Source of the DNA: Candidatus Brocadiia bacterium | GTDB lineage: Bacteria; Planctomycetota; Uabimicrobiia; Uabimicrobiales; JABWCH01 | Assembly: GCA_013359215.1 (NCBI GenBank) | Contig: JABWCH010000189.1 | Coordinates: forward strand, 1 to 10,323 | Reading direction: 5' to 3' | Length of the DNA stretch: 10,323 nucleotides | Shown here: piece after piece, positions 1 to 10,323 of the stretch | How positions within the stretch are numbered: the stretch's first letter is position 1 | Layout: each line of letters begins with the position of its first letter | Position numbers and translations under genes: made by a program | The notes under the pieces: model-generated | What the model was told of the DNA's origin: nothing | The model's database searches: none | What the model saw: only the letters and a program-made list of their open reading frames with translations

Positions 1-71
1 ACAAGGTTTATGTTAATTTTTAGCATAACCTATTGGAAAATAAAAATATAAAAGTTTTTAAAGGGGGTTTG

Positions 72-99
72 GGGGAAAATTTTTACAAAAATTTTCCCC
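72..99. repeat. Perfect inverted repeat with 12-13 bp arms (GGGGAAAATTTT / AAAATTTTCCCC, loop ~ACA), immediately preceded by GGGGG-TTT-GGGGG. Possible hairpin or terminator of an upstream unit, or a palindromic protein-binding site.
   Basis: Read directly: positions 72-84 are the reverse complement of 87-99. It lies in the 264-bp non-coding stretch upstream of the CheW-like gene. No clean U-tract follows on either strand (+ gives AAAUAAAAAUC; - gives AAACCCCCUUUAAAAACUUUU), so a terminator role is uncertain. Confidence 0.4.
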
Positions 100-264
100 A
101 AATAAAAATCTCTTTGCGTAACTCCTATAAATAAGTGTTAAGCTATAAGTAGTTGAGCTTTGTATTGTATCCGCCTTGTAGAACCAGCCTGCTGCTTGAA
201 GTTTCATAAGAGTTGACAGCGTTACGGGCAAAGCCCCTGGTATTCTTCAAAATGAGAAAAAGTT

Positions 265-777
265 ATGACAAACCCTATCAGCCTTCTTACCTTTAGAATT
301 TCCCAACAAAGACTAGCACTCCCTATTGATAAAGTCCGAGAAGTCATACGGAATGTGCCTGTTATGCCAGCACCTGCCTGGACAGGGCTTTTGCATGGGA
401 TCATCCACATTCGGGGGATGGTAATTCCTGTTATGGATTTGCGTCTGGTTTTAGGAAGTGAGCCTTCCATAGATACCAGCAAAACAAGGATCGTCATTGT
501 AGAGATGCTAGAAAGATCTGCTGGTTTTATCGTAGATGAAGTAGACGATATTATACCCCTAAAACAAGAACAGCTCATTCCCCTCTCTTCTCTTTCCTGG
601 GAGAAAAAAACGGCTGTGCTTGTGGGTATAGCCCAGATAGAAGAACAAATATATCTTGTCCTGGATATGGACTATCTGATTCGAGAAGAAGAACGAAAAG
701 TATTTCAAGAACTTTGTTTAAAATTACAACAAAATCCTATGGAAATAACAAAAAAAGTAGAAAAGGAAAAACTATGA
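265..777 (+). CDS. CheW-like domain protein (170 aa, single-domain chemotaxis coupling/scaffold protein family)
   Basis: The translation aligns along its length with canonical CheW. Compare [21 protein letters not shown]...[20 protein letters not shown] with E. coli CheW [21 protein letters not shown]...[51 protein letters not shown] with [32 protein letters not shown]; and the C-terminal [11 protein letters not shown] with MLILVNIEKLL. It starts at ATG 265 with a weak SD-like GAGAAA 6-12 nt upstream. The stop TGA at 775-777 overlaps the next gene's ATG. Confidence 0.8.
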   Translation: [170 protein letters not shown]

Positions 778-2432
778 CAGATGAAATCAAAAAAAAGGCA
801 GCTCGTATGGTCTTCCAGGAGCAATTAATGCAAAACGCCATAGGGCAGGGTGTATCCCATGAAATTAAGCCTGGCGTACAGCAAAAGCCTTCTGAAAAGC
901 TTGCCATGAATATCCCAGAGCAGAAGACATCAGAAGAACTACAGCAAGAAAAGGCAGGGATGAAAATCCGCGAAACTGGCTGGTTGCTCTGGCGAACAGT
1001 AGTCGTTCCTCCCAACGCTTATGTCGTACACACAAGAAGAGGACAGAATAAACCCGTTACTCTGGGGTTAGGGCAGAGCTTCCGCTATTACCCCCGCATC
1101 GACAGCTACCTTGTTGTTCCTGCTGCACTACAAACCATAGGAATCGTTGCTCAGGGAGTAAGCAAAGAAAAGCAAGGAATCAGCATCCTTGCTTATGTCC
1201 AGTGGCTTATCAGCAACTTTGCTATTGCTTACCAGCGTCTTGATTTTTCTGATCCAAAAGATCCCATGGGAATTGTCAATGCTCAACTCAGAGAGCAAGC
1301 AGAAGCTGCGATCAAAGATAAGATTTCTACCATGAGCGTAGAAGAAATTCTTACAGACAAAGCCCCTATCATTGAAGAATTGACACAAAGAATGAAGGCT
1401 GTAGCCGAAGGCTCAATACAAGGAGATCGACTGAGTGGAATGGGGGGATTGGGGCTTCATATCGTTACAGTTCAGATCAAAGAAGCATACGTCTGCTCTC
1501 AGCATCTTTGGGAATTTCTCCAGACGCCTTTCCGAAATGAAAAGGAAAGAGAAGCACGCCTAAGCCGATTGCGGGTAGAAGAAGAAATAAAACAGCAAGA
1601 ACTGACAAATCTCAAAAGAATCGAGTCAGGGCAGGCGCAGACAGAGGCAGATATAGCCAAATTTAAGGCAGAAAAAGAAAGCGAGTCTTTTGAGGTTGTG
1701 GTAAAAGAAAGGCTCAAAAGACAAGAAAAAGAAAGCGAAGAGAAGCAAAAGATGGTTGCTCTTTATGAGCAAACAGAATTGCAAGGAAGGCTTTCCCAGA
1801 AGAAGCTACAGGAAAATGAACTCCAGACAAAGCAAGAATTGGAAATTTTAAAAATACGCCAGGCACAAGAGTTCGAGCTAGAGAAATCTAAGCTGGAAGC
1901 ACAACGATATACAGAAGAAAAGCAAATCAGCGTGGAAAGCAAAATCCAGGCATCTTTATGGGATGCAAAGCTGGAAGAAGAAGATCTAAAAAATAAGCTG
2001 GTATGCTTAGAAAATCAAAAAACTTTGCAAGCCAGGCAGCATGAAGTGGAGCAAGAAAAGAAGAAAAATGATCTTGCCTTAGAAAAACTGGAATTAGAGC
2101 ATAAGATTGCTGCTGAAGACAAAGAATTCCAGGCAGCCCAGCTTCACGAAGAACAAACCAATCGGCTGAAGAATGCCAATAAAGAAGAAGAAATCAAGCA
2201 GCAAAAGCTCTTGCAGGAAATTGCCAATGGCCTTTCTTCTGAATACCTTGTAACAAAAATGATCGAAACACTCCCAGATCTCGCCAAGGCATTGCCCGAA
2301 ATCAAAGAACTCAAAACTTTGCAAATCTCTTCAGAAGGAAAAGAAAGCAATCTGCTCTTTGGGTCTATCTCGAAAATTTTGGCAATAGCGAACGCCTTGG
2401 GAGTCAAAGTTCCTGGCTACCAAGAGCCATGA
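774..2432 (+). CDS. Flotillin-family protein with an SPFH/band-7 domain and a long flotillin-type coiled coil (FloT/YqiK-like, 552 aa). It lacks the N-terminal membrane hairpin and carries a ~75-aa hydrophilic N-terminal extension.
   Basis: The six-frame ORF opens at TTG 714, but the first in-frame ATG is at 774 (MTDEIKKK). It is preceded by AAGGA at 763-767 with a 6-nt spacer and forms an ATGA overlap with the upstream stop, so I call 774. MSVEEILTDKAPIIEELTQRMKAVAEGSIQGDRLSGMGGLGLHIVTVQIKEA matches B. subtilis FloT [40 protein letters not shown]. The ~200-aa E/K/Q/A-rich heptad region and the C-terminal MIETLPDLAKALPEIKELKTLQISSEG match FloT MIVKMLPEYAKQAAAPLSNIDKITVVDTGG. Where FloT has a transmembrane segment before its TKYRTAGPDEALIVT, this protein has hydrophilic sequence before WRTVVVPPNAYVV. 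Confidence 0.8.
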   Translation: MTDEIKKKAARMVFQEQLMQNAIGQGVSHEIKPGVQQKPSEKLAMNIPEQKTSEELQQEKAGMKIRETGWLLWRTVVVPPNAYVVHTRRGQNKPVTLGLGQSFRYYPRIDSYLVVPAALQTIGIVAQGVSKEKQGISILAYVQWLISNFAIAYQRLDFSDPKDPMGIVNAQLREQAEAAIKDKISTMSVEEILTDKAPIIEELTQRMKAVAEGSIQGDRLSGMGGLGLHIVTVQIKEAYVCSQHLWEFLQTPFRNEKEREARLSRLRVEEEIKQQELTNLKRIESGQAQTEADIAKFKAEKESESFEVVVKERLKRQEKESEEKQKMVALYEQTELQGRLSQKKLQENELQTKQELEILKIRQAQEFELEKSKLEAQRYTEEKQISVESKIQASLWDAKLEEEDLKNKLVCLENQKTLQARQHEVEQEKKKNDLALEKLELEHKIAAEDKEFQAAQLHEEQTNRLKNANKEEEIKQQKLLQEIANGLSSEYLVTKMIETLPDLAKALPEIKELKTLQISSEGKESNLLFGSISKILAIANALGVKVPGYQEP

Positions 2433-3179
2433 TTATTTTTTTTCCAGGCAGATAAAGCTTTCGAGTATTGTTTTGGCTAAATGATGGAATTTTTCTTTGA
2501 ACAAGGGCTTGTTGAAGCCTCTTTTCCACTGGAATGTAAAAAGCTCATCGGAAATCACAACAATCGCAGCTAAAGCAACTCCATGAAATCGGGCAACGGT
2601 ATATAGCGCACTGATTTCCATTTCAACTGCATATATATTAGATTCCTGGTATTTTTTTACTTTCCACACCAGCTCTCTATAAGGCGCATCCGTAGTCCAA
2701 ACCATACCTTCCTGGAAAGAGATACCTTTTTTTTGAAGAATATCGGCTAGTGCAGATATGGCTTTTGTGTCTGGCATAGGCTGTTTCTGATCTGGAAAAT
2801 AGTGCGATGAAGTGCCTTCTTCCGAAAGACTCCCTGTTGCTAAAAGATAGTCCCCAATCAAAAGCCCTGGCTGCAAAGAGCCTGCACAACCTAGCGCAAT
2901 AATATTCTTTGCACCAGAAGCAATCATCTGCTCCAAGAAAAGGGCAGCCGCAGGAGAGCCTGTGGCTGGCCCAACACAAGAAAAGTTTGTATTCTCCAGG
3001 ATTTTGCCTAAAGAAAATTTTTTTTCTTGGTGTCCAGGAAGAAGTTTCCTTAAGATTTCCCAGGATTCGTTTCCCAAAGCCAGAATTGCATTCTGAGGGA
3101 TTTTTTTTTGAGGAACAAAGGGAAACACAATCGATCTTTGTTCCTCAGAGGAATGGCTATCCATTCCAGATTTTTTCAT
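2433..3179 (-). CDS. Nucleoside phosphorylase family-1 enzyme (PNP/UDP fold), MTA/SAH-nucleosidase-like, possibly futalosine-hydrolase-like; 248 aa
   Basis: Motifs match E. coli MtnN: GCAGSL (MtnN GSAGGL), IGDYLLATG (VGDIVVSDE), AVEMEISALYTVA (AVEMEATAIAHVC), VVISDEL (VVRAISDV). The start is either ATG 3179 or ATG 3164 (MDSHSS), and neither has a good SD. Its first 8-23 nt overlap the 3' end of glgP, consistent with co-transcription. Its stop TAA at 2433-2435 abuts the flotillin stop at 2430-2432. Confidence 0.75.
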   Translation of the reverse strand: MKKSGMDSHSSEEQRSIVFPFVPQKKIPQNAILALGNESWEILRKLLPGHQEKKFSLGKILENTNFSCVGPATGSPAAALFLEQMIASGAKNIIALGCAGSLQPGLLIGDYLLATGSLSEEGTSSHYFPDQKQPMPDTKAISALADILQKKGISFQEGMVWTTDAPYRELVWKVKKYQESNIYAVEMEISALYTVARFHGVALAAIVVISDELFTFQWKRGFNKPLFKEKFHHLAKTILESFICLEKK

Positions 3180-5613
3180 TATAATTTTTTATAGAAACAT
3201 CTGCGCTGAATTTGCCCATTCGGGATATATTGACAATTGCCTTTCTGTTCCATTCGTCCTGGTTGCGGTAGAGCTGGTCTACCTTTTCTTTGCATTCTAC
3301 ATAGGAAGCAAAATCTTCCAAAATATAGTATGGATCTCCCTCCTCAAACAACGAATGTAAAAGATCTTTAAACAGATCAGAGGAATCTTTGCAAAGCTCT
3401 CCATTTTTAATAAAATCAATGGTTTTCTTTAGAAGGGGATTTTTTTCATAGATTTCCCAGGAATTATAATTTTGGATCTTTTTTAGATGATTTATCTTTT
3501 TTAAATCCATTCCAAAAACAAAAACATTCTCTATAGAAAGCTCCCGAACCATCTCTATGCTTGCCCCATCCATAGTGCAAACCGTATGTGCGCCATTTAA
3601 GGCAAACTTAAAGAGGCTTGTGCCTGATGCTTCTGTTCCTGCTGTAGAAAGCTGTTCGCTTACATCAGCAGCAGGTATTATTTTTTCTGCCAGGCTGACT
3701 TTATAATTGGGCAGAAAGATTACCTGTATTTTTTTGCTGGCAACAGGGTCTTTTTTTATTTTTTCTGCCACAATATGAATCATTTTAATCAAGAGCTTGC
3801 CTCTCTGGTAATCGGGGCTGGATTTGCCTGCAAAGATAAAAGCGTATGGTAAACGCGCTAAATCAGGATTTTCCTGAATCCTGATATATAAAGAGATTAT
3901 ATGCAGCAGATTGAGTAGCTGCCTTTTGTACTCATGTATCCGCTTTGCCTGCACATCGAAAACCCAACTGGTATCCAGGGTAGTATGCAGCTCTGAAAAA
4001 ATAAAGTTAGCAAGCCTTTTCTTATTAGACAGCTTAATTTGTTGAAAAAGATCTCGGAATCCTTCATCCTGAGAATGAACTTCCAGTTCTCTGAGCTGTT
4101 CCATATCGGTAAGCCATCTATCCCCAATTCTACTTATGATGAGTTCGCTTAGTTCTGGGTTTGCTACCATCAGCCATCTTCTTTGTGTAATACCATTTGT
4201 GATGTTGATGAATTTTCCAGGCTGAAGTTTACAAAAATCAGGTAATGCCGTTTTTGTCAAGAGTTCTGTATGCAGCGATGATACGCCATTTATTTTGTGA
4301 GAGCCTACTGTAGCAAGGTGTGCCATACGGATTTGCTTTTCTTGCCCTTCTTCTACAAGGCTCATGCGACGTAAACGATCTGTTTCTCCAGGGAATGCAA
4401 TATTTACATGATCTAAAAAACGCCTGTTGATTTCATAGATGATTTGTAGATGCCGAGGCAAAAATCTTTGGAAAAAATAGACTGGCCATTTTTCCAATGC
4501 TTCTGGCATAAGAGTATGGTTTGTGTATGAAAAGGCTTTTTCTGTTATAGACCAGGCCATTTCCCAAGGGAGTTTTTTTTCATCTACTAATAGCCTCATA
4601 AGTTCTGGTATTGCCAGAGAAGGATGGGTGTCGTTAAGCTGGATGGCGACTTTTTCATGGAATTGACTATAGTCTTTTCCATTTTCGCTTTCAAACCTCT
4701 TGATAATATCCTGGATGGAGCAGGCAGCGAAAAAATATTGCTGCTTGAATCTTAGCTCTTGCCCTGCAAGGTATTTTTCTCTTGGATAGAAAACGTATGT
4801 TAGCTTTTCTGCTTCAATTTGATGGATAATGCTTTCTGTGTAATTAGACTGCTGCAAATCAGAACGGTCTAAAAATTTAATAGATTTGGATTCCCATAAA
4901 AAAAGGCTGTTGACTGTTTTAGAGTTATATCCTGTAATGAAAATAACATAAGGCAATCCTAAAACTTCATAGCTTGGCTGCCAGATAAATTCTGTACGGC
5001 CCCCTATGTTTTGTACTGCGACTTTGCCTCCAAATTTTACAGCAAAGGCATGGTCGTGCTGTGGAATACACCAAATGCTTTGGTCTTTAATCCAATCTTC
5101 AGGACGAGCTACCTGGTTACCATCTACGATGGTCTGGGCAAAAGTTCCATAATGATATCGAAGCCCATATCCCATGCATGGTATTTTCTGGGTGGCTATA
5201 GAATCTAAAAAGCATGAAGCTAAACGGCCAAGCCCTGCGTTTCCCAGGCCAGGCTCATCTTCAGCAGCACAAATTTTTTCCCAATTCAAAGGACTTCCTT
5301 TGTGGCTTGTTAGCGATTTTTGTATGCTTTTTTGAATCCCAAGATTGATCATATTGTTTACTAAAAGCCGCCCAGGTAAGTATTCTGCGGATAAATAGTA
5401 TAGCCTCTTGACTTTATTTTCTTTATGTTTGTATTGTGTTTTTACCCACATAGGTATGATCTGGTCTTGGAGCAACATCATCAATGCCCTGCAATAATGC
5501 CTTTCCTGAGCATTGGATTTATCCCAAAAGGCGTATTGGAGATGGTCAGAAAATTGTTTCTGGATATCGTCCATACTTAATTTTTTTTCAGAATCAAGAT
5601 AATAATCTTTCAT
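3157..5613 (-). CDS. glgP: Glycogen/maltodextrin phosphorylase (GT35 family, alpha-glucan phosphorylase, PLP-dependent); 818 aa
   Basis: Hallmark matches to E. coli GlgP: YYLSAEYLPGRLL (YYLSMEFLIGRTL), EPGLGNAGLGRLASCFLDSIAT ([22 protein letters not shown]), and the PLP-lysine region EASGTSLFKFALNGA (EASGTSNMKFALNGA). The ORF track opens at 5712 (MNYHKF..., no SD, overlapping the ABC gene). I place the start at the internal ATG 5613 (MKDYYLDSEKK) because a strong SD, AGGAG at 5624-5628, sits 10 nt upstream. That start also gives the ~72 residues before YYLS expected for GlgP. Confidence 0.9.
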   Translation of the reverse strand: MKDYYLDSEKKLSMDDIQKQFSDHLQYAFWDKSNAQERHYCRALMMLLQDQIIPMWVKTQYKHKENKVKRLYYLSAEYLPGRLLVNNMINLGIQKSIQKSLTSHKGSPLNWEKICAAEDEPGLGNAGLGRLASCFLDSIATQKIPCMGYGLRYHYGTFAQTIVDGNQVARPEDWIKDQSIWCIPQHDHAFAVKFGGKVAVQNIGGRTEFIWQPSYEVLGLPYVIFITGYNSKTVNSLFLWESKSIKFLDRSDLQQSNYTESIIHQIEAEKLTYVFYPREKYLAGQELRFKQQYFFAACSIQDIIKRFESENGKDYSQFHEKVAIQLNDTHPSLAIPELMRLLVDEKKLPWEMAWSITEKAFSYTNHTLMPEALEKWPVYFFQRFLPRHLQIIYEINRRFLDHVNIAFPGETDRLRRMSLVEEGQEKQIRMAHLATVGSHKINGVSSLHTELLTKTALPDFCKLQPGKFINITNGITQRRWLMVANPELSELIISRIGDRWLTDMEQLRELEVHSQDEGFRDLFQQIKLSNKKRLANFIFSELHTTLDTSWVFDVQAKRIHEYKRQLLNLLHIISLYIRIQENPDLARLPYAFIFAGKSSPDYQRGKLLIKMIHIVAEKIKKDPVASKKIQVIFLPNYKVSLAEKIIPAADVSEQLSTAGTEASGTSLFKFALNGAHTVCTMDGASIEMVRELSIENVFVFGMDLKKINHLKKIQNYNSWEIYEKNPLLKKTIDFIKNGELCKDSSDLFKDLLHSLFEEGDPYYILEDFASYVECKEKVDQLYRNQDEWNRKAIVNISRMGKFSADVSIKNYNEKIWNG

Positions 5614-5623
5614 TATGATTTCA

Positions 5624-5628
5624 CTCCT
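5624..5628 (-). promoter_or_regulatory. Shine-Dalgarno (AGGAG) for glgP
   Basis: The minus-strand sequence reads CCTATAGGAGTGAAATCATA-ATG, giving AGGAG with a 10-nt spacer to ATG 5613. It sits in an 85-bp gap after the ABC ATPase stop. Confidence 0.5.
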
Positions 5629-5698
5629 ATAGGGAAAAATACCGAGTGGAAATTTTTGGTTGGAATTATGGATTAGACAAGCTTCGGTTGTCCAAAAT

Positions 5699-6391
5699 TT
5701 ATGATAGTTCATATTCAGACAACAAAGCTGGATTGTCTAAAAGATCTTGAATTTTTTCAAAAATGAAAAGATGATGGTTGTGCAACACAAAAGCTCTTGT
5801 ACAAAGAGATGTTATGTACTCATATTCATGAGTAGCGATAATCTGTGTGCATTCTAATTTTGAAATGTAGCTATTTAATTCCTTTTTAGACCTTACATCC
5901 AGGCTGGAAAATGGCTCATCTAAAACCAATATGCCTGGATTTAGGCTAAAGGCTGTAGCAAGCAATAGCTTCTTTTTTTCTCCTGTGCTTAGGCAATAAG
6001 GGTTTTGATGGATATATCCTAAAAGGCCAAAAAAAGACAGGGATTCTTCTATGATTTTTTCTATTTCTTTTTGTTCTTTTCCTTGCTGCAAAAGACCTAA
6101 AGCTATTTCAGAATATACTGTGTTCATAAGAATTTGTTCATCAGGATAGCTAAAAATAGTATACATATCCGTTGGATAGTTCTTCTTCATTTCTTCAAAA
6201 TAAAATTGAATGCTTCCTTTGTATGGTGTAATGAGCTGGTTTAGGGCTTTTATCAAAGTGGATTTTCCGCTGCCATTTTTCCCTAAAAGTGCGATTCTAT
6301 CTTTTGCTTCAATGATAAACGAAATATTTTCTAAAATAGCCTCAGATTCATATCTATAGCTTGCATTTTTAGCGCAGATAAGGCAATTCAT
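5699..6391 (-). CDS. ABC-type ATPase nucleotide-binding domain, EcfA/CbiO-like (230 aa), with no membrane or permease component adjacent
   Basis: Walker A LLGKNGSGKST, signature-like LSTGEKKKL, Walker B ILVLDEPFSSLD and H-loop IIATHEY are all present. FSYPDEQIL resembles the EcfA Q-loop block FQNPDNQ but has Ser in place of the conserved Gln. ATG 6391-6389 overlaps the upstream gene's TGA at 6390-6388 in an ATGA arrangement. Confidence 0.85.
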   Translation of the reverse strand: MNCLICAKNASYRYESEAILENISFIIEAKDRIALLGKNGSGKSTLIKALNQLITPYKGSIQFYFEEMKKNYPTDMYTIFSYPDEQILMNTVYSEIALGLLQQGKEQKEIEKIIEESLSFFGLLGYIHQNPYCLSTGEKKKLLLATAFSLNPGILVLDEPFSSLDVRSKKELNSYISKLECTQIIATHEYEYITSLCTRAFVLHNHHLFIFEKIQDLLDNPALLSEYELS

Positions 6392-7845
6392 AGTGGCTTA
6401 TCGCTAATCCTGAGTTTTTCTCTATGCAAAAAACAGTTATGAAGACGCAAAGCGTAAAAAGGGCATTCTTCATATATGCAGTTGTCTACAGGGCAAAAAC
6501 GATCAGGGATTTTTTTATTCATATCCCATTCTGTTAGAGCAATCTCAAGAATGAGTTCAAATGGCATCAAGGAAGGCTCTCGGTGGGCTTTAGGCGACCC
6601 ATGAACCAAAAGCTTTTGCGATTGATGCAAAAACCACCCAACGACTTCCCCTACTTCATAAAAAGGTATTTCGGAAATAGGGGCTGCAATGGTATATCCA
6701 GAGAGCATTTCCGCTATGCGAAGTTTCGCAGCCAATCGCCTGAAGGTAAAATTTTTCAATTTCCCTAGCTTATTGACAGAAATGCTAATATGCAAACGTG
6801 TTTCATCTTTATAAATGACAATATCTGCTTTATCTTGAAAACGTGCAGCCTTCACTACAAGAGCACTTTGAGCTTCTATTGCTACTATTTTTATTTTATC
6901 CAGTTGATAGATTTTGCTTTTGGTTTTATATTCCACAAGGGCATCCTGCCAGCTTTTTTCATAGCTCACAATACAATCGAAAAGCAAAAAAATAGGCTTA
7001 TAGATGCCTTCAGGGTTGTTCCTGTATAGATGGTAAAAACCTTTTAGTATATTGGGAAGGCCAACTATCTGGTCTTTGGATGTGTTAGCTTGAAGAAAGT
7101 AGCTTCTTGGCTTAAGGTTTTTTACAAAAGATATGATTTTTTGGAATTCTGGAATAGACTCAATTCCCTTGCTTTGAACAAAATGATCAAAGTATTTTTC
7201 TGAAATGTACATCTCTTCTGTAAGCTTGCATTGAAGATGCCTTTCGCATAGATACAATGCCATGATTTTTTTTAAATTGAGATTTTCAAAAATTTCTTCT
7301 TGCATTCCAGGATTCAGCTCATGCCCCAAAAGGGAAATGCCAGAAAACGAAGCTTCAATAGATTGGAATACTTCTAAAAAAAATTGGGTCATTCCAAGAA
7401 AATTATTTCCAAAATGGATGAGTGCTCCACGAATAATGTTGGGCAAAGCTGTTGTATGATCTATAGGGTTTTTAGATCTTAAAGATTGGCCTGCACTGTC
7501 TTGTAATCGCGTAAACTCTAAAATATCTTTTAGCGATTCTTTGTTCTCAACGCCTAAATCCTGAGCTACAAGATTTGATGCAGATAGAGTCAGCTTTTCT
7601 TTTTCCAAAGTAATTCCGTCAGGATGCGTATCTAATTTTCCGCCTCCAATATCTACAGCCAGGATGCCTTCCTTTTCTAATTCTTCGGGTGTTTTATTGT
7701 CTGGCAAACGGCCAGCGGGATAAAAGCAAAGCTTTGCCTTGGAAATACCAGGGTAACGCTTTTCCCCATACTGTTGCAAAAGATAACAACAGAGCATGGC
7801 ATCCAGATCGGGATATTCATGAGTGATGATTGTGTGAAATTCCAT
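6388..7845 (-). CDS. Uncharacterized 485-aa soluble protein with an N-terminal DHH-phosphoesterase-like motif set (divergent) and a C-terminal Cys cluster
   Basis: IITHEYPDLDAMLCCYLL matches DHH motif I of NrnA-type enzymes (hHxxPDxDAxGS). The downstream ILAVDIGGGKLDTHPDG could be compressed motifs II and III, with DTH where DHH is expected. No canonical DHHA1 GGGH is visible. The C-terminus reads CPVDNCIYEECPFYALRLHNC (C-x4-C-x4-C-x9-C). The only in-frame start before the upstream stop at 7873-7875 is ATG 7845, and it has no SD. The gene is coupled by ATGA to the ABC ATPase. The DHH assignment is by eye only. Confidence 0.65.
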   Translation of the reverse strand: MEFHTIITHEYPDLDAMLCCYLLQQYGEKRYPGISKAKLCFYPAGRLPDNKTPEELEKEGILAVDIGGGKLDTHPDGITLEKEKLTLSASNLVAQDLGVENKESLKDILEFTRLQDSAGQSLRSKNPIDHTTALPNIIRGALIHFGNNFLGMTQFFLEVFQSIEASFSGISLLGHELNPGMQEEIFENLNLKKIMALYLCERHLQCKLTEEMYISEKYFDHFVQSKGIESIPEFQKIISFVKNLKPRSYFLQANTSKDQIVGLPNILKGFYHLYRNNPEGIYKPIFLLFDCIVSYEKSWQDALVEYKTKSKIYQLDKIKIVAIEAQSALVVKAARFQDKADIVIYKDETRLHISISVNKLGKLKNFTFRRLAAKLRIAEMLSGYTIAAPISEIPFYEVGEVVGWFLHQSQKLLVHGSPKAHREPSLMPFELILEIALTEWDMNKKIPDRFCPVDNCIYEECPFYALRLHNCFLHREKLRISDKPL

Positions 7846-7852
7846 AAAAAAT

Positions 7853-7880
7853 TGGCGTAGATTTTTGAAGAATTACGCCA
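7853..7880 (-). terminator. Terminator-like or attenuator-like hairpin in the 5' leader, directly abutting the AUG of the 485-aa gene
   Basis: The minus-strand RNA reads UGGCGUA-(14 nt)-UACGCCA followed by AUUUUUU-AUG. The stem is 7 bp with 5 GC pairs and the loop is large at 14 nt. No SD lies between the hairpin and the start codon. Confidence 0.3.
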
Positions 7881-8081
7881 TCCTTATTTCCCAGGGCATT
7901 GTTGCCTTGATTGCTTTGCATCCATGCGCGTGAGCGTAAACGTACGTTCACTCTGGCGTATGCTCTCGCCTGATTCGATGAAGTATTAAGTCAACAGTGT
8001 TCTGGGCTAGTATATATAGGCCTTTCAGGCCAAAGATTGAAGATTTTTAACTGACACAAGCCGTGATAATTTGATTTTCGG

Positions 8082-8327
8082 CTAATTTTGTGGGGTTGCT
8101 TGCTTTTTTTGCTGTTGTCGTTGTAGCTTTCTAGCTGCTTTTGCCATTATTTTTTGGCAAGAGGAGCAGACAACTTGCATCTCGGATTTTCCTTGCACTT
8201 TATGCCACCCACCCCAGTTTTTTGCCAGGCTGTCTACGCAAATTTTACCTGATTTAATGCTTATTTTGCCTACTTGTTTATTGCATTGAAAGCATTTGTT
8301 TTCTACATTTTTCCAATATGTTGCCAT
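8082..8327 (-). CDS. Small zinc-ribbon protein (81 aa) with a basic C-terminal tail; putative nucleic-acid-binding or regulatory protein
   Basis: Cys pairs C12-x2-C15 and C54-x2-C57, plus C30 and H42, with a K/R/Q-rich tail AKAARKLQRQQQKKQ. ATG 8327-8325 lies 1 nt after the upstream gene's TAA (TAA-T-ATG), and GGAG sits 7 nt upstream. No family is recognised. Confidence 0.6.
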   Translation of the reverse strand: MATYWKNVENKCFQCNKQVGKISIKSGKICVDSLAKNWGGWHKVQGKSEMQVVCSSCQKIMAKAARKLQRQQQKKQATPQN

Positions 8328-8328
8328 A

Positions 8329-9477
8329 TTAATTCTCCCAAAACAAACTACGCGCTTGCCACCAATTTTCCCATTCGTTTTTCGATGAGAAATCCTGGTT
8401 TGTAAATCTTTTCAATATACCAAAGCTTACCAGAGAAACAGGGCTAGAACTTTCTAATACTCCGATCAAACGAGGAATTGCTTCTTTTTTCTCTTTTTGG
8501 GTTAAAAAAAAAGAAGCAAAAAAAAGGTGCTTTTCATAGCCCAGAGAAATCGCCCACAAACAGGAATTTAAAGGACTTTTCAGCAAATAGTGAAAAGTAT
8601 TTGGCAAAGAAGATGTTTCCTTTTCCCCGAAATCAATTCTTGGATAAGAAAAAATTTTTCCTTTTGCTATACGACAGCGAGGAAGGGCTGCCGCTATTTT
8701 CCAGACACGGTAAGACAAAAGAGAAGGTATGGGATTAGGGATTTTAATCTGAAAAATTTTGCTGGCCCCTGGAGGGAGTTTTATTTCCTCTCCCAAAGAA
8801 ACAATTTTTGTATAGGTTTCGCTTTTTTGGTTTCCATGCAAAAAATAGTCTTTTTGCGTTATATCCAATACAATTCCATGATTCTTAGACGTGAAAATAG
8901 TAATCTCTGTTGGTTGTAGGTTGGATAGATGGAACTCCAGGAGAATCTCTTCGCCAAAAGAATAGTATTCTTGAGAGAATCGCAATTCTGCTTTGGCTTC
9001 TACTTTTTCTGCGTTAGCAAGGTTGCATTCCACAATGAAAGCATTGATTTCGCTGGAAAGATCAATAGATGGCTCTAATATTAAAATGGCTTGTGCTATT
9101 TTTAATGCTTCCTGGTGCTTCCCTTGCTTGAATAGTTCTTTTGCTTTTTGATAGCATTCTTTAAAATACTCTAATTTTGACCACTCTTTTTGTGGAATAT
9201 TTTGCAATTTTTCTAAAAGATAGAAATAGCGAGGATTTTGGGTTTGCTCCAGCCGCTCTTTTACAGGGTAAAGCGATTTTTTGCCCATATCTAAAATGCT
9301 TTGCATAGCCTTTTCTATCTGGCTAGAGGTGCTTTCTCTGGATTCGATAATCATAAAGAAGGGTAGCCATGAAGAATGGTGTGCTTTTTCTTGGGAGAAA
9401 ATGCCTATACAAAACCACAGCAATAAAAATAGGTACAATCGCTTTTGTTGCAAGGCTAATTTCCTTCTTTTTTCCAA
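8329..9477 (-). CDS. Hypothetical membrane-anchored or secreted protein (382 aa) with an N-terminal signal-anchor-like segment and one TPR-like repeat
   Basis: The N-terminus KRRKLALQQKR + LYLFLLLWFCIGIF has the charged n-region and hydrophobic h-region typical of a signal anchor. AKELFKQGKHQEALKIAQAILILEPS fits the TPR consensus. The apparent start is TTG 9477, with no in-frame ATG, GTG or TTG upstream before it overlaps the preceding gene. The alternative is ATG 9354 (M42), which would remove the anchor. The long ORF is significant in AT-rich DNA. Confidence 0.6.
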   Translation of the reverse strand: MEKRRKLALQQKRLYLFLLLWFCIGIFSQEKAHHSSWLPFFMIIESRESTSSQIEKAMQSILDMGKKSLYPVKERLEQTQNPRYFYLLEKLQNIPQKEWSKLEYFKECYQKAKELFKQGKHQEALKIAQAILILEPSIDLSSEINAFIVECNLANAEKVEAKAELRFSQEYYSFGEEILLEFHLSNLQPTEITIFTSKNHGIVLDITQKDYFLHGNQKSETYTKIVSLGEEIKLPPGASKIFQIKIPNPIPSLLSYRVWKIAAALPRCRIAKGKIFSYPRIDFGEKETSSLPNTFHYLLKSPLNSCLWAISLGYEKHLFFASFFLTQKEKKEAIPRLIGVLESSSPVSLVSFGILKRFTNQDFSSKNEWENWWQARSLFWEN

Positions 9478-10133
9478 AAATTTTCTTGAGGTTTTTCTAA
9501 GTACTCTTGCCAGCTTTTTTTTAGAATAGCTTCCTGCTTTAAAGAGTATTTTTGTTCTTCCATTTCTAAAACTATACCTTCTATATCCTCTGTTTTCAAA
9601 GATTCAGGAAAGGCTATAAGATAGGATTTAGCATATCCTATAGGAATTTTTTCAAAATTCAGAAAGCTTTTTAAAAAAAGAAAATACTTTTTGGGTACTT
9701 TCTGCATACTATCTAGCAAGGAGATATTAGTATAGCATTTTTTCTCCTTGGTTTGTACGCTTATCTTATCTCTTGTGTCTTGAAAATCCAAAGAAGGGTT
9801 CTGAAAATTCACAAACAAAAGTTTGTAGTATGCCATTTTGCTACCAAAAGCCTGGTTGAAAATTTGTTCGTGAAAATTGCTTTCTTTTGCGTCAAAAAAA
9901 TAGGTATATAAAAAAACATGAGCGGAATTCAAAGTAGTATACCAAAAAGAAATGATTTTTTTTTCTTCTTTTTCTACGTGGGCTTTGATTTCTGATTGCT
10001 CTTTTTGCATATTCCTCTTTTCAAAAAAACGAAAAGCTAAAGAATGCAAAAAGAAAAAAAATAAAATAAACCATAAAAAAGAGGCAATAAAATAGATTAT
10101 GCGTCCTTTTAAAATGCTATCATACCATTTCAA
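9456..10133 (-). CDS. Hypothetical protein (225 aa) with an N-terminal transmembrane or signal-anchor segment; K/E-rich
   Basis: The ORF is bounded by TGA at 10148-10146 and has a TTG start at 10133 with GAAAG 9 nt upstream. KGR + IIYFIASFLWFILFFFFLHSLAF is a signal-anchor-like segment. The alternative start is ATG 10010 (M42), which has AGAGGA immediately upstream. The 3' end overlaps the next gene by 22 nt. No family is recognised. Confidence 0.5.
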   Translation of the reverse strand: MKWYDSILKGRIIYFIASFLWFILFFFFLHSLAFRFFEKRNMQKEQSEIKAHVEKEEKKIISFWYTTLNSAHVFLYTYFFDAKESNFHEQIFNQAFGSKMAYYKLLFVNFQNPSLDFQDTRDKISVQTKEKKCYTNISLLDSMQKVPKKYFLFLKSFLNFEKIPIGYAKSYLIAFPESLKTEDIEGIVLEMEEQKYSLKQEAILKKSWQEYLEKPQENFWKKEGN

Positions 10134-10170
10134 TGCAAATAACTTTCACAAAAATATTCCCCATTACCAG

Positions 10171-10200
10171 GTTATACCACAAAAAAAAGAACAAGAACAA
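10171..10200 (-). promoter_or_regulatory. Candidate sigma70-type promoter for the 10133-to-8082 operon
   Basis: The minus strand reads TTGTTC-(18 bp)-TATAAC with TGG immediately 5' of the -10, giving an extended -10 TGgTATAAC, about 35 nt upstream of the TTG start. The -35 is weak at 3/6. A GC-rich island (10201-10225) lies just upstream. Confidence 0.3.
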
Positions 10201-10323
10201 GATCGTACGCGAACGTCATGCGTGTTAAGCGATGAGAATTAAATAACTTCCCCATTTTTAATTGAATACAAGACAGCTTGTTATGTAAATTTTACTTCTG
10301 TGTATCCCTAAATTAAAGGGAAA

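Follow-up and report, generated by a model that had tools for sequence, protein, structure and literature searches.

A tightly linked cheW-like and SPFH-domain gene pair in an uncultured planctomycete, probably a lineage-specific arrangement

The gene pair and its junction

This study was concerned with positions 265-2432 of a 10,323-nucleotide stretch of DNA (the window) from an uncultured Planctomycetota bacterium, assigned by NCBI to Candidatus Brocadiae/Brocadiia, where a cheW-like gene and an SPFH-domain gene appear to form a two-gene unit on the same strand. The cheW-like gene (265-777, plus strand) runs from the ATG at 265 to the TGA stop at 775-777, as read directly, and encodes a 170-residue product with a single CheW domain (residues 7-142, nucleotides 283-690) followed by a short charged C-terminal tail. 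Its start codon is backed by the N-termini of the orthologues, MTNSISLLTF among them, and the orthologous proteins are 81-87% identical to the window protein. The CheW identity proposed in the preliminary description was borne out, since the product matched Pfam CheW (PF01584) end to end, with 101.9 bits (cut-off 23.5) over profile positions 2-137 of 138. In addition, phmmer matched it to the solved CheW structures 2qdl, 1k0s, 3ur1 and 2ho9 with E-values from 7e-18 to 1.6e-13, and to solved CheW structures overall with values up to 3e-13. The score against the NCBIfam CheW equivalog NF007903 did not reach the cut-off (56.5 vs 260 bits); because this model is geared to enteric CheW, the shortfall carries little information.

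The second gene (774-2432, plus strand) encodes a 552-residue protein that scored 56.2 bits against Band_7/SPFH (PF01145, cut-off 23.6), with the SPFH alpha/beta domain placed by Pfam at residues 77-265 (nucleotides 1002-1568). The AF2 model has a mean pLDDT of 65.7 and only moderate confidence in the SPFH domain. It predicts an N-terminal helix (residues 2-24) followed by a low-confidence linker, and a very long helix of about 235 residues (residues 251-486, nucleotides 1524-2231) with a break at about 302-312, which leaves predicted helices at residues 251-301 and 313-486; pLDDT is 80-93 over approximately residues 330-480. A moderately hydrophobic C-terminal helix is predicted at residues 524-541 (nucleotides 2343-2396). 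No transmembrane segment was found in the protein, the highest 19-residue Kyte-Doolittle mean being 1.46 (residues 526-546), and its N-terminal 65 residues are polar. Foldseek matched the model with a probability of 1.00 to HflC, flotillin, stomatin, prohibitin, erlin and MVP, and the longest alignments (462-494 columns) were to flotillin chains. The PDB matches by sequence were to HflC only (E 5e-8). Pfam Flotillin (PF15975) had no match in the window protein at E<=0.01 and none in 30 family members at E<=1. Thus, the earlier assignment to the flotillins holds for the SPFH domain and the predicted long-helix architecture, but not for the PF15975 match or the membrane anchor.

The SPFH family of the window protein has more than 1,800 homologues. 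Conservation of the N-terminal helix and the core extends across the whole family, including members with no adjacent cheW gene, and no SPFH features peculiar to the CheW-linked members were found. A motif in the N-terminus that resembles a chemoreceptor tip (EQLMQNA) was set aside: there was no MCPsignal match in Pfam, the helix is conserved in proteins without a CheW neighbour, and the spacing of the motif is presumably unlike that of receptor tips. A defence-system reading of the pair was also ruled out, since neither the CheW nor the SPFH protein matched the PADLOC anti-phage models.

The overlap of the two genes noted in the preliminary description was confirmed. The cheW TGA (775-777) and the SPFH ATG (774-776) share the tetranucleotide ATGA (774-777), and a Shine-Dalgarno-like AAGGA (763-767, plus strand) lies within the cheW coding sequence, 6 nt before the SPFH ATG. 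Among same-strand gene overlaps in bacteria, the four-nucleotide ATGA type is the most frequent, so its presence is not unusual in itself. The overlap was present in nine Logan assemblies from separate sequencing runs, which are 99.94-99.99% identical to the window; the single polymorphism among them, at position 771 (C/A), makes the last CheW residue L or I. The orthologous pairs of two relatives do not overlap and have spacers of 13 nt (L110) and 25 nt (L107), which carry AAAAGGA or AAAAAGG at a distance similar to that of the AAGGA in the window. The ATGA overlap is specific to the strain lineage of the window. The SPFH start at ATG 774 is backed by the N-termini of the orthologues (MTDEIKKKAARMVFQEQ, MDENKKKAARMVFQEQ, MEEKKTKPARKVFQEQ and MNEKKSKAARMVFQEQ), and a longer reading frame from TTG-714 was therefore rejected as the SPFH start. 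A recent fusion, in which the CheW tail would derive from the SPFH leader (blastn breakpoints 723/759), was also rejected: the tails of P0122 and P0123 are homologous to it, and the same gene order in L107 and L110 counts against a recent fusion at the junction.

Upstream of cheW, positions 1-264 are non-coding and contain no open reading frame. A near-perfect palindrome lies at 69-102 (arms 69-84 and 87-102, 94% complementary), and nine independent same-strain assemblies stop at window positions 99-107. This upstream region had no meaningful similarity by blastn to those of L107, L110 and L001, and promoter-like matches within 1-264 were no more frequent than in shuffled sequence. At the other end of the pair, a consensus scan gave a weak terminator-like hairpin and T-run across the SPFH stop (2414-2445, plus strand), which is a pattern match only. 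A convergent PNP_UDP_1 gene (2433-3179, minus strand) has its stop abutting the SPFH stop with zero spacer. A Pfam scan agreed with the preliminary description that the window encodes no NfeD, MCP, CheA or CheY.

Conservation and gene neighbourhoods

The order of cheW followed by an SPFH orthologue was also found in two close relative lineages, L107-L109 (CheW 81% and SPFH 78% identical to the window) and L110 (CheW 87% identical, with the next gene starting MDENKKKAARMVFQEQLMQNA). The adjacency, whose conservation in related genomes the preliminary description had proposed to check, is therefore not unique to the window, but it is confined to one shallow clade (78-88% amino acid identity) and lost in one of its four lineages. 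In the three paired lineages, W (the window), L110 and L107, the spacings are -4, 13 and 25 nt, respectively, always short and on the same strand. In the fourth, lineage C, cheW and the SPFH gene lie apart and both are intact. There, hpnH follows cheW after 27 nt (TIGR03470, 509 bits), and the SPFH gene (81% identical to that of the window) is preceded by a gene for phosphonopyruvate decarboxylase and by a non-coding stretch of about 340 nt with a MITE-like repeat. No counterpart of the seven other genes of the window was found near either gene in lineage C. A hopanoid link between the hpnH that follows cheW in lineage C and the PNP_UDP_1 gene that abuts the SPFH gene in the window was considered but is no more than a curiosity, as the latter scored 40 bits against an HpnG cut-off of 187 and no synteny was shared.

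In a neighbor-joining (NJ) tree of the CheW clade, W, A, B and C grouped with 92% bootstrap. Lineage C joined A (59%) or B (23%), and no alternative split above 15% made C basal; thus, the tree indicates that C probably lost the pair. Uncoupling of the genes is not accompanied by lower identity. For example, CheW is 88% identical between B and C, and SPFH is 81% identical between W and C vs 78% between W and A. In deeper planctomycete relatives the two genes are at separate loci, as on contigs 34 and 13 of GCA_964585305.1, and in sample 3300019216 they are on two contigs.

The window CheW clade is small, occurs only in Planctomycetota and is set well apart, with about four representatives at >=50% identity and the next matches at <=34%. 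What lies downstream differs from one subclade to the next: SPFH, a 2,500-residue membrane protein, a TPR protein, HpnH or none. In the sister subclade, cheW is tightly linked to the gene for the 2,500-residue multi-pass membrane protein. This protein had no similarity in Pfam or the PDB and none to the SPFH protein. No che genes were found within 10 kb of the cheW orthologue or homologue in L001, L012, L103 and L104, and none was called in the 10 kb downstream of cheW in L106, a sequence from which the upstream flank is absent. In L001, the 10 kb upstream of cheW contain a HEAT-repeat gene (1,029-residue product) and metabolic genes; in L107, the sequence upstream is limited to the last 72 codons of this HEAT-repeat gene (75% identity). 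The earlier proposal to look for che genes beyond the 5' end of the window thus returned an orphan cheW in the relatives with an upstream flank. Judged on gene neighbourhood only, this cheW is not encoded with CheA and chemoreceptors. Since the clade was never seen beside che genes and its sister subclade is linked to a membrane protein, its gene contexts suggest that its real partner may be something other than the chemoreceptor array.

The SPFH family was surveyed at about 80 genome loci from Chloroflexota, Spirochaetota, Desulfobacterota, Bacteroidota, Planctomycetota and other phyla. No CheW was found within 6 kb of the SPFH gene in the flanks of 80 genomes carrying the family, and no neighbour family was common to more than 4 of 81 SPFH loci. 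Also, no Pfam family occurred in more than 3 of 72 upstream neighbours, and hence NfeD in at most one of the 72. NfeD partners have been found only for subfamilies SPFH1, 2 and 5, and SPFH3, 4 and 6-12 have no NfeD or conserved operon partner (Hinderhofer et al. 2009, PMC2636767). Judged by these neighbourhoods, genes of the SPFH family of the window stand alone in many phyla. The preliminary description had placed CheW in the slot normally held by NfeD; because this family has no conserved NfeD partner, there is no such slot and the premise fails. The suggestion of a new system also found no conservation beyond close relatives, as the adjacency is absent in deeper relatives and in the 80 genomes carrying the SPFH family.

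Interpretation of the pair

The reading that we favor, with a probability of roughly 0.6, is that the cheW-SPFH pair is an operon arrangement peculiar to this lineage, in which the two genes function independently. The two genes would have been joined once, in the ancestor of the shallow clade; three lineages would have kept the pair, and one would have separated the genes again, each intact. In the window strain the pair is most probably co-transcribed, and ribosomes that finish cheW could restart translation at the overlapping SPFH ATG, aided by the AAGGA. By analogy with its family, the SPFH protein would assemble into a large ring- or cage-shaped oligomer that serves as a scaffold on the cytoplasmic membrane or at its periphery, and the CheW-like protein would, on the same grounds, be a coupling adaptor for partners encoded elsewhere. 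Counting against independence of the genes, the pair stays in three lineages though nothing else around it is syntenic, which speaks mildly for selection to keep the two linked.

Possible, though we consider it unlikely, is a clade-specific module in which the CheW-like adaptor binds the SPFH scaffold, for example at the conserved N-terminal helix or the long coiled coil. CheW would then recruit SPFH to a membrane-associated signalling platform or be organised by SPFH into one, and operon linkage with translational coupling in the window strain would keep their stoichiometry matched. The tight same-strand linkage in three lineages, with other flanking synteny lost, is consistent with this module, as are the orphan state of the CheW clade in every context seen and its sharp separation from other CheW domains. 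The sister subclade with its other large membrane protein suggests a recurring theme of an adaptor plus a big scaffold, and the SPFH protein may need a partner because it has no membrane anchor of its own. However, one member of the clade split the genes with both intact and conservation not lower, and the deeper relatives that have both genes hold them apart. The more than 1,800 members of the SPFH family, in phyla without this CheW clade, manage without CheW, and nothing in the SPFH protein sets the CheW-linked members apart. In addition, the ATGA overlap is not conserved, and no paper linking CheW with flotillin or SPFH proteins was found. An extension of the module, in which the orphan CheW clade restricted to Planctomycetota acts as an adaptor independent of chemotaxis and docks on large membrane-associated scaffolds (the anchor-less SPFH cage or the 2,500-residue membrane protein), seems to us rather improbable. 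If true, the cheW-SPFH operon would mark a previously unknown way to organise or tether an SPFH microdomain.

Two further readings concern the locus itself. That cheW closes an ordinary che operon lying just past the 5' end of the window is very improbable. The window and the same-strain assemblies end <=264 nt upstream, so the upstream gene in this strain lies beyond them, but these 264 nt are non-coding with a strong palindrome, the upstream gene in the relatives L001 and L107 encodes the HEAT-repeat protein, and the relatives have no che genes in the flanks described above. An assembly or binning chimera of two unrelated loci was suggested by the position of the junction on a short MAG contig and by the closest long-contig relatives first examined, which carried cheW and the SPFH gene apart. 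It is refuted by the identical junction in the nine independent assemblies, which come from at least three projects, and by the same gene order in two other species-level relatives.

If the pair proved functional, it would be the first link of a chemotaxis-type coupling domain to an SPFH/flotillin scaffold and would suggest how an anchor-less SPFH protein is brought to a membrane or to an array. As the evidence stands, its main lesson is that two genes can be tightly linked, or even overlap, in an arrangement that is shallow and lineage-specific. Two uncharacterised groups also emerge from the comparison. One is a large SPFH family that is NfeD-less and anchor-less, has a predicted helix of about 235 residues and occurs in many phyla; the other is a small orphan CheW clade of Planctomycetota whose downstream neighbour changes between subclades.

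Comparison with known systems

Like the CheW coupling proteins of Thermotoga maritima (1K0S/3UR1) and Escherichia coli (2HO9), the CheW-like protein of the window has a single CheW domain and the usual length. It keeps the core motif of the solved array CheWs, G-x-x-x-(L/I)-R-G-x-(V/I)-x-P-V-x-D-L-R. It differs from array CheWs in lying outside any che cluster seen and in belonging to a clade that is <=34% identical to other CheW domains.

Among SPFH proteins, HflK/HflC, stomatin, prohibitin, erlin and the major vault protein shoulder, which gave the top matches by structure and sequence, have an SPFH fold followed by a helix, as the window protein is predicted to have. By sequence, the solved structure nearest to the window protein is HflC rather than flotillin. 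The window protein differs from these proteins in its much longer predicted helix (about 235 residues) and in having no transmembrane helix, no partner paralogue and no FtsH context. An oligomeric cage or ring is the common theme of the superfamily (PDB titles 7vhq, 9bq2, 8rrh and 9z7u).

FloT/YuaG and YqiK (SPFH2) are similar in size to the window protein, about 510-550 residues, and have an SPFH domain and then a long helical or coiled-coil region, which is likewise predicted here. Foldseek alignments to the eukaryotic flotillin-1/2 structures (9bq2, 9l3g) also cover most of the window SPFH model. In contrast, FloT and YqiK have an N-terminal hydrophobic anchor or hairpin, a PF15975 domain and an NfeD partner (YuaF/YqiJ), all of which the window SPFH protein lacks. 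The SPFH family of the window, likewise without NfeD or a conserved operon partner, resembles in this respect the NfeD-less subfamilies SPFH3, 4 and 6-12.

The cheW-SPFH junction and its surroundings

The preliminary description had reported a CheW-like gene coupled to a flotillin-like gene, and this junction is real. The cheW ORF (265-777, forward strand) encodes 170 aa and ends in a TGA at 775-777, which overlaps the ATG (774-776) of the SPFH ORF (774-2432, forward strand; 552 aa, protein HUU50_14090). An AAGGA at 763-767 on the forward strand was read in the sequence ahead of this ATG, and both start codons are backed by the N-termini of orthologues. The domain assignments were borne out by Pfam, since CheW PF01584 matched the first product over its full length (101.9 bits) and Band_7/SPFH PF01145 matched the second (56.2 bits). 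In addition, the CheW product aligns end to end with solved CheW structures. The window is an entire contig, 10,323 nt long, from a MAG labelled 'Candidatus Brocadiae bacterium' (Planctomycetota) by NCBI. The strain is also represented by nine independent Logan assemblies, 99.94-99.99% identical to the window, all with the identical junction, which confirms the observation and rules out an assembly artefact.

Position 771, 3 nt ahead of the SPFH start, is polymorphic, with C in the window and in assembly L017 and A in 8 of the 9 same-strain assemblies, so that CheW ends in I170 with A and in L170 with C. This is the sole difference from the window in six of the nine; L017, L016, L019 and L021 each have one mismatch outside 771. 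All nine assemblies end at 99-107, the 3' edge of a near-perfect palindrome (69-102; 16+16 nt, TTGGGGGAAAATTTTT / AAAAATTTTCCCCAAA, 2-nt loop). This palindrome probably interrupts de Bruijn assembly and keeps the gene before cheW out of view. Converging on the SPFH gene is a tightly packed minus-strand string (2433-7845) with overlapping gene ends, which encodes a 485-aa protein without a Pfam match, an ABC ATPase, a glycogen phosphorylase (965 bits) and a PNP_UDP_1 phosphorylase. The last gene (2433-3179, minus strand) has a stop that abuts the SPFH stop with 0 nt between them. No synteny of the string with the loci of relatives was found.

The CheW clade and the pairing among relatives

When 1.84 billion representatives were searched exhaustively with HMMER, only about four had at least 50% identity to the CheW protein, and the next matches were multi-CheW-domain proteins of at most 34% identity. 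The protein is a true orphan, as no che gene was found near cheW in ten contexts of its clade. The gene 3' of cheW in these contexts varies by subclade: the SPFH gene in the window and in loci L107 and L110, hpnH in L001, a gene for a protein of ~2,500 aa in L012, L104/L105 and L111 (subclade bootstrap 81%), a 1,800-aa TPR protein gene in L106, and no same-strand gene in L103 and L112/L113. The upstream neighbour in L001 and L107 encodes a HEAT-repeat protein. The ~2,500-aa protein (L012 10538-18016, L104 9937-17688, L105 1602-5744, L111 682-5667) lies 42-80 nt beyond cheW in L012, L104 and L105. It carries a signal peptide and TM helices, four in its centre and two at the C-terminus, and matches nothing in Pfam or the PDB. 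Its copies are 37-45% identical across lineages, and cheW is paired with it over a deeper divergence than with the SPFH gene.

Adjacency of cheW and the SPFH gene is conserved only in part. L107-L109 have a CheW (81% identical), a 25-nt gap and an SPFH orthologue (78% identical), and L110 has a CheW (87% identical), a 13-nt gap and a gene starting MDENKKKAARMVFQEQLMQNA. The last ~20 codons of the orthologue on L107 (2372-2432, IVTHGPLAGDYRDAPVEPDA) depart abruptly from all other orthologues, probably a contig-end artefact. The genes lie apart in a third relative, the split lineage, where an 83%-identical CheW (P0124; L001-L003) is followed by the radical-SAM gene hpnH (adenosyl-hopene transferase; L001 10523-11554; TIGR03470, 509 bits). 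Its 81%-identical SPFH protein (P0002; L006-L008, L023) follows a phosphonopyruvate decarboxylase gene after ~340 nt of non-coding DNA with a MITE-like repeat. Both separated genes are intact and no less conserved. L001 and L023 were assigned to one organism by common samples, a repeat found only in those loci and similar GC content. The MITE-like element (~220 nt, 30-nt terminal inverted repeats, core CCACAGAGGCACAGAGAAC) lies upstream of cheW (L001 9705-9923) and of the SPFH gene (L023 ~5745-5937; first 25 nt of L006-L008) alike, and was not found in the window or in the other 110 loci. Homologues are also apart in GCA_964585305.1 (CheW, 68% identity, contig 34; SPFH, 52%, contig 13) and on separate contigs in sample 3300019216.

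In an NJ tree of the CheW clade (~165 aligned residues), the window, L107, L110 and the split lineage group with 92% bootstrap support. The split lineage falls with L107 in 59% or with L110 in 23%, and among the alternative splits above 15% none places it at the base. A single origin of the pair followed by a single loss is therefore probable.

Operon or partnership

The simplest reading, to which we give a probability of about 0.6, is that the two genes function independently and form an operon specific to this lineage; they are probably co-transcribed and may be translationally coupled in the window strain alone. A real CheW-SPFH partnership within the window clade appears rather unlikely, and is favored by a linkage that outlasts all other local synteny, by the orphan state of CheW and by an SPFH protein without an anchor of its own. 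The remaining alternatives carry little weight. That a che operon directly precedes cheW is very improbable, as the relatives contradict it, and a chimeric junction is refuted and has practically no chance of being correct. Neither a defence-system match for the pair nor a publication linking CheW to SPFH proteins was found. A hopanoid or microdomain connection is tempting but unsupported; the PNP_UDP_1 protein of the window resembles HpnG only weakly, at 40 bits where the cut-off is 187.

The SPFH protein and known SPFH families

The SPFH family gave more than 1,800 matches at E<=1e-3 among 8,000 candidates scored, with hosts in Chloroflexota, Spirochaetota, Desulfobacterota, Bacteroidota, Gemmatimonadota, Sericytochromatia, large sulfur bacteria and Planctomycetota. 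Many hosts are filamentous, gliding or very large, an impression from the record titles of loci L023-L102; for example, Herpetosiphonaceae, Roseiflexaceae, Caldilinea and Oscillochloris among Chloroflexota, and also Desulfonema magnum, Beggiatoa, Thiomargarita, Moduliflexus and Spirochaetota. In 80 genome loci with up to 6 kb of flank each, the CheW HMM had zero matches, neighbour clustering found no family common to more than 4 loci, and a Pfam scan of 72 upstream neighbours found no family in more than 3. Thus, genes of this family stand alone, without NfeD or CheW next to them. Since NfeD partners are reported only for subfamilies SPFH1, 2 and 5 (PMC2636767), the earlier view that cheW occupies an NfeD slot has no basis for this family.

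Nor is there support for placing the protein in the FloT/YqiK flotillin family, because no transmembrane segment was found (top 19-residue hydropathy mean 1.46) and Pfam Flotillin PF15975 left the protein and all 30 family members unmatched, even at E<=1. A weak Flavoprotein match (PF02441; 21 of 30 members, best E 6.7e-4, ~aa 74-138, within the SPFH domain) is probably spurious. The PDB sequence search found HflC only (E ~5e-8). The AF2 model drew on 30 homologues and is of moderate confidence, with a mean pLDDT of 65.7. It predicts an N-terminal helix, a disordered linker, the SPFH alpha/beta domain, a very long helix that covers aa 251-486 with pLDDT ~80-93 over its second half, and two C-terminal helices. 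Foldseek matches to this model came from all SPFH families (HflC, flotillin, stomatin, prohibitin, erlin and major vault protein). The longest alignments were to flotillin-1/2, and it is fair to describe the architecture as flotillin-like.

Follow-up and report, generated by a model that had tools for sequence, protein, structure and literature searches.

An enzyme-like gene whose stop codon overlaps the start codon of a solitary ABC ATPase gene raises the question of whether the two products work together in something other than transport. Such a pair is found in the window, i.e. the whole 10,323-bp stretch of DNA analysed here, which is at the same time a whole MAG contig. The first gene (positions 6388 to 7845; this and all other features described below are on the minus strand) encodes a 485-aa protein listed by NCBI as hypothetical protein HUU50_14110, and the second (5699 to 6391) encodes a 230-aa protein. 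The original prediction had the two genes joined by an ATGA stop/start overlap, which is indeed present at positions 6388 to 6391, where the stop TGA (6390-6388) lies over the ATG (6391-6389) and the junction reads ...CTATGAATTGC... From this arrangement, a non-transport role of the ATPase, in regulation or in a nucleotide-processing complex, had been proposed. Our analysis favours, with moderate confidence, another reading, according to which one co-directional run holds two functionally unrelated genes, one for a DHH/DHHA1 phosphoesterase-like protein and the other for an ECF/CbiO-type ABC ATPase.

The AF2 model of the 485-aa protein (pLDDT 88.3, pTM 0.87) showed the two-domain architecture of DHH/DHHA1 proteins, i.e. 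a predicted N-terminal DHH alpha/beta domain and a C-terminal DHHA1 domain with a linker between them, thereby bearing out the earlier DHH-like call. The DHH-like catalytic domain comprises residues about 1-145 (7411 to 7845) and the DHHA1-like domain residues about 306-440 (6526 to 6930). Conservation was read from an alignment of 29 homologues reaching down to 29% identity (alignment A1) and from 111 cluster representatives of the wider family that were used for residue counts. The short linker of classical DHH proteins is replaced, according to the secondary structure of the model, by a purely helical insert of some 160 residues (about 146 to 305; 6931 to 7410), which is weakly conserved and missing from the family members of 320-370 aa. 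The leading structural matches in a fold search with the model were active small-substrate enzymes: 8a8k, a DHH-type PAP phosphatase of Methanothermococcus thermolithotrophicus, which matched in fold without a sequence-level match, and PggH (VCA0593), the pGpG-specific DHH/DHHA1 phosphodiesterase of Vibrio cholerae.

Searches with sequence models gave no Pfam family for the 485-aa protein at E<=0.1, including PF01368 (DHH) and PF02272 (DHHA1), the two models that had been put forward for checking the DHH assignment. No relevant NCBIfam match (NrnA, GdpP and RecJ models included) and no usable PADLOC match were obtained either, and the family profile gave no match to PDB sequences at E<=10. The protein is thus, as had been stated, not recognisable as NrnA, GdpP or RecJ, and it escapes the general DHH and DHHA1 models as well. 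Its family is unnamed and spread over many phyla, with 1438 cluster representatives at E<=1e-3 and 112 relatives detected in species-level genomes. PF01368 matches came from distant relatives alone (E 8e-5 to 0.018). The sole curated sequence family reached by the wider family was the ChrB C-terminal domain (ChrB_C, PF09828), matched by 10 of the 111 representatives (best E 6e-7); in the 277-aa CPR relatives, which gave 29 bits against a cutoff of 25 as well as PF01368 at E 8e-5, this match covers the N-terminal DHH-like domain. ChrB proteins, described as chromate-responsive regulators, have a different N-terminal domain, and the 485-aa protein itself was unmatched by ChrB_C even at E<0.1. 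Taken together, the model and the sequence comparisons indicate that the 485-aa protein is a real, divergent, unnamed member of the DHH/DHHA1 phosphoesterase superfamily.

The residues of the putative active site were then compared across the family. The N-terminus of the protein (MEFHTIITHEYPDLDA) reads H9-x2-P12-D13-x-D15-A16, which is the H-x2-PD-x-DA motif of the original prediction, and H9, P12, D13 and D15 are present in 28 of the 29 homologues. Together with H9, the DHH-like domain carries D13-x-D15 (motif I), D65 (motif II), D72-T-H74 in place of DHH, and D116 (motif IV); the ligands of motifs I, II and IV were matched to the classical motifs by order, spacing and secondary structure. 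Each of D13-L-D15, D65, D116 and D72/H74 is either invariant in A1 or missing from a single one of its 29 rows, and among the 111 wider-family representatives at least 108 retain D15, D72, H74 and D116. The Asp-His-His of motif III is replaced by D72-T73-H74, with the middle Thr shared by 25 of 29 close homologues; across the wider family (n = 111), the middle residue is Glu in 67, His in 23 and Thr in 11. Likewise, the DHHA1-like domain, which carries R335, R376, E379, W404 and H407, has G416-S417-P-K419 instead of the GGGH motif. This segment belongs to the turn H415-G416-S417-P418-K419, in which Gly, Ser and Lys are invariant in A1, its equivalence to GGGH being one of domain position alone. 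The C-x4-C-x4-C-x9-C cluster noticed previously could also be read from the sequence (C451, C456, C461 and C471, followed by H474; 6424 to 6495), being kept in 25 of 29 close homologues and in about 70 of the 111 representatives, and it is presumed to be a metal-binding module for Zn or Fe-S.

PggH and the NrnA-type nanoRNases are among the closest known systems. The metal ligands of PggH are D13, D15, N55, D67-H68-H69 and D121 (PMC8861645), and the 485-aa protein presents acidic/His ligands in the same order and at corresponding spacing (D13, D15, D65, D72-T-H74 and D116) with a short gap between motifs II and III, although the identity of the two proteins is only about 13%. It differs from PggH and NrnA in having no match to PF01368, PF02272 or an NCBIfam DHH model, in the Thr that takes the place of the first His of DHH, in the G-S-P-K that stands for GGGH, and in the helical linker insert and the extra C-terminal Cys4 module. 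The archaeal 8a8k enzyme (317 residues) has neither this insert nor the Cys cluster, and the 485-aa protein does not occur in a sulfate-assimilation context.

A further likeness to PggH was found in the gene neighbourhoods, as family members in other phyla adjoin genes for c-di-GMP phosphodiesterases (HD-GYP). At 17 loci, which fall into two deep clades about 30-40% identical to each other, a GAF(+/-FHA)-HD-GYP gene with the HHExxDGxGYP motif is located immediately upstream of the DHH-like gene. This recurrent adjacency suggests that the family takes part in nucleotide or dinucleotide (pGpG-like) turnover, a role that for the protein of the window is carried over by analogy across about 30% identity; HD-GYP adjacency was not seen in the Planctomycetota clade of the window (L013-L019). 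Directly upstream of the DHH-like gene in the window is a gene for an 81-aa Cys-containing small protein (8082 to 8327), with homologues in the same position at 75% (L003/L013) and 47% (L004/L016) identity, and further upstream comes a gene for a 382-aa protein with weak TPR signals (8329 to 9477); these two genes and the DHH-like gene are syntenic in three Planctomycetota species. No Rfam RNA element was matched in the window, its promoter-like and terminator-like sites were at the level expected from shuffled sequences, and a hairpin before the start codon of the 485-aa gene was not significant (z -1.3).

Whether the 485-aa protein is an enzyme, and of which kind, can be weighed from these data. 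With D-T-H at motif III and GGGH absent, it could be inactive or use a different chemistry, and it might then be a non-catalytic DHH-fold sensor or scaffold, like the Cdc45/GINS-associated RecJ homologues or the ChrB C-terminal domain, with the Cys4 cluster sensing metal or redox state. The ChrB_C matches of distant relatives agree with such a role, as do the Planctomycetota neighbours, TPR proteins and Ser/Thr kinases, which suggest signalling. We nevertheless consider it unlikely, because the near-invariance of the expected metal ligands both in A1 and in the 111 representatives is a pattern typical of an active site and not of a scaffold, and the closest structures (8a8k and PggH) are active enzymes. 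A catalytic protein could also be a housekeeping enzyme unrelated to second messengers, either a pAp (3'-phosphoadenosine-5'-phosphate) phosphatase or a general nanoRNase, a reading that would fit the absence of an adjacent HD-GYP gene throughout the clade of the window and the location of the short CPR relatives between proS and rpsU-ybeY, an RNA-metabolism context. This, too, appears improbable, given that none of the neighbourhoods examined contained sulfate-assimilation genes and that the 17 HD-GYP-linked loci represent the only strongly recurrent context of full-length members. A bolder interpretation, which we offer tentatively, is that the 485-aa protein stands for a so far unnoticed class of DHH-fold phosphodiesterases that spans phyla, can be told by D-x-H, by G-S-x-K for GGGH and by the C-terminal Cys4 module, and would act downstream of or together with the GAF-HD-GYP enzymes in cyclic-dinucleotide turnover. 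Such a class could be the 'missing' hydrolase of pGpG and other linear dinucleotides where Orn, NrnA or PggH is lacking, and its Cys4 cluster might make the enzyme responsive to metal or redox state.

The 230-aa protein is a single ABC nucleotide-binding domain (NBD), as the original prediction held (PF00005, E 3e-23), and all its ATPase motifs are intact: G37-x4-GKS (Walker A), Q86 (Q-loop), L134-STGE (signature), D158-E159 (Walker B) and H188 (H-loop). These motifs are invariant within a six-member clade; the close clade has just 6-7 members at 54-73% identity. Its nearest relatives are ECF/CbiO-type A components (EcfA, CbiO, BioM), which gave the top profile matches and share all the ATPase motifs. 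The best NCBIfam match was ECF_ATPase_2 (TIGR04521) with 146.7 bits against a cutoff of 330, followed by TIGR04520 (141.5 against 315) and TIGR01166 cbiO (118.1 against 211.8), so that the protein falls under every curated ECF model cutoff. Unlike EcfA/EcfA' of 280-290 aa, it has no C-terminal extension, and its signature is LSTGE rather than LSGGQ. Among PDB sequences, the second NBD of an ABC-F protein (YbiT, 117 bits) scored better than EcfA2 (91 bits). An ABC-F identity was rejected, as the similarity is confined to NBD2 (YbiT residues 329-511) and the protein is a single 230-aa NBD without tandem NBDs and the linker that interacts with P-site tRNA.

The original prediction had also emphasised the absence of a membrane partner. 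This observation is correct for the window, which encodes no polytopic membrane protein but only single hydrophobic segments in the 225-aa and PNP-like ORFs; since the window is a whole MAG contig, it holds within the contig only. In a sister species, no T or S gene occurs within 10 kb. A different context was seen for an orthologue with 60% identity at locus L012. Its gene lies behind one for a T-like membrane protein with a match to TIGR02454 (ECF_T_CbiQ; E 1.4e-6, covering profile positions 9-196 of 200), and this T-like gene is itself preceded by the gene of an S-like membrane protein with a PF12822 match (ECF_trnsprt, E 0.002). Both assignments lie below curated cutoffs and are based on one 2.8-kb contig. 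The sole PDB matches of the T-like protein were to CbiQ (E 0.13), and its single-sequence AF2 model had a pTM of 0.30. A scan of genome contigs with this T protein found no T component, which does not imply absence from the genome; jackhmmer and phmmer searches against the ORFs of the fetched loci, including the window, likewise gave none, and a search for homologous proteins returned the query alone. Metagenome contigs searched with the ABC-clade alignment yielded generic ABC ATPases only (<=33% identity) and therefore no extra contexts for the clade. The intact motifs, the ECF profile matches and the context in L012 make it most likely that the 230-aa ABC ATPase is an ordinary subunit of an ECF/CbiO-type transporter.

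The original proposal takes the ATPase for a soluble partner of the DHH-like enzyme with no part in transport, the two forming an ATP-driven regulatory or nucleotide-processing complex. In its favour, the ATGA overlap is compatible with co-function, and the matching junction in the sister species is also tight, with a 2-bp gap; no membrane partner was seen in the window or within 10 kb in that species, the PDB sequences closest to the NBD come from soluble ABC-F proteins, and the NBD scores stay under all ECF equivalog cutoffs. Against this, among 80 species-level loci fetched for the 112 relatives, an ABC gene adjoins the DHH-like gene only in the window and in that one closely related sister species (L003, L008, L009, L010 and L013), whose ABC protein is 73% identical, so that the proposed check of neighbourhood conservation went against the pairing. 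Relatives within the clade at about 50% identity (Uabimicrobium, L014-L019, L004) have no adjacent ABC gene, and ABC orthologues at 59-60% identity occur without a DHH-like gene (L011, L012), one of them in the operon of S-like, CbiQ-like and ATPase genes. Nor was the pair matched by any defence-system or other two-gene model; a defence reading (ABC/AAA_21 ATPase plus nuclease) was rejected, as it drew only on generic P-loop models scoring under the ECF models and gave no match for the partner. With the pairing not conserved and an ABC orthologue in an S-like/CbiQ-like/ATPase operon, a functional enzyme-ATPase complex is not supported, and we regard it as very doubtful. Acquisition of the ABC ATPase as a soluble regulatory partner in this Planctomycetota lineage would be a less likely addition to the DHH-fold class proposed above.

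The genes that follow the pair behave similarly. As predicted, glgP (alpha-glucan phosphorylase; 3157 to 5613) is co-directional, with its likely start at ATG 5613-5611 preceded by AGGAG and separated by 85 nt from the ABC stop codon, and its identity is secure (PF00343, E 4e-290; TIGR02093, 1011 bits against a cutoff of 553). It is followed by the last gene of the co-directional run, which encodes a PNP_UDP_1 nucleoside phosphorylase/AMP-nucleosidase-like protein (2433 to 3179; PF01048, E 6e-34), overlaps the glgP end by 23 nt and occupies the same place in the sister species. A function shared with glgP was rejected, since the placement of glgP and the PNP-like gene behind the pair is limited to the window and the sister species.

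Under the favoured reading of two functionally unrelated genes, the soluble 485-aa protein most likely binds a divalent metal via H9, D13, D15, D65, D72, H74 and D116, in a cleft between the DHH-like and DHHA1-like domains, and the protein's most likely reaction is the hydrolysis of a phosphoester bond in a small nucleotide substrate. Candidate substrates are, at best guess, linear dinucleotides and very short oligonucleotides, pGpG for example, or else nucleoside bisphosphates such as pAp. The helical insert and the Cys4 module at the C-terminus would be family-specific additions, probably structural or regulatory. The 230-aa protein would act as a catalytically competent ECF/CbiO-type A component, forming a dimer on T and S components presumably encoded elsewhere, and the 4-bp overlap would reflect operon packing in the lineage and not a shared function.

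These findings bear on how gene overlaps are read, as an ATGA-coupled pair that resembled a novel enzyme-ATPase complex proved to be a lineage-specific juxtaposition, which makes the overlap alone weak evidence of shared function. If the DHH-like protein is an active phosphodiesterase linked to HD-GYP, it would represent a new branch of the enzymes that bring cyclic-dinucleotide signalling to an end or remove dinucleotides. This would be relevant to Planctomycetota, Bacteroidota, Calditrichota, Myxococcota and candidate phyla, in which the classical enzymes are often unannotated, and more than 1400 so far unannotated protein clusters would gain a name and a function open to testing.

The complete 10,323-bp contig of this 'Candidatus Brocadiae bacterium' (Planctomycetota) MAG carries seven co-directional minus-strand ORFs: a 225-aa ORF (9456-10133), a 382-aa ORF with weak TPR signals (8329-9477), a zinc-ribbon-like 81-aa ORF with two CxxC pairs (8082-8327), the 485-aa DHH-like ORF (6388-7845; NCBI hypothetical protein HUU50_14110), a 230-aa ABC nucleotide-binding domain (NBD; 5699-6391), glgP, assigned by family match (3157-5613), and a PNP_UDP_1 protein resembling AMP nucleosidase and purine nucleoside phosphorylase (2433-3179). 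The last two genes overlap by 23 nt, a pairing also found in a sister species (assemblies L003, L008, L009, L010 and L013). At the opposite contig end, a CheW-like gene (265-777, +) and the gene of a 572-aa SPFH/Band-7 protein, whose long tail is coiled-coil and Glu/Lys-rich (714-2432, +), converge on the PNP-like gene.

The features named in the original prediction were found in the sequence. The 485-aa ORF starts with MEFHTIITHEYPDLDA, which contains the N-terminal motif, and bears the C-terminal cluster C451-x4-C456-x4-C461-x9-C471-x2-H474; its TGA overlaps the ABC gene ATG, as ATGA; 85 nt separate the ABC gene stop from the AGGAG-preceded ATG of glgP; and no polytopic membrane protein is encoded within the window. 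Conservation in homologues shows that neither the motif residues nor the four cysteines are chance features. Abutting the 485-aa start codon on its upstream side is a GGCGUA...UACGCC hairpin followed by AAUUUUUU (7849-7880, -), which is present in the sister species with a G-U change; its folding energy was not significant (z -1.3).

The 485-aa protein gave no Pfam match at E<=0.1, no relevant NCBIfam match and no PADLOC match, and its family profile matched no PDB sequence. The AlphaFold2 model built from 29 homologues was confident (pLDDT 88.3, pTM 0.87); in it, two alpha/beta domains (residues about 1-145 and about 306-440) flank an all-helical insert (about 146-305), and a C-terminal tail bears the cysteines. 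Foldseek matched this model to archaeal RecJ2 (E 9e-5), and DHHA1-type C-Ala domains of AlaRS also turned up. The agreement of model and Foldseek indicates that the motif-based DHH guess was right at the fold level, while the strict motif and HMM tests failed; on the predicted structure, DHH membership is supported, and the protein would be a variant of a known DHH kind.

In the alignment of 29 close homologues, H9, D13, D15, D65, G67-G68-G69, D72, H74, D116, R335, R376, E379, W404, H407, G416, S417 and K419 were invariant or present in 28 rows. For comparison, PggH (VCA0593), the pGpG-specific DHH/DHHA1 phosphodiesterase of Vibrio cholerae, has a Mn2+ site of D13, D15, N55, D67-H68-H69 and D121 and binds its substrate through H282 of GGGH (PMC8861645). 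The 485-aa protein has the same ligand order and spacing (D13, D15, D65, D72-T-H74, D116), the close placement of motifs II and III included, but it carries D-T-H instead of the eponymous DHH and G-S-P-K at the position of GGGH. Across 111 diverse representatives of the family, D72 and H74 are virtually universal (at least 108), whereas motif III has E (67), H (23) or T (11) as its central residue, so that true D-H-H members exist within the protein's own family. We infer that the 485-aa protein would be catalytically active as a metal-dependent phosphoesterase. Of the 29 close members 25 retain the Cys4 cluster, a presumed metal-binding module, as do about 70 of the 111 distant ones.

Searching 1.84 billion cluster representatives with a family profile returned 1438 members at E<=1e-3, 886 of them at <=1e-10; many are 320-370 aa long and without the helical insert. 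The only curated families reached by any member were ChrB_C (PF09828; 10 of the 111 representatives, with the 277-aa CPR relatives exceeding the cutoff) and DHH (PF01368; weakly, by some). A species-level genome scan found 112 relatives in Planctomycetota (including Ca. Uabimicrobium), Bacteroidota, Ignavibacteria-like genomes, Calditrichota, Myxococcota, CPR bacteria, and MAGs labelled Rickettsiales or Gammaproteobacteria.

Several variants were also observed. The roughly 277-aa relatives from CPR bacteria and from MAGs labelled Gammaproteobacteria, with a ChrB_C and a weak DHH match, lie in the fixed order prolyl-tRNA synthetase, DHH-like gene, ribosomal protein S21 and YbeY (L086, 9992-10828, and about 25 similar loci within L059-L092). 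Three homologues (P0020, P0021 and P0022; 586-590 aa) have an extra insert at alignment columns about 230-400, a degenerate repeat of the N-terminal motif region (e.g. 'LDMDSALSIYLLRKYG', 'ILMVDTEY'), which suggests a putative partial internal duplication of the DHH-like domain. The 3717-aa cluster representative P0163 has a DHH-like region near its C-terminus, and in Bacteroidota and Ignavibacteria-like genomes a same-strand giant ORF of >3000 aa directly precedes the DHH-like gene (L030, L033, L039, L041, L002). Two sister-species assemblies differ (L003, 7599-8963; L008, 8559-9998): P0002 (454 aa) ends before the Cys cluster and the other assemblies encode 479 aa, a discrepancy probably due to assembly or a frameshift.

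As an NBD, the 230-aa protein is complete and, judging from its sequence, apparently functional; it is closest by profile to ECF/CbiO ATPases at scores under every cutoff, with only a handful of close homologues (54-73% identity). The original prediction read its pairing with the DHH-like protein as pointing to a non-transport role, such as regulation or a nucleotide-processing complex. Tblastn across 92 loci, however, found an adjacent copy in the one sister species only, which shares the entire order 225aa-372aa-81aa-DHH-like-ABC-glgP-PNP; DHH-like relatives at about 50% identity (Ca. Uabimicrobium, other Planctomycetota MAGs) have different neighbours, and L011 and L012 carry an ABC orthologue but no DHH-like gene. 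Two membrane-protein genes precede the ABC gene of L012, with a 2-bp gap: a 213-aa multi-helix protein matching ECF_T_CbiQ over nearly the full profile (E 1.4e-6), which in the PDB matched nothing but CbiQ chains (E 0.13), and, upstream, a truncated protein with a weak ECF S-component family match (E 0.002). The simplest reading is that the NBD would be an ordinary A component that, in the window lineage, became separated from its membrane partners and placed by an unrelated gene; an enzyme-ABC complex is not supported, and we consider it improbable.

A different association recurs elsewhere. At 17 loci, a GAF (sometimes FHA-GAF) HD-GYP gene with the canonical HHExxDGxGYP motif lies directly upstream of the DHH-like gene, either co-directional and often overlapping (L020, L048, L049, L051, L052, L054, L055, L058) or divergent (L007, L027, L031, L034, L036, L037, L038, L040, L047); examples are L020 8158-9909, L048 8388-9983, L054 5252-7435 and L007 6026-7750. 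These loci represent two DHH-like clades that are no more than about 30-40% identical to each other. Members of one are full-length and have the Cys cluster, those of the other are 320-330 aa long and lack it, and both clades share the window protein's PDLD / VDxGGG / D[TN]H motif type. The loci in each clade are related and thus are not 17 independent events; nevertheless, an adjacency that persists through orientation changes between clades so divergent points to a functional link.

Other neighbours recur as well. A 400-aa archaeal-type iPGM-like metalloenzyme (PF10143 plus PF01676) is found at four loci, in four species, with the DHH-like gene directly upstream (L029 1676-2878; L032 7768-8970, overlapping by 4 bp; L035 1923-3125; L037 11546-12748), and UbiA at three. 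In the window's own Planctomycetota clade, the HD-GYP linkage was not seen, and synteny there links the DHH-like gene with a TPR-like protein of 340-380 aa, a Cys-containing one of 76-81 aa and Ser/Thr kinases. The 81-aa and 382-aa pair precedes the DHH-like gene in three Planctomycetota species (homologues at 47-75% and 34-65% identity, respectively); neither protein could be assigned to a family.

HD-GYP enzymes degrade c-di-GMP, while pGpG and other dinucleotides are substrates of DHH/DHHA1 enzymes, among them PggH and NrnA (PMC8861645). Our working hypothesis is that the DHH-like protein may help to hydrolyse linear dinucleotides or short nucleotides. What keeps the finding of interest is the DHH-fold family itself, which is large and unannotated, has a Cys4 module and is associated with HD-GYP genes.
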